64,000 nucleotides of DNA from an uncultured Candidatus Binatia bacterium (lineage in GTDB: Bacteria; Desulfobacterota; Binatia; Bin18): assembly GCA_965214605.1 (NCBI GenBank), contig OZ243961.1, positions 800,001 to 864,000 on the forward strand, given 5' to 3'. A program made the position numbers and the translations under genes. A model generated the notes under the pieces. It saw nothing but the letters and a program-made list of their open reading frames with translations, searched no databases and was not told where the DNA came from. This document shows positions 1 to 64,000 of the stretch, piece by piece (positions within the stretch are counted from its first letter, which is position 1; each line of letters begins with the position of its first letter).

Positions 1-881
1 CACCCCCAATAGCGTCCGTACATCACCCTATTTTTCTGGACATTGATCGTGCCGGCGATAATCTCGCCTTGGTAGCGAGCCGTCACAAAACACAAGTTTT
101 TCCGAAACCGCTCGGCCAATAAATCGAAAAATTTGGAGCGCAGATACTGCCGCCCCCAGTACAACTTATCAATATGGGCTTTGTACAACTGATACATATA
201 GGGGAAGAGTTCGTCTGTAATTTCCTCGCCACTGTGCACCTGGATCGTCACCCCGAGCTGGTCCATTTCACGCATTTCGCGTTTGATCTGGTTGCGGCGC
301 TTATTGCGGAAATGGGCCAGATAATCGTCAAAGGTCTTATATGCGTAATTCAGCCACTGATACTGCAAACCCATCCGCTTGAGGTAACCGATCTCGCCCA
401 ACGCCTCGGCCTCATCCGGCAGACAGAAATTGACGTGAACCGAAGAGAATTTGTTCTGCTGACAGATCTGCTGCAAGGTTTTGCCCAACAGCTGAATTAA
501 GGCTCGTCGGTCGCGGCCGGGGGCGGTCAGAAAACGGATCCCCGTGGCCGGGGTAAACGGCGCTGCAACCAACATCTTGGGATAGTACTCAATGCCCGCC
601 CGGTGGGCGGCATCGGCCCAGCCGTGGTCAAAGACAAATTCGCCCATGCTGTGGCCCTTGAGATACAGGGGACAGGCGGCGATCAGCCGAGCGTCCTCAT
701 ACACGACCAAATGCTGGGGTTGCCAGCCGGTCTTGGGTACGACACAGCGCCCCTCTTCCATGCTTGACAGCCAGCCCCATTCGAGAAAGGGCGACTCATT
801 GCCAACAAGCGCATCCCACTTGACTGGATCGACCTCCTGGAGACTCTCAATCACTTTGACTTGCAGCACAGCGGCGGGCAT
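1..881 (-). CDS. GNAT/FemAB-like (DUF482) N-acetyltransferase family protein, truncated at window edge
   Basis: Not in the ORF track because it runs off the window. Manual translation from ATG at 881: MPAAVLQVKVIESLQEVDPVKWDALVGNESPFLEWGWLSSME...GWQPQHL...AACPLYLKGHSMGEFVFDHGWADAAHRAGIEYYPKML...YGRYWG, which are typical DUF482 motifs. Confidence 0.85.
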   Translation of the reverse strand, partial: MPAAVLQVKVIESLQEVDPVKWDALVGNESPFLEWGWLSSMEEGRCVVPKTGWQPQHLVVYEDARLIAACPLYLKGHSMGEFVFDHGWADAAHRAGIEYYPKMLVAAPFTPATGIRFLTAPGRDRRALIQLLGKTLQQICQQNKFSSVHVNFCLPDEAEALGEIGYLKRMGLQYQWLNYAYKTFDDYLAHFRNKRRNQIKREMREMDQLGVTIQVHSGEEITDELFPYMYQLYKAHIDKLYWGRQYLRSKFFDLLAERFRKNLCFVTARYQGEIIAGTINVQKNRVMYGRYWG

Positions 882-920
882 AGTGTACAAAATCCTTCAG
901 AGCAGTCATTTGTATGCACT

Positions 921-2972
921 ATGCAGATTGGAACCGTCATTGTCTACCGTGAGCGTGGCCGTCTGGCGTTAGGGGCGATCAAAACGCCCCTGTCGACAAC
1001 CAGTAAGGGAAAAGCCCAGGTTGAAATTGTGGGCGAGGATGGCAAAAAATCCATCCTCCTCCCCAACCGCATTTTTCTGGACTGTGAGCAGACTGTGTCG
1101 CCCAGCCAGCCGCCGGCAGAGCTCAAAAGACGCTTCCAGGAGCTACGCCAACAGGTCTTGAGCTACGCCCAAAACCTCGACCTCAAAGAGCTATGGGAGC
1201 TACTCCAGGACGAGGACAATGACGCGTTTTCGTGGCAAGAGCTGGCCAGCTTCGTTGTTCCTAGCGATGAACCGCTGGCCATGGCCGGGGTGTTGGATGC
1301 GCTGTGGAATGAGGGCGTGTACTTCAAGGAAAAGCAACTCGGGGAGTTTGTCCTGCGGGATGCCAAGAGCGTGCAGGAACTGCTTCACCAAAAGGCGATG
1401 GAACGCCAACGCCTGCAAGCCCAGGCAAAGTTTGTGGCCTGGGTGCAGGCCGCCCAGGCCACACCAGGGACGCTTCCCCCGCCGGACGGGAGTGAGCGGT
1501 TTCTCGACCTCCTCAAAGGCTTTGCCCTCCACGGCGAGCATTACGATAAAAAGTCCCAAGCCCTCAACCTCCTTGCCGAGAGCGGCTTTCGGGCCAAAGG
1601 CCATCCTTGGGATGTGGCCTTCCGACTCTTAGTCGCCCTTGGCATCTGGGACGCAGAGGAGGAGCTGAGCCTGCTGCGCTACAACATTCCGACCCGTTTT
1701 TCAGATGAGGTCATCCGCGCGGCTGAGGCCGTCCCGGCCTTTCAGCCCAATCAGTCGGGCTATCAAGATCTGCGCTCCCTGTTGACGTTTACGATTGACG
1801 ACGCCGAGACCAGCGATATTGACGACGCCTTAAGCCTGAGCGAGGAAGACGGCAAACGCCTGATTGGGGTGCATATCACCGATGTCGGCTTTTTTGTCCA
1901 GCCCGAGGGCGAAATCGACCACGCCGCCCTCCAGCGCGGCACTACCGTCTATCTTCCCCGCACCACTCTGCCTATGCTCCCGCCCACCCTCAGCCAACAG
2001 ACCGCCAGCTTGATTGCCGGACAAGACCGGCCGGTGCTGAGCTTTTTCGCCAGCTTGGATGAGCGTGGCCAGTTGTGTGTCGAGCGTATCTGCCGGAGCG
2101 TGATCCGCGTGGCTCGGCGGCTGACCTATGCAGAGGCCGATGCCCTGCTAGGGGCCGAGGGGGACGATCCGTACACCACCGCCCTCCAGGGGCTCAGCAC
2201 CTTGGCGCGGCTACGCCGCGCCAGACGGGTGGCAAACGGAGCGGTGATTATCGAGGGCAGCGAGGTGAAGGTCCGGGTCAGCGACAGCCCGACGGACGCT
2301 CCACCCGAAATTACGGTCTCGGTCTTAGCCAACAACTCTCCGGCCCGCAACCTGGTCGGCGAATGCATGATTTTGGCCAACGAGATTGCCGCCCGCTACT
2401 GTCAGCGGCACGGCCTGCCAGCACTGTATATCAGTCAGCCCTTTCCGGACGAAACGGTTCCCAGCCTCGACCAGTGCCCGACCCAACAGGTGTATATTCA
2501 CGCCGCTCGGCGTTTGATGAAACCTTCGCAGCGAGGCACCGTCCCCGCCTCGCACAGCGCCCTGGGGCTTGATATCTACACCCAGGTCACGTCTCCGCTA
2601 CGGCGTTATCACGACCTGCAGATGCACCGCCAGGTCAAGCACCACCTTGAACACGGCATCGCCCTGTTCGACGAGGAACGCCTCCAGCTTATTGCCGCCG
2701 GGGCTCAGGAGTCGAGCGTGGCCTCAAAGCGCTGTGAGCGGGAGAGCACTCGCTATTGGTTGCTGCGCTACCTGGAAACCCGGACCGGTCAACAGGTCGA
2801 CGGCCAGGTCGTACGGGAATTGCACGGTCGCTCCTTTGTCGAGCTTGAAGACACGTTGCTGGTTGTCCCGCTGAACCTGTCACCGCGCCCTGGGCTGGGT
2901 ACCAGGTTGCGGGTCACCATCGGCCATGTAGATGCCCGGCTGGATATTCTGAGCGTGCACCCTACCACATGA
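921..2972 (+). CDS. RNB-domain exoribonuclease (RNase II/R family)
   Basis: Contains TFTIDDAETSDIDDALS (catalytic Asp motif), RGTTVYLP and YTQVTSPLRRYHDL. ATG at 921 preferred over TTG at 861. Confidence 0.9.
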   Translation: MQIGTVIVYRERGRLALGAIKTPLSTTSKGKAQVEIVGEDGKKSILLPNRIFLDCEQTVSPSQPPAELKRRFQELRQQVLSYAQNLDLKELWELLQDEDNDAFSWQELASFVVPSDEPLAMAGVLDALWNEGVYFKEKQLGEFVLRDAKSVQELLHQKAMERQRLQAQAKFVAWVQAAQATPGTLPPPDGSERFLDLLKGFALHGEHYDKKSQALNLLAESGFRAKGHPWDVAFRLLVALGIWDAEEELSLLRYNIPTRFSDEVIRAAEAVPAFQPNQSGYQDLRSLLTFTIDDAETSDIDDALSLSEEDGKRLIGVHITDVGFFVQPEGEIDHAALQRGTTVYLPRTTLPMLPPTLSQQTASLIAGQDRPVLSFFASLDERGQLCVERICRSVIRVARRLTYAEADALLGAEGDDPYTTALQGLSTLARLRRARRVANGAVIIEGSEVKVRVSDSPTDAPPEITVSVLANNSPARNLVGECMILANEIAARYCQRHGLPALYISQPFPDETVPSLDQCPTQQVYIHAARRLMKPSQRGTVPASHSALGLDIYTQVTSPLRRYHDLQMHRQVKHHLEHGIALFDEERLQLIAAGAQESSVASKRCERESTRYWLLRYLETRTGQQVDGQVVRELHGRSFVELEDTLLVVPLNLSPRPGLGTRLRVTIGHVDARLDILSVHPTT

Positions 2973-3774
2973 CCACACCGCCATCGATGTTGAGCGACTG
3001 GCCGGTGATGTAGGAGGCGTCGGGGGTACAGAGATAGGCGATAAATTTCCCGATCTCCTCATCGGTGCCCGCCCGCTTGAGCGGAATCAGCTGTTGAATC
3101 GTCGCCTCCCACCGTTCAGCCCGACCCAGATCATCCATCCGTGAGGTGTCAATCACGCCCGGACATACCGCGTTGACGCGGATCTGATGCGGAGCTAGCT
3201 CCATCGCTAGGGCTTGGCTCAAACCTTGGATGCCGGCATTTGAGGTACAATAGGCAGCCATATTCGGCATGCCGCGCTTGCCGGCAATAGAAGAAATATT
3301 GACAATACTCCCCCCCTGGCCCTGCTTGACCAAGTGGGGGATTACGGCCTGACTCATCAAAAAGCTCCCCGTCAGCTTAACCTCAAGCACTTGGCGCCAC
3401 AGCTGTTCGGAGAGCTCTGTCAGCGGCACCCGATCCGGACCACGGGCGGTAGCAGCATTGTTAACCAGGATATCAATCCGGCCAAACGCCTGAAGCGTCG
3501 CTTCAACCGTGCGTTGGACGGCGGCGCTGTCGGCGATATTGGCAACCAGGGCCAGGCAGCGTCGTCCCCGCTCACGGACCTGATCGGCTACGCTTTCAAT
3601 ATCGCGCCAGCCAACCGCTTTTTCGTCGTCCGGATAGTGAGAGGGGTCGCGACCGGTGCCGGTCACAACCAGATCGGCTCCCAGCTCAGCCAGGGCCACA
3701 GCGGTCGCCCGGCCAATACCACGCAGGCGGCCCGCGCCGGTGACAATTGCGACTTTTCCATCCAGTACGCCCAT
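2962..3774 (-). CDS. SDR family NAD(P)-dependent oxidoreductase
   Basis: GKVAIVTGAGRLRGIG, LVNNAA, catalytic-region YCTSN and NAVCPG motifs. Start taken at MGVLDGK. Confidence 0.9.
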   Translation of the reverse strand: MGVLDGKVAIVTGAGRLRGIGRATAVALAELGADLVVTGTGRDPSHYPDDEKAVGWRDIESVADQVRERGRRCLALVANIADSAAVQRTVEATLQAFGRIDILVNNAATARGPDRVPLTELSEQLWRQVLEVKLTGSFLMSQAVIPHLVKQGQGGSIVNISSIAGKRGMPNMAAYCTSNAGIQGLSQALAMELAPHQIRVNAVCPGVIDTSRMDDLGRAERWEATIQQLIPLKRAGTDEEIGKFIAYLCTPDASYITGQSLNIDGGVVMW

Positions 3775-3806
3775 AAGCTCCTCGCTCGGTTGGGGGACGA
3801 GACATT

Positions 3807-4547
3807 CTAGCCGGCTAACTCGGCCGCAAACAAGGCCTTGACCTTCGCCCACGCATCGTCGGCCGCCGCTTTGTTGTACGACCCACGCTGATCACAGAAA
3901 AAACCATGTTCGGCCCCCGGATAGACCACAACCTCATGGGGGATATTATGGGTGGTCAACTCGGCCCGGATAGCCTCGACCTGCTCCAGCGGAATGGCCG
4001 TATCCTTTTCGCCAAACAAACACACGATCTTCCCGTCGATTTTGCTCGTCCGACTTATAGTAGACGGCGCACCGCCAAAGCCCTGCGGCCCGGCAATCCC
4101 GCCTCCATAAAAACTAGCCGCAGCTTTCACATCCGTCTCACACGCTGTCAGATAGGTCATATGTCCACCAACACAAAAGCCGACCGCCCCGATCCGGTCG
4201 CCGCGCACATAGTTCTTGCGCTTGAGAAAAGAAACGCTCGCCCAGGCATCGGCGATCATTTCGTCAGCCTTGAGCTGGTTGAGCAGCTTAATGCCCTCGG
4301 TCATGCCGACCTCGTCATAGCCGTACTCCACGCCGGGTCCGGTGCGATGGAAAAAATCCGGTGCCATGGCCACATAGCCCTCGGCAGCGACACGCTCAGT
4401 GACCTCACGAATATGCGTGTTCACTCCAAAGATTTCCATAAACACCAGCACTCCAGGATAGGTTCCCGGCTCGCTGGGCCGGGCCAGATAGGCCCCCATG
4501 GTCTGGGTATCGACGGTAACGTTTGCTCGTTCAGTGATGATCTCCAT
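3807..4547 (-). CDS. Dienelactone hydrolase family protein
   Basis: EIFG, nucleophile GFCVGG and C-terminal HGF motifs; GGAGG RBS. Confidence 0.92.
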   Translation of the reverse strand: MEIITERANVTVDTQTMGAYLARPSEPGTYPGVLVFMEIFGVNTHIREVTERVAAEGYVAMAPDFFHRTGPGVEYGYDEVGMTEGIKLLNQLKADEMIADAWASVSFLKRKNYVRGDRIGAVGFCVGGHMTYLTACETDVKAAASFYGGGIAGPQGFGGAPSTISRTSKIDGKIVCLFGEKDTAIPLEQVEAIRAELTTHNIPHEVVVYPGAEHGFFCDQRGSYNKAAADDAWAKVKALFAAELAG

Positions 4548-4705
4548 GGTGTCCTCCCTGAGAAGAAAAATTCGGACAAGCCCGACAAGATGGCAGGCCC
4601 TTTTGTCACACTCTGCCGTGGCTGTGTCAAGGTCCGGCGGCCGCTTGGCCTTGACACGGACGGTGTGATAAAGGAGGAGGATGTTTGCAGAAGGAGGATT
4701 CCCGT

Positions 4706-5503
4706 ATGCCCTATGTACAGCGTAACGGCGTGAGTGTGTATTATGAGAGCCACGGTCAGGGGACCCCGCTCGTTTTCCTACACCCTTTCTCGACTAACAG
4801 CAATATTTGGTACTTCCAGACCTATACCTTTGCCCAGGATTATCAGTGCATCACCATTGACCACCGTGGCCACGGCCGGTCGGATAAGCCTGAGCAGGGC
4901 TATGCCATCAGCGAAATGGCCGCCGATGTGGCGGCAGTTCTCGACCACCTCACAGTCGACAAAGTCGTTCTGGTTGGCAACTCGATCGGTGGCATGATCG
5001 CTATGCAGTTTAACCTGGATTTTCCCGATCGGGTCTTGGGCAACGTGATTGTCAGTAGCGGGACCAATTTGTCTGCCAACATGCCGCCCGAAGCCGGCCA
5101 AGCGTTTCAGGACGACCTTAACGGCGCCTTTAGCGGTCTCATGGAAGGCGCGGTTGCAGCCAGGACCAAACGCGAACGGCCCGAGATTCTGGACTTGATC
5201 AAGGCCAAATTCATAGTGGACGACAATTTCCCCAAACACGTCTTCTTTGCCTCGGCCGGCGACCCTAACGGGGTCTTCAACTGGAACATCTCCGAGCAGC
5301 TCAAAACCATTAGCAAACCAACCCAGATCTACGCTGGCCGGGAAGACCAGGCCACCACAGTCGAGGTCAATCAGTTCCTAGCCGACCATATCCCCAATGC
5401 CCAGATCAAGGTCTTGGACGATGTGGGGCACTTCTACCAGCTCGAAAGACCGGCCGATTTCAATACCGACCTGCGCCGCTTTCTCAAGCAGGTTGCGGCC
5501 TAA
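4706..5503 (+). CDS. Alpha/beta fold hydrolase
   Basis: DHRGHGRS, GNSIGG nucleophile elbow, Asp in GREDQA, His in VGHF; AAGGAGG RBS before ATG 4706. Confidence 0.9.
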   Translation: MPYVQRNGVSVYYESHGQGTPLVFLHPFSTNSNIWYFQTYTFAQDYQCITIDHRGHGRSDKPEQGYAISEMAADVAAVLDHLTVDKVVLVGNSIGGMIAMQFNLDFPDRVLGNVIVSSGTNLSANMPPEAGQAFQDDLNGAFSGLMEGAVAARTKRERPEILDLIKAKFIVDDNFPKHVFFASAGDPNGVFNWNISEQLKTISKPTQIYAGREDQATTVEVNQFLADHIPNAQIKVLDDVGHFYQLERPADFNTDLRRFLKQVAA

Positions 5504-5592
5504 CAGAATCCGTCCAGCCGGGGTGACCCTCTGCAGGGTCGCCCCTCCACTCCTTAATCTTCCGTCCGACTTCTGAATTTTGAGGTAGCAAC

Positions 5593-7395
5593 ATGACCCC
5601 GACCTCTCTTGCCACCATGGTCTTGGAACAAGCCGACCGCCGCGCTCCCCACCGTGTCTTTATACGCAAACGTCGCAAGCAGTGGGAAGATATCTCGTGG
5701 CGACAGCTAGCCGAACAGATCATCCACACCGCTCACGGCCTAACGGCCCTGGGCTTTAAGGCCGGAGACCGTTTGGCCCTGCTGGCCGAGAACCAACCCG
5801 AATGGCCCATCATGGATCTGGCCTGTTTGTATCTGGGCGGCGTCGATGTTCCGCTGTATCTGTCTAGTCCCGGCCAGGACCTAGCCTACATTCTCAAGGA
5901 TTCCGGGGCCAGCTTTATTGCCGTGTCCGGGCGTGGGCAGCTGGAAAAAGTCCTGCAAATCGCCCCAGACTTACCCGAACTGTCGCACATCGTGCTGCTG
6001 GACCCTGAGGAGCAGCAGATCGATTCCGGGCAGCTCAAGGTGTGCCGTTTTGCCGACCTATTAGCCCTCGGAGAGCAGCAGTCTGACAGACGTCAACCGA
6101 TCGCAGATCCCGGGCTCGCGACTATTATTTATACCTCGGGTACGACCGGTTTCCCCAAAGGTGTCATGCTGAGCCATAGCAACATGTTGAGCAATGTGCG
6201 CGACGCTCCCCAGGTACTACCGCTCAACGCGGACGATATATTGCTGTCTTTCTTGCCCCTGTCGCACGGGTTTGAGAGAACGACCGGGCTCTATGCACCG
6301 CTGTATATCGGTGGCAGTATCGCCTACGGCGGAGGAACGGCTAGTCTGCTCAGGGACTTGGCCGAGGTCAAACCGACGCTTTTGTGTTGCGTGCCACGTA
6401 TCCTGGAACTGATCTATCGACGCGTCGTCGGCGAGCGAGAAAGCGCAGGCTTCCTCAAGCGGCATCTCCTGGATTGGGCTCTAGCCCTAAGCAAAGCCAT
6501 TGGAACCAGACGGGTGAACGAACAGACTATTCCCCCCCTCCAGCAGCTCCAGCTCCAGCTCATCGACCGCCTCGTGTTTCGGAAATTACGCCAGGTGCTG
6601 GGCGGACGAATTCGTTTTCTGGTCTCGGGTGGCGCCCCACTCAACGCCGAGATCGCCCGCTTCTTTTATGGGATCGGCATCACCCTGTATGAGGGCTACG
6701 GTTTGACCGAAGCCGGGCCGGTCATCTCGTGCAATATGCCGGGCAAGACCCGTCTCGGCACAGTCGGGATCGCTCTGCCGCAGGTGGAAGTGAAAATTGA
6801 CGCCGATGGAGAAATCTGCGCCCGTGGGCCGAACATCATGGCCGGCTATTATCGGCGACCCGAGGATACGGCGTCCGCTATTGACGCCGACGGCTGGTTG
6901 CATACGGGTGATGTGGGGCACATCGACCCCGACGGCTTCATCACCATCACCGATCGCAAAAAGGATCTGATTATCACCGCTTCGGGCGAGAACATTGCGC
7001 CTCAGCCGATTGAGAGCGCACTCAAACAAGATCCACTGATCGAAGAGGCCTGTTTAATCGGCGATCACCGACCGTTTATCACCGCCCTCCTCGTTCCCAA
7101 TCAAGCCTTGGTCGAGACCCTGGCGCGCAAGAACGGCGTGTCAGGCGATTGGCAAGCCATCCTTATCCACCAGACCGTCCAGAGTCTGTTTCGCAGCCGG
7201 GTGAACGCCCTCAATGCAACCCTGCCGATACCGGCCCGGATACGCCAATTTAGCGTTCTCAGCCAACCCTTTTCTCTGGACCGAGGAGAACTGACTCCAA
7301 CTCTCAAGATCAAACGCCGCCAAGTCCTTGAGACCCGTCAGAAACAGATTGAAGCGATGTACCCCAGTCCTTCCCCATCCACCATCTCTTGCTAG
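5593..7395 (+). CDS. Long-chain fatty acid--CoA ligase (AMP-dependent)
   Basis: [32 protein letters not shown] and TPTLKIKR motifs. Confidence 0.92.
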
Positions 7396-7411
7396 GAGCC
7401 AGACACAGAAC

Positions 7412-8953
7412 ATGACAAGCCCCAGTGCCGCACCTGAGATCGCCGGGGCAGAGGTAGTCGAGAACCTCGACCTGTTGCTTGATGTCCTGCCGTCCGAGGT
7501 CCGGGAAACCCTGGCCAGCGAGGATGACCTCGAGAGCTTGCTCGAGGTCATCCTCGACCTCGGGCGCCAGCCCGAAGCCCGTTACGTGGACAAGACCCGC
7601 TTCTTGCTCAACACCCCGGTCAGTCACGATGATATCGAGTTTACTGTCAGCCGGGTCGGCATGTTCACCCATGATAATCGGGCTGGCATTCCACGCACCC
7701 TGCATCGTATTTCGGCCATCCGTAACCGGACGGGAGAGGTGATCGGTCTCACCTGTCGGGTTGGTCGGGCGGTCTTCGGCACAGTTCGTATTGTCAAGAA
7801 TCTGATCACCGAAGACAAAAAAAGCATTCTGTTACTCGGCCCACCCGGGGTTGGCAAAACGACCCTGCTGCGCGAGGTAGCTCGGGTTCTGGCCGATGAA
7901 GCAGACGAGCGGGTCATTGTGGTTGATACCTCAAACGAGATTGCCGGTGATGGAGATATTCCCCACTCCGGGATCGGTCGGGCTCGTCGGATGCAAGTCC
8001 CCTCGCCCAATCTGCAGCACCAGGTCATGATCGAGGCGGTTGAAAATCATATGCCCGAAGTCATTGTGGTCGATGAGATCGGGACTGAAGCCGAAGCCGA
8101 CGCCGCCCGAACGATTGCCGAGCGGGGAGTGCGATTGATCGCTACGGCGCACGGCAGCGAGTTAGAAAATCTGATCCAAAACCCAACCCTGGCCGATCTG
8201 ATCGGGGGTATCCAATCCGTTACCCTAGGCGATATGGAAGCCCGGAGACGCGGGACACAGAAAACGGTCCTGGAACGGAGAGCCCCGCCAACATTCGACG
8301 TGGTAATCGAAATTCACGACCGTTCCCATTTTGCGATTCATTCCGATGTGACGGCTGCCGTCGATAGCTTTTTGCGGGGCCGTCCGCCCGCAGTCGAGCG
8401 ACGCACCCGGCTTGACGACGGCCAGATTGAGATCTGCCCTGCCGACCCGCCCAGCGAGCCGGCCTTGGACGGCCCACCAAGCCACGCTACGCCCGGCAAG
8501 CCACTGCGCATCTTTCCCTACGGCGTGAACCGTCACCGCTTAGAGCAGGCCATTCGCGACCTGAACGCCCCAGCCCGGATCGTCTCCCAGGCCAATCAGG
8601 CCGACGTCATCCTCACCGTCAGAGGCCAGCTCAAACGCCAACCCAAAGAACTGCGTCTGCTCGTGACCCACGGCCTACCACTGTATACCCTGCGCAATGA
8701 TACGCCGCTCCAGATGGGAAAGTTTCTGCGGAATCAGTTGGCCGCAGCCTTTCCCGAAGACCAGGCAGCCCTCAATGAAGCCGAAGCTGTGGTTGAGCAA
8801 GTTCTGGAACACAACCAAGCGCGCGAACTCTCACCCCAAATCCCCCGTCTCCGGCGCCTACAGCATGAGCTGGTGAAAAGCTATGGCTTGCGCTCAAAAA
8901 GCGAGGGCGAAGAGCCGTTTCGGCGCTTAGTCGTCTATCCCGGCCAGCGCTAG
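7412..8953 (+). CDS. Ycf45/SpoIIIAA-like AAA ATPase with C-terminal R3H domain
   Basis: Walker A GPPGVGKT, VDTSNEIAGDGDIPH, EAVENHMPEVIVVDEIG, ATAHG; R3H-like RRLQHELV...SEGEEPFRR. Confidence 0.88.
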   Translation: MTSPSAAPEIAGAEVVENLDLLLDVLPSEVRETLASEDDLESLLEVILDLGRQPEARYVDKTRFLLNTPVSHDDIEFTVSRVGMFTHDNRAGIPRTLHRISAIRNRTGEVIGLTCRVGRAVFGTVRIVKNLITEDKKSILLLGPPGVGKTTLLREVARVLADEADERVIVVDTSNEIAGDGDIPHSGIGRARRMQVPSPNLQHQVMIEAVENHMPEVIVVDEIGTEAEADAARTIAERGVRLIATAHGSELENLIQNPTLADLIGGIQSVTLGDMEARRRGTQKTVLERRAPPTFDVVIEIHDRSHFAIHSDVTAAVDSFLRGRPPAVERRTRLDDGQIEICPADPPSEPALDGPPSHATPGKPLRIFPYGVNRHRLEQAIRDLNAPARIVSQANQADVILTVRGQLKRQPKELRLLVTHGLPLYTLRNDTPLQMGKFLRNQLAAAFPEDQAALNEAEAVVEQVLEHNQARELSPQIPRLRRLQHELVKSYGLRSKSEGEEPFRRLVVYPGQR

Positions 8954-8960
8954 GACTGTC

Positions 8961-10190
8961 TTAGCGGCCTATGACCATGGCCACACTAGTTGTGCCTGAG
9001 CCACCGATATTGAGCGTCGCAATCTTCTGGGCACCGTCAATCTGGTAGTCGTCGGCCTTTTCCGAGACCTGCTTATAGGCGTCTAGCGCCTGACGGACGC
9101 CGGTCGCGCCAACCGGATGCCCACAGCCAATTAGGCCCCCGCTGGCATTGATGGGCAGCTTGCTGCCGAACTCAATCACGCCCTCTTCGACCGCTTTCCA
9201 CGACTCTCCGGGCTGGGTTAAGCCAAAGTGGTCAATCGCCATATACTCAGAGGTAGTGAAACAGTCATGGGTCTCAATGCCCTGGACGCTCCAGACGTCC
9301 GGCAGCCCAGCCCGCTGGAAGGCATCGACAATCGCCCGACGGGTGTGCGGCAAAATGTATGGATTGTCCTGACTCTCCGAGATCTTGGTAGCAAACTTAA
9401 TCGGCGCGGTGCGGTGTCCCCAGCCAAGCACCCGTGGGATACGGTCTAGAGACAGGCCGTGGCGGTCAGCATATTTTGCGGCGAACACTTCTGAAGCCAG
9501 GAAAATTGCACTCGCCCCGTCCGTCACCTGGGAGCAGTCGCGTACGCGCAACCGTCCGGCCACTGGATTAACGTATTTGCCCGAAGATAGATCCTGGTTT
9601 TCATCCGGAAACCAGCCACGGGTTTGGGCCTGCGGGTTGCGACGCGCGTTGGCATAGTTGATCTCGGCAATGCGGGTCAAGTGTTCTTCCTTCAGACCAT
9701 AGCGTCCTTCATAGACGTCGCCTAGCTGACCGAACAGCTTGGGAAAGGCAAACTCCACGCCTTTGGCCTCCTGCTCGTACCAAGCTGCGGTCCCGAGAAA
9801 ATCGCCGCCCGTGGCAGGACTGACCGTCTTCATCTGTTCCACCCCGACAACCAGAGCGAGGTCGTAGCGGCCGGCCTCAATCTCGGCCGAGGCCATTAAC
9901 ATCGACACACTCCCGGAGGCGCAGGCGGCTTCGTGGCGTGAGGTCGGAATACCAGACAGAGCCGGATCTATCTCGGCCATAAAGGCCCCTAAGTGGCCCT
10001 GTTTGCAGTACAGTTCGGCCGCAAAATTCCCGACGTGCGCCACATCAACGTCCCGGGGCTCAAGGCCGGCCGCTTTGAAACCTTCCGAGACCGACTCCTG
10101 AATCATATCGACAATAGTCTGGCCTTCTTTCATCCAGTTGCGGGCAAAATCGGTCTGATATCCGCCCAACAAGTACACCGGTGCGCTCAT
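8961..10190 (-). CDS. SCP2-type thiolase family protein (acetyl-CoA acetyltransferase-like)
   Basis: EAACASG, HDCFT and GHPVGATG motifs; C-terminal LNIGG in place of CxG. Confidence 0.88.
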   Translation of the reverse strand: MSAPVYLLGGYQTDFARNWMKEGQTIVDMIQESVSEGFKAAGLEPRDVDVAHVGNFAAELYCKQGHLGAFMAEIDPALSGIPTSRHEAACASGSVSMLMASAEIEAGRYDLALVVGVEQMKTVSPATGGDFLGTAAWYEQEAKGVEFAFPKLFGQLGDVYEGRYGLKEEHLTRIAEINYANARRNPQAQTRGWFPDENQDLSSGKYVNPVAGRLRVRDCSQVTDGASAIFLASEVFAAKYADRHGLSLDRIPRVLGWGHRTAPIKFATKISESQDNPYILPHTRRAIVDAFQRAGLPDVWSVQGIETHDCFTTSEYMAIDHFGLTQPGESWKAVEEGVIEFGSKLPINASGGLIGCGHPVGATGVRQALDAYKQVSEKADDYQIDGAQKIATLNIGGSGTTSVAMVIGR

Positions 10191-10272
10191 CATAGTCCTC
10201 CTGTCTGTCTCACACTGTCCCGCATCCAGGCGCGGGCATATCGCTTATCGAACCTACCAGGGAAACAAGATT

Positions 10273-10698
10273 CTACGCAACAGCGGGAAAGCGTCCAGCC
10301 TGATCCGGCACGACCGCTCCGGCCTGCTTGAGTCGTTGAATAACCGCCTGAGCATCGCCTTTGTTGGCTCTCAGCGCCCAGCGCAGAGCCGTATTGCCAT
10401 AATTATCCGTGGCATTGACATCCGCCCCTTTCGTTAGCAACAGGTCAACAACCGGGAGATGTCCCCTGCGTGAGGCAATAATCAGCGCTGTATGGCCAAA
10501 GCTGGCGTCTTTGGCGTTCACGTCCACTCCACTATTGATCATGCTCTCAAGGGCTGCCACATCCCCCGAGCCGGCTGCATTAAAGAAAGCAGCCTCCTGT
10601 GATGGTGGCGTCGGATCGCTATCCGGCTTAGTCAATTCAAGCCACACCAGCACCAGCACCCCAGCGCCGGCCAACAAGATCCATCGGGAGATATTCAT
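10273..10698 (-). CDS. Membrane-anchored/exported ankyrin-repeat protein
   Basis: N-terminal hydrophobic helix (WILLAGAGVLVLVWL), then ankyrin repeats GVDVNAKD..GHTALIIASRRGHLPVVDLLLTKGADVNATDNYGNTAL. Confidence 0.88.
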   Translation of the reverse strand: MNISRWILLAGAGVLVLVWLELTKPDSDPTPPSQEAAFFNAAGSGDVAALESMINSGVDVNAKDASFGHTALIIASRRGHLPVVDLLLTKGADVNATDNYGNTALRWALRANKGDAQAVIQRLKQAGAVVPDQAGRFPAVA

Positions 10699-10792
10699 CT
10701 TCAACCTCTCTTTGTCCTTGGATTATCTTCCCCCCTCCCCGGATGCCACCAGGCTTAGCCCACGTCGCGGAAGGCAACAAGAGGAGCAACCC

Positions 10793-11746
10793 TTAGGAAT
10801 TTTGCAATAGGACTTTTAGCACGCCCGGCTGCGCCGCGTGATGCACCGCTGCCAACCCCTCGTCCAAAGGATAGATAATATTGATCAACGGCGAGACACG
10901 CACCCGCCCGTCAGTCAAGGCTTGGAGGGCCGGAGCAAACCCCCCGCAGCGGGAGCCGACCACGCTGACCTCATTGATCACCAGCGGCGCCAGAGACAGA
11001 CGGTGTTGAGTGGCCAGGGTGCTTTTGAGCACCAGCGTCCCGCGTGGCCGAACCGTCTGCATGGCTAGGGCTAGCCCGCCCTCCGATCCGGTGGCCTCAA
11101 CAACGATATCAGCTCCAGACGGTTTCCAGTTGGCCACCATACAGGTTCGTACACCGACCCCCCTGAGAGACCCGAGCTTATCGGGGTGTTTGCCAACGAG
11201 CGTCACCCGCGCTCCGGTCTGATGAAGTACCTGAGCGCATAGCAGCCCGAGTTTCCCATCGCCAAACACCACCACGTCAGCGTTTGACGACACTGAGACT
11301 TGTTCCACTATCTCGAACGCCGCGGCCAAGGGCTCTGTGAAAACCGCCTCTTCATCAGCAACAGTGTCGGGCACGAGGTGCAGGTTTGCCACCGGGACAG
11401 CCACGTATTCGGCAAAGCTGCCATCGGCACTCAGAATGCCCATCACCTGGCGCGTTGGACAGTGGCGCGGCAAGCCGCTGCGACACATGTCACACGTCTG
11501 ACAGGCAAAATTAATCTCGCCCACGACCCGCTTCCCTATGAGTTCAACCGGCCCTTCCACCACCTCGCCGACAAATTCATGGCCGGGCACTCCAGCAAAC
11601 GCCATATAGCCTTTGAATATCTGGAGGTCGGTTGAGCAAATACCAGCTAGACGCACCCGAACGAGGGCAAATCCCGCGCTCACTGATGGCGTGGCGTACT
11701 TCTGGCACAGCCGCAAGTGTTGCCCGTCCCAGACTAGTGCTCGCAC
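10793..11746 (-). CDS. Zinc-dependent alcohol dehydrogenase (MDR family)
   Basis: GICSTD, GHEFVG, CxxCxxC...C structural Zn cluster and GDGKLG; GTG start with GAGGAG RBS. Confidence 0.9.
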   Translation of the reverse strand: MRALVWDGQHLRLCQKYATPSVSAGFALVRVRLAGICSTDLQIFKGYMAFAGVPGHEFVGEVVEGPVELIGKRVVGEINFACQTCDMCRSGLPRHCPTRQVMGILSADGSFAEYVAVPVANLHLVPDTVADEEAVFTEPLAAAFEIVEQVSVSSNADVVVFGDGKLGLLCAQVLHQTGARVTLVGKHPDKLGSLRGVGVRTCMVANWKPSGADIVVEATGSEGGLALAMQTVRPRGTLVLKSTLATQHRLSLAPLVINEVSVVGSRCGGFAPALQALTDGRVRVSPLINIIYPLDEGLAAVHHAAQPGVLKVLLQNS

Positions 11747-11809
11747 AGCTCCTCTCTTGCCGGGTTTCTTGTCTCCACTCTGGATCGTAAGCAAATACGA
11801 CACTCGGAG

Positions 11810-13020
11810 TCAAGGCAAAACGAGCAGAGGCGGTACGCTCTCCATCCATATGTTCGGCCTAAGACTGCTCTTGTAAGATAGCGCTCCCGGGGATACAGGA
11901 GTGCCTCCTTAGCCTCTGTTCAACTGCGGCCCGGTGATGAAAGACACCTCCTGAATACTGGTCGATACTGAGTCATCGGCATCAGAGCACCCCCTCTCCG
12001 TTGTTGAAATCGGCGCGCAACGCACGCGGGGCTTGACGCCGGAGGTGCCCCTGCTCTGCCACCTGCTCGATTAGAATCGGGATAATCCTCACAGACGCCG
12101 CCCGCATCCACGGCTATACCGAAGAGGAACTTCTTGAGCGCAACGGGAGAGGTGGTGTCCATGGCGTTCGCTAGTTGTCCACAACTTCCAGGACGACCTT
12201 ACTGAGTCGTGCCGCAACGCCTCAGGACGGATTGGAAGCCACGGCTTTCGTGCTCTGTGTCTACCACAATGCCTGCCGGATTTGTCCCGGCCAGCAACCG
12301 TAAGCGGCAAACCCTACTAGTCGGTATCATCGTCTGCCGTAGCGCAACGCATACCATGTGGAAACGGTGGTCCAGAGTAGGGAGGTGATCCGTCCGGCTG
12401 CAGGATTCGCGGCAGCGGGTGTCTCACTTTCCCGCCCAGAAATGGTATCCGCTCTGCATCGTCTTCGGGACATCTAAGGGCCGCTGTTCTGGGAAGTGGA
12501 GTGCGACGCGGGTCTGCAACGCCGGCCGGCATAGCGGCAACGGCTCAGGGGGGATCTTGGAGTTCGACTACCGGCAGATTCCGGAGGAATAACGCCAGAG
12601 GACTTGGGTGAGCAGCGGTAAGGGACCTCCTTCCTTCGCCGTCTCCGACGGTGCCTCGGATTGGCCCTCTCATAAGTCCCCATTCAATTGCGGTCACCGC
12701 CAACTCATTGATACGTGACCCGTCACAGGTGCGACATTTAAAAGAACTCTGCTGGTGCGAAGGACAGCTAACCCACTAGACTCGACCCGTCATGGCTCGC
12801 TAACCTAGGTGACACCTGCCTCCCGAGGGTAACCACCTTACTACACTCACCCTGTCACTGAGACCGAACCTGGAGGTAATCGACTGCAAGGGAAATTCCT
12901 TGGCCAAAACCGGGCTCTCTTTAGCCTCAAGAAACGAGAATCATATGTTAAGGGCAATGTCCGTATTCACAAACGCAAGGAGCAAAATCCGACCATCCGT
13001 TTCTCCGATTTTTGATGAAA
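11810..13020. other. About 1.2-kb GC-rich region without a credible ORF (nature unknown)
   Basis: Only short (<=90 aa) ORFs with no recognisable motifs in any frame; lies between two divergent genes. Confidence 0.6.
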
Positions 13021-13030
13021 GGGAGAGCCT

Positions 13031-14257
13031 ATGAGCAAGACAACACAGCCGCCGCTCATGCTAGACGGCATCACCGTCCTAGATTTTACCCAATATCTCG
13101 CCGGTCCAACGGCGACCCGTCTGATGGCAGAACTCGGTGCCGAGGTTATCAAAGTCGAACAGGCCCAGCAGGGCGATCCGGCCCGCACCATCCCTTTTCT
13201 CAAAGACGGCCGCAGCATCTACTTCATTCAACAAAATCGGGGCAAGAAGAGCGTCTGTGTGGATTTCAAAAAGCCCGAAGCGATTGAGCTCATCCGGGCA
13301 CTGATTCCCCACGTGGATGTAGTCATTGAGAATTATGGACCAGGCGTTCTAGAAAGACGCGGCCTTGACTACGAAACACTCAAACAGCTCAACCCGGGTA
13401 TCATCATGTGCTCAATCTCAGCTTTCGGTCGCCAGGGCCCACTGTCCCACCTGACCGGCTACGATTACATCGCTCAGGCGTTTTCCGGCATTATGCACAT
13501 GACCGGCGACCCGGATGGCCCGCCCCGCTTCGTCGGCGTGGCGATTGCCGATGGGGTTGCCGGGGTGCACGCTTTCGCGGCCCTTGGCTATGCCCTACTG
13601 CACCGTGACCGGACCGGCCAGGGACAGTACATCGACATGTCCATGGTCGATGCCCTCTACCATATGCAATCGGTTGAGGTGCAGCTGTACGCGGCCAGCA
13701 AAGGCGCCTATAAACCGCTCCGGTTTGGCATCCACCACAGACTATCGTGCCCTCAGGGTGTCTTTAAAGGGCCTGAGGGCTATATGGTGATTCTTGCTCT
13801 CAACCGCCAGTGGCCAAACGTGGCACGGGCGCTGGGCAGACCGGAATTGATCGACGATCCGCGCTTCTCCTCGGCTGGCAGACGCGCCAAACACAAGGAG
13901 GAGCTGATTGCCATGATTGAGGCATGGCTGCAAAGCTTCCCAAGCGATGAGGCCGCCCTCAAGGCCCTGGCCGACCACCGGGTGCCGGCCGGCCCGGTGC
14001 TGTCGATTGAAGAGACAGTTTCTCACCCGTATTTTGCGGCCAGAAAGATGGTCCGCCAAGTCCCGGATCGGGTCTTGGGCGAGGTGACCATCCCGGGCTT
14101 CCCGTTCAAGTTCTCGGCCTTTCCAGACAGCCTTGATCTTGAGGCGCCCTTTCTCGGTGAACACAACGATGCGGTGTTCGGTCGCTATCTGGGCCGCTCC
14201 CCGGATAGTCTCAACGCCCTGTATAAACAAGGCGCGTTATACCGGGGGACGACCTAA
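13031..14257 (+). CDS. CaiB/BaiF family III CoA-transferase
   Basis: VLDFTQYLAGP, GAEVIKVE and NRGKKS motifs; catalytic Asp retained in GVAIADGVAG. Confidence 0.92.
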   Translation: MSKTTQPPLMLDGITVLDFTQYLAGPTATRLMAELGAEVIKVEQAQQGDPARTIPFLKDGRSIYFIQQNRGKKSVCVDFKKPEAIELIRALIPHVDVVIENYGPGVLERRGLDYETLKQLNPGIIMCSISAFGRQGPLSHLTGYDYIAQAFSGIMHMTGDPDGPPRFVGVAIADGVAGVHAFAALGYALLHRDRTGQGQYIDMSMVDALYHMQSVEVQLYAASKGAYKPLRFGIHHRLSCPQGVFKGPEGYMVILALNRQWPNVARALGRPELIDDPRFSSAGRRAKHKEELIAMIEAWLQSFPSDEAALKALADHRVPAGPVLSIEETVSHPYFAARKMVRQVPDRVLGEVTIPGFPFKFSAFPDSLDLEAPFLGEHNDAVFGRYLGRSPDSLNALYKQGALYRGTT

Positions 14258-14262
14258 GTGGC

Positions 14263-15672
14263 CTACACCGACGGCCGACGGGTGTGCCACTCGGTGGCCT
14301 GCTCATACGCGTGGCCGGCCTGTATGACGGTGCCCTCCTCACCGTGGCGTCCGATGAGTTGGAGACTCAGTGGCAGGCCGTCCGCGTTGAAGCCGCACGG
14401 AACCGAGATGGTTGGACTCCCAGAAAAATCGAACGGTGCAGTATGGCGCAGCAGACCGCCGGCAGCCGATCGGGACAGCGGGGCGTAGGGAGAAAACTCC
14501 GATAGGGGAACGGGCGCGCTAGGCGCTGACGGACAGAGCAACAGATCAACCTCTTGCCACAGGTCGTCAATCATACGGCATACCCCCTGGCGGATGATAT
14601 GCGCCTTGACATAGTCTGCCCCGCTGACCTTGACCCCTTCCTCTAGGAAGGAACGAAAGGTCAGCCCGTAATCGTCGGCCCGCGCTGGGTAGGTTTCGGC
14701 GTGCGCGTGCGCGGCCTCGGCCGCGCAGATTGAAAACCACGCGTCCAGCACTTCGGTGTTGATTCCGCTGACTTTCACCTCGCGGATTTCCGCGCCTAAA
14801 TCCTGCAAGACTTTGACCGTGCCCAGGACGGCCTGACTGACCTCGGATTCCACACCCTCGGTACAATAGGCTTCATCAACGCCGATCCGCAGCGCTTTGA
14901 CCCCATTATCAATCAGGTCCAGATAGTCGCGTACCGATTCCCGCCGGGTCGTCGGATCTTTTGGATCAAAACCCGCAATGGCACGGAGCATAATCGCCGC
15001 ATCGGCAACGCTCCGCGTCATCGGTCCTACATGGTCGAGGGTCTCGCCGAGCGGAAACACACCGTAGCGACTGACCCTGCCGTAGGTCTGCTTAATACCG
15101 ACGATGCCGCACGCGGCGGACGGAAAACGAATCGAGCCGCCGGTATCCGAGCCGAGCGAGCCAAAACACAGCGAGGCAGCTGTGGCGACCCCTGAGCCGC
15201 TTGATGAGGCACCCGGCCAGCGGTCGGGATTCCAGGGGTTGCGCGGTGGTTGTACCGAGGGATGATAGCCGGACAGGGCGAATTCCGTCATCCCTAGTTT
15301 GCCCAGCAATACCGCGCCCGCAGCGTACAGTTTGTCAATGACCGTGGCGTTGTGGTCGGGCACCAAGTCGGCCAGAATCTTCGAGGCACACGTGGTGCGA
15401 ATGCCTTTCGTGAAACACAGGTCTTTGACGGCAATCGGAATGCCGTGCAAGGGCCCTCGGTAGGTTCCGGCCGCGATCTCCTGCTCTGCGACCCGAGCCT
15501 GCTCCAGGGCAAAATCCGCAGTCACCGTGATATAGCTGTGCAGCTTGCCATCAGTGGCTTCGATGCGATCGAGCATGGCCTGGGTGAGTTCCACGGGCGA
15601 GACAGCTTTGCTTTGGATCAGCGCAGCAACTTCGGTCATCGTCTTGGTACACAGCTCAGCAAGGCTTGCCAT
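14263..15672 (-). CDS. Amidase signature family protein
   Basis: GPLHGIPIAVKD, PGASSSGS and GSDTGGSIRFPS (Ser-cisSer-Lys triad). Confidence 0.92.
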   Translation of the reverse strand: MASLAELCTKTMTEVAALIQSKAVSPVELTQAMLDRIEATDGKLHSYITVTADFALEQARVAEQEIAAGTYRGPLHGIPIAVKDLCFTKGIRTTCASKILADLVPDHNATVIDKLYAAGAVLLGKLGMTEFALSGYHPSVQPPRNPWNPDRWPGASSSGSGVATAASLCFGSLGSDTGGSIRFPSAACGIVGIKQTYGRVSRYGVFPLGETLDHVGPMTRSVADAAIMLRAIAGFDPKDPTTRRESVRDYLDLIDNGVKALRIGVDEAYCTEGVESEVSQAVLGTVKVLQDLGAEIREVKVSGINTEVLDAWFSICAAEAAHAHAETYPARADDYGLTFRSFLEEGVKVSGADYVKAHIIRQGVCRMIDDLWQEVDLLLCPSAPSAPVPLSEFSPYAPLSRSAAGGLLRHTAPFDFSGSPTISVPCGFNADGLPLSLQLIGRHGEEGTVIQAGHAYEQATEWHTRRPSV

Positions 15673-15734
15673 AGTGCATCCCTCCTTAGGCCTTCTCCCT
15701 TAGCACTTTCTCGGAGCGAAAGAAAAGTGGTGAT

Positions 15735-17006
15735 TCACAGCCGCAGGATCGCCCCGTGCTCTTCAAGACGCTGCTGGAGGACGGAAATCTGAATCTGTTG
15801 GGGATCCGTTCCCGACCGGACCGCCAGGGCTGCTGCAGTGCCGGCCGCCTCGCCTGTCGCAATACACGGCGGAATCTCTTTGGTGGCATGATGAACCCGG
15901 TGATCGACCGAGATACAGCGACCAGCAACCAACAGGTTCGGAAATTCCTTGGTCAGCAGCGATCGGTAGGGAATATAGTAGACGGCCTCGTATTTGGTCC
16001 AATGCCCGGTCAGAGCAATGACATCCTCACACGGTGTGTCGATATCATCCCGTCCCAGCACAGTCTCGCCGACCAAACGGCGGCTCTCGGTGATCCCGAT
16101 TTGATCAGCAATGTGACAGAAGTGGGCTGTGGCAAAGCCCGGCACCTCGCGCCGCAGGCGGTCAACCTCTTCCATGACCCGCTTGCGGCATTCCAGCTCG
16201 GCATAGGTCAGGTCTTCGGGGTCGGTGGCGTCGATTTTACGGCTAATACGCTCGGTCGCTCCCCACGGCATCAGGACTTTGCCCTCGCCCGGAGTGTGAA
16301 AAAACCATCCCCCGGCTCGGATAGCGGCCTCGGGGTCTTCGACTCCGCCCATGCAAAACCACAGCCACGGCAAGACTTTTTCTTTTTCATAGGCGGCCCC
16401 GGCCGAGGTGAAGATGTCGCCGTCCCCGCTGGCATCAATAACGACATCGGCCACAATGGCAAAACGGCCAGACTTGCCCTGAAAGGTCACCCCGCTGACC
16501 CGGCCGTCCTGCACCACGGCCTCGCAAGCATACGCGTGCAGCAACAGCCGCACGCCGGCCTCTTGAGTCATTTGGTTCAGCGCAAACTTGAACTCTTCCG
16601 GATCATAGGCGACCGAGTAGCGTACCCGATGCGGTCCGTGGCCCCACACCAGACCCCAGCCCCGAGCGCGGCTGACGAGATCTTGGTCGGTGCTCCCCCA
16701 TTCGGCTTGGGGCGGGAAATAGGCGGCTTCGCGCCGGGCGAGCCGCTCCGTCACCTCTTGGCAGAGACCGCCCACGACCTGCCGGCCCCGACCGTCATCA
16801 AGGGTCAGCAGCAAAATAATCAGGCCGCCGGTGGCCAGCCCACCCAGATAGCCCAGCCGCTCAACCAGGATCACATCGGCCCCGTTACGAGCCGCGGCCA
16901 CCGCCGCGGCCACGCCGGCCGAACCGCCGCCAACCACCAAGACCTCGGTCTCGGCCTTGACCGGTGTCGAGCGTGGCGGCTCATCAATGAAATAAGGAGA
17001 CGGCAC
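15735..17006 (-). CDS. FAD-dependent oxidoreductase (FAD_oxidored family)
   Basis: VVGGGSAG dinucleotide fold, IDASGDGD, IPYRSL and NLLVAGRCIS motifs. Confidence 0.88.
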   Translation of the reverse strand: MPSPYFIDEPPRSTPVKAETEVLVVGGGSAGVAAAVAAARNGADVILVERLGYLGGLATGGLIILLLTLDDGRGRQVVGGLCQEVTERLARREAAYFPPQAEWGSTDQDLVSRARGWGLVWGHGPHRVRYSVAYDPEEFKFALNQMTQEAGVRLLLHAYACEAVVQDGRVSGVTFQGKSGRFAIVADVVIDASGDGDIFTSAGAAYEKEKVLPWLWFCMGGVEDPEAAIRAGGWFFHTPGEGKVLMPWGATERISRKIDATDPEDLTYAELECRKRVMEEVDRLRREVPGFATAHFCHIADQIGITESRRLVGETVLGRDDIDTPCEDVIALTGHWTKYEAVYYIPYRSLLTKEFPNLLVAGRCISVDHRVHHATKEIPPCIATGEAAGTAAALAVRSGTDPQQIQISVLQQRLEEHGAILRL

Positions 17007-17157
17007 TGAACCCTCCGAGGTCTCTGATTTGCTGTTGCACTCTTCCCACCGCCAGCATCAGCGTCTCCTTTCAACAACTAGTGCACGACCCAGCTAGCCT
17101 TTCGACACAACTGACTCCATGCGGCTTCAGGAAATCGCTCCACAGCATATATCTCCC

Positions 17158-18273
17158 CTACCACATGGTCTTGAGCAACCCCAACATGGCCTCTTCGGCT
17201 CCCTGCTGTTTATGCCACAGAGAGCTTTCCTCAATTACGGCCTGGGCCACAATTGGCAGTTCGTCCTCTTTGGCTCCAACATCACGTAGACGGCGGGGCA
17301 CGTCAAAGCCGTCAATGAACGCCTCCACCACCTCGGCTGCTTCAGCCGCGACCGACTCGGGCGCCCGCCCGTTGGTCTGAATGCCAAAGGCCTCAGCGAT
17401 CTTGGCCTGCTGGGCCAGGGTCTGCGGAGCCAAAAAACGCATGCAGTGCGGAATTGTGATACACGACGTTACCCCGTGCGGCACGTCCCAACGCGCGCCA
17501 ATCTGATGGCCAAAGATGTGGCTGAGGCGGACGCCCACGTTGCCCAGGCCGAAAATCGACAGCCAAGCCGCGACCTGACACTCGCCACGAGCCTCCACAT
17601 TATCGGGCTCTTTGACAGACAGAGGGAGCGAGACGTACAGCTTGCGAATTGCCTCCATAGCCAGGGCGTCAGACACCGGCTGGGGGTTGACCGACCACAG
17701 AGCTTCAATCGCATGATCAAGCGCCTTGATGCCGGTCGCCACCCATAGCTGCTGGGGGGTCGGCAGAGTTACCTGGGGATCAAGGACGACCGTTTTGGGC
17801 ACGATGCGTGGATCAACCCGCAGCCCTTTGACCCGGGTGGCCTCATCGGTGATCCCGGCAAAGGGGGTGAACTCCCCGGCTGACAGTGTGGTCGAAATCG
17901 CAATCTGGGGCATGTCGGCCTGGGTTTGACCATCTTGGAGCAGTTCCAGAGCCACAATCTTGGCCGCGTCGATCGGGCTGCCCCCACCAAAGCTGATGAT
18001 GGCATCCGCCCCACGGTCGCGCGCCATGGCCACGGCTTGGTCAACCGTATGGCTTGGCACGTGCTGTTTGCAGCCGGTGTACGTACCGGCCCAGCGCTCT
18101 GCGAGCAGGGTCTCAAATTTCTGGATCAGATCGGTTTTCGTCGACAGGCTCCGGCCGGTCAGCACCAAGGCGCGCTGCTTGCCAAAACGCTCGAGTTCGC
18201 CGGGCACCCGCTCTAGCGCGCCAGCTCCAAAAATGACGTTTTCCAACTGGGGGAATTTATACTCGCGAACCAT
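17158..18273 (-). CDS. Iron-containing alcohol dehydrogenase / maleylacetate reductase-like
   Basis: GGGSPIDAAK, TTLSAGE, DHAIEA and SH...VPHG motifs. Confidence 0.88.
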   Translation of the reverse strand: MVREYKFPQLENVIFGAGALERVPGELERFGKQRALVLTGRSLSTKTDLIQKFETLLAERWAGTYTGCKQHVPSHTVDQAVAMARDRGADAIISFGGGSPIDAAKIVALELLQDGQTQADMPQIAISTTLSAGEFTPFAGITDEATRVKGLRVDPRIVPKTVVLDPQVTLPTPQQLWVATGIKALDHAIEALWSVNPQPVSDALAMEAIRKLYVSLPLSVKEPDNVEARGECQVAAWLSIFGLGNVGVRLSHIFGHQIGARWDVPHGVTSCITIPHCMRFLAPQTLAQQAKIAEAFGIQTNGRAPESVAAEAAEVVEAFIDGFDVPRRLRDVGAKEDELPIVAQAVIEESSLWHKQQGAEEAMLGLLKTMW

Positions 18274-18492
18274 GCCTTCCTCCTTCTGCGCTTAGGGCGA
18301 GGAGCGCAGGGGTCTTGCCGGACTCTTTCGGCCCCCGATTATTCTGCCGCTTCCTCGGGTTTGTCAATCGTGGAGTCGCTTGTCAGGCCGCTACCGATGC
18401 GCTATTGCAGGCCGTGTCCGTCCCGGTCCAGTGGTTCATCCCAGCCTTTGCAGCAGGAAGAGCGGATGAACAACTCGTCAGGAGGTAGGCGT

Positions 18493-19311
18493 ATGTCAGG
18501 CTACAGCTCTCTCAAATCTCTCAACCATGGAAGATATTTTGCCCTACTCGTCATCCTGGCCGGCTGGGCCGCCCCCGCGGCCCTGGCCGACTGGAACATA
18601 GACGACAGCAAAGTGATTGACCTCACCTACGCCTTTGACGAAGACACGATCTACTGGCCGACGGCCAAACCGTTTCAACGCGAGCTTGTTGCTGCAGGCC
18701 AAACCGAAGCCGGCTACTGGTATGCGGCCAATAATATCTGTCTGGCAGAGCACGGCGGCACTCATATGGACGCCCCGATTCATTTTGCCCAGGGCAAGCG
18801 CGCCGCGGCGGACGTGCCGGTTCAACAGCTGATCGGGCCGGCGGTCGTGATTGATGTCGAGGCCCAGGCGTCCGCAGACGCGGATTATCGCCTGAGCGTG
18901 GCCGATATTACGGCCTGGGAGCAGACCCACGGCCACATACCGACAGGCGCCATCGTCCTGATGCACAGTGGCTGGGGCAAACGCTGGCCGGATAAACAAC
19001 GCTACCTCGGCACCGACCAGCCCGGCGATGTGACCAATCTGCACTTTCCGAGCTTCTCCGAAGAGGCCGCCCGGTTTCTCGTCTCACAGCGCGAGGTTGA
19101 CGCGCTCGGCGTTGATACGCCGAGCATTGACTCCGGCCAGTCGCGGGACTTCATGGTCCATCGGATCGTTCACGGCGCCAACCTCCCTGGCCTGGAGAAT
19201 GTGGCCAATCTCGACCAGCTACCGCCAAGCGGGGCGCTGCTGATCGCCCTGCCGATGAAGATCGCCAAGGGCTCGGGAGCGCCGGTGCGCATCATCGCTG
19301 TCCTGCCCTAA
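18493..19311 (+). CDS. Cyclase family metal-dependent amidohydrolase (kynurenine formamidase/isatin hydrolase-like) with predicted signal peptide
   Basis: EHGGTHMDAPIHF motif, GVDTPSID, GLENVANL; AGGAGG RBS; hydrophobic N-terminus ending AALA. Confidence 0.88.
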   Translation: MSGYSSLKSLNHGRYFALLVILAGWAAPAALADWNIDDSKVIDLTYAFDEDTIYWPTAKPFQRELVAAGQTEAGYWYAANNICLAEHGGTHMDAPIHFAQGKRAAADVPVQQLIGPAVVIDVEAQASADADYRLSVADITAWEQTHGHIPTGAIVLMHSGWGKRWPDKQRYLGTDQPGDVTNLHFPSFSEEAARFLVSQREVDALGVDTPSIDSGQSRDFMVHRIVHGANLPGLENVANLDQLPPSGALLIALPMKIAKGSGAPVRIIAVLP

Positions 19312-19332
19312 GGACGAGTATCCCTTGATCGC

Positions 19333-19362
19333 TTGACTCAGACGGCTGTTCAGCCGTAGAGT
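19333..19362 (+). promoter_or_regulatory. Putative sigma70 promoter (TTGACT-N18-TAGAGT) containing the dyad ACGGCTG-TT-CAGCCGT
   Basis: Read directly from the sequence, upstream of the CoA-transferase pair. Confidence 0.5.
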
Positions 19363-19425
19363 TCGCCCAACGCCCGGACCAACAGGTGAGACGCGCCGAT
19401 TCCACAGAGCAAAAGGAGCCACGCA

Positions 19426-20703
19426 ATGACGACATCCGCCCCAACGCGCAGCGCGCTGATGGCCGGCTACCGGGTCCTCGACCTGAGCGACGAAAAGGGC
19501 ATGCTGTGCGGGAAAATGTTTGCCGATATGGGCGCTGAGGTGATCAAGATAGAGCCGCTGGGTGGCGACCCGGCTCGAACCCTGCCGCCGTTCTATCACG
19601 ATGAGGTGGACCCGGAGAAAAGCCTGTACTGGTTTGCCTATAATGCTGGCAAAAAAGGGGTGACCCTCGACCTGACAACGGCCGACGGGCAGGCCGTGTT
19701 CCGCGATCTCGTCGCGGTCTCGGACTTTGTGATTGAAACCTTTCCGGTTGGCTATCTGGATGAGCTCAACCTTGGCTATCAGGCCCTGTCGCAGCTCAAC
19801 CCACGCATCATCCTGACCTCGATCACCCCGTTTGGCGACACCGAAGTGGGACGCGGCCAGCAGGCAGACGATCTGATTGCCTGGGCAACCGGCGGGGCCA
19901 TGGCCATCATGGGCGAGCACGACCGAGGGCCGGCCCGTATCAACCTGTTGCAGAGCTATTTTCACGCCAGCGCCGAAGCCGCGGTCGGCTCCATGACCGC
20001 CCACTATCCGCGCGAGATCAGCGGAGAGGGCCAACACGTGGTGGTCAACATGCAGGCGTGTGTGGTCTGGACGCTTATGAACGAGCAGGCTTTTCCGATC
20101 CTGCACGGCAACTCGGTTGAGCGCAACGGCGTATTTGCCGGTTCCGAGGGCATGCGTCAGCGCCTCGTCTTTCCGTGTAAAGACGGATACATCACCCTCC
20201 TCGTCGCTGGCGGTCCCCTCACCCCGTCCCTCAAGGCATTTCTCAACTGGATGGACGAAAAAGGAATGGCCCCGCAGTGGATGCTCGACAAAGACTGGAC
20301 TCAGTGGGGGCCGGCCACCTTCATGAACGCCAGAGGCGATGAGGTCCAAAAAGAGATTGACGAGATTGAGGCGGCAATTACCGCGTTTCTGAAGACCCTG
20401 ACCAAGGCCGAAATCTACGCCGGAGCCTTACAGCGGCGGATCCTGCTCGCCCCGGTCGCCACCGCAGCGGACATCGCCTCTAGTGAGCAGTTGGCCGCCC
20501 GCGAATTTTTTGTTCCAATCGAGCACGAAGATCTAGGCGAGACGATTCCCTACCCGGGTCCGTTTGCGAAATTGAGCCAAACGCCATTGTCGGTCGCCGG
20601 CCGCGCCCCCCATATCGGAGAGCACAATAGCGAAGTCTATGGCGGCCTGCTTGGCTATAGCCGGGAAAAGCAGGCCGCCCTGCTGATGGTTAGAGCCATC
20701 TAA
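19426..20703 (+). CDS. Family III CoA-transferase, probable non-catalytic subunit (BbsE-like)
   Basis: RVLDLS, GAEVIKIEP and NAGKKGVTLDL motifs; the catalytic Asp position appears replaced (INLLQSYFHAS). Confidence 0.85.
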   Translation: MTTSAPTRSALMAGYRVLDLSDEKGMLCGKMFADMGAEVIKIEPLGGDPARTLPPFYHDEVDPEKSLYWFAYNAGKKGVTLDLTTADGQAVFRDLVAVSDFVIETFPVGYLDELNLGYQALSQLNPRIILTSITPFGDTEVGRGQQADDLIAWATGGAMAIMGEHDRGPARINLLQSYFHASAEAAVGSMTAHYPREISGEGQHVVVNMQACVVWTLMNEQAFPILHGNSVERNGVFAGSEGMRQRLVFPCKDGYITLLVAGGPLTPSLKAFLNWMDEKGMAPQWMLDKDWTQWGPATFMNARGDEVQKEIDEIEAAITAFLKTLTKAEIYAGALQRRILLAPVATAADIASSEQLAAREFFVPIEHEDLGETIPYPGPFAKLSQTPLSVAGRAPHIGEHNSEVYGGLLGYSREKQAALLMVRAI

Positions 20704-20736
20704 GCCGCCGCCTCTCTGCCATTCAGGAGATACAGG

Positions 20737-21954
20737 ATGGATCGCCGCTACGCATTCGAAGGCATTAAAGTCGCCGACTTCGCCTGGGTCGGCGTTGGCC
20801 CTATTACCGCCAAATACCTGGCCGACCATGGGGCGACAGTCGTCAGGGTCGAGTCCCACGTCCGGCCCGACATTCTGCGCCAGGCCCCGCCCTGGACGGA
20901 CGGGAAACCCGGACTCGACCGCAGCCAATTCTTTGCCAGTTTCAATACCAGCAAGCACGGCATCACTCTCGACCTCGGCAAGGTCAAAGCCCAGGAATTG
21001 GCCAAGAAACTGACCGCCTGGGCCGACGTCGTCCTTGAGAGTTTCACCCCCAAGGCCATGCGCAACTGGGGGCTGGATTATGAGAATCTGCGCAAGATCA
21101 ACCCCGAACTGATCATGCTGTCCACCTGCCAGCAAGGTCAGACCGGCCCTCACGCACTCTACCCGGGCTTTGGCAATCTGATGGCTTCGCTGACCGGCTT
21201 CTACCATATCTCGGGCTGGCCCGACCGTGACCCAGCCCCGCCCTACGGCGCCTACACCGACTTTATAGCCCCCCGTTTTGGCGCGACCGTGCTTATGGCG
21301 GCGCTTGATTATCGGCGTCGGACCGGCAAGGGGCAGTACATCGACATGGCCCAGTACGAGGCTGCCCTCCACTTTTTATCGCCCGGACTACTCGACTACC
21401 AGGTCAACGGCCGAATCCTGAACCGCGAGGGCAACCGCTCGTTTCGTGCCGCCCCGCACGGGGCGTACCGGTGTCAGGGAGAAGACCGCTGGCTGGTCGT
21501 CTCAGTCAGCACGGACGCTCAGTGGCGGGGGTTTCTCGACGTGCTGGGCAACCCCGGCTGGGGCAGTGAGGCGCGCTTTGCCACCCAGACCGAACGCCTG
21601 GCCCACGCCGGGGCGCTTGACGATCTGGTCGGAGGCTGGGCGGCCGAGCAGGAAGCGGAAGTCGCAGCCGACCGCTTACAGCAGGCCGACGTTCCGGCCG
21701 GGGTGGTTCAAAACTGCTTGGACTTACACCAAGACCCGCGGCTGGCCGCATGGAAGATGTTCCAGTATCTCGACCACAAGGAGATGGGGCCTTCTCCGTA
21801 CGAGGGCCATCAGTTCCACCTGTCCAAAACTCCAGGCGAGTTGCGCTGGCCGGCCCCGGTCATGGGACAGCACAACGCCTACGTGTTTGGAGAAATTCTA
21901 GGCCTGAGCGAGTCGGAGATAGCCCAACTGACCGAAGAAAAGGTCATTTACTAA
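20737..21954 (+). CDS. Family III CoA-transferase, catalytic subunit (BbsF-like)
   Basis: VADFAWVGVGP, NTSKHGITLDL; catalytic Asp in YGAYTDFIAP. Confidence 0.9.
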   Translation: MDRRYAFEGIKVADFAWVGVGPITAKYLADHGATVVRVESHVRPDILRQAPPWTDGKPGLDRSQFFASFNTSKHGITLDLGKVKAQELAKKLTAWADVVLESFTPKAMRNWGLDYENLRKINPELIMLSTCQQGQTGPHALYPGFGNLMASLTGFYHISGWPDRDPAPPYGAYTDFIAPRFGATVLMAALDYRRRTGKGQYIDMAQYEAALHFLSPGLLDYQVNGRILNREGNRSFRAAPHGAYRCQGEDRWLVVSVSTDAQWRGFLDVLGNPGWGSEARFATQTERLAHAGALDDLVGGWAAEQEAEVAADRLQQADVPAGVVQNCLDLHQDPRLAAWKMFQYLDHKEMGPSPYEGHQFHLSKTPGELRWPAPVMGQHNAYVFGEILGLSESEIAQLTEEKVIY

Positions 21955-22599
21955 ATGTCACGCCAAGGTCCGCTGACCGTTCATCTTGTCCGTCACGGCG
22001 AAACCGAGTGGAACCGGGACGGGCGTTGTCAGGGCGTCACCGATATTCCGCTCACGGCAAAAGGGCGGCGCCAGACCGAGGCAGTCGCTCGGGCCTTCGC
22101 CAGCAAGCGACCCGGCCTGATTCTCTCAAGCCCTCTCCAGCGCGCTCTTGAAACCGCACGCCGAATCGCCAACGTTCACGGTCTGAGTTGCGAGACCGTC
22201 ACGGTCCTGCGGGAATGGGACCAGGGCGAACTCGAAGGGCTGACCGGTACGCAACTGCTGAGCGATCACACCGAGTTTTTTCACCGCTGGCAACAAGATC
22301 CGGCCCACACTCCACCGCCGGGCGGCGAAACGCTCCTAGCCTTGCAGAGCCGGGCCTGGCCGGTCGTCGATAAATTACGAGAGCACACGTCTGAGGGCTC
22401 GGTGGTGGTGGTAAGTCATACCATGACTATCGCCACGATTCTGTGCGCGGCACTCGGTCTTGATCTGGGCCATATCCACCATCTGAGAATCGATCTGGCG
22501 TCGCGGAGTACCATTGTGTTCAGCCAGTTTGGTTTGTTTTCTCTGTGGCGCTTGGTATCGTTGAACGATCGGCATCATTTGGAAGATCGGCTGCGTTAA
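21955..22599 (+). CDS. Histidine phosphatase (phosphoglycerate mutase/CobC-like)
   Basis: LVRHGET, SSPLQRA, PPGGE and VVSH motifs. Confidence 0.9.
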   Translation: MSRQGPLTVHLVRHGETEWNRDGRCQGVTDIPLTAKGRRQTEAVARAFASKRPGLILSSPLQRALETARRIANVHGLSCETVTVLREWDQGELEGLTGTQLLSDHTEFFHRWQQDPAHTPPPGGETLLALQSRAWPVVDKLREHTSEGSVVVVSHTMTIATILCAALGLDLGHIHHLRIDLASRSTIVFSQFGLFSLWRLVSLNDRHHLEDRLR

Positions 22600-23130
22600 A
22601 AGTCCGGCCCGCCTCAGAACTGCCCCACCATTTGTCCCGCCTCCTCCACTCTACAAGCTTGTCCCGCTCCTGAAGACCCGATGCCCCGCCCAGCACCAAT
22701 CGCTCAGGGGAACTGTCTCCGAATGTCTGAGTGGCCGGTATCGGTCCGGACGTCAGCCGCGCCTCCACCCCGAGGGAGCCCTAGGTGAGCTGTCATGGCC
22801 TCGGCCAAGCCGGCTGACTTGATGGACGCGTCCGACCGTGACCCCTTGGATGAAGAGTTTCGTGAAGATGGCAGCGAGAAACCTGCTCCTGACCGCTGGC
22901 CGCCGGTGATGCCGCTTTGAACGCCGCGGAGAGCGTCTCTTTGCCTAGCCGCCGAGAACTTCCTCAGGCTCCGACCAACCCGCACGGCTTTGCGCCCGGC
23001 CTCAAGCAATGCTGTAGAGAGATTGTGCCTCTCCCGGTACTTCTAGCAGGGCGATTGTCCTGCACCGTAGGAGCACGTAGTATGTGGGGTAGTGCAGCCG
23101 AAGCGATGAGGAAACACGTTGACGAGCAGG
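22600..23130. other. About 0.5-kb GC-rich region without a recognisable gene
   Basis: Only unrecognisable ORFs (<=101 aa), including a 41-codon ORF at 22795-22920. Confidence 0.5.
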
Positions 23131-23142
23131 AAAGAGGCGGCT

Positions 23143-24783
23143 ATGGCGACTTCTTCACACAAGACACGGGCAGCCAGCACAGGGCCGGCCGAACAGTTTG
23201 ACGTTATCATCATTGGTGCCGGTATTGCCGGGCTCTATCAGTTGTATCGGACGCGGGAGCTAGGACTGTCAGTCCGGGTCTATGAGAGCGGCACCGGAGT
23301 GGGCGGAACCTGGTATTGGAACCGCTATCCCGGTGCCCGCTTCGATTCCGAGAGTTACAGTTATGGGTACTCGTTCTCCAAAGAACTCTTGCAAGAGTGG
23401 GACTGGAGCGAGCACTTTGCCGCTCAGCCGGAGACCGAGCGGTACCTCAACTACGTCACAGATAAATTCGAGCTGCGCCGCAACATCCAGTTCAGCACCC
23501 GTGTCACCGCGGCAAGATATGATGAGGCCAAGCACTGCTGGCAGATCCAGACCAACGATGGACGCTGGGCGCAGGCGCGATTTCTCATCACCGCAATCGG
23601 GGTCTTATCTGCACCGTACATCCCTGATTTCGCGGGGCGGGACAGCTTTCAGGGCGAGAGCTTCCACACGGCTCAGTGGCCAAAAGAAGGCCGGGACTTT
23701 AGCGGCAAGCGGGTCGGTGTCATCGGCACGGGTGCGACTGCGGTCCAACTCATCACCGAGGTAGCTAAACAGGCCGGCCAGCTGACCGTCTTCCAGCGAA
23801 CGGCGAATTACTGCGCGCCATTGAGAAACGGGCCGATAGACTCCGGGACGCAGCAACAAATCAGAAAAAATTATCCTGAAATTTTCCAAAAATGTCGAGA
23901 ATCCTTTGGTGGTTTTATCCACGACTTTGACCCGCGGTCCGCCCTTGATCTCTCGGAAGAAGAGCGGCTGGCGAGGTATGAGGAGCTCTGGGCACAACCC
24001 GGTTTTGGGAAATGGTTGGGGAACTTCGCCGATATCATGACCAACCTCGAGGCGAACGCCACGTTTACCGAGTTTGTCCGCACCAAGATCCGGGAGCGCG
24101 TCAGAGACCCAGCGGTTGCCGAAAAGCTCGTGCCAAATGACCACCCGTTTGGCACCAAACGCGTCCCCTTGGAGAGCGGCTACTACGAGGTCTATAACCA
24201 GGACACGGTCTTGCTAGTTGATCTGAACGAGACTCCAATTGAGCGGATTACGCCCAAGGGGATCAAGACTCGCGATACCGAGCATGTCTTCGACACGATT
24301 ATTTATGCGACAGGCTTCGATGCCGTCACCGGGGCGTTCAACAGAATTGATATTTGCGGTCTCAACGGACAAACGCTCAAGGACAAGTGGGTCAAAGGGC
24401 CGCGGACCTATCTGGGCCTCCAGAGCGCTGGTTTTCCCAATCTGTTCACCCTCGTTGGGCCCCACAATGGCGCCACCTTTTGCAATATTCCACGCTGTAT
24501 TGAGCAGAATGTCGAGTGGGTGACCGATTGCCTCCGTTACATGGGCAAAAACAACTATACCCGTATCGCAGCCACATCTGAGGCGGAAGACGAGTGGACA
24601 GCCCACGTCAACGAGGTGGCGGCTGACACCCTTCTGGTCCATACTGATTCCTGGTTTGTGGGCGCTAATATTCCCGGCAAGAAGCGGACCTTTCTGATGT
24701 ACGCCGGCGGATCGCCGGCGTACCGGGAAAAGTGTGCGGACGTTGCGGCCAAGGGCTACGCAGGGTTTACGCTGAGTCGCTAG
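23143..24783 (+). CDS. Type I Baeyer-Villiger monooxygenase (cyclohexanone/phenylacetone monooxygenase family)
   Basis: Two GxGxxG/A Rossmann motifs, [15 protein letters not shown] and the BVMO fingerprint [12 protein letters not shown]. Confidence 0.93.
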
Positions 24784-24833
24784 ACTCGTCCGGAGCCGAC
24801 GCGCTCCTCTACTCAGGCATAAGGAGTGACGGG

Positions 24834-26234
24834 ATGATCAAGAGAGGCGGGGCAATACGTGACCTCTTGGCTAAGCCGGCCGGAACAGTAGTTGAGGCAC
24901 GCGGGTGGGTGAGAACCCACCGCAGCAGCAAGCGTGTCCACTTTCTCCAACTGAACGACGGCTCGTGTTTTGAGACGCTCCAGGTTGTGGCCGAGGCGGA
25001 CCGGATTGCTGAGGACACGCTTAGCCGCGCAACAACCGGCTCCTGTGTCCGGGTGACCGGTGACCTCGTGATCTCTCCCGGCACAGGCCAGACCCTTGAG
25101 CTGCAAGCCCATGACATCCAGGTCTATGGCTCTGCCGACGCGACTAGCTATCCGCTCCAGAAAAAGGGCCACAGCATGGAGTTTTTGCGTGAGATCGCCC
25201 ATCTGCGACCGCGCAGCAATACCTTCGGCGCCGTCTTTCGGGTCCGTAACGCACTCTCGTTTGCCATTCATCGCTTTTTTCAGGAGCGGGGCTTTTTATA
25301 TATTCACACTCCGGTCATCACCGGCTCAGACGCCGAGGGGGCGGGCGAAATGTTTGGGGTGACCACACTTGATCTGCTCAATCTGCCCCGCACCCCATCC
25401 GGAGAGATCGATTACAGCCAAGACTTTTTTGGCCAGCCAGTATTTCTGACGGTCAGCGGCCAGCTTGAGGCAGAGATCTTTGCCCTGGCCTTCTCAAATG
25501 TTTACACCTTCGGGCCCACGTTTCGGGCCGAGCATTCAAACACTCCCCGCCACCTGGCCGAGTTCTGGATGGTCGAGCCGGAAATTGCGTTTTGTGATCT
25601 TGACGACAGCTGCCGGATCGCTGAAGACTTTCTGAAATATGTCATCAGCGCCGTGCTCGACAGCTGTCCCTCTGACCTGGACTTCTTCAACCAACGGATT
25701 GACTCCACCGTGCTAGAGACCCTCGAGCATGTCGTCAGCAGTCCATTCGAGCGGGTAGCCTACGGTGAAGCAATCCGTCTGCTGGAACGCGCGGCCGAGC
25801 AGGGGCAGCGCTGGGAGTTTCCCGTATCGTGGGGGGTGGCTCTGCAGGCTGAGCACGAGCGCTATCTGACCGAACAGGTGTTTGGCAGGCCGATTATCGT
25901 GATCGATTATCCACGGCAAATCAAAGCCTTTTACATGCGGAGGAATGACGACGGTCACACCGTTCGAGCCATGGACGTCCTCGTCCCACGGATCGGAGAA
26001 ATCATTGGCGGCAGTCAGCGGGAGGAGCGCCACGAGGTGCTGCTCGACACCATCCGTGAGAGCGGACTCCAGGAAGACCGTTACTGGTGGTATCTGGAAC
26101 TACGCAAATACGGAACCGCCCCGCACGCAGGTTTTGGCCTCGGCTTAGAGCGTATGATGATGTACCTGACGGGCATGAAAAACATCCGCGATGTGATTCC
26201 TTTTCCCCGAGCCCCGGGTTCGGCGGCGTTCTGA
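24834..26234 (+). CDS. asnS: Asparagine--tRNA ligase
   Basis: [47 protein letters not shown] and GFGLGLER motifs; AAGGAG RBS. Confidence 0.96.
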
Positions 26235-26287
26235 GAGGTTCCTCAATCCTGAGGCACAGTGTGGGGAGGCGCTCCTCCTCGTCTAGC

Positions 26288-27283
26288 ATGCGGCTACAAA
26301 CGATAACAGCTGTGGCTATTGTCTCGCTCCTCTCATTGGGATGGGCGACTGCGCTTCAGGCCGCCCCCTTCGCTTATATTCCAAACCGGACGACAGGGAC
26401 GGTGTCGATCGTTGACCTTGCCACCAATAGCGTCGCGGCAAGCCCGGTCCCGGTCGGGAAAGGTCCGACCGGGGTGGCGGTCAGCCCGGACGGCAGTCGG
26501 ATATACGTGACCAATCAGTTCGACGGCACGCTGTCAATCATTGATGCCGCTACCCGCACGACGCTCGGCGCGGCGGTCCGGGTCGGTGACCAGCCGTTTG
26601 GGGTGAGCGTCCATCCGAGCGGCCGCTTTGTCTATGTCGCCAATACTGCCTCAGCCAGCGTGTCGATCGTCGATACGGCCGCCCAGCCCCCGGTCAGTAC
26701 CCAGCTACGGGTCGGCAGAGCTCCAATCGGTCTGGTCACCCATCCCAGCGGCAACTGCGTCTATGTGACCAATAGTGGCGATGACACGCTGTCGGTCATC
26801 GATACCATCAGCCGTACCGTGCGGCCCGAGATCATTGCGGTCGGACGCGGTCCTTTTGGTATCGCTATCCACCCGGACGGCTCCCGGCTGTATGTAGCCA
26901 ACCGGATCGACAACACCGTGTCGGTCATTGCCACCGCAACCCACAGCCTTGTCGGCAACCCTATTCCGGTCCAGAATCGGCCGTTTGGGGTGAGTGTCCA
27001 TCCGAGCGGCGTCTATGTTTACGTCACTAACAATACCAGCCGGTCTGTTTCGGTTATTGACAGTACCAAACATGCGGAATCCGGTCCTCCGATCCCAATC
27101 GTTGAAGCTCCGGCTGGCATCAGCGTCCATCCAGACGGCTCGCAGGTCTATGTCACCCAGGCCCGCAATGCAATCGCTGTCATTGAGGTCAAAACCCACC
27201 GCGTGCGAGAGACGATGATCCCGGTCGCCGGCATGCCAATCGCGCTCGGACAGTTCATCGGGCCGAACGTGTCATCTCGCTAA
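26288..27283 (+). CDS. Exported YVTN/YncE-type beta-propeller repeat protein
   Basis: Signal peptide ending ALQA; seven ~43-aa repeats (P.GV.VHPxG..VYVTN..D.T.SVID). Confidence 0.9.
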   Translation: MRLQTITAVAIVSLLSLGWATALQAAPFAYIPNRTTGTVSIVDLATNSVAASPVPVGKGPTGVAVSPDGSRIYVTNQFDGTLSIIDAATRTTLGAAVRVGDQPFGVSVHPSGRFVYVANTASASVSIVDTAAQPPVSTQLRVGRAPIGLVTHPSGNCVYVTNSGDDTLSVIDTISRTVRPEIIAVGRGPFGIAIHPDGSRLYVANRIDNTVSVIATATHSLVGNPIPVQNRPFGVSVHPSGVYVYVTNNTSRSVSVIDSTKHAESGPPIPIVEAPAGISVHPDGSQVYVTQARNAIAVIEVKTHRVRETMIPVAGMPIALGQFIGPNVSSR

Positions 27284-27404
27284 AATGGCGGGGGGATCGT
27301 TCTTCTGACCAAGCATAAGTTGGCAGCCCGGACCATAAGCGCCTTCCCTCCCCCCGCATCTTTCTGGTAAGCTACGGGCCAGATCTGCAACGGGAGGCGT
27401 CAAC

Positions 27405-28334
27405 ATGGGCGGTACAAAAATTGGCATTGGCTTTGGGCTCTGGGAACTCGGCATGCCAGACCCGGATACAGTCTTCAACTACGCGGTCAGCGCCGAAGAG
27501 GTTGGCATTGATTCGATCTGGCTATCCGATCATGTGGTATCGCGAAACCCCTCGCTTGATACCAGCTGTGTGATGGCGGCCTGGTCGGCCAGAACCAAGA
27601 AGATAAAAATGGGCCCGAGCGTCCTCACCCTCCCCGCCCGTGATCCTGTCCAGGTGGCCAAAACCTATGCCACCCTGGACTATCTCTCGGGCGGCAAGAA
27701 CCGGGTCATCATGGCGGTTGGGATCGGCGCTAACCCCAAGGATTGTCTGGCCAGCGGTATTGATCCGTCCGAACGCGCAAGACGTATGGAAGAAGGCGTG
27801 CAGATCATGCGCAAGCTGTGGGCAGAGCCGCACGTCAGTTTTGAGGGACAGTATTATCAGTTCGAAGATGTCACCATCGAACCCCGCCCCCAAAAAGGCG
27901 CGCTCGATGTGTGGATTGGCGGCAAGACCGATCAGGCCTTGAAACGCACCGCCCGCTACGGTGACGGCTGGTTTCCCTCATTCATCAGCCCGGACGAATT
28001 CCGTACCAGTATGGATAAGCTGCAAGCTTACGGCGACCGGTACGGACGTGAGATTGACCCTCGTGAGGCGGGGGTGCTGATTCTGACCTGCACCGATACA
28101 AACCGCAAACGTGCCCAGGATATTGCCGGTCGGTTTCTCCAGGGCTTCCCCCTGCCCCAGGAAGCTCTGGTCGCCCGGTGCGCGATTGGTACGCCGGAAG
28201 AATGTATTGACAAGGTACAGTCTTACGTCGATGTCGGCTGCTCTAAGTTTGTCCTGTGGCCGATCGTGCCGCCAGACGAACTCATTCCCCAGATCGAGCT
28301 ATACGGGAGAGCGGTTATTCCACACTTTGAGTAG
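27405..28334 (+). CDS. LLM-class flavin-dependent oxidoreductase
   Basis: GIDSIWLSDH, VAKTYATLDYLSGG, WIGG and RTARYGDGW motifs. Confidence 0.9.
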   Translation: MGGTKIGIGFGLWELGMPDPDTVFNYAVSAEEVGIDSIWLSDHVVSRNPSLDTSCVMAAWSARTKKIKMGPSVLTLPARDPVQVAKTYATLDYLSGGKNRVIMAVGIGANPKDCLASGIDPSERARRMEEGVQIMRKLWAEPHVSFEGQYYQFEDVTIEPRPQKGALDVWIGGKTDQALKRTARYGDGWFPSFISPDEFRTSMDKLQAYGDRYGREIDPREAGVLILTCTDTNRKRAQDIAGRFLQGFPLPQEALVARCAIGTPEECIDKVQSYVDVGCSKFVLWPIVPPDELIPQIELYGRAVIPHFE

Positions 28335-28430
28335 CGTGTACGGATACCCTAGACGGTGTTCGGACGTGTCGGGCAGGCTGCGGCTTTGGTTTGCTTCTGA
28401 TCTGTCCTTATTCAGAAAGACATCCCCATC

Positions 28431-30035
28431 ATGGACCGCATTGAAAGTAAAATTCGAACAAGCAGTCCTGAGTTTCAGGCCAATCTGGAACATATGGCCA
28501 GCTTGGCGGCGGAACTCAAAGAGCGGCTCGGTCAAGCCAGGCATGGCGGCTCAGAAGCGTCCCGCCAGCGCCACAAAGCACGCGGGAAACTCTTGGCTCG
28601 CGAGCGTATTGAGGCGCTGGTTGATCCGGACAGCCCCCTGCTCGAACTCTCACCGCTGGCCGCATACGGGATGTACGACGATCCGCCGTCGGCCGGGATT
28701 GCCACCGCAATTGGTCTGATCCAGGGCCGAGAAGCCATGATTGTCTCAAACGACGCCACGGTGAAAGGCGGCACGTATTATCCGATAAGCGTGAAAAAAC
28801 ATCTGCGGGCGCAAGAAATTGCGCAAGAAAACCGTCTGCCGTGCGTCTACCTAGTCGACTCTGGCGGAGCGAATCTGCCCTTTCAGGCCGATATTTTCCC
28901 CGACCGTGATCACTTTGGGCGCATCTTTTACAATGAAGCCCGTATGTCGGCCCAAGGCATCCCACAAATTGCCGTTGTGATGGGTTCGTGCACGGCCGGC
29001 GGGGCGTATGTGCCAGCCATGGCCGATGAAAATATCATTGTCAAAAACCGGGGAACCATCTTTCTGGGCGGGCCACCGTTGGTCAAGGCGGCGACCGGCG
29101 AAGAAGTGTCGGCCGAGGAACTGGGTGGCGGCGACGTCCATACCCGTATCTCGGGGGTGTCTGATCATCTCGCCGAGGACGATGAGGATGCTTTGGCCAT
29201 AACCCGCTCAATTTTTGAGAATTTCCCTCGCCCCCAAAAGTTTTCGCTCGACCGCGAAGCCCCCGAAGACCCGGCCTATGATCCGGCCGAACTGTACGGA
29301 GTCATTCCCCACGACACTCGAGTTCCGTACGATGTGCACGAGGTTATTGCCCGTCTGGTTGACGGCAGCCGCCTGCACGAATTTAAGCCCCGCTACAGCC
29401 AAACCATCGTGACCGGCTTCGCCCGTATTCATGGCTATCTGGTTGGCATTGTAGCGAATAATGGGGTGCTGTTCTCAGAGTCCGCGCTCAAGGCCACCCA
29501 TTTCATCGAGATGTGCAGCCAGCGCAAGGTGCCGCTGCTCTTCCTGCAAAACATTACCGGCTTCATGGTCGGTAAAAAATATGAACAGGGCGGGATTGCC
29601 AAAGACGGGGCCAAGATGGTGCACGCGGTTGCCAACGCCCAGGTCCCAAAGTTTACCGTGATCATCGGCGCATCAAACGGAGCGGGGAACTACGGCATGT
29701 GTGGCCGCGCCTATTCACCTCGTCTGCTCTTTATGTGGCCCAACTCGCGTATCTCGGTGATGGGCGGCGAGCAAGCGGCAGGCGTGCTGCTGACGGTCAA
29801 GCTGCAACAGCTGGCGGCAAAAGGCGAGACGATGACCTCACAAGAACAGCAGGCCTTTAGTGCTCCGACCCTGGCCAAATACGACCAAGAGGGCAGTCCC
29901 TACTATTCGACCGCCCGCTTATGGGACGATGGCATTCTGGATCCGCAAGACACCCGTACTGTGCTCGGACTGAGTATTGCCATGTCGCTGAACGCCCCCA
30001 TTCCCGACCATCAGGTTGGCGTGTTTCGGATGTAA
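28431..30035 (+). CDS. Methylcrotonyl-CoA carboxylase-type carboxyltransferase (beta) subunit
   Basis: [45 protein letters not shown] and STARLWDDG motifs (LiuB/MccB-like). Confidence 0.92.
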
Positions 30036-30074
30036 GACCCTAAGAAATTATACGAGAAGGAGTAGAATGGCTCG

Positions 30075-30713
30075 ATGAGTAATCCGCGTGTGACCTCACT
30101 CAAAGATCCCCCCCCGCCAAAAGCCGCGGTCGAGCACAAGCTTCACCGCTCCTCCGCCCGTCTCGAAGATATCGTTCGACACATTCTCGAATATATGGGC
30201 GAAGATCCTGATCGGGAAGGGCTGGCCAAAACACCCTACCGGGTTGCCCGCTCTTTTGAATACCTGGCCAAGGGCTACGCCCAAGACCCCAGAGCGGTCA
30301 TTGGTCAGGCGATCTTCACCGAAGAAGATTACCAAGAAATGGTCCTAGTCAGGGACATTGATTTCTACTCGCTTTGCGAGCACCATATCCTGCCCTTTTT
30401 CGGTCGCGCTAACGTGGCCTATATTCCGAAACACCATATAGTCGGGCTCAGTAAAATCCCGCGTCTGGTTGAGGTCTTCTCCCGTCGCTTGCAGGTTCAG
30501 GAGCGCTTGACGACCCAGATCGCCAACACGATTATGGAAGAGCTCGACCCCTTAGGGGTAGGCGTGATTATCCGCGCCGAACATCTCTGTATGCGGATGC
30601 GCGGAGTCGAGAAACAAAACTCCATTGTCACCACCAGCGCCATGCTGGGATCCTTCCGCAGTCAGCAGGCGACCCGCGAAGAGTTCATCACTCTGGTTAA
30701 TGGTCAACGCTGA
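30075..30713 (+). CDS. folE: GTP cyclohydrolase I
   Basis: [38 protein letters not shown] and HLCMRMRGV motifs. Confidence 0.96.
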
Positions 30714-32647
30714 GGTAAATAGTCTGCGGCAAACACCCCGGTCGTTTGCTGTAGGCGTAGCAGGGCGATCTGATAGGCATAGGTCTGGTCAGTGAGCTGG
30801 GTTCGCACCTGATTCAGGGCGTTGAGGGCGGTATTGAGGTCAAGGCTAGTTGCCAGGCCAACGCGGTATTGTTTTGACGTAATGGTGTAGTTTTCCTGAG
30901 CCAGATTGACCTCTTTTTCCAGCGTGTTGAGCGTCGAGCCGAGCGTTTCAACGGTCAGCAGGGCGTCTCTGACCTCGACCTGAATTTCCTTGCGAAACTG
31001 CTCGACGCGCAACCGGACCTGGGAGAGGTTTTCATTTTCTTCTATCAAATCCAACTCCCGCACCCCACCATCAAACAGAGGGATCTCAAAGTTCAGAAAC
31101 AGAGTCCAGAATTTGTCCCGCTCAGCAAAGGTTTCGGCGTCGAGCCGGGGGAACTCCCAGCGTGCGTTCACCCGTGGAGCATAGCGGGCAATAACCAAAT
31201 TTTTTCGCTGCTGGGCAACCTCCACCATGAGTTCCTGGGCACGCAAATCCTGGCGCTGACTATACGCCTGTTCTAACAGCTGGTCGTACGGCACCGGACT
31301 ATAGGCAACGGGCTCAGGCTGCAGCACACCGAGCGGTTCAGGCACGCCGATCGTTCTGGCCAGAGTCGTGAAGGCTAGCCGCAAACGGTTTTGGTCCGTC
31401 ACCAACTGCCGCCGCGCTTGCTCGACTGCAACCTCGGCACGCAACACATCGGTCTTGGTGACCTCACCAACCCGGAACCGGACCTGGGCTTGACGAAGTT
31501 CGTCTTGGCTCAGGCCTAAGGTATCTCTGGCGATAAGCACCTGGGCCTGTGAACGCAGCACGCCGTAATAAGCGCGGGCAACGCCGAACAACACCTCCCG
31601 GATGGTGAACTCATAGCGTTCGACACTCTCTCGGATGGCTGTTTTTCCCAACTGACGCGTGGCAAAAAAAGCAGGCTCCAGTATGGGCTGCGTGATCCGA
31701 AAAATCCCCGTCCAGCGATCAAGCGGACGAATAACAGAACCGGTCGAAAAGAGACTTTCGGATCCGGGCGGAAGCCCGCTGTCACTGACAAACGATATCT
31801 CGTCTTTATTGCGGGTATAGGTCCCCTGAATATCACTTCGCGGGGTGAGCTTGGTGATGGCCCGCCACGGCAACAGGCGAGCTTTGCCCAGTTCGTGACT
31901 GGCAATCTTGATCCGCTCCTCATTCTTTATGGCTAAACGATACGCTTCGGCCAGGGGAATACTCGGGCCTTGGCCAAGGTCGGGAGCTGGGTCTGTGACG
32001 GGGGGCGACGGGGGGGCCTGAGGGGAAGGCGTCACGGTCAGCGGATCAGCGGGCGGTCCGGACGATATTGTCACGCCGGGTCGCGGCTCAGATGAACTGA
32101 CGAGGTGGAATGGCTGGACCGTTTGACGCGGTTGAGTTGGCACCCCCAGGGGTGGATCGGCATCAATGATCGAAACCTCGGCAATAGCCGCCAGCTGGGT
32201 GAGCTGTGGAGCGGCTTCGGTTCTTTGAGTCCGCACGATGACCCGATGCGGGTTGGAGAGGAGCTGGACCTGGCAGACGCGCTCGTCGGTCAGGTCTAGC
32301 ACGACCCGTGCCGTGTCTGGACGGAACTGGGCGGTCCGGACGCGTTGGACCGGCCCATGCCGGACGTCGAGACTGGACACAATCTGGTTGCCGAGCTTGG
32401 CTGGAGCAATATCCACATAACAGCGGTGCGGCCGCTTATGGCTCGGGTCGGCCTTCAGAGTCGCGTACCGGAATGCCACCGGGGCAGACAGCGCAATAGA
32501 GACCTGTCCGGACGTGGCCGACACAGTCTGAACGATCGCTCTCTCGGCGGCCCGAAGCCCCGATTGTCCGCCCACAGAAAGCGAACAGACTACCAGCAAG
32601 AGGAGACGGGACAAAGCATGCATCGGACGCGCACTCTGGTCTGGCAT
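30704..32647 (-). CDS. TolC-family outer-membrane channel with N-terminal AMIN domain and Pro-rich linker
   Basis: Signal peptide; AMIN-like RCYVDI...[20 protein letters not shown]...NPHRVIV; Pro-rich linker; two OEP repeats (VARAYYGVL...[13 protein letters not shown]; IPLFDGG...[12 protein letters not shown]). Confidence 0.85.
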
Positions 32648-32693
32648 GACGACAGGTCCTCTCCCTAAGCTAACGGAGGGGGAGAGAAGGGCG

Positions 32694-33094
32694 GAGAGGA
32701 GATCGATAAGCCGGATTCTGTTCCCCTGTGTAATGCACTGAGGCCATGGTCATTCCTCTTGGCAGCACGTTACCGTGCTGCTCTAGCGACCGAACCCGGA
32801 AGGCAGAGTGGGGCGGCTCTTGTCCGCAAACGGACCCTTCCTACTTTGGTCTTGCTCCGGGTGGGGTTTACCCAACGCCCCCGATCTCTCAGGGACTTGG
32901 TGAGCTCTTACCTCACCTTTTCACCCTTGCTGAGAGCGGCTTCCGACGTCCGTCCTGGCCCCTCTCTAGCGGTCTCTTTTCTGTGGCACTTTCCCTGCCT
33001 CACGGCCGGCCGCTGTTAGCGGCCACCCTACCCCAAGGAGTCCGGACTTTCCTCGAACCTGGCGGGCAGGTCCGCGACCATGTAATCTCCTCTC
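32694..33094 (-). ncRNA. rnpB: RNase P RNA (bacterial type A)
   Basis: Minus strand carries GAGGAAAGUCCGGACUCC, AGUGCCACAGAAA, GGUAAACCCCACCCGGAGCAAG and ACAGAAUCCGGCUUA. The termini GAGAGGAGAU and AUCUCCUCUC pair as P1. Confidence 0.97.
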
Positions 33095-33110
33095 ACACTG
33101 ACGGCCTCAG

Positions 33111-33854
33111 TCAGGCTTCCTGTTCCCCCTCGCTCGCCTGCGGCCAATAGATGATTCGCGTACAATGCGGACAGTAATAAATTTTTTCGGACTGCTGAAG
33201 TTGACTACTCTGGATCTGATTGCACAGCTGGGGGGGAAGCCGCATATGGCAGCCCTGGCATGTTCCCTGTTGAATCTGCACCACGGCAAGCCCACCGCAT
33301 TTGGTAAAGACGCGCTCATACCGACTCTGGAGTGCTGAGTCAAGAGAGCCGATCAGGACGCTGCGCTTCTCGCGTTGCTGCTGCGATTCATCTTCTAGGA
33401 CCGTTATTTGGTCATCCGTCCGCTCCGCTTCTTGCTGGTGCTGGACCTTCAGGGTTCCCAAACGGACCTGGCTCCGGGTCAGACCCTCGTTCTCCTGCTC
33501 TATCTGTTCAAGCAACCGCAGCGTGCTCTCTTCTAGCTTGCCCTTTTCTTCCCGCATCAGTTCAATCTCTCGCTGGGCGGCAAGCATTTCCCGCTCATTG
33601 CGGATACGGTTCAGGCGTACCCGCTTTTCCTTGATTTTGTCTTCTTCTAGTTTGAGCCGCCCTTCGATGTCCTGATGCTGAGCCTCAAGCTCCTGTAGCT
33701 TTTGGTGTTGGGCTTCCGCCTCCTGCTCCGTTTGCTCCATCTCCGAGCTAATAGCGGTCACATGCTGACGTAACTCTTGCAGAAGCTGTTCTTTTCGATA
33801 AAGCTCTTGGTCAAGCTTCTGAAGCGCAGCCAGCACATCGATCTGTGTGGCCAA
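33111..33854 (-). CDS. Coiled-coil protein with C4-type zinc ribbon (DUF164/CdsZ-like)
   Basis: LQKLD N-terminus, long coiled coil, CQGCHMRLPPQ...CPHCTRIIY; TTG start after AAAGGAGG; conventional position beside rnpB. Confidence 0.9.
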   Translation of the reverse strand: MATQIDVLAALQKLDQELYRKEQLLQELRQHVTAISSEMEQTEQEAEAQHQKLQELEAQHQDIEGRLKLEEDKIKEKRVRLNRIRNEREMLAAQREIELMREEKGKLEESTLRLLEQIEQENEGLTRSQVRLGTLKVQHQQEAERTDDQITVLEDESQQQREKRSVLIGSLDSALQSRYERVFTKCGGLAVVQIQQGTCQGCHMRLPPQLCNQIQSSQLQQSEKIYYCPHCTRIIYWPQASEGEQEA

Positions 33855-33918
33855 CAGATACCTCCTTTCGCTTTTGTCTTGCGGTGTCGAACGGGTCGAG
33901 AGCGAAGAGTCCAACGTA

Positions 33919-33992
33919 TGGGCCCACCAGGACTCGAACCTGGGACCAGCCGGTTATGAGCCGGCCGCTCTGACCAACTGAGCTATGGGCCC
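33919..33992 (-). tRNA. tRNA-Ile2 (CAT anticodon, lysidine-modified type)
   Basis: GGGCCCATAGCTCAGTTGGTCAGAGCGGCCGGCTCATAACCGGCTGGTCCCAGGTTCGAGTCCTGGTGGGCCCA forms a cloverleaf with a paired G1:C72, so it is not fMet. The GGGCCCA acceptor is typical of Ile2. CCA is not encoded. Confidence 0.93.
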
Positions 33993-34130
33993 CCCTGACA
34001 CGGACTGCACATTCTCACTCCCGAAATTTCCGAGGAGAGACACTATGGGGGCCCTGACGCGGACTGCACACCTCCGACCGCCGCCGCCGTGATCCGGCAC
34101 TCTCTGAAGCCCCCTGACACGGACTGCACA
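33993..34130 (-). repeat. Three 19-bp direct repeats separated by unique 40- and 41-bp spacers in the tRNA 5' leader
   Basis: CCCTGAC(A/G)CGGACTGCACA at 33993-34011, 34052-34070 and 34112-34130; one mismatch in the middle copy; periods 59 and 60. Confidence 0.92.
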
Positions 34131-34219
34131 CTGAACTCTGTCTGCGCTCCTCCATATCATACGCCTAGGACTATGCCTACTACTCGCCCTCGTTCACGTC
34201 GTGTTTCTCCAGATCTTTC

Positions 34220-36025
34220 TTATCCCAGCTGTTGTAACTGCTGGAGGCTACGGCGGACAGTCTCTTCATCGCCCCTCAGTTCGGCTTCCCGGAGCTGTTG
34301 CTGGAGCCGTCCGCGGGCAGATTTGCGCCGGGTGGTTTGCAGACGCCGAACACAATCGGCGAACAACTGTTCCCGCTGATCGGTTTCCTCGTCGGGCTGG
34401 ACATCGGCCCGGCTCACCCGAGCGGCCAGTCCCTCCAGCTCTTGGGGGAGTTTGTCCAGCATCGTCCCGATATCAATCTGGTCGTGTTCTTGCCATACTG
34501 CGACAATGTCTGCGGCCAGGGCCTGCCAGTGTTGAAAAGTACCAACAACACCCTCACCGGCGGCCCGCAGGGCGAGCTGACGATCGATGAGCATCAAATA
34601 CAGCAACTCCGTCTCCACCGCAGCCTGGGGAGAGAGAACGGACGGACGACGAGACCGGCGCTGGGTTTCTTGAGGCAGTGGGGGGCGACGCGATGCGGTT
34701 TGGGACGGATTCGGGCCCACTGCCGAGCGCCGAAGTTCCTCTTCGTTCACTCCAAAATGTTGCGCGATCTGCGTCAGCAGCGCCCCTCGGAGCATCGCAT
34801 CGTTCGGTTTCAACTCGGAGAGCGCAGCCTGTGCGGCCTGAGCCCGTTGAAAAGCCGACGCCCCGGGAGGGAGGGAGTGACGAAGCAAATAGAAATCCTG
34901 AAGAGACTCGGCCCGATCAATCAGGTCATCTAGCGCAGCCCGTCCGTGTTTGCGGACGAAGGAATCGGGATCCTCGCCCTCGGGCAGAAAAATACCGCGG
35001 CCGTTCACTTCGGCTTCCAGACACAGAGGATAGGCCCGGGTTGCCGCCCGTCGACCAGCCTCATCGCCGTCAAAAAAGAGGGAGACCTCACGGGTAAAGC
35101 GACGCACCTGCCTGAGCTGATTAACGGTCAGGGCCGTTCCTAAAACGGCAACCGTCTCACTATGGCCGTGCTGGGCCAGAGCTAAAAGGTCGATATAGCC
35201 CTCAACAATCAGGGCGCGTTCGCAGCTTTTGATGGCAGTCTTAGCTTGGGCCAAGCCGTATACCAGCGTCCCCTTTTTATACACCGCAGACTCCGACGAA
35301 TTGATGTATTTGGGCAAGGGGCGGGACCGACGATGCGGCGCCGAGCCCTGCCTCGCCTGCTCAGCCTGGGGTAACAGCCGTCCGCCAAAGCCGACCGGCT
35401 GGCCGACCACATCGGTAATGGGAAATATCAGACGGTGGCGAAATCTGTCATAATAGCCTCCCCTCTGCTGCTTCCCAATGAGCCCCAACCGCACGGCATG
35501 GCTCAGGTCGGCCTGTTGCTTGGTCAAAAAGCGGACCAGACCATCCCAGCCGGGCGGGGCAAAGCCCAGCCGGAACTGTGCGACCACATCGGGTCGGAGT
35601 CCGCGTTGGGCCAAGTATCGACGGGCCTCGCCCCCGATAGGGCTGGCGAGGCAGCGCTGAAAATAGCTACTGGCCAGTTCGTTGAGGCGGTACAGACGGA
35701 CGCGTTCCTGGGCCTGAGGGTCATGACTCGCTGGCAGGACTACGCCAGCCTGTTTGGCCAGCCGGCGCACGGCTTCCGGAAACGTGAGCCCCTCAATTTT
35801 AGAGACAAAGGTGAACACACTCCCACTGACCTGGCAGCCAAAACAGTGAAAGAAGCCGCGCTCCTCGTGGACGCTAAAGGACGGGGTCTTCTCGGCATGA
35901 AAGGGACACAGACCCGTATAGTTCCGGCCTGATTTGCTCAGGGCGACATAGCCCGATACGACGTCAACAATACTGAGACGAGCGCGGATCTCGGCTAGAG
36001 TAGCCTCGGGAATCCGGTCTGCCAT
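34220..36025 (-). CDS. dnaG: DNA primase
   Basis: CPFHAEKTPSF...HCFGC Zn finger, DRFRHRLIFPI, PKYINS, VEGYID, TOPRIM FDGDEAG and DPD. Confidence 0.97.
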   Translation of the reverse strand: MADRIPEATLAEIRARLSIVDVVSGYVALSKSGRNYTGLCPFHAEKTPSFSVHEERGFFHCFGCQVSGSVFTFVSKIEGLTFPEAVRRLAKQAGVVLPASHDPQAQERVRLYRLNELASSYFQRCLASPIGGEARRYLAQRGLRPDVVAQFRLGFAPPGWDGLVRFLTKQQADLSHAVRLGLIGKQQRGGYYDRFRHRLIFPITDVVGQPVGFGGRLLPQAEQARQGSAPHRRSRPLPKYINSSESAVYKKGTLVYGLAQAKTAIKSCERALIVEGYIDLLALAQHGHSETVAVLGTALTVNQLRQVRRFTREVSLFFDGDEAGRRAATRAYPLCLEAEVNGRGIFLPEGEDPDSFVRKHGRAALDDLIDRAESLQDFYLLRHSLPPGASAFQRAQAAQAALSELKPNDAMLRGALLTQIAQHFGVNEEELRRSAVGPNPSQTASRRPPLPQETQRRSRRPSVLSPQAAVETELLYLMLIDRQLALRAAGEGVVGTFQHWQALAADIVAVWQEHDQIDIGTMLDKLPQELEGLAARVSRADVQPDEETDQREQLFADCVRRLQTTRRKSARGRLQQQLREAELRGDEETVRRSLQQLQQLG

Positions 36026-36059
36026 GTGAGCGGCCTCTCAATCAGAAGAGTTCGGATAC

Positions 36060-36088
36060 AGTATGACAGCTGTCATATCCCGCGTAAA
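36060..36088 (-). promoter_or_regulatory. Putative dnaG promoter (TTTACG-N17-CATACT) overlapped by the perfect palindrome TATGACAGCTGTCATA
   Basis: 16-bp perfect palindrome at 36062-36077; -35/-10 spacing of 17 on the minus strand. Confidence 0.5.
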
Positions 36089-36090
36089 GC

Positions 36091-36119
36091 AAAACACCCA
36101 CCCGAACTCGGGTGGGTGT
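36091..36119 (-). terminator. Rho-independent terminator after rpsU
   Basis: ACACCCACCCG-AACT-CGGGTGGGTGT 11-bp stem running into a T-tract on the minus strand, as in the E. coli rpsU-dnaG junction. Confidence 0.8.
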
Positions 36120-36159
36120 GTGGAGATACGCAGTGCAGGACGGGGCGGATCAGGAAAAT

Positions 36160-36357
36160 TTAGTAGAACGAACGGCTCGCTCGACGTAAGGCACGTTTTC
36201 TGGCGGCGACGGCTTTTCGTTTACGACGCACACTCGGTTTTTCATAGTGCTCACGCTTTTTGAGTTCCTGGAGAATACCGGCCTTCTCGCACTGCTTTTT
36301 AAAACGGCGGATGGCACTTTCTATGGGTTCGTTCTCTTTAACTCGGACACCTGCCAT
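36160..36357 (-). CDS. rpsU: 30S ribosomal protein S21
   Basis: [39 protein letters not shown]. Confidence 0.97.
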
Positions 36358-36476
36358 GGGTCAACCACCTCCTCCCAGGCGAGGCCTAACAATCCACTAG
36401 GATAGACGTTCCTCCAAGAAAGTCAAGCGTTTGTCCGCAAAGTGGACAAGCCACCACGGATAGCACACAATAAGTC

Positions 36477-38543
36477 ATGGCCGAGACAGCTCCTCTCAAG
36501 TCCCCTCCTCCCCAGAAACTCTTCGCCTTCCTGCAAACCCGCCAGCAGATCGTCAACATTCTGCTGGCCTGTGTTGTCGGGCTGCTCGTCGGCGTGGCGG
36601 CGATTGGCTTTCACGAACTGCTCCATCTTGTCCAGAAAATCGCTCTTGGCTCGACTTCTCCGCTGGCCATCCTCCCAACCCTGCCGTGGTATTGGAAGGT
36701 GGGTCTGCCGGCTATCGGCGGCCTGCTAGTCGCCCCGATTGTCACCCGCTGGGCGGTTGAGGCCAAGGGGCACGGCGTGCCAGAGGTCATGGAAGCCGTT
36801 GCCCTGCGAGGGGGCATCATTCGAGCCCGGGTAGCCCTGGCCAAAGCCATAGCTTCAGCAGTGACGATCGGAACGGGGGGATCGACCGGTCGTGAGGGGC
36901 CTGTCATCCAGATTGGCTCTGCTCTGGGTTCGAGCTGCGGCCAGCTGCTGCGCCTGTCCCCGGATCAGGTGCGAACGCTGGTCGGCTGTGGAGCGGCAGG
37001 CGGGATTGCGGCAACATTCAACGCCCCGATTGCCGGAGCATTCTTCGCTCTTGAGGTAATTTTGGGGAATTTTGCCGTCCCGGCGTTTGCGCCAATTGTG
37101 CTCTCGTCCGTACTGGCGACCGCGGTCTCCCGTGCCTATCTGGGCAACGTTCCGGCCTTTCAGATTCCCCAGTACTCCCTACTGCACTATGGCGAGGTCC
37201 CCCTGTACGCCCTGCTCGGCATCCTGATGGGACTAGTAGCCGTCATCTTCATTCGTGTCCTCTATAAGAGTGAGGATCTGTTTGACCGCAGTCCTCTTCC
37301 ACCGGTCTTACGGACGACTGTCGGTGGCCTGCTAGTCGGTGGTCTGCTCCTGTACTGGCCCGAAGTGTATGGGACAGGCTTTGAGGCTATGTATTACCTG
37401 CTGCACGAGGCAACCGAATGGCAGTTTTTGGCTCTCCTGTTCGGCATCAAACTCATCGCCACATGTACAACCCTCGGCTCGGGTGCATCGGGTGGAATCT
37501 TCTCACCATCCTTGTTTCTCGGCGTTGTGGCCGGGGGCTTATTCGGTCATGTCGTACACGCCGTCCTCCCCGGCCTGACTGCTGAGCCCGAAGCGTATGC
37601 CATGGTTGGTATGGGTGCGGTTGTGGCAGGGACAACCCACGCTCCGGTCACCTCGATTTTAATGCTGTTTGAGCTGACCGGGGACTATCATATCATTCTG
37701 CCGGTGATGATTGCGTGTACCTTGAGCACCGTCACAGCCCGCTATCTCTATACGCACTCCATCTATACGTTGAAGCTCTCCCGCAAAGGCGTCTCGTTGA
37801 TCCGGGGCAGGGAGGAGACGGTCATGCAATCCTTCCACGTTGCCGATGTCATGCATAGCCCAGCCCCGACGCTGGAGGAACACACTTCATTCCAGGAGAT
37901 TGTCGATAAATTTCTGGACTCCCAGGAACCGCATTACTATTTGGTCGATCGTGATGAGCATCTGACCGGAGTGATTCATCTCCATGATGTCAAGGGCTTT
38001 CTGAACGATGGAGAACTCGGCGGGCTGATCATTGCCCGCGATGTGGCCCATTCCATATCGGTCATGACCTACCCCGGCGAAACGCTAGCCGAGTGCCTAG
38101 AGAAGTTTAGCGGCAACGCCACCGAACGCCTGCCGGTTGTTGATTCATACGCAGTTCCCAAAGTGATCGGGGTTGTCGCCCAGCAGGACGTCATCGACTT
38201 GTATAACCGTGAGGTATTGCGCAAAGAGTTCTTGGGAACCTTACCCTCCACCTCACCCCAGCCCAACAATGCGATCACCCTGCCGCCCCAATACACCGTT
38301 GTCCCGTTGCGTCTCCCCACAGCGTTTCGCGGCAAAACACTCAAAGAGCTCGATCTGCGCGCCCAGTACCACGTGACTGTGGTGGCTGTTCGAACGAGTA
38401 TGAACTCGGGGACACGCGATTATCTGCCCCAGCCCGACCAACCGCTGCAAACCACCGATACCCTGATTCTGACCGGTCACCGGGAAGCGCTAGAGGCATT
38501 CCAGCAGCGCTTCTCCGCAACCGGAGAGATGGAGAACGGATAA
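36477..38543 (+). CDS. ClC chloride channel/transporter with CBS pair and C-terminal TrkA-C (RCK_C) domain
   Basis: GHGVPEV, GGSTGREGP, FNAPIAG, GGIFSPSLF and SIYTLKL motifs; CBS domains; GKTLKELDLRAQYHVTVVAV. Confidence 0.93.
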   Translation: MAETAPLKSPPPQKLFAFLQTRQQIVNILLACVVGLLVGVAAIGFHELLHLVQKIALGSTSPLAILPTLPWYWKVGLPAIGGLLVAPIVTRWAVEAKGHGVPEVMEAVALRGGIIRARVALAKAIASAVTIGTGGSTGREGPVIQIGSALGSSCGQLLRLSPDQVRTLVGCGAAGGIAATFNAPIAGAFFALEVILGNFAVPAFAPIVLSSVLATAVSRAYLGNVPAFQIPQYSLLHYGEVPLYALLGILMGLVAVIFIRVLYKSEDLFDRSPLPPVLRTTVGGLLVGGLLLYWPEVYGTGFEAMYYLLHEATEWQFLALLFGIKLIATCTTLGSGASGGIFSPSLFLGVVAGGLFGHVVHAVLPGLTAEPEAYAMVGMGAVVAGTTHAPVTSILMLFELTGDYHIILPVMIACTLSTVTARYLYTHSIYTLKLSRKGVSLIRGREETVMQSFHVADVMHSPAPTLEEHTSFQEIVDKFLDSQEPHYYLVDRDEHLTGVIHLHDVKGFLNDGELGGLIIARDVAHSISVMTYPGETLAECLEKFSGNATERLPVVDSYAVPKVIGVVAQQDVIDLYNREVLRKEFLGTLPSTSPQPNNAITLPPQYTVVPLRLPTAFRGKTLKELDLRAQYHVTVVAVRTSMNSGTRDYLPQPDQPLQTTDTLILTGHREALEAFQQRFSATGEMENG

Positions 38544-38571
38544 CTGACATGATCGCCTCGGCTCGCGAGGG

Positions 38572-39924
38572 TCAGTCCGCCGCCGCTTCGCTCCGCTCAA
38601 TACACTCCCAAAACAGCCGATGCCAATTCGTCACCGTTCGGAACTGCTGCACGTAGGCTTCCAAACCGAGCAGGGCACGCACTAGAAACAGGCGGTGTCC
38701 GGGCGCGTTGAAGATCCGCTTCTCAAGGCTAATGGTCGTGACCTTGACACTCTTCTCGGCCGAATGAAAATCGTGCGGGTCATAAACCCGATCTTCCAAT
38801 ACCGGCTCAAAGAGTAAATACATAATCTGGATCAGCGGTGCAGGATCAACATCGGCATCCAAAAAGCCGAGCGAGACGAAACAACCCGCCATGGTCTGTT
38901 CATCGCGCTCGACAATCGCCCGCGCCAGAGCCAGATATGAGCGTCGGATCGCTGGGGGAAAGATCCGCACGCTGCCAAAATCGAGCATGGCAATCTTGGG
39001 GTGATAGGTCACCAGATAATTCCCCGGCTGAGGATCGGTCTGCAGCACCCCAAAGTCAAAAATCTGTCGCCAGGTGAGCTGAAAGTATTTGATTGCCACC
39101 CAGTCTTTCAACTCCTTGTCAACGCCTGGGACAAGAATATCGTGGAGGGTGTAGCCGTCAATATACTCCATGGTCAGCACGCGTTGGGATGAAAACTTGG
39201 GGAACACGCGGGGGATGAGCAGCTCTTCGTCATCGGCAAACAAACGCCGAAAGCGGTTGATATTCTTGGCCTCGTGCAGGTAATCAAGCTCTTCGTGCAG
39301 CCGCTCTGCCATTTCGTGATAGATTTCAGCCACCTCAAACCGTTGGCGCAAGATATCGCGGGTGCACAGTGTTAACACCTGGAGTAGAGCCTGTATATTT
39401 TTGAGATCTTGCTCAACGGTCTTATCCACGCCGGGATACTGGATCTTGACAACCACATCCCTCCCGTTCTTGAGTCTCGCCCGATGGACCTGACCGAGCG
39501 ACGCGGCAGCAAAGGCCTCAGGCTCGAAGTGTTTAAACAAGCGGTCTGGCCAGGCGCCGAGTTCCGCCTTGACCTGGTCCCGGATGAGTTCATAGTCCAT
39601 CGGTGGGACAGAGGACTGAACGACCGACAAGACGTCTACGACCTCAGACGGCAGCAGATCACCGCGCATACTGAGCATCTGGATGAGCTTCATAAACGCC
39701 CCGCGCAACTCGCGCGAACACTCAACAATACGCAGGGCGTTCTTGAGGTGTACGTCTAGCCGCGCCTGCTCTTTTTTGTCAGCGGATTGGAAGAGATGTG
39801 TCAGAGCGTGCCAAACATAGCTCCCGCCTACCGCCGAGGTCAGCGAGCCGACCTGGAGGGCACGTTTCGCCCGCCCTTGGGTTAAGCTGGATCCTGGGTT
39901 GGAGGCTTTGCGTTTGTGTGACAC
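38572..39924 (-). CDS. AarF/ABC1/UbiB family atypical kinase
   Basis: AAASLGQVHRA, VVKIQYPG, EELDY, QTDPQPGN and LDFG motifs. Confidence 0.92.
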   Translation of the reverse strand: MSHKRKASNPGSSLTQGRAKRALQVGSLTSAVGGSYVWHALTHLFQSADKKEQARLDVHLKNALRIVECSRELRGAFMKLIQMLSMRGDLLPSEVVDVLSVVQSSVPPMDYELIRDQVKAELGAWPDRLFKHFEPEAFAAASLGQVHRARLKNGRDVVVKIQYPGVDKTVEQDLKNIQALLQVLTLCTRDILRQRFEVAEIYHEMAERLHEELDYLHEAKNINRFRRLFADDEELLIPRVFPKFSSQRVLTMEYIDGYTLHDILVPGVDKELKDWVAIKYFQLTWRQIFDFGVLQTDPQPGNYLVTYHPKIAMLDFGSVRIFPPAIRRSYLALARAIVERDEQTMAGCFVSLGFLDADVDPAPLIQIMYLLFEPVLEDRVYDPHDFHSAEKSVKVTTISLEKRIFNAPGHRLFLVRALLGLEAYVQQFRTVTNWHRLFWECIERSEAAAD

Positions 39925-40679
39925 GTCAGGCGATTCATCAGGGTTGCGGCCGCCGCAGCGCCAAAGCCATTATCAATATTCACAACGGTGATGCCAGCCG
40001 CGCACGAGTTGAGCATGGCCAACAGGGCCGCAACTCCATGAAAGCTCGCACCGTAGCCCACGCTGCTTGGCACGGCGATCACCGGCCGATCGACCAATCC
40101 GCCAACAACGCTCGGCAAGGCTCCTTCCATGCCAGCCACAACAATCAGCACGCTGGCCGCCCGGAGCTGCTCGAGACCATCAAGCAGCCGATGCAGGCCG
40201 GCGACCCCCACATCGTACAGACGCTCCACCCGGTTGCCTAGCAGTTCAGCTGACACCGCAGCCTCTTCAGAAACGGGCAAATCGGCCGTTCCAGCCGCAA
40301 CCACAAGCAGGATTCCCTGCTCAGGCGGTGGGCTTGGCGGCTGTCCGAAGGCGGCGATACGTCCCTCGGCGTAATAGCGGAGAGCCGGTAAGAGCCGGCG
40401 GACCGCCTCCACCTTTTCAGCATCAAGACGGGTTACGAGCACGTGATGGCCGTTGGTGATGAGGCGTTGGGCAATCGCCGCAATTTGGGTCGCGCTTTTG
40501 CCCTGGCCGAAAATAACCTCGGGAAACCCGGTGCGGAGCGCGCGATGCTGGTCGACACGGGCAAAGCCGAGGTCTTCAAATGGCAGAGTTTTCAGCGCTT
40601 CGACGGCCTGCTCGACCGCGACCTGTCCACTCTTGACCCGGGATAGTAAGGTCTGCAGGCGAGCGCTATCCATAGTCAT
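39882..40679 (-). CDS. larB: Nickel-pincer cofactor biosynthesis protein LarB (PurE-like)
   Basis: GFPEVIFGQGK, AGTADLPVSEEA, DVGVAGLHRL, AGMEGALPSVVGG, PSSVGYG and VNIDNGFGA motifs. Confidence 0.92.
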   Translation of the reverse strand: MTMDSARLQTLLSRVKSGQVAVEQAVEALKTLPFEDLGFARVDQHRALRTGFPEVIFGQGKSATQIAAIAQRLITNGHHVLVTRLDAEKVEAVRRLLPALRYYAEGRIAAFGQPPSPPPEQGILLVVAAGTADLPVSEEAAVSAELLGNRVERLYDVGVAGLHRLLDGLEQLRAASVLIVVAGMEGALPSVVGGLVDRPVIAVPSSVGYGASFHGVAALLAMLNSCAAGITVVNIDNGFGAAAAATLMNRLTCHTNAKPPTQDPA

Positions 40680-40687
40680 CCAATCTA

Positions 40688-41668
40688 TCAAGCCCGACGA
40701 AAATGGTCATGTCCGCCCCGCGTTGGCGTATATGGCTTGCCCGCCGCATCAATCACTTGACGTCCGTCCCGCTCCGGGACAATCTTTCCGATTCGGGTCA
40801 CGGCGCACTGACAGGTTTCGGCCACAGCCCGCATCACGGTTCGCTGAGCGGCCGGAGCACAGAATAACAACTCATAGTCTTCGCCACCGGTCAGCGCAAG
40901 CTCCCAGGCCTGAGGACCGAGGAGGCCGCGGTAGGCCTCAGACACAGGCAGTTGGGAGACCTCGATACGCATCCCAACATGACTCTCTTCACACAAATGG
41001 TCCAGGTCCTGGAGCAGTCCATCACTCACATCAAGCATTGCGGTGACGAGCCCTCGGGCGGTAATTTCTTGGGCCACCTCAAAACGCGGGCGGGGACACA
41101 CAAAGCGGGCTTTGGGGGGTTGGGAAAGGGCGTCATCCCGGCCCTCTTGGAAAAGCCGCAGGCCCAGAGCCGCGTCTCCCAAGGTGCCCGTCACATACAC
41201 ATCATCGCCGACCCGTGCCCCGGACCGAGTCACAATCCCGTGCGATGCGTGGCCGAGCAGGGTGACCGACACCGTCAGACACGGTCCCGCGCTCATATTA
41301 CCGCCAACCAGAGCGACCTGACGCTCCTCGGCTGCGGCCAGAAAGCCGTCAAAGAAGGCGTCTAGATCCTCGACCTGCTCCTCTTGAGGAACACTGATAC
41401 TGAGCAGCGCAAAGGTTGGTTCACCCCCCATAGCAATAATATCGCTCGCATTGACCGCAAAGGCCTTTGCCCCCAAGCTGGCAAAAGAGGTCCATTCGCG
41501 CCGGAAGTGGACGTTTTCAACCAAGGCGTCGGTGGTCAGGAGGAGCGTCCCGGACAGGCTTAGCGCCGCGCAGTCATCGCCCACACCGAGGGTGACGCGG
41601 GGATCGACAGACAAGCGCCCGCGCAGACGGCGGAGAAATGGGAACTCCCCAAGGTCACGAATTTGCAT
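40688..41668 (-). CDS. thiL: Thiamine-phosphate kinase
   Basis: GEF, GVGDDCA, NASDIIAMGG, DVSDGL and GGEDYEL motifs. Confidence 0.95.
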   Translation of the reverse strand: MQIRDLGEFPFLRRLRGRLSVDPRVTLGVGDDCAALSLSGTLLLTTDALVENVHFRREWTSFASLGAKAFAVNASDIIAMGGEPTFALLSISVPQEEQVEDLDAFFDGFLAAAEERQVALVGGNMSAGPCLTVSVTLLGHASHGIVTRSGARVGDDVYVTGTLGDAALGLRLFQEGRDDALSQPPKARFVCPRPRFEVAQEITARGLVTAMLDVSDGLLQDLDHLCEESHVGMRIEVSQLPVSEAYRGLLGPQAWELALTGGEDYELLFCAPAAQRTVMRAVAETCQCAVTRIGKIVPERDGRQVIDAAGKPYTPTRGGHDHFRRA

Positions 41669-41704
41669 CTGCGCTTCTCTCGCCGACTTACAGCCTCGGT
41701 CAGA

Positions 41705-42820
41705 TTAGCCAAAGAGTTCCTTGACCTTGTCAAAAAAGCCCCGGCTCATCGGATGGATATCCGCGCCATCAAGATCGGCAAACTCTTCGAGCAATTTCCG
41801 CTGTCGGCTGGTCAACTTCCGCGGCGTTTCGACCGTCACTCGCACGAGCTGATCGCCGCGTCCGCCGCCGTGCAAATTCACAATACCTTTGCCGCGCAAC
41901 CGGAACACATTGCCCGACTGGGTCCCGGCGGGAATTTTCATCTTGAGCTTGCCCTCAAGCGTCGGTACCTCGATGTCCGCCCCGAGCGCGGCTTGTGGAA
42001 AACTGATCGGCACCTCACAGACCACCTCGGTGTCTGACCGCTCGAACAAGGGGTGGTCGCGCACCCGAATTAAGACATACAGGTCGCCGGGAACGCTCGC
42101 CGTCGGACTATATTCGCCCTCTCCGCGCAGTTTGAGACGGGATCCGGTATCAACCCCAGCCGGAATTTTCACCTGCAGAGTCGAGGTTTTGCGTACCGAG
42201 CCGGCTCCGCGACACGTTGGGCAGGGATCGGACACAACCGAGCCCTGCCCACCACACTGATTACACGTTCGGGCAATGGTGAAGAACCCTTGTTGAAACC
42301 GCACCTGCCCAGTCCCGTGACAGTTCGAGCAGGCCGCCGGACGGGTTCCTGGTTTGGCTCCACTGCCCTGACACGGCTCACAGACGCTCGTACGAGGGAT
42401 GGAGAGCGTTTTTTCTGCCCCAAAAGCGGCTTCCTCAAAAGAAATCTCAAGACTATAACTCAGGTCTTCTCCCCGGCGGGTACGGCTGCGCCCGCCGCGT
42501 CCGCCAGCGCCGAAGAAGTCGCCAAAAATATCGCCAAAAACATCTTCGAAATTGCCGCTAAACTCGAATCCGCCGCCACCCATCCCAGCCTGCTCAAACG
42601 CGGCGTGTCCATAGCGATCATACTGGGCTCGCTTCTCACTATCGCTCAAGACCTGGTAGGCTTCCGAGAGTTCTTTAAATTTCTCTTCGGCGGCTTTATC
42701 ACCAGGGTTGCGGTCCGGGTGGTATTTGAGGGCGGCTTTGCGGTATGCCTTTTTGATGTCTTCCTCACCTGCACTCCGGCTTACCCCGAGCAATTCATAA
42801 TAGTCCGCTTTTGCTGCCAT
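41705..42820 (-). CDS. dnaJ: Chaperone DnaJ
   Basis: J-domain HPD, G/F region and four CxxCxGxG repeats. Confidence 0.97.
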
Positions 42821-42843
42821 ACCCTGTCCTCTACCCGTTTAAT

Positions 42844-42884
42844 AAAAAGCCCCCAGTCTTCCCGCCCAGGGGAGGACTAGGGGC
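42844..42884 (-). terminator. Terminator/attenuator hairpin between dnaK and dnaJ
   Basis: Imperfect stem GCCCCCAGTCTTCCC / GGGGAGGACTAGGGGC with an A5 run (U-tract on the minus strand). Confidence 0.65.
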
Positions 42885-42914
42885 CCATCAAGGCACGGGT
42901 CTGTTCGTTGCCGT

Positions 42915-44840
42915 TTATTTGACCTCTTCGAAGTCTGCGTCCACGATATTTTCGCCACCCTTTCCTTGTTCTCCGCCGCCGGCACCCGTCTGCGGTCCAG
43001 CCGATCCGTCTTGCGGCTTGGCCTGCTGTTGTTCCTTGGCCGCCCGCGCATACATGGCCTCGGCCAGTTTATGGGAGGCTTGGGTCAGCTCCTCGGTCGC
43101 GGCTTTGAGCGCCTCAGTATCATCACTGTCCAAGACCTGTTTGGCTTTTTCTAGAGCCGCTTCAATCCTGCTTGCCGTTTCGGCGTCAACGTCATCCCGA
43201 TGGTCGGCAAGCGACTTTTCGGTCGAGTAGATAAACGAGTCGAGCTGGTTGCGGGTTTCAATCCGCTCACGTCGCTTTTGATCCTCATCGGCGTGTGTTT
43301 CAGCGTCTTTGACCATCTGCTGAATCTCTCCTTCGGACAAGCCGCTTGAAGCCGTGATACGGATCGACTGCTCCTTCCCGGTCCCGAGATCTTTTGCGTT
43401 CACGTGGACGATGCCATTGGCGTCAATATCGAACATCACCTCAACCTGGGGCACGCCGCGCGGGGCAGGCGGAATCCCGACCAGATCAAACTGGCCCAGC
43501 AGTTTGTTGTCATTGGCCATCTCCCGTTCCCCTTGATGGACGCGGATGGTCACCGCCGTCTGGCTATCGGCCGCGGTTGAAAACACCTGGCTCTTTTTGG
43601 TCGGAATAGTAGTATTTTTTTCGATGAGTCGGGTAAAGACACCGCCCAGCGTCTCAATGCCCAGCGACAGCGGGGTCACGTCCAGCAGCAGCACGTCTTG
43701 GACATCGCCGGTCAGGACCGCGCCCTGAATCGCGGCGCCGATAGCCACGACTTCGTCAGGATTGACCCCCTTGTGAGGGTCCTTGCCAAAGATTTTTTTG
43801 ACCCGCTCCTGGACGGCTGGCATGCGGGTCATCCCGCCGACCAGGACAACCTCTTTGATCTGGTCGGCTGACAGGCCAGAGTCCTTGAGGGCGGTCAAAC
43901 AGGGCGACTCAAGGCGGCCGAGCAGGTCGGCGCATAAGGCTTCAAGCTTGGCCCGAGACAGCTTCATCGTCAGATGCTTGGGGCCGCTCTGGTCGGCCGT
44001 GATGAACGGCAGGTTAACCTCCGTCTCCATGGACGACGAGAGTTCGCACTTGGCCTTTTCGGCCGCCTCTTTGAGTCGTTGGAGTGCCATGCGGTCGCTG
44101 CGCAGATCCACGCCTTGATCTTTTTTAAATTCGTCGGCCAGATAGTCGATGATCCGCTGGTCAAAATCATCGCCGCCCAGAAAGGTGTCACCGTTGGTCG
44201 ATTTCACCTCGAACACGCCGTCGCCAACCTCCAGGATCGAGATGTCAAACGTTCCCCCGCCCAAGTCGAACACCGCAATTCTTTCATCGGTCTTCTTATC
44301 TAAACCGTAGGCTAGCGATGCGGCGGTCGGCTCGTTGATAATACGCTTGACGTCTAGCCCGGCAATTCGTCCTGCGTCTTTTGTCGCCTGGCGCTGGGAG
44401 TCGTTAAAATAGGCCGGAACAGTAATGACGGCCTCAGTCACGCTCTCGCCCAGATAGTCTTCGGCCGTTTGCTTCATCTTTTGCAGAATAAAAGCCGAGA
44501 CTTCCGGTGGGCTATAGCTCTTATCACGGATTTCAACCCACGCATCTCCGTCCGATTCGGTCACCTTATAGGGCAGCACCTCTCTGGCTTTGACAACCAT
44601 GGGGTCCTGGTAGCGATTGCCCATGAGCCGTTTAATTGAGAAGATGGTATTCTCTGGATTGGTAATGGCCTGACGTCTGGCGATCTGCCCAACTAAGCGT
44701 TCTCCGCTCTCGGTGAAAGCAGCCACCGAAGGCGTAATGCGGCTGCCCTCAGCGTTCGTAATCACCGTTGGTTCGCCGCCTTCCATGACCGCGACTACTG
44801 AATTTGTCGTTCCTAAATCGATTCCAATTATCTTTGCCAT
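42915..44840 (-). CDS. dnaK: Chaperone DnaK (Hsp70)
   Basis: [27 protein letters not shown] and C-terminal DADFEEVK. Confidence 0.98.
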
Positions 44841-44919
44841 GCCTCGTCTCCTTAGAAAAACCGCTCCTACCCTCCACCTCTTCCGCTTAGTTAATCACCC
44901 CCTAGCTGCTTGGCAACCG

Positions 44920-45600
44920 TCAGTCTTCAGATTTTTTGTCTGGAGTGGTAGGGCCATCTTCTCTCTCAGCCGCAGCGGCTGGAGCTTTTGATACGCTGAC
45001 CATCGCCGCCCGCAGCAGACGGTCGTGCAAACTGTAGCCCGGCGTATGCTCCTCAACCACAGTATTAGGGGGAAACTCCTTGCTCTCGACCTGGACCATT
45101 GCCTCGTGCTTGGCTGGATCAAAGAACTCACCTGTCGCCTGCACCCGCGCCACGCCGTACTTTCCCAAGACGTCCACAAAAGAGCGCAAGACGAGTTGCA
45201 CGCCTTCAACTAAGGATTGGCCGTTTCCGCCCCTCTGGGCGTGCAAGGTGGCCCGTTCCAGATTATCCACCACCGGCAGTAAGTCCCGTACCAGTGGCTC
45301 ATGGGCAAACCGGAGCGCCTCAGCCTTCTCCCGCTGCATACGTCGTTTGAAATTCTCCAGTTCGGCCCGCTCACGCAGAAAAAGCTCATAGTTTGCCTTG
45401 GCTTCGGCCTCTTTCCGATCTAGTTCGGCCCGCAGCACGCTCAATTCGTCGTCCGCGACCGGGCCGTCCTGCTGAGCCCCTGTTTCTTCCCCATCGGGTG
45501 GCGCTGCCTGCTCAGCCGCTTCCTCGGCTTCCTCATCGTGCTGTCGCTTGTCGTTCTCTTCCACCCGCACCTCGCTCTCATTGTGATCGGTTTTCTGCAT
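44920..45600 (-). CDS. grpE: Nucleotide exchange factor GrpE
   Basis: AELENFKRR, LLPVVDNLERA, FDPAKHEAM and GYSLHDRLLRAAMV. Start is uncertain (45600 or 45612). Confidence 0.95.
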   Translation of the reverse strand: MQKTDHNESEVRVEENDKRQHDEEAEEAAEQAAPPDGEETGAQQDGPVADDELSVLRAELDRKEAEAKANYELFLRERAELENFKRRMQREKAEALRFAHEPLVRDLLPVVDNLERATLHAQRGGNGQSLVEGVQLVLRSFVDVLGKYGVARVQATGEFFDPAKHEAMVQVESKEFPPNTVVEEHTPGYSLHDRLLRAAMVSVSKAPAAAAEREDGPTTPDKKSED

Positions 45601-45665
45601 GCCCTGCCTCATATATATGGTGGTAAATATGCTTCGGAAGGAGCGTGTGAACTCCTCGTACACAA

Positions 45666-45694
45666 AACGTAAGAACCCGTCTGCGGACTGTCAA
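45666..45694 (-). promoter_or_regulatory. Putative sigma70 promoter for grpE-dnaK-dnaJ (TTGACA-N17-TACGTT)
   Basis: Consensus -35 with a 17-bp spacer on the minus strand. Confidence 0.6.
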
Positions 45695-45720
45695 GCGGAT
45701 TATCAACAAGATAAGACACG

Positions 45721-46497
45721 ATGAAAGAAGAACGTAGCCCCGCCATCGTCCTGCGGACACGCCCGCATGCTGAGTCGGATAAGATTGTGACCTGTCTCTC
45801 ACGAGATTGGGGGAAGATCAGCGCCATTGCCAAAGGCGCAAAACGCTCACGGCGCCGCTTCGTCAATGTGCTTGAGCCGTTCAGCCATATCCAGCTACGC
45901 TTTCGGCCGAGTCGGAGCGAGGAGCTGATGTTTCTCCTTGGTGCTGAACTGATACAGGCTTTTCACCGCCCGAGTCGTGACCTCGAGCGGTTTGCTCTAG
46001 CCAGCTATATCGTTGAGCTAGCCGATGTGATGACTGCCGGACGTGAAGCCGGACAGGACATATACCACCTCGTGCTGAGCGGTCTCAACACCCTCGAAGC
46101 GCAGCCCAGGCTGTCGCCGTTGTTTGCCCCGCTGTTTGCCCTGCAAATCTTACACCACGTCGGCTACGCGCCCGACTTCACCACCTGCCAGCAGTGTGGG
46201 ACAAGCCTGACCGACCAGGCTTGGGAGGGCGTGGGCCTAGCGCTGGCGTCCCAGCTAGGCGGGCTGCTGTGCCCGCGCTGTCATGGACGGGGCGGACCCA
46301 TACTGCGGTTGTCACCAGAAACCGTCGCGGTCTTACAGGCCTATCACGACCCGCAGGCTGCCCTGCCAGCCGAGATATCGCTTCAGACCAGGAATGAAGT
46401 GCCTGCTTTGGCCACCCGCCTCCTGTCTCCACATCTCACCAGACCGCTGAAATCACTAGCGTTTCTGGAACAGGTGGGAGGGGGGCAGGGAGAGTAG
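45721..46497 (+). CDS. recO: DNA repair protein RecO
   Basis: AIVLRTRPHAESDKIV...GKISAIAKGAKRSRRRF...LEPF and a CxxC...CxxC Zn finger. Confidence 0.95.
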   Translation: MKEERSPAIVLRTRPHAESDKIVTCLSRDWGKISAIAKGAKRSRRRFVNVLEPFSHIQLRFRPSRSEELMFLLGAELIQAFHRPSRDLERFALASYIVELADVMTAGREAGQDIYHLVLSGLNTLEAQPRLSPLFAPLFALQILHHVGYAPDFTTCQQCGTSLTDQAWEGVGLALASQLGGLLCPRCHGRGGPILRLSPETVAVLQAYHDPQAALPAEISLQTRNEVPALATRLLSPHLTRPLKSLAFLEQVGGGQGE

Positions 46498-48090
46498 TCT
46501 AGGCCGGGCGAGACGTCGCGCAGCAATAGGAGACACCGTGCCAGTAGCGCGGAACCACCCTTCTGTCTCTTCGCAGGCATGTTTACCATTATCAGACACT
46601 CGGGTTCTCTTCTGCTCCAGGGGAGGTACTCCATGTCGCTCGCTTCATGTTTGGTCCGTGGCGTCTAAGAGTCTAGCGCGTGTTCAGGACTTGGGAGGAC
46701 CAGAGCAACCAACCGCTGGAACACCAGGGCGGCGGACGTGAATCGCGTACCCCCACCAAAATTGCAGACGGGCGTTCCTAGCCGTGTGCCAGGTGCCGAG
46801 AGCGAACCGTTCACCCGAAAGCATCTTGCGTTGCAGCGGGCGGATGCAGCCCTGCTGCGCAGCTTGACGACCCTGGAGCGCGAGGCCCCCCGAAGCAACA
46901 TCCAGAGCGGGCCGGTAGAGCCCTGATCGTCCTAGGCGAAGGTCTTTGCCGCGGCCACTTGCCCTTGGGCCGCTAACACCTTGCCCCCTGTTGGGACTTG
47001 CTTGCGACGCACGGCTCTTTGGAGAAGAGCTACCCCCGCTGCCGCCCTTCCTCGTCAAGCATGCCCTAGCGCTTTACACCCGGCCACTTTCAACCAAGTG
47101 CCTGTTGCTCGACGCCCCTGCCCTCCCGCAGCACCACAGATCAATCGGGAACCCCCACCACGACGCTCCCACCCGCACCGTCTGCAACAAAACGGTCCGC
47201 AATGCAGCCCACCGCTAGGAGACCGGCCTCAACAGCACAGAGGGCACAACCCAGGCCCTCTCCTCAGCACGGACATCCTCCGGATACGCTGTCCGCTCAG
47301 CCCCACCCCATCCCCAAAGTGCACAACATCCTCTCGGCTGCTTGGCCACACCCGCTAATGAGGTGCATCAGTGCCAGGGACCACAAGACGGTCCAAAGGC
47401 TCCCCCAGGAGTAAGGACGCGCTTCTGCTTCAAGCGGGCGTGGCCAGACGGTGTGGGCCGTTGGCCCAGAGAAATCAGCGGAAGCTCGCAACGCACGACA
47501 CCTTCCAGACAGGCCGCTGCGTCATGCACCGACACACGATAAGCACGCGGGAGGTTGACTCGTCGTGGTTGGAGTCAGCCTCACTCGGCAGCGCTCCTAC
47601 TCTTCTCGACAAGTGTCATCCGGATATCTGCAGCGGCGAGTCGGCCACGCCGCTCCTTGACAAGGAGAGCGTTGCGCAACTCATAACTTCCAAATGCTCC
47701 CATGGCTCCATGCGTGACCGCGAGCGGCATTGTCCAGTCGGTACCCGGATCACCTGCCAGACATAACGACGGAATTTCCAACCACGACTCGGGTCACAAC
47801 CGACATCCCTCATGGACGGCGTTGATGAGAGCCGCAACCGCTGTGTCCTCTTGAGACGCTAGCGACGGCTTATCATGCGCTGAATAGCGTGTTCGCAAGT
47901 ACTACCCACAGGGCCCCCCTAGGCGCACGGTCGGGGCGTACGAGATGGTGAGGCTTTCCCCTGAGCGAGACAGTTCGGAAGCCGCAGCAGAAGTGTTTTG
48001 GCTGCATAAGCATCTATAATCTGCCTAAAATTTCTCAGGCGCGTGTGGGAGACCAGCTACATCACGCAGGGCAATCTCCTTATAGCCGGG
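46498..48090. other. About 1.6-kb GC-rich region without a credible ORF between recO and ppdK
   Basis: Longest ORF is 131 aa; all translations are unrecognisable, many Pro/Arg/Ser-rich. Confidence 0.6.
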
Positions 48091-48095
48091 GGAAA

Positions 48096-48124
48096 TTGAC
48101 CCTCTCCTGAGGGAATGCTAGGGT
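48096..48124 (+). promoter_or_regulatory. Putative sigma70 promoter for ppdK (TTGACC-N17-TAGGGT)
   Basis: 17-bp spacer with TG upstream of the -10; shares TTGACCCTCTC with the promoter at 55030. Confidence 0.5.
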
Positions 48125-48216
48125 TTCCTCACTTAATGTCAGTCTAGTGAAAAAAGACATGGGAACGGTGGGGCCTCGACTTCCCATTGCTTGTGTGTCC
48201 AAGGCAGGAGACCGTC

Positions 48217-51048
<2,832 letters not shown>

Positions 51049-51069
51049 AGCTATCTGGACCGCCGGGGT

Positions 51070-51939
51070 ATGGTACACCAAACGATAGACGGGCAAACCC
51101 GGATTGTTGGGATCTTCGGCGACCCAATTGCCCACACCCGTTCACCCGCCATGCACAACGCGGCATTTCGGGCCCTGGAACTGCCCTACGTCTATGTTCC
51201 GTTTCATGTTCGCTCGGCCGAGCTGGCCAGAGCCGTGCACGGTATTCGGGCTCTCGGTCTTGTCGGCATCAACGTTACCGTTCCGCATAAAGAGCGTATC
51301 GTCCGCCACCTTGATGCCCTCAGTCCCGAAGCCGAGCTGTGTGGCGCGGTCAATAGTGTCGTGAATAACGACGGGCGCTTGTTTGGCGATAATACGGACG
51401 GCCGTGGCTTTTTGAATTCGCTCCAAGAGGGCGATCTCTCGCCTCGTGAGGCTGAAGTGGTGCTGATCGGCGCGGGCGGTTCGGCCCGGGCCGTGCTCAG
51501 CGCTCTCATCCGGGCGCAGTGTGCCGCAGTCAGGATTGTGAACCGCACCCAGGCCAGCGCCAGCAAACTCGTCCGCACCTACCGGCAAGCAGGAAAAACG
51601 CAGCTTGAGGCCCTCCCCCTCGACGCCCTCCGTGATCCAGCCCTATTCTCCGGGGTGAGACTCGTCATCAACACGACCTCAGCGGGACTCCAGAGCGACG
51701 ACTTTCCTCCTCTCGCCTACACCGCAACCCAGGCCGGCTGCCTGTTCTACGACCTCCTCTACCGGCCCGATCAGACACCTTTCCTCAGACATGCCCAGGC
51801 GGCCCGTCGTCCGGTGATGGATGGCCGACGGATGTTGCTGCACCAGGGTGCGCTCGCTTTTTCTCTGTGGACAGGCCACCCCGCTCCCCTAGAGATCATG
51901 GATCAGGCCCTGCAACGCTCCCTGCGACAGCCCGCCTAA
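51070..51939 (+). CDS. aroE: Shikimate dehydrogenase
   Basis: GDPIAHTRSPAMHN, NVTVPHK, GAVNS, NTDG, GAGGSARA and MLLHQG motifs. Confidence 0.95.
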   Translation: MVHQTIDGQTRIVGIFGDPIAHTRSPAMHNAAFRALELPYVYVPFHVRSAELARAVHGIRALGLVGINVTVPHKERIVRHLDALSPEAELCGAVNSVVNNDGRLFGDNTDGRGFLNSLQEGDLSPREAEVVLIGAGGSARAVLSALIRAQCAAVRIVNRTQASASKLVRTYRQAGKTQLEALPLDALRDPALFSGVRLVINTTSAGLQSDDFPPLAYTATQAGCLFYDLLYRPDQTPFLRHAQAARRPVMDGRRMLLHQGALAFSLWTGHPAPLEIMDQALQRSLRQPA

Positions 51940-52748
51940 ACCGATGAGCCGCTCTACTGGTTTTTCGTTAGGGGGTTAATCCCCCAAGAGACTGACGGGT
52001 GAGATGCAAGCGCCAGGCCCCTGTGGAAGCGGCCCATCCGGCCCCCTCCACACAAAGATACGCCCCACACACGCCCGCGACTTCATACAGGGCTCACCAT
52101 TCCTCGGACAGGAACAGGCCGCAGCGGTCTTCCCCGGCAGTTTGCCGTCATGATGGACGCCGGAATTGTACACGGGCTCGACAACGTTGCCCGGCAGATA
52201 GACAACACTTTCCCGAGAGCTCTCCCCCAAGACGTCGCAAACGACACACCACCGCTCCCACCTCAATGGTCAAGCCTCCCATTAGCGACTTGTATCCCGC
52301 CGTATGCTCTCTACGGTCGGTAGGAGCCTTGATACCCCTTGAGAGCACTCGGGGGAAGGCAAGGGGCCTAAAGAGGCGCTCATCTTCGCCCCACGCGGTC
52401 TCTGTACCGCACTGAGAGCCGGCGCGCTTTATTCACGGCGGGAGGCTAAAACTCTCTCCCTTGGCCCTCGATTATTCGCCCGCCCCGCCCGTGCCCCGGC
52501 GAGGCTGCCGTCCTCGGGAGTCCCGCTGCCCAAGGCTCTTCGTGGGGCGGGCAATAGCGCTATTGAACGAGCCGCCCTCTCCTCACACGACGCTCGTTGT
52601 CGGGGCAAAACACTGACCAGCCCCCTGAGGGGAGTAAGCGTCGCCAGCGGTTGTCTGGCCGCTCCCATGTCTTTTCGGTTTGCACTGCAGCTATGATGGT
52701 CGAGAGGGGCGAGATGGTCGAGGGCAAGTTGCCTGGGCGGGGTCTGTC
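51940..52748. other. About 0.8-kb GC-rich region without a credible ORF between convergent aroE and hslO
   Basis: Only unrecognisable ORFs; strong C/A skew on the plus strand. Confidence 0.55.
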
Positions 52749-53624
52749 TCAGTCTCTCAGCAACGCTTCCAGTTCGGTCCGCTCAACGATAAACTGTGTG
52801 TTACAAAACTCACACGTGACCTGGGCCAGGCCCTGTTTGTCCAATAAGTCTTGGACTTCGTCGGGACCTAAAGCGATCAGAGCGCCCAGGACACGGTCCC
52901 GACTACACCGACACACAAACCGCACCTCTTGTTCCTCGACCACAGATGGGGTAAACGCGCCCACGACCTCATACAGGATATCGCGGGGCGTGGCACCGCA
53001 GCGGACCATGTCGCTGACCGGCTGAGCCCCAGCGACCGTGTTTTCGAGCCGCCCAATGAGTTCGTCGGTCGCCCCAGGCATAGCCTGAATCACAAAGCCG
53101 CCCGCCGCACTCACACTCTCGTCGGGCTGGACAAATACGCCTAGACTAACCGCCGAGGGAATCTGTTCGGAATTCAACAGGTAGTGAGCCACGTCTTGGC
53201 CGATTTCTCCCGACACAATGGGGAGAATGCTGCGGTGAGGAGCGGTGAGCCACGGCTGAGAGCGTATGACCACGAAAGTCCCGCTGCCAACCGCACCACC
53301 GACATCGAGCTTACCGTTCCGGGAGGGGAGATGAGTCCGCGGATGATAGACAAAGCCACGCACCTCGCCCTGGGCGTTGGCGTCAACGAAAATCCCGCGC
53401 AACGGACCTTTGCCGACAAACTGAAGAGAGATCGTCTCGTCCTCCCGCAACAGACTGCCCAACAGGAGTCCGGCCGTCATCGTCCGACCCAGCGCCGCGC
53501 TAGCGGTCGGGGCCGTGCAGTGACGACGACGGGCCTCATCCACAAGCTGGGTGGTGACGGCCGCCACAGCCCGGATCGACTGCCCGGCCGCCGCTGTCCT
53601 TACTAAGCCGTCGGCGATGTGCAT
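52749..53624 (-). CDS. hslO: Hsp33 redox-regulated chaperone
   Basis: ASAALGRTMT, YLLNSEQIPS, AGGFVIQAMP and the CRC...CEFC redox switch. Confidence 0.94.
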   Translation of the reverse strand: MHIADGLVRTAAAGQSIRAVAAVTTQLVDEARRRHCTAPTASAALGRTMTAGLLLGSLLREDETISLQFVGKGPLRGIFVDANAQGEVRGFVYHPRTHLPSRNGKLDVGGAVGSGTFVVIRSQPWLTAPHRSILPIVSGEIGQDVAHYLLNSEQIPSAVSLGVFVQPDESVSAAGGFVIQAMPGATDELIGRLENTVAGAQPVSDMVRCGATPRDILYEVVGAFTPSVVEEQEVRFVCRCSRDRVLGALIALGPDEVQDLLDKQGLAQVTCEFCNTQFIVERTELEALLRD

Positions 53625-53659
53625 GGCGTTCTTTACCAACGTCCACTCAGTGGCACAGT

Positions 53660-54892
53660 CTACGCGGAGGACTGGGCCTGACGCGCCGCATCCGCCGACT
53701 TCTTTTTTGCCTTGGTCGGGGGGGGGGTCTCGTTCAGAGGGACACACTCCACAATCTCCAGACCATAGCCGGGCAGGCTTACCAAACGCCGTGGTGAGTT
53801 GGTCAGCAAGCGCATCTTCCGTACGCCGAGGCTGCGCAGGATTTGCGCCCCAATCCCATAATCGCGGAAGTCGCTCGGCTGCGAACCCGGTCCGGGGACA
53901 GCAGCCTTGCGGCCGCGTTCTCTTGGCGACGTTTTCTCACGCAGCAGATGCGCCGCCTGCCCCTCCTGTCTGAGATACAGAATGACCCCTTTACCCTCGG
54001 CTTCTATCAATTCCATTGAGCGTCTGATCAGGACGCTGGTGTCGGCCGAGCTATAGCCAAAGACATCGCCAAAAACATACTCGGTATGGGCCCGGACCAA
54101 GACCGGTTCGCTGGGCGTAATCTCGCCCTTTACCAGCACGAGGTGCTCCTGGTCGTCAACATCACTCGTGTACACGTGGGCGGCAAAATCCCCTCCCGAA
54201 CGCGTTGGCAGATGAGCCTCATCAACGTGATGGACTAAGGAGTCGTGGCGTAGCCGATACTGAATGAGATCGGCAATCGTGGCAATCTTCAGATTGTACG
54301 TCCCCGCGAATTCTTCCAAGTCTGGTAGGCGGGCCATGGTGCCGTCCTCACGCATGATCTCACAAATCACCCCCAGAGGCTTGAAGCCGGCTAAACGAGC
54401 CAAATCAACCGCCCCCTCAGTCTGGCCGGTCCGGACTAACACCCCTCCCCGGCGGGCGCGCAGGGGGAAAACGTGGCCGGGCATAACAAAGTCCTCAGAA
54501 CGCGCATTCTCCTGCGTTGCGGCTAAAATGGTCGTCGCCCGGTCCTCGGCCGAGATCCCACGCCCAACGCCTTTTTTGGCGTCAAAGGAGACGGTAAAGG
54601 CGGTCCCTAGCGGAGCCGTATTCTCGTCCACCATCATGGACAGGCCCAGGGCCTCGGTGTGTTCCTCGGCCATTGGCATGCAAATCAGGCCCCGGCCATA
54701 TTTGGCCATAAAGTTAATCGCCTCAGGGGTGACTGCCTCAGCTGCCATGCACAGGTCGCCCTCATTTTCCCGGTCTTCGTCGTCCATCAGAATAATCATC
54801 TGACCGGCCCGGATTTCTTCGATAGCGTCCTCTATTGACGTAATGTGTGGGCTGGTGTGATCTGGTGGACTTGGAGGGGGAACAGAAAACAT
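53660..54892 (-). CDS. ribB: 3,4-dihydroxy-2-butanone-4-phosphate synthase fused to a degenerate GTP cyclohydrolase II domain (RibBX type)
   Basis: DDEDRENEGD, GLIC, AFTVS, PGHVFPL, GQTEGAVDL and ICEI motifs are intact; the C-terminal domain lacks the Zn-binding Cys residues. Confidence 0.92.
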   Translation of the reverse strand: MFSVPPPSPPDHTSPHITSIEDAIEEIRAGQMIILMDDEDRENEGDLCMAAEAVTPEAINFMAKYGRGLICMPMAEEHTEALGLSMMVDENTAPLGTAFTVSFDAKKGVGRGISAEDRATTILAATQENARSEDFVMPGHVFPLRARRGGVLVRTGQTEGAVDLARLAGFKPLGVICEIMREDGTMARLPDLEEFAGTYNLKIATIADLIQYRLRHDSLVHHVDEAHLPTRSGGDFAAHVYTSDVDDQEHLVLVKGEITPSEPVLVRAHTEYVFGDVFGYSSADTSVLIRRSMELIEAEGKGVILYLRQEGQAAHLLREKTSPRERGRKAAVPGPGSQPSDFRDYGIGAQILRSLGVRKMRLLTNSPRRLVSLPGYGLEIVECVPLNETPPPTKAKKKSADAARQAQSSA

Positions 54893-55029
54893 ACTAGCGC
54901 TCCTTCATAATCTAGAATGTTCGGCGACCTCGCTGAGCGAGCGTATCATCAGTGGGGTTATACCCTCTTGCCTTGGGGCCTGTAAAGTGGTGACCGGCAA
55001 ATCGGCCGAGCGAATCACGCAACCCCAAC

Positions 55030-55058
55030 TTGACCCTCTCATGCAAGACGGCTAGAGT
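55030..55058 (+). promoter_or_regulatory. Putative sigma70 promoter (TTGACC-N17-TAGAGT)
   Basis: 17-bp spacer, upstream of the 55202 ORF. Confidence 0.5.
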
Positions 55059-55201
55059 GGAGGTGTCAACTAGAGGGAGTCTGTGGAGGGGCAGACACGC
55101 ACATAGTCTTCATTAACAAGGCCTGTGAAGACGTCACACGCCGAAGGGGATAGAGGCACTGAGCACTCTGCGGCCAGCCTGCCAGCGTAAGGAGAGGGTT
55201 G

Positions 55202-55606
55202 ATGCCACACGTCACCATCCTAGGATCGGTCGACCTACGTCAAATCATTATTCGCCGACCAGAGATGTTTCTCCGGGACCCCGATGGTATTAAACGGGTC
55301 AGTGAGTATTACACCAACACCGATTGCAGCAAACTGCTCCTCGAAGCCCTCGTGATTGAACCGGGGAAAAAACAACAGTTCTTTTTCCAAGTCAGCAAGA
55401 AGGCCAACGGGGCCCTAGTACGGCTTGATCCCATCAGCGGTGCGGAGAAAACGACGGGTGTGAAGCGATTAATGGGCCAGGTGGCGTTTGCCATCAAATC
55501 GCTGTTTCCAGGCTCGCGTTACGGCAAAACCAATATTGTCGATTTCATCCCCGATTACGAACGCCCGAGCGGATCGCGCGGCAAGAAACTCCGGGCGGTG
55601 GCCTAA
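55202..55606 (+). CDS. Hypothetical protein (134 aa)
   Basis: AAGGAGAG RBS, own promoter and protein-like composition (MPHVTILG...EKTTGVKR...GKTNI). Confidence 0.8.
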   Translation: MPHVTILGSVDLRQIIIRRPEMFLRDPDGIKRVSEYYTNTDCSKLLLEALVIEPGKKQQFFFQVSKKANGALVRLDPISGAEKTTGVKRLMGQVAFAIKSLFPGSRYGKTNIVDFIPDYERPSGSRGKKLRAVA

Positions 55607-55621
55607 AGGCCCGCCAGTGTT

Positions 55622-56602
55622 TCACCAGCCGAACCGTCCCCGCCGCCAAGCGTATAGGGCAAGCCTGATTTTACACCAGCTGCTGAGGCTTATGCGTCGG
55701 CCAAAGACCTGAAACTTCTGGGCGGCGATCTCGTCGAGTAGACGCCGATAGATGAAGTGCATGGCCTCGGCAGCGGCGAGGCTACGGCGGTCTTCTTCGG
55801 CCAGCTTGGCCGTAGCCTGCCGATAGTATTCTCGGGCTCGCTCTTGTTCAAAATTCATCAGCCGGACAAACGCCTCATTGTACACTCCGGCACACAACTC
55901 CTGTTCGCTATAGCCGTAGGCGGCCAAATCTTCAGCCGGCAGGTAAATCCGATCCCGTCCGGCGTCCTCGCCCACGTCACGCAGAATATTTGTTAACTGC
56001 AGCGCCAGACCCAGGTTTACGGCATAGTCCGGGGTTTGGGGATCGCGGTAACCAAAGATCTCAATGCAGATCAGCCCCACGAGACAGGCCACATGGTAGC
56101 AGTAGTCACGCAGTTCATCGAAGGTCTGATAGCGCGTGCGGTGGAGGTCCATCTCCACGCCATCGATAATCCCGGCCAGGTGGCGGCGCTCAATAGGGAA
56201 ACGCTGGCTTGCATCGGCCAGGGCTTGGGAGATGGGGTGGCGTGGCTTTTGATTATAGCAGTAGTCGAGTTCTTCCCGCCACAGGTCGAGCAGCCGGGTG
56301 AGGGCCTGGGTACGGCTGTCAGTCGTATCGGGCGCGCAGTTGGTGTGACGCGCCGCGTCCATCTGTGCCTCATGACCTGCGATATCGTCATCGGTGATAT
56401 CGTCCATGAACCGACAGAAGGCATAGGTAGCGCAGAGGGCGTTGTGGCGCTCTTTGGATAACAGATAGAAGGCGTAAGAGAAGTTTGAGGAGCTCTGGCG
56501 GGTTACCCGGCGGCAGTAGGCGTACGCCTCGGCAAGCGAAGTGGTGGGCCGAGATAGGATAAGAGGGCCGTGTTCCTCGGATCGTGGCGGAGTCTGGCTC
56601 AC
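55622..56602 (-). CDS. Squalene/phytoene synthase family, HpnD-like presqualene diphosphate synthase
   Basis: SSNFSYAF, YAFCRFMDDITD, YCYHVA and ALQLTNILRDVGEDAGRDRIYLP motifs. Confidence 0.88.
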   Translation of the reverse strand: MSQTPPRSEEHGPLILSRPTTSLAEAYAYCRRVTRQSSSNFSYAFYLLSKERHNALCATYAFCRFMDDITDDDIAGHEAQMDAARHTNCAPDTTDSRTQALTRLLDLWREELDYCYNQKPRHPISQALADASQRFPIERRHLAGIIDGVEMDLHRTRYQTFDELRDYCYHVACLVGLICIEIFGYRDPQTPDYAVNLGLALQLTNILRDVGEDAGRDRIYLPAEDLAAYGYSEQELCAGVYNEAFVRLMNFEQERAREYYRQATAKLAEEDRRSLAAAEAMHFIYRRLLDEIAAQKFQVFGRRISLSSWCKIRLALYAWRRGRFGW

Positions 56603-56645
56603 CGTGGGATCGTTTCAACACGCGCGCTTCTGCAGACGAGTCTTC

Positions 56646-57821
56646 TTAGGCCGCCGCCCCAGGTTGTACGCGCGCGATCAGTTGCCGGGCTTGGGCACGG
56701 GCCCAGCTGTCGACTTCGAGCAAACTGTCAAGGTCGGTCACCGCAGATGGCTCATGGGCGTCTAATACCCGCTCGTTGAGCGCCGCAATATCGGAGAAAC
56801 GCAGCTGCCCGTTCAGAAAATGCTCAACCGTTACCTCATTAGCCGCATTGAGCACAGCCGGACACGTCCCCCCCTGTCGCAGGGCCGTATAGGCCAAGCG
56901 GAGGCACGGGAATTTGTCAAAATCGGGGGCAAAAAACTCGAGCTGCGCCACCGCGGTCAGATCCAGACCGGGTAAGTGCTCAAGTGCTAGACGGTCGGGA
57001 TAGGCCAAAATGTACGAGATGGGGACGGCCATATCGGGAATCCCGAGCTGAGCCAGCACTGAGCCGTCAACATATTCGACCATCGAATGGACAATGCTCT
57101 GAGGATGGACGATCACCGATACCTGTTCGGGCGCCAGATCAAACAACCAGCGTGCCTCAATCACCTCAAGTCCCTTATTCATCAGGGTCGCCGAGTCGAT
57201 CGTAATCTTGTTCCCCATCTTCCAGGTCGGATGCCGCAGCGCCTCTTCAACGCTCACGTTAGCCAGCTCAGCAATCGGACGTTGTCGGAACGGACCGCCC
57301 GAGGCGGTCAGCAGAATACGTTTGAGCCGCTCGCGGGGGTGACCCTGGAGGGCCTGAAAGATGGCGTTGTGCTCGCTGTCTACCGGCAACAGGCTCACAC
57401 CGGCCTGCCGGGCCTCCCGCGTCATCAACTCGCCGGCAATGACCAGGGCTTCTTTGTTGGCCAGCGCAATGGTTTTCCCGGCCCGCACCCCTGCCAGGGT
57501 CGGCGGGAGTCCGAGCGCTCCGACAAGGGCGGCTATCAGCATGTCGGCCTCGGGATGGGTGGCTGTAGCCAACAGTCCTTCGGTCCCACACAGGATTGTA
57601 CCGCCAAAATGGGGCAATTGCTCTTTGAGCGCCCGTGCGTCGTCTTCATTGGCCAAGGACACCAAATCGGGCTGAAAATACTGAATCTGTTCCACCAATT
57701 TGGCCACATTACGGCCCGCAGCCAAAGCCACGACCTGAAATTGCTCAGGAAATCGTTCAACAATGGAAAGCGTTGTTACTCCAATCGAACCGGTTGAGCC
57801 CAGAACGGCCAGCTTTCTCAT
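56646..57821 (-). CDS. dxr: 1-deoxy-D-xylulose-5-phosphate reductoisomerase
   Basis: LGSTGSIG, LANKE, LPVDSEHNAIFQ, TASGGPFR, HPTWKMGNKITIDSAT and NAANE motifs. Confidence 0.97.
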   Translation of the reverse strand: MRKLAVLGSTGSIGVTTLSIVERFPEQFQVVALAAGRNVAKLVEQIQYFQPDLVSLANEDDARALKEQLPHFGGTILCGTEGLLATATHPEADMLIAALVGALGLPPTLAGVRAGKTIALANKEALVIAGELMTREARQAGVSLLPVDSEHNAIFQALQGHPRERLKRILLTASGGPFRQRPIAELANVSVEEALRHPTWKMGNKITIDSATLMNKGLEVIEARWLFDLAPEQVSVIVHPQSIVHSMVEYVDGSVLAQLGIPDMAVPISYILAYPDRLALEHLPGLDLTAVAQLEFFAPDFDKFPCLRLAYTALRQGGTCPAVLNAANEVTVEHFLNGQLRFSDIAALNERVLDAHEPSAVTDLDSLLEVDSWARAQARQLIARVQPGAAA

Positions 57822-57838
57822 CACCTTCCCCCACCTGC

Positions 57839-58351
57839 TCAGAGCGGCACCGCTCTACTCTTCCGCAACTCGTCCTGCTGATCAAACTGCTGTCCACGAC
57901 GAAGAGAGACCTGGGGTGATTCACCAACCCCCATAAACTGCATGCGTACCGAACGGGGACGGGGACCGTCGAGTTCGGCAAAAATAATCCGTTGAAATTG
58001 GCCTAACACAAGCTCCCCGTTTTCCACCTGCAAGGCGAGTGAACCGCCCAACATGATAGCCCGCAGATGCGCGGCCGCATTCTTGCGCTCACAATCGGAC
58101 AGGGCCGGATCGTTATGCTTATAGCCCGTCTTATCAGCCACAACCCGGCGCAGGAAGGCATCCACGTCATCCCATAACGCATCCTGGGTCTCGGTATAAA
58201 AGACACCGGTCGTGGTATGGAGGGTTGAAACCACCCCCATCCCATTCCTCACACCACTCTCAGCCACAAACTGTTTGACCTGCTGGGTCAGGTCAAACAG
58301 TTGGACTTGGGTTCTTGTGTCGAGTTGGATTGTCCTGGACTGAATAATCAT
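57839..58351 (-). CDS. YjbQ/UPF0047 family protein
   Basis: LHTTTG, YKHND, NAAAHLRA and LGQFQRIIFAELDGPRPR motifs. Confidence 0.9.
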   Translation of the reverse strand: MIIQSRTIQLDTRTQVQLFDLTQQVKQFVAESGVRNGMGVVSTLHTTTGVFYTETQDALWDDVDAFLRRVVADKTGYKHNDPALSDCERKNAAAHLRAIMLGGSLALQVENGELVLGQFQRIIFAELDGPRPRSVRMQFMGVGESPQVSLRRGQQFDQQDELRKSRAVPL

Positions 58352-58693
58352 GCAACACCTCCCCTTACGCTATCAGCCTAGCTCACCCCAAGCCCATCCT
58401 CCGGCGTGTTGAGGCAGCTCTTGTGGGTCTTTGTCTGAGTCGCCTGTTTCTTTCGGAACAAGTGCAGAGGGCAGCTGCTCACCATCTCCCTTAGATACTT
58501 CTTCTACTAACCGATCGGTCAGGAAATGACAAAAAAAGAGAGCGCAACCGCTCTCCGCCCTCGCTGTAGCGGATAATTTTAAAGCCTTGGACTCAGAGTG
58601 TCAATCGCCGCTGCGTGCTTGATCCCACGGTTTCTCCCCAGTCACAATCTTGATATCCTGCCTACAGAGCTCGGCCTGATAGGGAAGGTTAGC

Positions 58694-60031
58694 ATGTCGG
58701 ATCGTTCTAGAGCGCGCCGCAGTCTTCTTCTCGCACTCCTCATCGCCCTTCTGTCCGTCCCCCTCAATGGGGAAGCCCCGTATGCCGCGCCCGCGGCTGG
58801 GTCGCCAGGGCGGATTGCCTACATTGACCAAGCCGGAGACTTGTATACGGTCAAACCGGACGGCACCGACCGACGCCAACTTGCCTCTGGCGAATTGTTA
58901 CAGTCCGTTTCAATATCCGCCCCGTCTTCCTTTTCCTTTCACCAGATCCAGGCGCGGCAGGAAAAGCGCGCGGCGGCTTATAGTTGGCCGATCTGGTCAC
59001 CCCAGGGAGAACGTCTGGCCTGTTTTCGAATTGTTCTCGACGAGCACGGCCAGACCGGAGAGCTGTATATTTTTGACGTGACGAGTTCACAGGTCCTCAA
59101 CGTCTACACCGAGCGCGGTCTGCAGCCCATCTACGCCTACTGGTCCCCGAACGGACGATACCTCGCGGTGTTACGCAACCGGACCCACACCTTATCCTTG
59201 GACCTCTGGCCCTCTGCAGGCTGGCAAGCGCCCGCCATGATCGCCCAAGGCGCGCCCTTCTATTTTGACTGGCGAGCCGACGCCGAGGTCCTCCTCGTTC
59301 ACCACGGTCCGAGCGAGCGGCGTGGCCAGACCCCCGGCTATTCTGTCGGTCTGCTCAACATCAGGGACGGCCAACGCAAAACCGTGTCACACAGTCCAGC
59401 ATCGTTTGGTGCTCCGTCATGGTCTTTTGATAGCCGGTGGATGGCCTACGGCGATGACCGACAGCTGCCGGTCTCGCTCATGATTGCCCCGGCCGACGGC
59501 AGCAGCCCCAAGCCGTTTGCGAGTGTCTCGGAACGCATTGCGATTGGCTGGTCTCCAACCCAAGCCCTGGTTGCGGTTGCCACAACCTCAGTGGCGGGCT
59601 GGCCGGGATTCGAAGAACTGCGGCTTATCGACATTGCCAGTGGCCAGGTCCGCCGCTTGGTCAAAGATCATTTTACGGCCTATTTCTGGTCGCCCAACGG
59701 GAAACGGATTCTATACGCCCGGCATCGCCCCGGCACCCGGCTCGGCACCTGGATCGTTGTCGACGTAGCCAGTGGACAGGCAAACGCCGTTATCGACTTT
59801 GCCCCGTCCCGGGCCCAGCTCCAAGTGTTCCAATACTTCGACCAGTATGCCTTGTCGCATCGTCTGTGGTCACCCGATAGCGAACGTTTTGTTTTTTCGG
59901 GAAACGCCGGATCAGACGCCCACCCCCTGCTCGCGGTCCGCTCCCCTCAGGTATACGTGGTGGAGGCAAAACAAGGGACCAGCCCTCAAGTCGTGGCCAA
60001 CGGCGAGAGTGCCTTTTGGTCGCCGCGCTGA
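58694..60031 (+). CDS. Exported TolB-like/PD40 beta-propeller protein
   Basis: Signal peptide, GRIAY...DG and recurring WSP(N/D)G-type blades through the C-terminal FWSPR. Confidence 0.82.
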   Translation: MSDRSRARRSLLLALLIALLSVPLNGEAPYAAPAAGSPGRIAYIDQAGDLYTVKPDGTDRRQLASGELLQSVSISAPSSFSFHQIQARQEKRAAAYSWPIWSPQGERLACFRIVLDEHGQTGELYIFDVTSSQVLNVYTERGLQPIYAYWSPNGRYLAVLRNRTHTLSLDLWPSAGWQAPAMIAQGAPFYFDWRADAEVLLVHHGPSERRGQTPGYSVGLLNIRDGQRKTVSHSPASFGAPSWSFDSRWMAYGDDRQLPVSLMIAPADGSSPKPFASVSERIAIGWSPTQALVAVATTSVAGWPGFEELRLIDIASGQVRRLVKDHFTAYFWSPNGKRILYARHRPGTRLGTWIVVDVASGQANAVIDFAPSRAQLQVFQYFDQYALSHRLWSPDSERFVFSGNAGSDAHPLLAVRSPQVYVVEAKQGTSPQVVANGESAFWSPR

Positions 60032-60056
60032 AGATAGGCACTTTGTCTCCGTTTTT

Positions 60057-60073
60057 TGCCTAAAAAATCAGCA
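60057..60073 (+). promoter_or_regulatory. NtrC-type enhancer site (TGC-N11-GCA)
   Basis: TGCCTAAAAAATCAGCA about 70 bp upstream of a sigma54 promoter; flanked by the inverted pair GATAGGCA/TGCCTATC. Confidence 0.6.
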
Positions 60074-60141
60074 ATGCCTATCATTTACCCAGACTAAACC
60101 CATCTTGGGGACAAAAATTCACCAGTTTCCCAGTCTCCGCC

Positions 60142-60157
60142 TGGCACTCTCTTTGCT
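60142..60157 (+). promoter_or_regulatory. Sigma54 (-24/-12) promoter of amtB
   Basis: TGGCAC-TCTCT-TTGCT matches the TGGCAC-N5-TTGC consensus exactly. Confidence 0.85.
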
Positions 60158-60228
60158 GAGTACGAATGGACCCGGTCACCGTAGTGGCCTCACACGACTG
60201 CATTTTCGCTCAATTAAGGAGAGAGGAC

Positions 60229-61542
60229 ATGACGCATAGGGGAAAACGTTTTGCTTTGGGATTGGCGAGTTGTCTGGGTCTTTTGGTGTTCGGCACACGC
60301 GGGGCGCTGGCCCAGCAGGCGTCAACGATTGATAGCGGGGATACCACCTGGATGTTGACCTCTTCGGCCATCGTCCTGATGATGACCGCCCCGGGTCTAG
60401 CCTTGTTCTACGGGGGCTTAGTCCGTCGCAAGAACAGCCTGTCAACCATTATGCAGAGTTTTATCCTAATCGCCGTGATGAGTATCCAGTGGGTGTTGTG
60501 GGGCTATACGCTGGCTTTTGGTCCAGACATCGGCGGTCTCATCGGTAGTCTTGACTGGCTAGGGCTGGTCGGGGTCGGCGGTGAGCCGAGCGATTACGCC
60601 GCGACCATTCCCCACCAGGCATTCATGATCTTTCAGGGCATGTTTGCCATTATTACCCCAGCCCTCATTACCGGGGCGGTTGCCGACCGCATGAAGTTCA
60701 GCGGCTTCCTGGTCTTTATGGTGCTGTGGGCAACCTTTGTCTACGATCCGGTGGCTCACTGGGTATGGGGAGGCGGCTGGATTGGGGCTATGGGCGCCCT
60801 GGACTTTGCCGGGGGGACGGTTGTTCACATTAGCTCGGGCATTTCGGCTCTGGCCGCGGCAATCGTCCTGGGCAAGCGGCGTGGCTATCCTCAGGAGCCA
60901 ATGCCGCCGCATAATCTGCCGTTCACCGTCATTGGCGCCGCCCTGCTCTGGGTGGGCTGGTTTGGCTTTAATGCCGGCAGCGCCCTGGCTGCCGACGCCA
61001 TTGCCACCAGTGCTTTTGTGGCGACCAACACCGCCGCCGCCGCCGCAACCTTGGGCTGGATGTTCACCGAATGGGCGATCCGCGGCAAGCCAACCGTGCT
61101 CGGTGCGGCCAGCGGAGCGGTAGCCGGTCTGGTCGGGATTACTCCAGGAGCGGGCTTTGTGAGTCCTTTAGCCGCGCTGGTCATTGGCGCTATTACCGGG
61201 GTGTTGTGTTTCCTGGCCTGTAACATCAAGGGCCGTCTGGGCTACGACGACTCGCTTGATGTTGTTGGGATCCATGGCGTGGGCGGAACGGTCGGAGCGC
61301 TGCTCACCGGGGTGTTTGCCTCACCAGCTATCAACCAGGCCGGTGTGGGACTGTTGTACGGCAACCCGGGCCAGCTGTGGACCCAGTTTGTGTCTGTTGT
61401 CGCCACAATGGTGTACTGCTTTGTGGTCGCCTTTATTCTGCTGAAAATAGTGGATGCGACAGTCGGTCTGCGGGTGGATGAAGAGGAGGAGAACCTCGGT
61501 CTTGACCTGTCCCAGCACGGCGAGAACGCTTATACCATCTGA
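60229..61542 (+). CDS. amtB: Ammonium transporter
   Basis: PGLALFYGG, FQGMFAIIT, DFAGGTVVH, GWFGFNAGS, DDSLDVVGIHG and GLDLSQHGENAY motifs. Confidence 0.97.
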   Translation: MTHRGKRFALGLASCLGLLVFGTRGALAQQASTIDSGDTTWMLTSSAIVLMMTAPGLALFYGGLVRRKNSLSTIMQSFILIAVMSIQWVLWGYTLAFGPDIGGLIGSLDWLGLVGVGGEPSDYAATIPHQAFMIFQGMFAIITPALITGAVADRMKFSGFLVFMVLWATFVYDPVAHWVWGGGWIGAMGALDFAGGTVVHISSGISALAAAIVLGKRRGYPQEPMPPHNLPFTVIGAALLWVGWFGFNAGSALAADAIATSAFVATNTAAAAATLGWMFTEWAIRGKPTVLGAASGAVAGLVGITPGAGFVSPLAALVIGAITGVLCFLACNIKGRLGYDDSLDVVGIHGVGGTVGALLTGVFASPAINQAGVGLLYGNPGQLWTQFVSVVATMVYCFVVAFILLKIVDATVGLRVDEEEENLGLDLSQHGENAYTI

Positions 61543-61645
61543 GGGCTCGGCATCCTCGGTTTTCCGACGGTTTCCATCTACCCGTCATCTTTGCTGAGCA
61601 GTGGGCGTGCCGTCCGCTGCTCAAGGCAAACGCCCGCCTCTCGCT

Positions 61646-62470
61646 CTAGCCCTCCAGCGTCACCCGATAGCCAGCAAATTTTCGGACATTCAGCACCCCC
61701 GTATCAAACATCAGATACTGCCCTTTGATGCCGATGAGCGTCCCCTTGACCTCGGGTTGCTTGTCGAAATTGTGGGCGATCAGCCTCTGGGGATAACGCT
61801 GCACGGGAAACTTGAAGCGGCGGGTCGGCTCGGTCGGCAGCAGAACGATCCGCCCCTCGCCCGCGGTCTTGGTAATGTGGTCAATATCGTCCCGACACTG
61901 CTCGACCAGAGCGTCGCGCTGCGCCGGCATATCGCACCGCGGAGGGTCGCCTTTGAGCATCTTACGCCAGTTGGTTCGGTCGGCAACATAGTTTTTCATC
62001 GCCACCTCGACCAAGCCCGCCAGATAACGGCTCGCGGCCAGAAAAATAGGCAGGCCCTGGACCGCCCCCTGATCCAGCCAGCGGGTGGGAATCTGGGTAG
62101 CCCGGGTGATCCCGACCTTGAGCCCTGAGGAGTTGGCGAGATAGACGTAGTGGGGCTGCATACAGTGGGCCACGCCCCAGTCCGGCTGCCGACAGGTTCC
62201 TGCCGTATAGTGACACAACTCGGGTTTCACCATACAGACGTCACAGCTGGCCAAGCTCCGGAAACACGGATAACAGTGGCCTTGATGAAAGCTCTTTTTT
62301 GTCTTGCGGCCGCACGCAACACAGAAAATATCGCCCGAGAACCGTATCCGCAGCGTTGCGCCTAGCAGGGCGTTTAGCTCGAGCTGTTCTTCACCGACCG
62401 GTAAATCATAGCCAATTGGAGTCGTCGCAGCCGTACGCATCTTGGCTAAATCGCCGTGCAGCGTTCTCAC
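61646..62470 (-). CDS. DUF2797 domain-containing protein
   Basis: CVACGRKTKKSFHQGHCYPC, HYVYLANSSGLKVGITR...TRWLDQGA and GIKGQYLMFD motifs. Confidence 0.85.
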   Translation of the reverse strand: MRTLHGDLAKMRTAATTPIGYDLPVGEEQLELNALLGATLRIRFSGDIFCVACGRKTKKSFHQGHCYPCFRSLASCDVCMVKPELCHYTAGTCRQPDWGVAHCMQPHYVYLANSSGLKVGITRATQIPTRWLDQGAVQGLPIFLAASRYLAGLVEVAMKNYVADRTNWRKMLKGDPPRCDMPAQRDALVEQCRDDIDHITKTAGEGRIVLLPTEPTRRFKFPVQRYPQRLIAHNFDKQPEVKGTLIGIKGQYLMFDTGVLNVRKFAGYRVTLEG

Positions 62471-62518
62471 CCTGTATCCCCCTTTCCGCCCGTCTATTGG
62501 CGCGCGTCGAGTCCTAAA

Positions 62519-63310
62519 CTACTTCCCCCGCCACACGGGTTTGCGCTTCTCCAAAAACGCGCGAACCCCTTCTTGGAAGTCCTGGCTCATATAGGCGCGG
62601 ACAATCAGGTCTTCGCCCAGTTCGCCCTCTGGTATGCTGCGTCGATAGTGCTGTAAACGTCGGACCGCTTCCTTTGTCACCTCAAGGGTAATCGGGGCGT
62701 GGCCGGCAATCTCCTCAGCAACCTCCCGAACATGGGTATGCAGGCGTTCAGCCGGCACGATATCATTCACGAGCCCGATCTGGTGCGCCTCATCCGCACC
62801 AACGAGCCGGGCGCGAAACACCAAGTCCTTTGTGCGGGCCGGCCCCAGCATGTCTAACAGACGGGCGTACGCGGCCACCGACAAACAGTTGCCCAGGGTC
62901 CGGGCGATTGGCACTCCGATACGGCTGTCGGGCGTGCAGTAGCGTAAATCGCAGGCCAGAGCCAGTGCCGCACCACCGCCAACCGCCACCCCCTCAATGG
63001 CGGCAATAGTCGGCTTGTTGACCGCCTCGACCCGACGCAGGACACGCTCCAGCCGGCCTTCGTAGTCAATCGCGTCGTCCGGCGTCTGAAAGGCTTGAAA
63101 CTGGCCAATATCCGTTCCCGCCACAAACGCCTTCCCCCCGGCCCCACGAACAATCAGCACCCGGATATCGGACTCGGCATCGGTCTGCTCACACGCCTCG
63201 AGCAGGCCGTCATACATGGCCCAGGTCATAGCATTCCGAAACTCCGGCCGGTTAAAGGTTACCAGCGCAACCGCCCCCTGTCGCTCAAACAAAATCTCAG
63301 CTTGGCTCAC
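62519..63310 (-). CDS. Enoyl-CoA hydratase/isomerase family protein
   Basis: FNRPEFRNAM, AFVAGTDI, IAAIEGVAVGGG and DFQEGVRAFLEKRKP motifs; GTG start after GGAGGAGG. Confidence 0.92.
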   Translation of the reverse strand: MSQAEILFERQGAVALVTFNRPEFRNAMTWAMYDGLLEACEQTDAESDIRVLIVRGAGGKAFVAGTDIGQFQAFQTPDDAIDYEGRLERVLRRVEAVNKPTIAAIEGVAVGGGAALALACDLRYCTPDSRIGVPIARTLGNCLSVAAYARLLDMLGPARTKDLVFRARLVGADEAHQIGLVNDIVPAERLHTHVREVAEEIAGHAPITLEVTKEAVRRLQHYRRSIPEGELGEDLIVRAYMSQDFQEGVRAFLEKRKPVWRGK

Positions 63311-63396
63311 GCGCCTCCTCCCCTGTTTAGACTTCCTGACTGTTCGCTGCCCGACCTCCATTGTCCAACCCTGTTTCTTCCGATACTGCCTCAGCC

Positions 63397-64000
63397 ATGC
63401 ATTTTTTCAACACGCCGCTCGGCCGACTCGTTCTGACGAGTATCGGTGTAGTGGCGATCTCGACCGCGGCGCCGCTGATCAAACTCATCCCCGAGGTGCC
63501 GAGTATGCTGGTGGCAGCCTATCGGCTCGGCTTTGCCAGCCTGCTCCTGCTGCCGATCGGCTGGAGGCGGCGCCAAACGGTGACCGTCAGCCGCAAACAG
63601 AGCGCCCTGATGCTCGGAGCCGGTCTGTGCCTCGCGCTTCACTTTGTCAGCTGGATTGCCTCACTGCGCTACACCTCGGTTGCCAGTTCCGTCGTCCTGG
63701 TCACGCTCACCCCCCTGCTCCTCCCCCCGGCCGCCTACCTGATCTGGGGCGAACGGTTGACCCGTCTGCTCATCATCGGCATCGGCCTGGCCACCATTGG
63801 TATCGGGTGCATTGCCTGGAACGATTTTCAGCTCAGCCCGCCACAAGCTCTGTTCGGCGACCTGCTGGCCGCAGGAGGGGCGGTCATGATGTCGGCCTAT
63901 CTGGTATGCGGGCGGCTGGCCCGGCCGACCGTCCCCCTGCCGCTGTACGTCGGCCTGGTGTACACCTGTGCGGCACTCTTGTTGTGGACGGGGTGCCTGC
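63397..64000 (+). CDS. EamA/DMT family transporter, truncated at window edge
   Basis: Manual translation: MHFFNTPLGRLVLTSIGVVAISTAAPLIKL...AAYRLGFA...LALHFVSWIASLRYTSVASSVVLVTLTP...GDLLA. Confidence 0.88.
   Translation, partial: MHFFNTPLGRLVLTSIGVVAISTAAPLIKLIPEVPSMLVAAYRLGFASLLLLPIGWRRRQTVTVSRKQSALMLGAGLCLALHFVSWIASLRYTSVASSVVLVTLTPLLLPPAAYLIWGERLTRLLIIGIGLATIGIGCIAWNDFQLSPPQALFGDLLAAGGAVMMSAYLVCGRLARPTVPLPLYVGLVYTCAALLLWTGCL

Follow-up and report, generated by a model that had tools for sequence, protein, structure and literature searches.

A three-repeat array in the leader of a tRNA-Ile2 gene as a candidate scar of off-target CRISPR integration

Introduction

How does a tRNA gene come to be preceded by what looks like a miniature CRISPR array? 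In the 64,000-nt stretch of DNA analysed here (the window), a short sequence recurs three times, at nearly constant spacing, immediately upstream of a tRNA gene with a CAU anticodon. The first-pass annotation of the window described this layout as CRISPR-like, and proposed that it could be a leader processed into small RNAs, a binding or decoy array controlling the tRNA, or the relics of tandem duplication or of the integration of an element.

Anatomy of the array

The repeated sequence is a 19-mer, TGTGCAGTCCG(T/C)GTCAGGG, located on the minus strand (Table 1). Allowing up to three mismatches, it is present in the window exactly three times, against a chance expectation of 0.06, and none of 100 shuffled sequences reached three copies; the start-to-start distances, 59 and 60 nt, agree with the 60/59 periodicity originally described. 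Pairwise, the 19-mers match at 19/19, 18/19 and 18/19 positions, copies 1 and 3 being identical across 21 nt. As had also been noticed, the last 19-mer abuts the tRNA gene, ending at base -1 of the tRNA, which begins at 33992.

The true repeat unit is longer, about 29 nt, and is made up of the 19 exact leader bases followed by a degenerate echo of tRNA bases 1-10. Copy 3 is simply the repeat copy that runs uninterrupted into the tRNA body, whereas the echo of copy 1 matches tRNA bases 1-10 at 6 of 10 positions, and that of copy 2 contains CCCATAG, which corresponds to tRNA bases 4-10 with the offset unchanged. The resemblance to the tRNA start, pointed out earlier for one spacer, is in fact seen in both (6/10 and 7/10 bases). 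The repeat measures 19 nt in its exact part and 29 nt at most, functional CRISPR arrays having repeats of about 23-50 nt. Counted from the ends of the 19-mers, the spacers are unique and nearly equal in length (41 and 40 nt), as first reported; if the ~29-nt repeat is considered, the fillers between copies are two unrelated 31-nt inserts (period 60/59). The layout is CRISPR-like in its near-identical repeats and its unrelated spacers of equal length, but it is not a working CRISPR array.

Tandem Repeats Finder reported no repeats between 33500 and 34600, because the units have only 19-29 of 60 nt in common. The array is not an assembly artefact. Four sequencing runs were compared as Logan contigs of metagenome-like samples, which confirmed the DNA and contained no copy-number variants among contigs: those of run X1 span 33919-34500 without a single difference, and run X5, which belongs to another study, provides a contig over 33600-34117 with 1 difference. 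X1 or X5 may be the source sample. The RNA runs listed contained 0.05-0.06 of the sampled words.

Table 1. Coordinates of the features discussed, in window positions except for the canonical type I-E array, which lies on contig C1 of the same genome (G000)
Feature	Position	Strand	Basis or content
rnpB	32691-33093	-	Rfam, 286 bits
3' trailer strand of the leader-trailer helix	33900-33914	-	TTGGACTCTT 33914-33905, CGCTC 33904-33900
tRNA, anticodon CAU, read as tRNA-Ile2 (lysidine type)	33919-33992	-	ARAGORN; Rfam tRNA, 73.7 bits
Repeat copy 3, 29 nt	33983-34011	-	19-mer 34011-33993 plus tRNA bases 1-10 (33983-33992)
Insert 2, 31 nt	34012-34042	-	3' portion of the 40-nt spacer 34012-34051; holds an imperfect palindrome
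Repeat copy 2, 28 nt	34043-34070	-	19-mer 34070-34052 with one T>C, plus echo CCCCCATAG 34043-34051
Insert 1, 31 nt	34071-34101	-	3' portion of the 41-nt spacer 34071-34111; GGC-triplet-rich
Repeat copy 1, 29 nt	34102-34130	-	19-mer 34130-34112 plus echo GGCTTCAGAG 34102-34111
Ancestral 5' part of the leader	34131-34149	-	Congener alignments; conserved
Conserved putative promoter region, including TATGAT 34156-34161	34133-34195	-	Congener conservation and -10-like box
Canonical type I-E array	G000:C1:2301764-2307654		Cse1, CasE and Cas1 alongside

The tRNA gene and its surroundings

The tRNA gene is intact, and the copies of the congeners are identical to it or nearly so. Three tRNAs with a CAT anticodon are encoded in the genome, the other two resembling the elongator Met and the initiator. 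The acceptor stem, GGGCCCA, contains the pairs C4-G69 and C5-G68, which we take, from work on E. coli, to be TilS determinants, and TilS is encoded in the genome. The CAU anticodon, the non-initiator type, the acceptor-stem pairs and TilS all identify the gene, at the level of its sequence, as tRNA-Ile2. The antisense strand of the tRNA matches the Rfam family Plastid-ycf2 with 42.4 bits.

The TATGAT box described in the first-pass annotation is present, and the region around it is a putative promoter by virtue of its conservation and of this -10-like box. In the BLAST matches of the congeners this region is placed about 10 nt upstream of the tRNA, and query positions 36-98, which correspond to it, find 87-91% identical sequence immediately in front of the tRNA in G001, G003, G004 and G005. 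A consensus sigma-70 scan of 33000-34400 returned 0 promoter sites. A second promoter inside the repeat units was sought by eye and rejected. In the leader, CAGAGTTCAG (34140-34131) and GAGCG (34149-34145) have pairing partners in the 3' trailer; the 10-bp helix is paired in 96.5% of alignment cells, versus 23-46% when slid, and one of its pairs varies between GC, AU and GU. The rnpB gene does lie downstream on the same strand, as had been stated, but this is an old synteny unrelated to the array, rnpB being near the tRNA locus in 18 of 20 relatives' loci.

Distribution of the array and of its repeat

Seven congeners have this dnaG-promoter-tRNA-rnpB locus as well; promoter, tRNA and trailer are the same there, and the leader is single, short and free of any array. 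The array is absent at all 29 relatives' loci examined, a repeated leader being present at 1 of 30 loci (that of this genome) and, within the genome, at 1 of 47 tRNAs. In the nearest congener, G007, whose flanks are about 83% identical, the leader ends in ...CCGTGTCA followed directly by GGGCCC, that is, in a single native copy of the target. The absence of the array from the seven congeners therefore marks it as a young, lineage-specific insertion of about 120 nt, and not as a conserved RNA device.

No copy of the 19-mer exists elsewhere in the genome, either in other tRNA leaders or at cas loci, where it had been proposed to look; all three copies belong to this locus. In public genomes and metagenomes the exact 19-mer gave 5 + 5 single matches in unrelated contexts, close to the roughly 9 estimated by chance for the 596 billion bases of the genome collection.

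RNA function and CRISPR function

It could be argued that the array, whatever its origin, is a functional RNA device: a source of processed small RNAs, a decoy or sponge capturing some protein or sRNA with affinity for the 19-mer, or a folding switch gating the maturation of tRNA-Ile2. In E. coli, tRNA precursor spacers acting as sRNA sponges are a known precedent. The junctions of the array are, in addition, mutually complementary, GGGCCCCC at junction 2 being the reverse complement of GGGGGCCC at the junction between copy 3 and the tRNA, and GGGGGC at junction 1 being complementary to GCCCCC at junction 2. In an equilibrium model, the acceptor stem has a probability of ~1.0 with copy 3 alone or together with insert 2, of 0-0.01 for transcripts beginning at copy 2, insert 1 or copy 1, and of 0.47 with the full leader, values that hinge strongly on the chosen 5' end and are not taken as evidence of regulation. 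However, the full-length MFE structure retains both the acceptor stem and the leader-trailer helix. The stem-loop attributed to each spacer does exist, but these hairpins are no more stable than those of shuffled sequence (z +0.11 for insert 1 and z -0.73 for insert 2), the whole leader behaves likewise (z +0.50), and the folding comparison revealed no structure common to both units. Nowhere in the genome does a complement of the 19-mer exceed 12 nt, and Rfam, searched at E values up to 10 over 33880-34230, detected no pseudo-tRNA or other family in the leader. With no array in any of the seven congeners, no exceptional structure and no other copies of the repeat, the processed-RNA and decoy hypotheses of the first-pass annotation are unsupported; an RNA device seems improbable, and the array probably has no regulatory function.

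A working mini-CRISPR array, orphan or trans-acting, whose crRNAs would be used by one of the effector complexes of the genome, might be suggested by the repeat-spacer-repeat layout and by a genome with several cas1 genes and no fewer than five CRISPR arrays. Nevertheless, the repeat of 19-29 nt has no stem-loop, is not significantly similar to the four CRISPR repeat families compared (local alignment, p 0.085-0.99) and is unique to the tRNA locus, its public matches, as indicated above, being 5 + 5 and in unrelated contexts. The array reads toward the tRNA, with no leader or cas genes nearby (the window had been described as devoid of the latter, and 0 of the 8 genomic Cas1 matches fall inside it), and the spacers have no convincing match to mobile elements in the phage collection or IMG/VR. 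This makes such a function extremely improbable, and, judging from the sequence, the array has no CRISPR function because its repeat lacks the Cas6e hairpin.

Origin of the inserts

Neither insert has a further copy in its own genome. Against the phage collection, insert 1 gave matches only at E >= 2 and insert 2 gave none; in IMG/VR, the core 20-mer of insert 1 had 0 matches, and insert 2 had one exact 21-nt match in a contig, which is at chance level. The proposed search of the spacers against phage and host has thus provided no convincing protospacer in the genome, the phage collection or the IMG/VR 20-mers. A similarity of the inserts to the ancestral leader was looked for by hand and rejected (9/31 and 6/31 matches).

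The two spacers match each other in 13 of 41 aligned columns (p 0.18; p 0.18-0.7 across tests), and from position 11 to 41 neither resembles the tRNA more than chance would allow (p 0.20 and 0.35). Because of this lack of resemblance to each other and to tRNA bases 11-41, a simple decayed tandem duplication, which had been named beforehand among the findings that would undo the CRISPR-like reading, cannot account for the array as sequenced. A more elaborate version supposes a decayed tandem triplication, in which two duplications of a 60-nt unit, composed of 19 nt of leader and tRNA bases 1-41, were followed by decay of the tRNA parts, the leader part being kept by selection or conversion. It would explain the unit length (60 = 19 + 41) and the resemblance of the first bases of both spacers to the start of the tRNA (6/10 and 7/10), and it draws on an in-register identity to tRNA 1-41 of 17/41 and 16/41 (p about 0.03 each) and on a local alignment of spacer 1 to tRNA 19-54 (p 0.008-0.019). 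However, the in-register signal is contained entirely in the first 10 nt, the matches from position 11 onwards being 11/31 and 9/31; the spacers are unlike each other; Rfam recognises no pseudo-tRNA in them at E values up to 10; and strong purifying selection would be required on three leader copies that are found in no relative. Little probability is given to this triplication.

Taking into account that the repeats are near-identical and that the inserts share no similarity with each other, with tRNA sequence past base 10 or with the rest of the genome, the architecture needs insertion accompanied by target duplication. Among the options initially offered, relics of duplication or integration come closest, in the form of integration with target duplication but not in that of simple decayed duplication.

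Integration scars elsewhere in the genome

The genome contains an intact type I-E module (Cse1, CasE, Cas1 and a 97-repeat array), in which a 28-nt repeat is followed by a 33-nt spacer in 94 of 96 units. When the whole genome was scanned for direct repeats of at least 18 nt flanking a unique insert, at least 8 other loci were found in which an exact 27-29-bp duplication flanks a unique insert of 32-34 nt, with a period of 61, the geometry of the I-E array (28+33), at 7 of 8 I-E-type loci. By spacing, the scan recovered 7 loci at 61 (duplication 27-29 bp), 5 at 60 and 9 in all of 40-59; period-60 events are seen at C1:2692053 (27+33) and C1:4135912 (29/30+31). Peaks of duplication plus insert also appear at 66, 73 and 77-78, geometries of the genome's own CRISPR systems.

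At five of the eight I-E-type loci the insert has copies of 32-33 nt, 97-100% identical, elsewhere in the same genome; around 6 self-protospacers, no consistent flanking triplet was recognised as a PAM in either orientation. Congeners were used to look for empty sites. At C1:4089123, G006 has the 28-mer once, without the insert, as a single uninterrupted site, and at C1:91695 the congeners lack about 56 nt, in a fuzzy alignment. For C1:1399850 only the flanks, and for C1:125255 only the distal repeat, are conserved in congeners; C1:500128 has no homologous region in any of the seven. Compared in register with the canonical repeat, the eight duplicated targets have 10-17 matches out of 28 (background 7.44 ± 2.26), positions 8, 9, 20 and 21 (CC...GG) being kept in 6-8 of the 8 sites, and with a leave-one-out matrix these training sites reach p values of 0.005-0.13.

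A second mini-array, at C1:711165, began as a 64-68-nt duplication, off the I-E ruler; its repeat compares with the I-E repeat at p=0.38 and scores p=0.14-0.46 with the matrix, and it is not shown, from such comparisons, to be I-E-made. The motif CCCCC(TG/GT)A?CACG occurs in both mini-arrays and in the I-E repeat, although it was defined post hoc and carries little weight.

The tRNA-leader array also has to be confronted with a Cas-independent mechanism of serial duplication with filler, in which template switching or break repair would have duplicated the leader/tRNA junction twice, with ~31-nt fillers derived from slippage or fold-back. The GGC triplets of insert 1 and the imperfect palindrome of insert 2 are typical of slippage or fold-back, the mini-array at C1:711165 began with a duplication unfit for the I-E ruler, and the event at C1:1983998 (a 20-bp duplication and a 40-nt insert) has microhomologies at its junctions; moreover, the degenerate tRNA-side ends suit imprecise repair better than integrase chemistry. 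Such a mechanism, which we consider unlikely but worth some weight, leaves unexplained the equal length of the inserts (31 and 31), a period that is 1-2 nt off the I-E ruler, and the sharp genome-wide peaks at the genome's own CRISPR geometries (61, and also 66, 73 and 77-78).

The tRNA locus measured against the scars

At the tRNA locus, as expected of a scar, the insert is absent and the target single in close relatives (the seven congeners), and an adaptation module of matching geometry, together with other scars, is found in the same genome. The repeated segment measures 29, 28 and 29 nt and is exact over only 19-21 nt; the inserts measure 31 nt, or 33 nt if the duplication is taken as 27 bp. 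With the matrix obtained from the 8 other sites, and each copy in the register of its own left end, p=0.022 for copy 3, 0.07 for copy 1 and 0.039 for copy 2 (shifted for a 1-nt deletion); these values are modest and depend on 8 sites only, that of copy 3 comparing the left-justified 28-mer with random genome 28-mers. Plain identity to the I-E repeat is 10/28 versus a background of 7.4, and local alignment to it is not significant (p 0.085-0.60, copies 1 and 3 giving about 0.09-0.10).

Several observations count against this reading. The period is 60 and 59, versus 61 at 7 of 8 I-E-type events. Of the 8-10 nt on the tRNA side, 4 and 3 are changed, as against 0-1 mismatch along the 27-29 bp of the other events, and the changes are concentrated outside the 19-mer (1/38 within it versus 7/20 in the next 10 nt, Fisher p=0.0016); to explain the decayed tRNA-side ends something further has to be assumed, for instance that a decoy acceptor strand was selected against or that the G/C run slipped. 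In addition, G007 and G005 have large I-E arrays (225 and 91 repeats) and yet no array at the tRNA, and neither insert could be traced to a protospacer in the genome, the phage collection or IMG/VR.

Proposed origin and its implications

On balance, and by a narrow preference, the tRNA-leader array would be a two-spacer off-target ('neo-CRISPR') integration scar, and the enzyme responsible would most likely be the genome's own type I-E Cas1-Cas2 acting off-target. The target would be a pseudo-repeat straddling the leader/tRNA boundary, with 19 nt from the end of the tRNA-Ile2 leader and ~8-10 nt from the start of the tRNA. In two successive off-target events, unrelated DNA of ~31-33 nt would have been inserted each time, and the target of ~27-29 bp would have been duplicated through staggered cutting followed by the filling of the gaps, the tRNA-proximal copy always rebuilding an intact tRNA 5' end and the older copies shifting upstream. 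The tRNA gene would survive because the proximal copy of the target regenerates its 5' end. The unchanged promoter would then give rise to a leader of ~150 nt rather than ~35 nt, whose first bases would keep pairing with the 3' trailer, and RNase P would cleave at the copy 3/tRNA junction, removing the long leader. The anatomy, the restriction of the insertion to one lineage and the occurrence of integration scars across the genome are established by the sequences; placing the tRNA locus among these scars, and the whole account of transcription and processing, are inferences.

A wider proposal, to which we attach somewhat less than even confidence, is that the genome holds a record of stray adaptation: dozens of fixed insertions with repeat-length duplications on each CRISPR ruler (28+33, 36+30, 37+36 and 37+40), many of them self-derived, some in genes, some hit repeatedly to give proto-arrays, and one at the start of tRNA-Ile2, an essential gene present in a single copy, which would have survived only through its rebuilt 5' end. 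If this were true, Cas1-Cas2 would act as an insertional mutagen whose effect can be measured and would supply new CRISPR arrays in nature, and the decay of the decoy acceptor ends would be the mark of selection cleaning up after it. Off-target integration and the birth of CRISPR loci are already known in E. coli overexpressing Cas1-Cas2 and in vitro; here a single natural genome combines clean comparisons of empty and filled sites, locatable self-derived spacers, an in-register target motif and two sites that would have been hit repeatedly, of which one overlaps an essential tRNA gene. Three questions thereby become testable: what adaptation costs (insertional mutagenesis, also in genes), which sequence rules govern the choice of targets in vivo, and how arrays begin to form. 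It also carries a warning for annotation, in that 'mini-CRISPRs' with odd repeats near tRNAs or genes may be integration scars and not RNA devices.

Comparison with known systems

In E. coli, the tyrT locus has 178-bp repeat units flanking the tRNA gene, each carrying the last 19 bp of the tRNA. Both loci have tandem units beside a tRNA, each with a piece of the tRNA end; however, those of tyrT are downstream duplications of whole units, similar throughout, whereas here only 19-29 nt are repeated and the intervening DNA is unrelated. With the canonical I-E array of its own genome, the tRNA-locus array shares a period of about 60-61, unrelated spacers and, as proposed here, growth by repeat duplication. 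The canonical repeat, in contrast, is a 28-nt palindromic hairpin with 33-nt spacers and adjacent cas genes, while the tRNA-locus repeat has no hairpin, its spacers are of 31 nt (or 40/41 nt), and it reads into a tRNA with neither a leader nor cas genes.

Nivala, Shipman and Church reportedly described in 2018 (Nat Microbiol 3:310) the integration of off-target spacers, giving rise to neo-CRISPR loci, in E. coli overexpressing type I-E Cas1-Cas2. As in that I-E host, a short DNA would have entered the genome here outside any array and duplicated a target of repeat length and repeat-like sequence, and a small array can arise when one site is hit again. The E. coli events belong to an overexpression experiment, whereas the present ones are natural scars in a wild genome; the site at the tRNA locus spans the 5' end of an essential tRNA gene and its leader, its periods are 60/59 and not 61, and one end of the target is decayed.

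Off-target ('non-canonical') integration and neo-CRISPR formation in E. coli are dealt with in the relevant passages of PMC11788318, bioRxiv 10.1101/148544 and PMC6698737, where natural evidence for such integration is called 'circumstantial ... in two other species'. According to the corresponding part of PMC6698737, Pyrococcus furiosus Cas1-Cas2 integrates in vitro at off-target, non-CRISPR sites that share features of the repeat. In-register repeat features are likewise seen here, in the CC...GG kept at positions 8, 9, 20 and 21; that system, as presented there, is of another subtype and organism and acts in vitro on plasmids, whereas the events of the present genome are fixed in its DNA, with their duplications filled in.

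The repeated leader before the tRNA

The presence of three copies of a 19-nt repeat directly before the tRNA, pointed out in the first-pass annotation, is confirmed, since copy number, uniqueness in the genome, spacing and sequencing contigs agree. Allowing up to three mismatches, the 19-mer occurs exactly three times in the window (0.06 expected by chance) and no further copy was found in the 4.37-Mb genome; the copies are spaced by 60 and 59 nt, copies 1 and 3 are identical across 21 nt, and contigs of two different studies reproduce the array. The ten bases after each 19-mer echo the start of the tRNA, and therefore the repeat is 29, 28 and 29 nt long, with two inserts of 31 nt each.

Differences between copies cluster in the tRNA-derived ten bases (7/20 positions vs 1/38 in the 19-mer; p=0.0016). 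Beyond this echo, the spacers match the tRNA at chance level (11/31 and 9/31 positions; p 0.20 and 0.35) and are unrelated to each other; no match to them was found elsewhere in their own genome, and Rfam revealed no pseudo-tRNA in them. A decayed tandem duplication, which predicts even decay and similar spacers, is rejected because the decay is uneven and the two spacers are unlike. The pattern is that of one target duplicated, with two different inserts of equal length. Selection may explain why the decoy tRNA ends have decayed, since an upstream GGGCCCA could compete for the 3' strand of the acceptor stem, or the cause may be slippage in the G/C run; a thermodynamic model does not decide between the two.

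Features of the tRNA locus (window coordinates) and duplication-plus-insert events in the source genome (coordinates on its main contig, C1)
Feature	Position	Strand	Remarks
dnaG 3' end	34220-36025	-	primase domains
Promoter-like region, conserved, with TATGAT	TATGAT at 34161-34156	-	
Leader segment, ~25 nt	between TATGAT and first repeat copy	-	
Repeat TGTGCAGTCCG(T/C)GTCAGGG, three copies	34130-34112, 34070-34052, 34011-33993	-	
Ten-base echo, copy 1			GGCTTCAGAG
Ten-base echo, copy 2			-CCCCCATAG
Ten-base echo, copy 3			GGGCCCATAG, the tRNA itself
tRNA, 74 nt, anticodon CAU	33992-33919	-	
CT398-like zinc-ribbon coiled-coil gene	33854-33111	-	
rnpB	33093-32691	-	
Second mini-array	C1:711165-711385 (locus L057 2166-2386)		three copies of 29-nt repeat GCTGCCCCCCCCCTGCACGTAGCGCGCAC, 33- and 32-nt spacers
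Spacing-61 loci	C1:91695, 125255, 500128, 1399850, 2694922, 3921609, 4089123		exact 27-29-bp duplication, unique 32-34-nt insert
Spacing-60 I-E-type locus, duplication and insert of the same kind	C1:2692053		
Insert source sites	C1:2307693, 974074, 1691840, 1215783, 915880		first is the I-E leader itself
Exact duplication, 36+30	C1:4250365		
Exact duplications, 37-38 + 35-36	C1:1967743, 2103855, 3068860		
Exact duplications, 37 + 40-41	C1:2197075, 3676203		
Exact duplication, three copies	C1:1706198-1706330		

Identity of the tRNA

Three tRNAs with a CAT anticodon are present in the genome. In the window's copy the acceptor stem reads GGGCCCA and includes C4-G69 and C5-G68, whereas the second resembles an elongator tRNA-Met and sits beside tilS, and the third bears the initiator-type C1-A72 mismatch. 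The antisense of the window's tRNA (33918-33992, + strand) matches RF04354 (Plastid-ycf2 5'UTR) with 42.4 bits, under the gathering score of 65.7, presumably because this model overlaps plastid trnI-CAU. Taking into account this match and the comparison of the CAT tRNAs, judged by identity rules from E. coli, the proposed assignment to tRNA-Ile2 is accepted. tilS is ~1 kb away from that elongator-like tRNA(CAT) and does not adjoin tRNA-Ile2 (C1:1149929-1150486 and 1151518-1151593).

Conservation in relatives

The tRNA was found in 40/40 relatives. Its setting, with dnaG (or rpoD) on one side and the zinc-ribbon gene and then rnpB on the other, is old, rnpB following in 18/20 loci tested. rnpB does lie downstream on the same strand, as had been remarked, and its proximity is thus unrelated to the array. 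The order tRNA-Ile2(CAU), CT398-like zinc-ribbon coiled-coil protein, rnpB (32691-33992) is kept across several families of the class, and the upstream gene, dnaG or in some relatives rpoD, is reminiscent of E. coli, where ileX neighbours the macromolecular-synthesis operon.

Within the genus (eight species genomes, the source included), the promoter region is conserved; BLAST matches in the congeners G001, G003, G004 and G005 put it ~10 nt before the tRNA, and alignments show a short leader between the two in congeners. In the nearest congener, G007, with flanks ~83% identical, the leader ends in ...GCAGTTCAGGCCGTGTCA directly before GGGCCC, that is, it has a single copy of the 19-mer's 3' half. 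The ~120-nt expansion is confined to the source genome, a repeated leader occurring in 1/30 loci and, within that genome, in 1/47 tRNAs (tRNA-Ile2). The idea of a conserved tRNA-processing or regulatory device is thus unsupported.

Folding of the leader

The stem-loops proposed for the spacers are feasible but do not surpass those of shuffled sequences, and the same holds for the structure of the whole leader. In six congeners the leader begins with bases that pair with the 3' trailer, forming a 10-bp helix in which 96.5% of cells are paired, vs 23-46% when slid, and one pair varies GC/AU/GU. In the window, the complementarity comprises 10 + 5 bp (33900-33914 with 34131-34149) and recurs at matching places in G001, G003, G004, G005 and G007; a single compensatory change is seen within the genus, and the paired segments form a stalk that brackets the pre-tRNA. 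The helix closes a loop that contains the array, and both it and the acceptor stem are retained in the full-length MFE structure.

Transcription would start at the conserved promoter and produce a leader of ~150 nt, its 5' end paired with the trailer and its inserts folding locally; copy 3 would be mostly single-stranded beside the tRNA, and RNase P would cut at 33992/33993. There is no indication of a separate function for the leader.

Duplication-plus-insert events in the genome

The genome contains several cas1 genes and at least five CRISPR arrays. In the type I-E system, Cse1, CasE and Cas1 adjoin a 97-repeat array, in which 94/96 units consist of a 28-nt repeat and a 33-nt spacer (61 nt); the other systems have a 36-nt repeat with 30-nt spacers, or 37-nt repeats with ~36-38 and ~42-nt spacers. 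C1 (4.31 of 4.37 Mb) was scanned, with known arrays masked, for direct repeats flanking a unique insert, and a peak was obtained at the I-E geometry: seven loci with spacing 61 and duplications of 27-29 bp, five with spacing 60, and nine at spacings 40-59 combined.

Five of the eight I-E-type inserts (32-33 nt) are 97-100% copies of sequence elsewhere in the same genome. At C1:4089123 the congener G006 retains the empty site, one 28-mer copy and no insert within a short intergenic gap, and at C1:91695, which is intragenic, ~56 nt are missing from the congeners; in three further cases the congeners offered no usable empty site. The 61-bp scar at C1:91695 falls, according to the alignment, within an apparent membrane-protein gene, conserved and uninterrupted in G006 and G007, which may be disrupted or remodelled in the source genome. 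The eight duplicated targets differ among themselves, with 10-17/28 in-register matches to the canonical repeat against a background of 7.44 +/- 2.26, and almost always retain CC at positions 8-9 and GG at 20-21. Such scars are those expected from off-target Cas1-Cas2 integration. Further events, exact duplications that enclose a unique insert and of which the table gives examples, fit the repeat-plus-spacer lengths of the other systems (36+30, 37-38+35-36, 37+40-41) and are possibly off-target events of those integrases too.

Two other loci were observed. At C1:1983998, a 20-bp duplication surrounds a 40-nt insert (spacing 60) in which 36 nt copy C1:1598376-1598411; both junctions show short microhomologies, and the insertion may have been templated by a different mechanism. 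At C1:612900-613530, ~14 head-to-tail copies of a 43-44-nt tandem repeat, not a repeat-spacer array, adjoin a divergent cas1-like ORF (612052-612705; weak Cas1 match, 48.5 bits).

The second mini-array, at C1:711165, is absent from five congeners. Its repeat originated in a polysaccharide deacetylase gene, at whose 3' end a fourth, native copy persists, and the oldest unit of the array is a longer duplication that gives the protein a new C-terminus.

Origin of the tRNA-leader array

It is slightly more probable than an even chance that the tRNA-leader array is an off-target CRISPR integration scar of the I-E-type class. In favour are the empty site in relatives, the matching architecture, a period that differs by 1-2 nt from the I-E value, with 60 seen among the other events, and two hits at the locus, like at the second mini-array. 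On a matrix of the eight other sites, with the register fixed by its own boundary, its repeat gives p=0.022, 0.07 and 0.039, inside the leave-one-out range of the training sites; aligned end to end with the repeat at C1:711165, copy 3 gives p=0.005, copy 1 p=0.016 and copy 2 0.68. Against it, the period is 60/59 and not 61, the tRNA-side repeat ends are degenerate, no protospacers were found for the inserts, plain alignment with the I-E repeat is not significant, the C1:711165 repeat itself scores poorly on the matrix, and G007 and G005 have big I-E arrays yet no array at tRNA-Ile2.

The description as CRISPR-like was right in a sense not intended: this is probably no working array but a site that the CRISPR integrase struck twice in error. 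The genome-wide scar pattern is a more valuable result than the tRNA locus. Off-target integration by Cas1-Cas2 is known from overexpression in E. coli and from in vitro work (PMC11788318; bioRxiv 10.1101/148544; PMC6698737).
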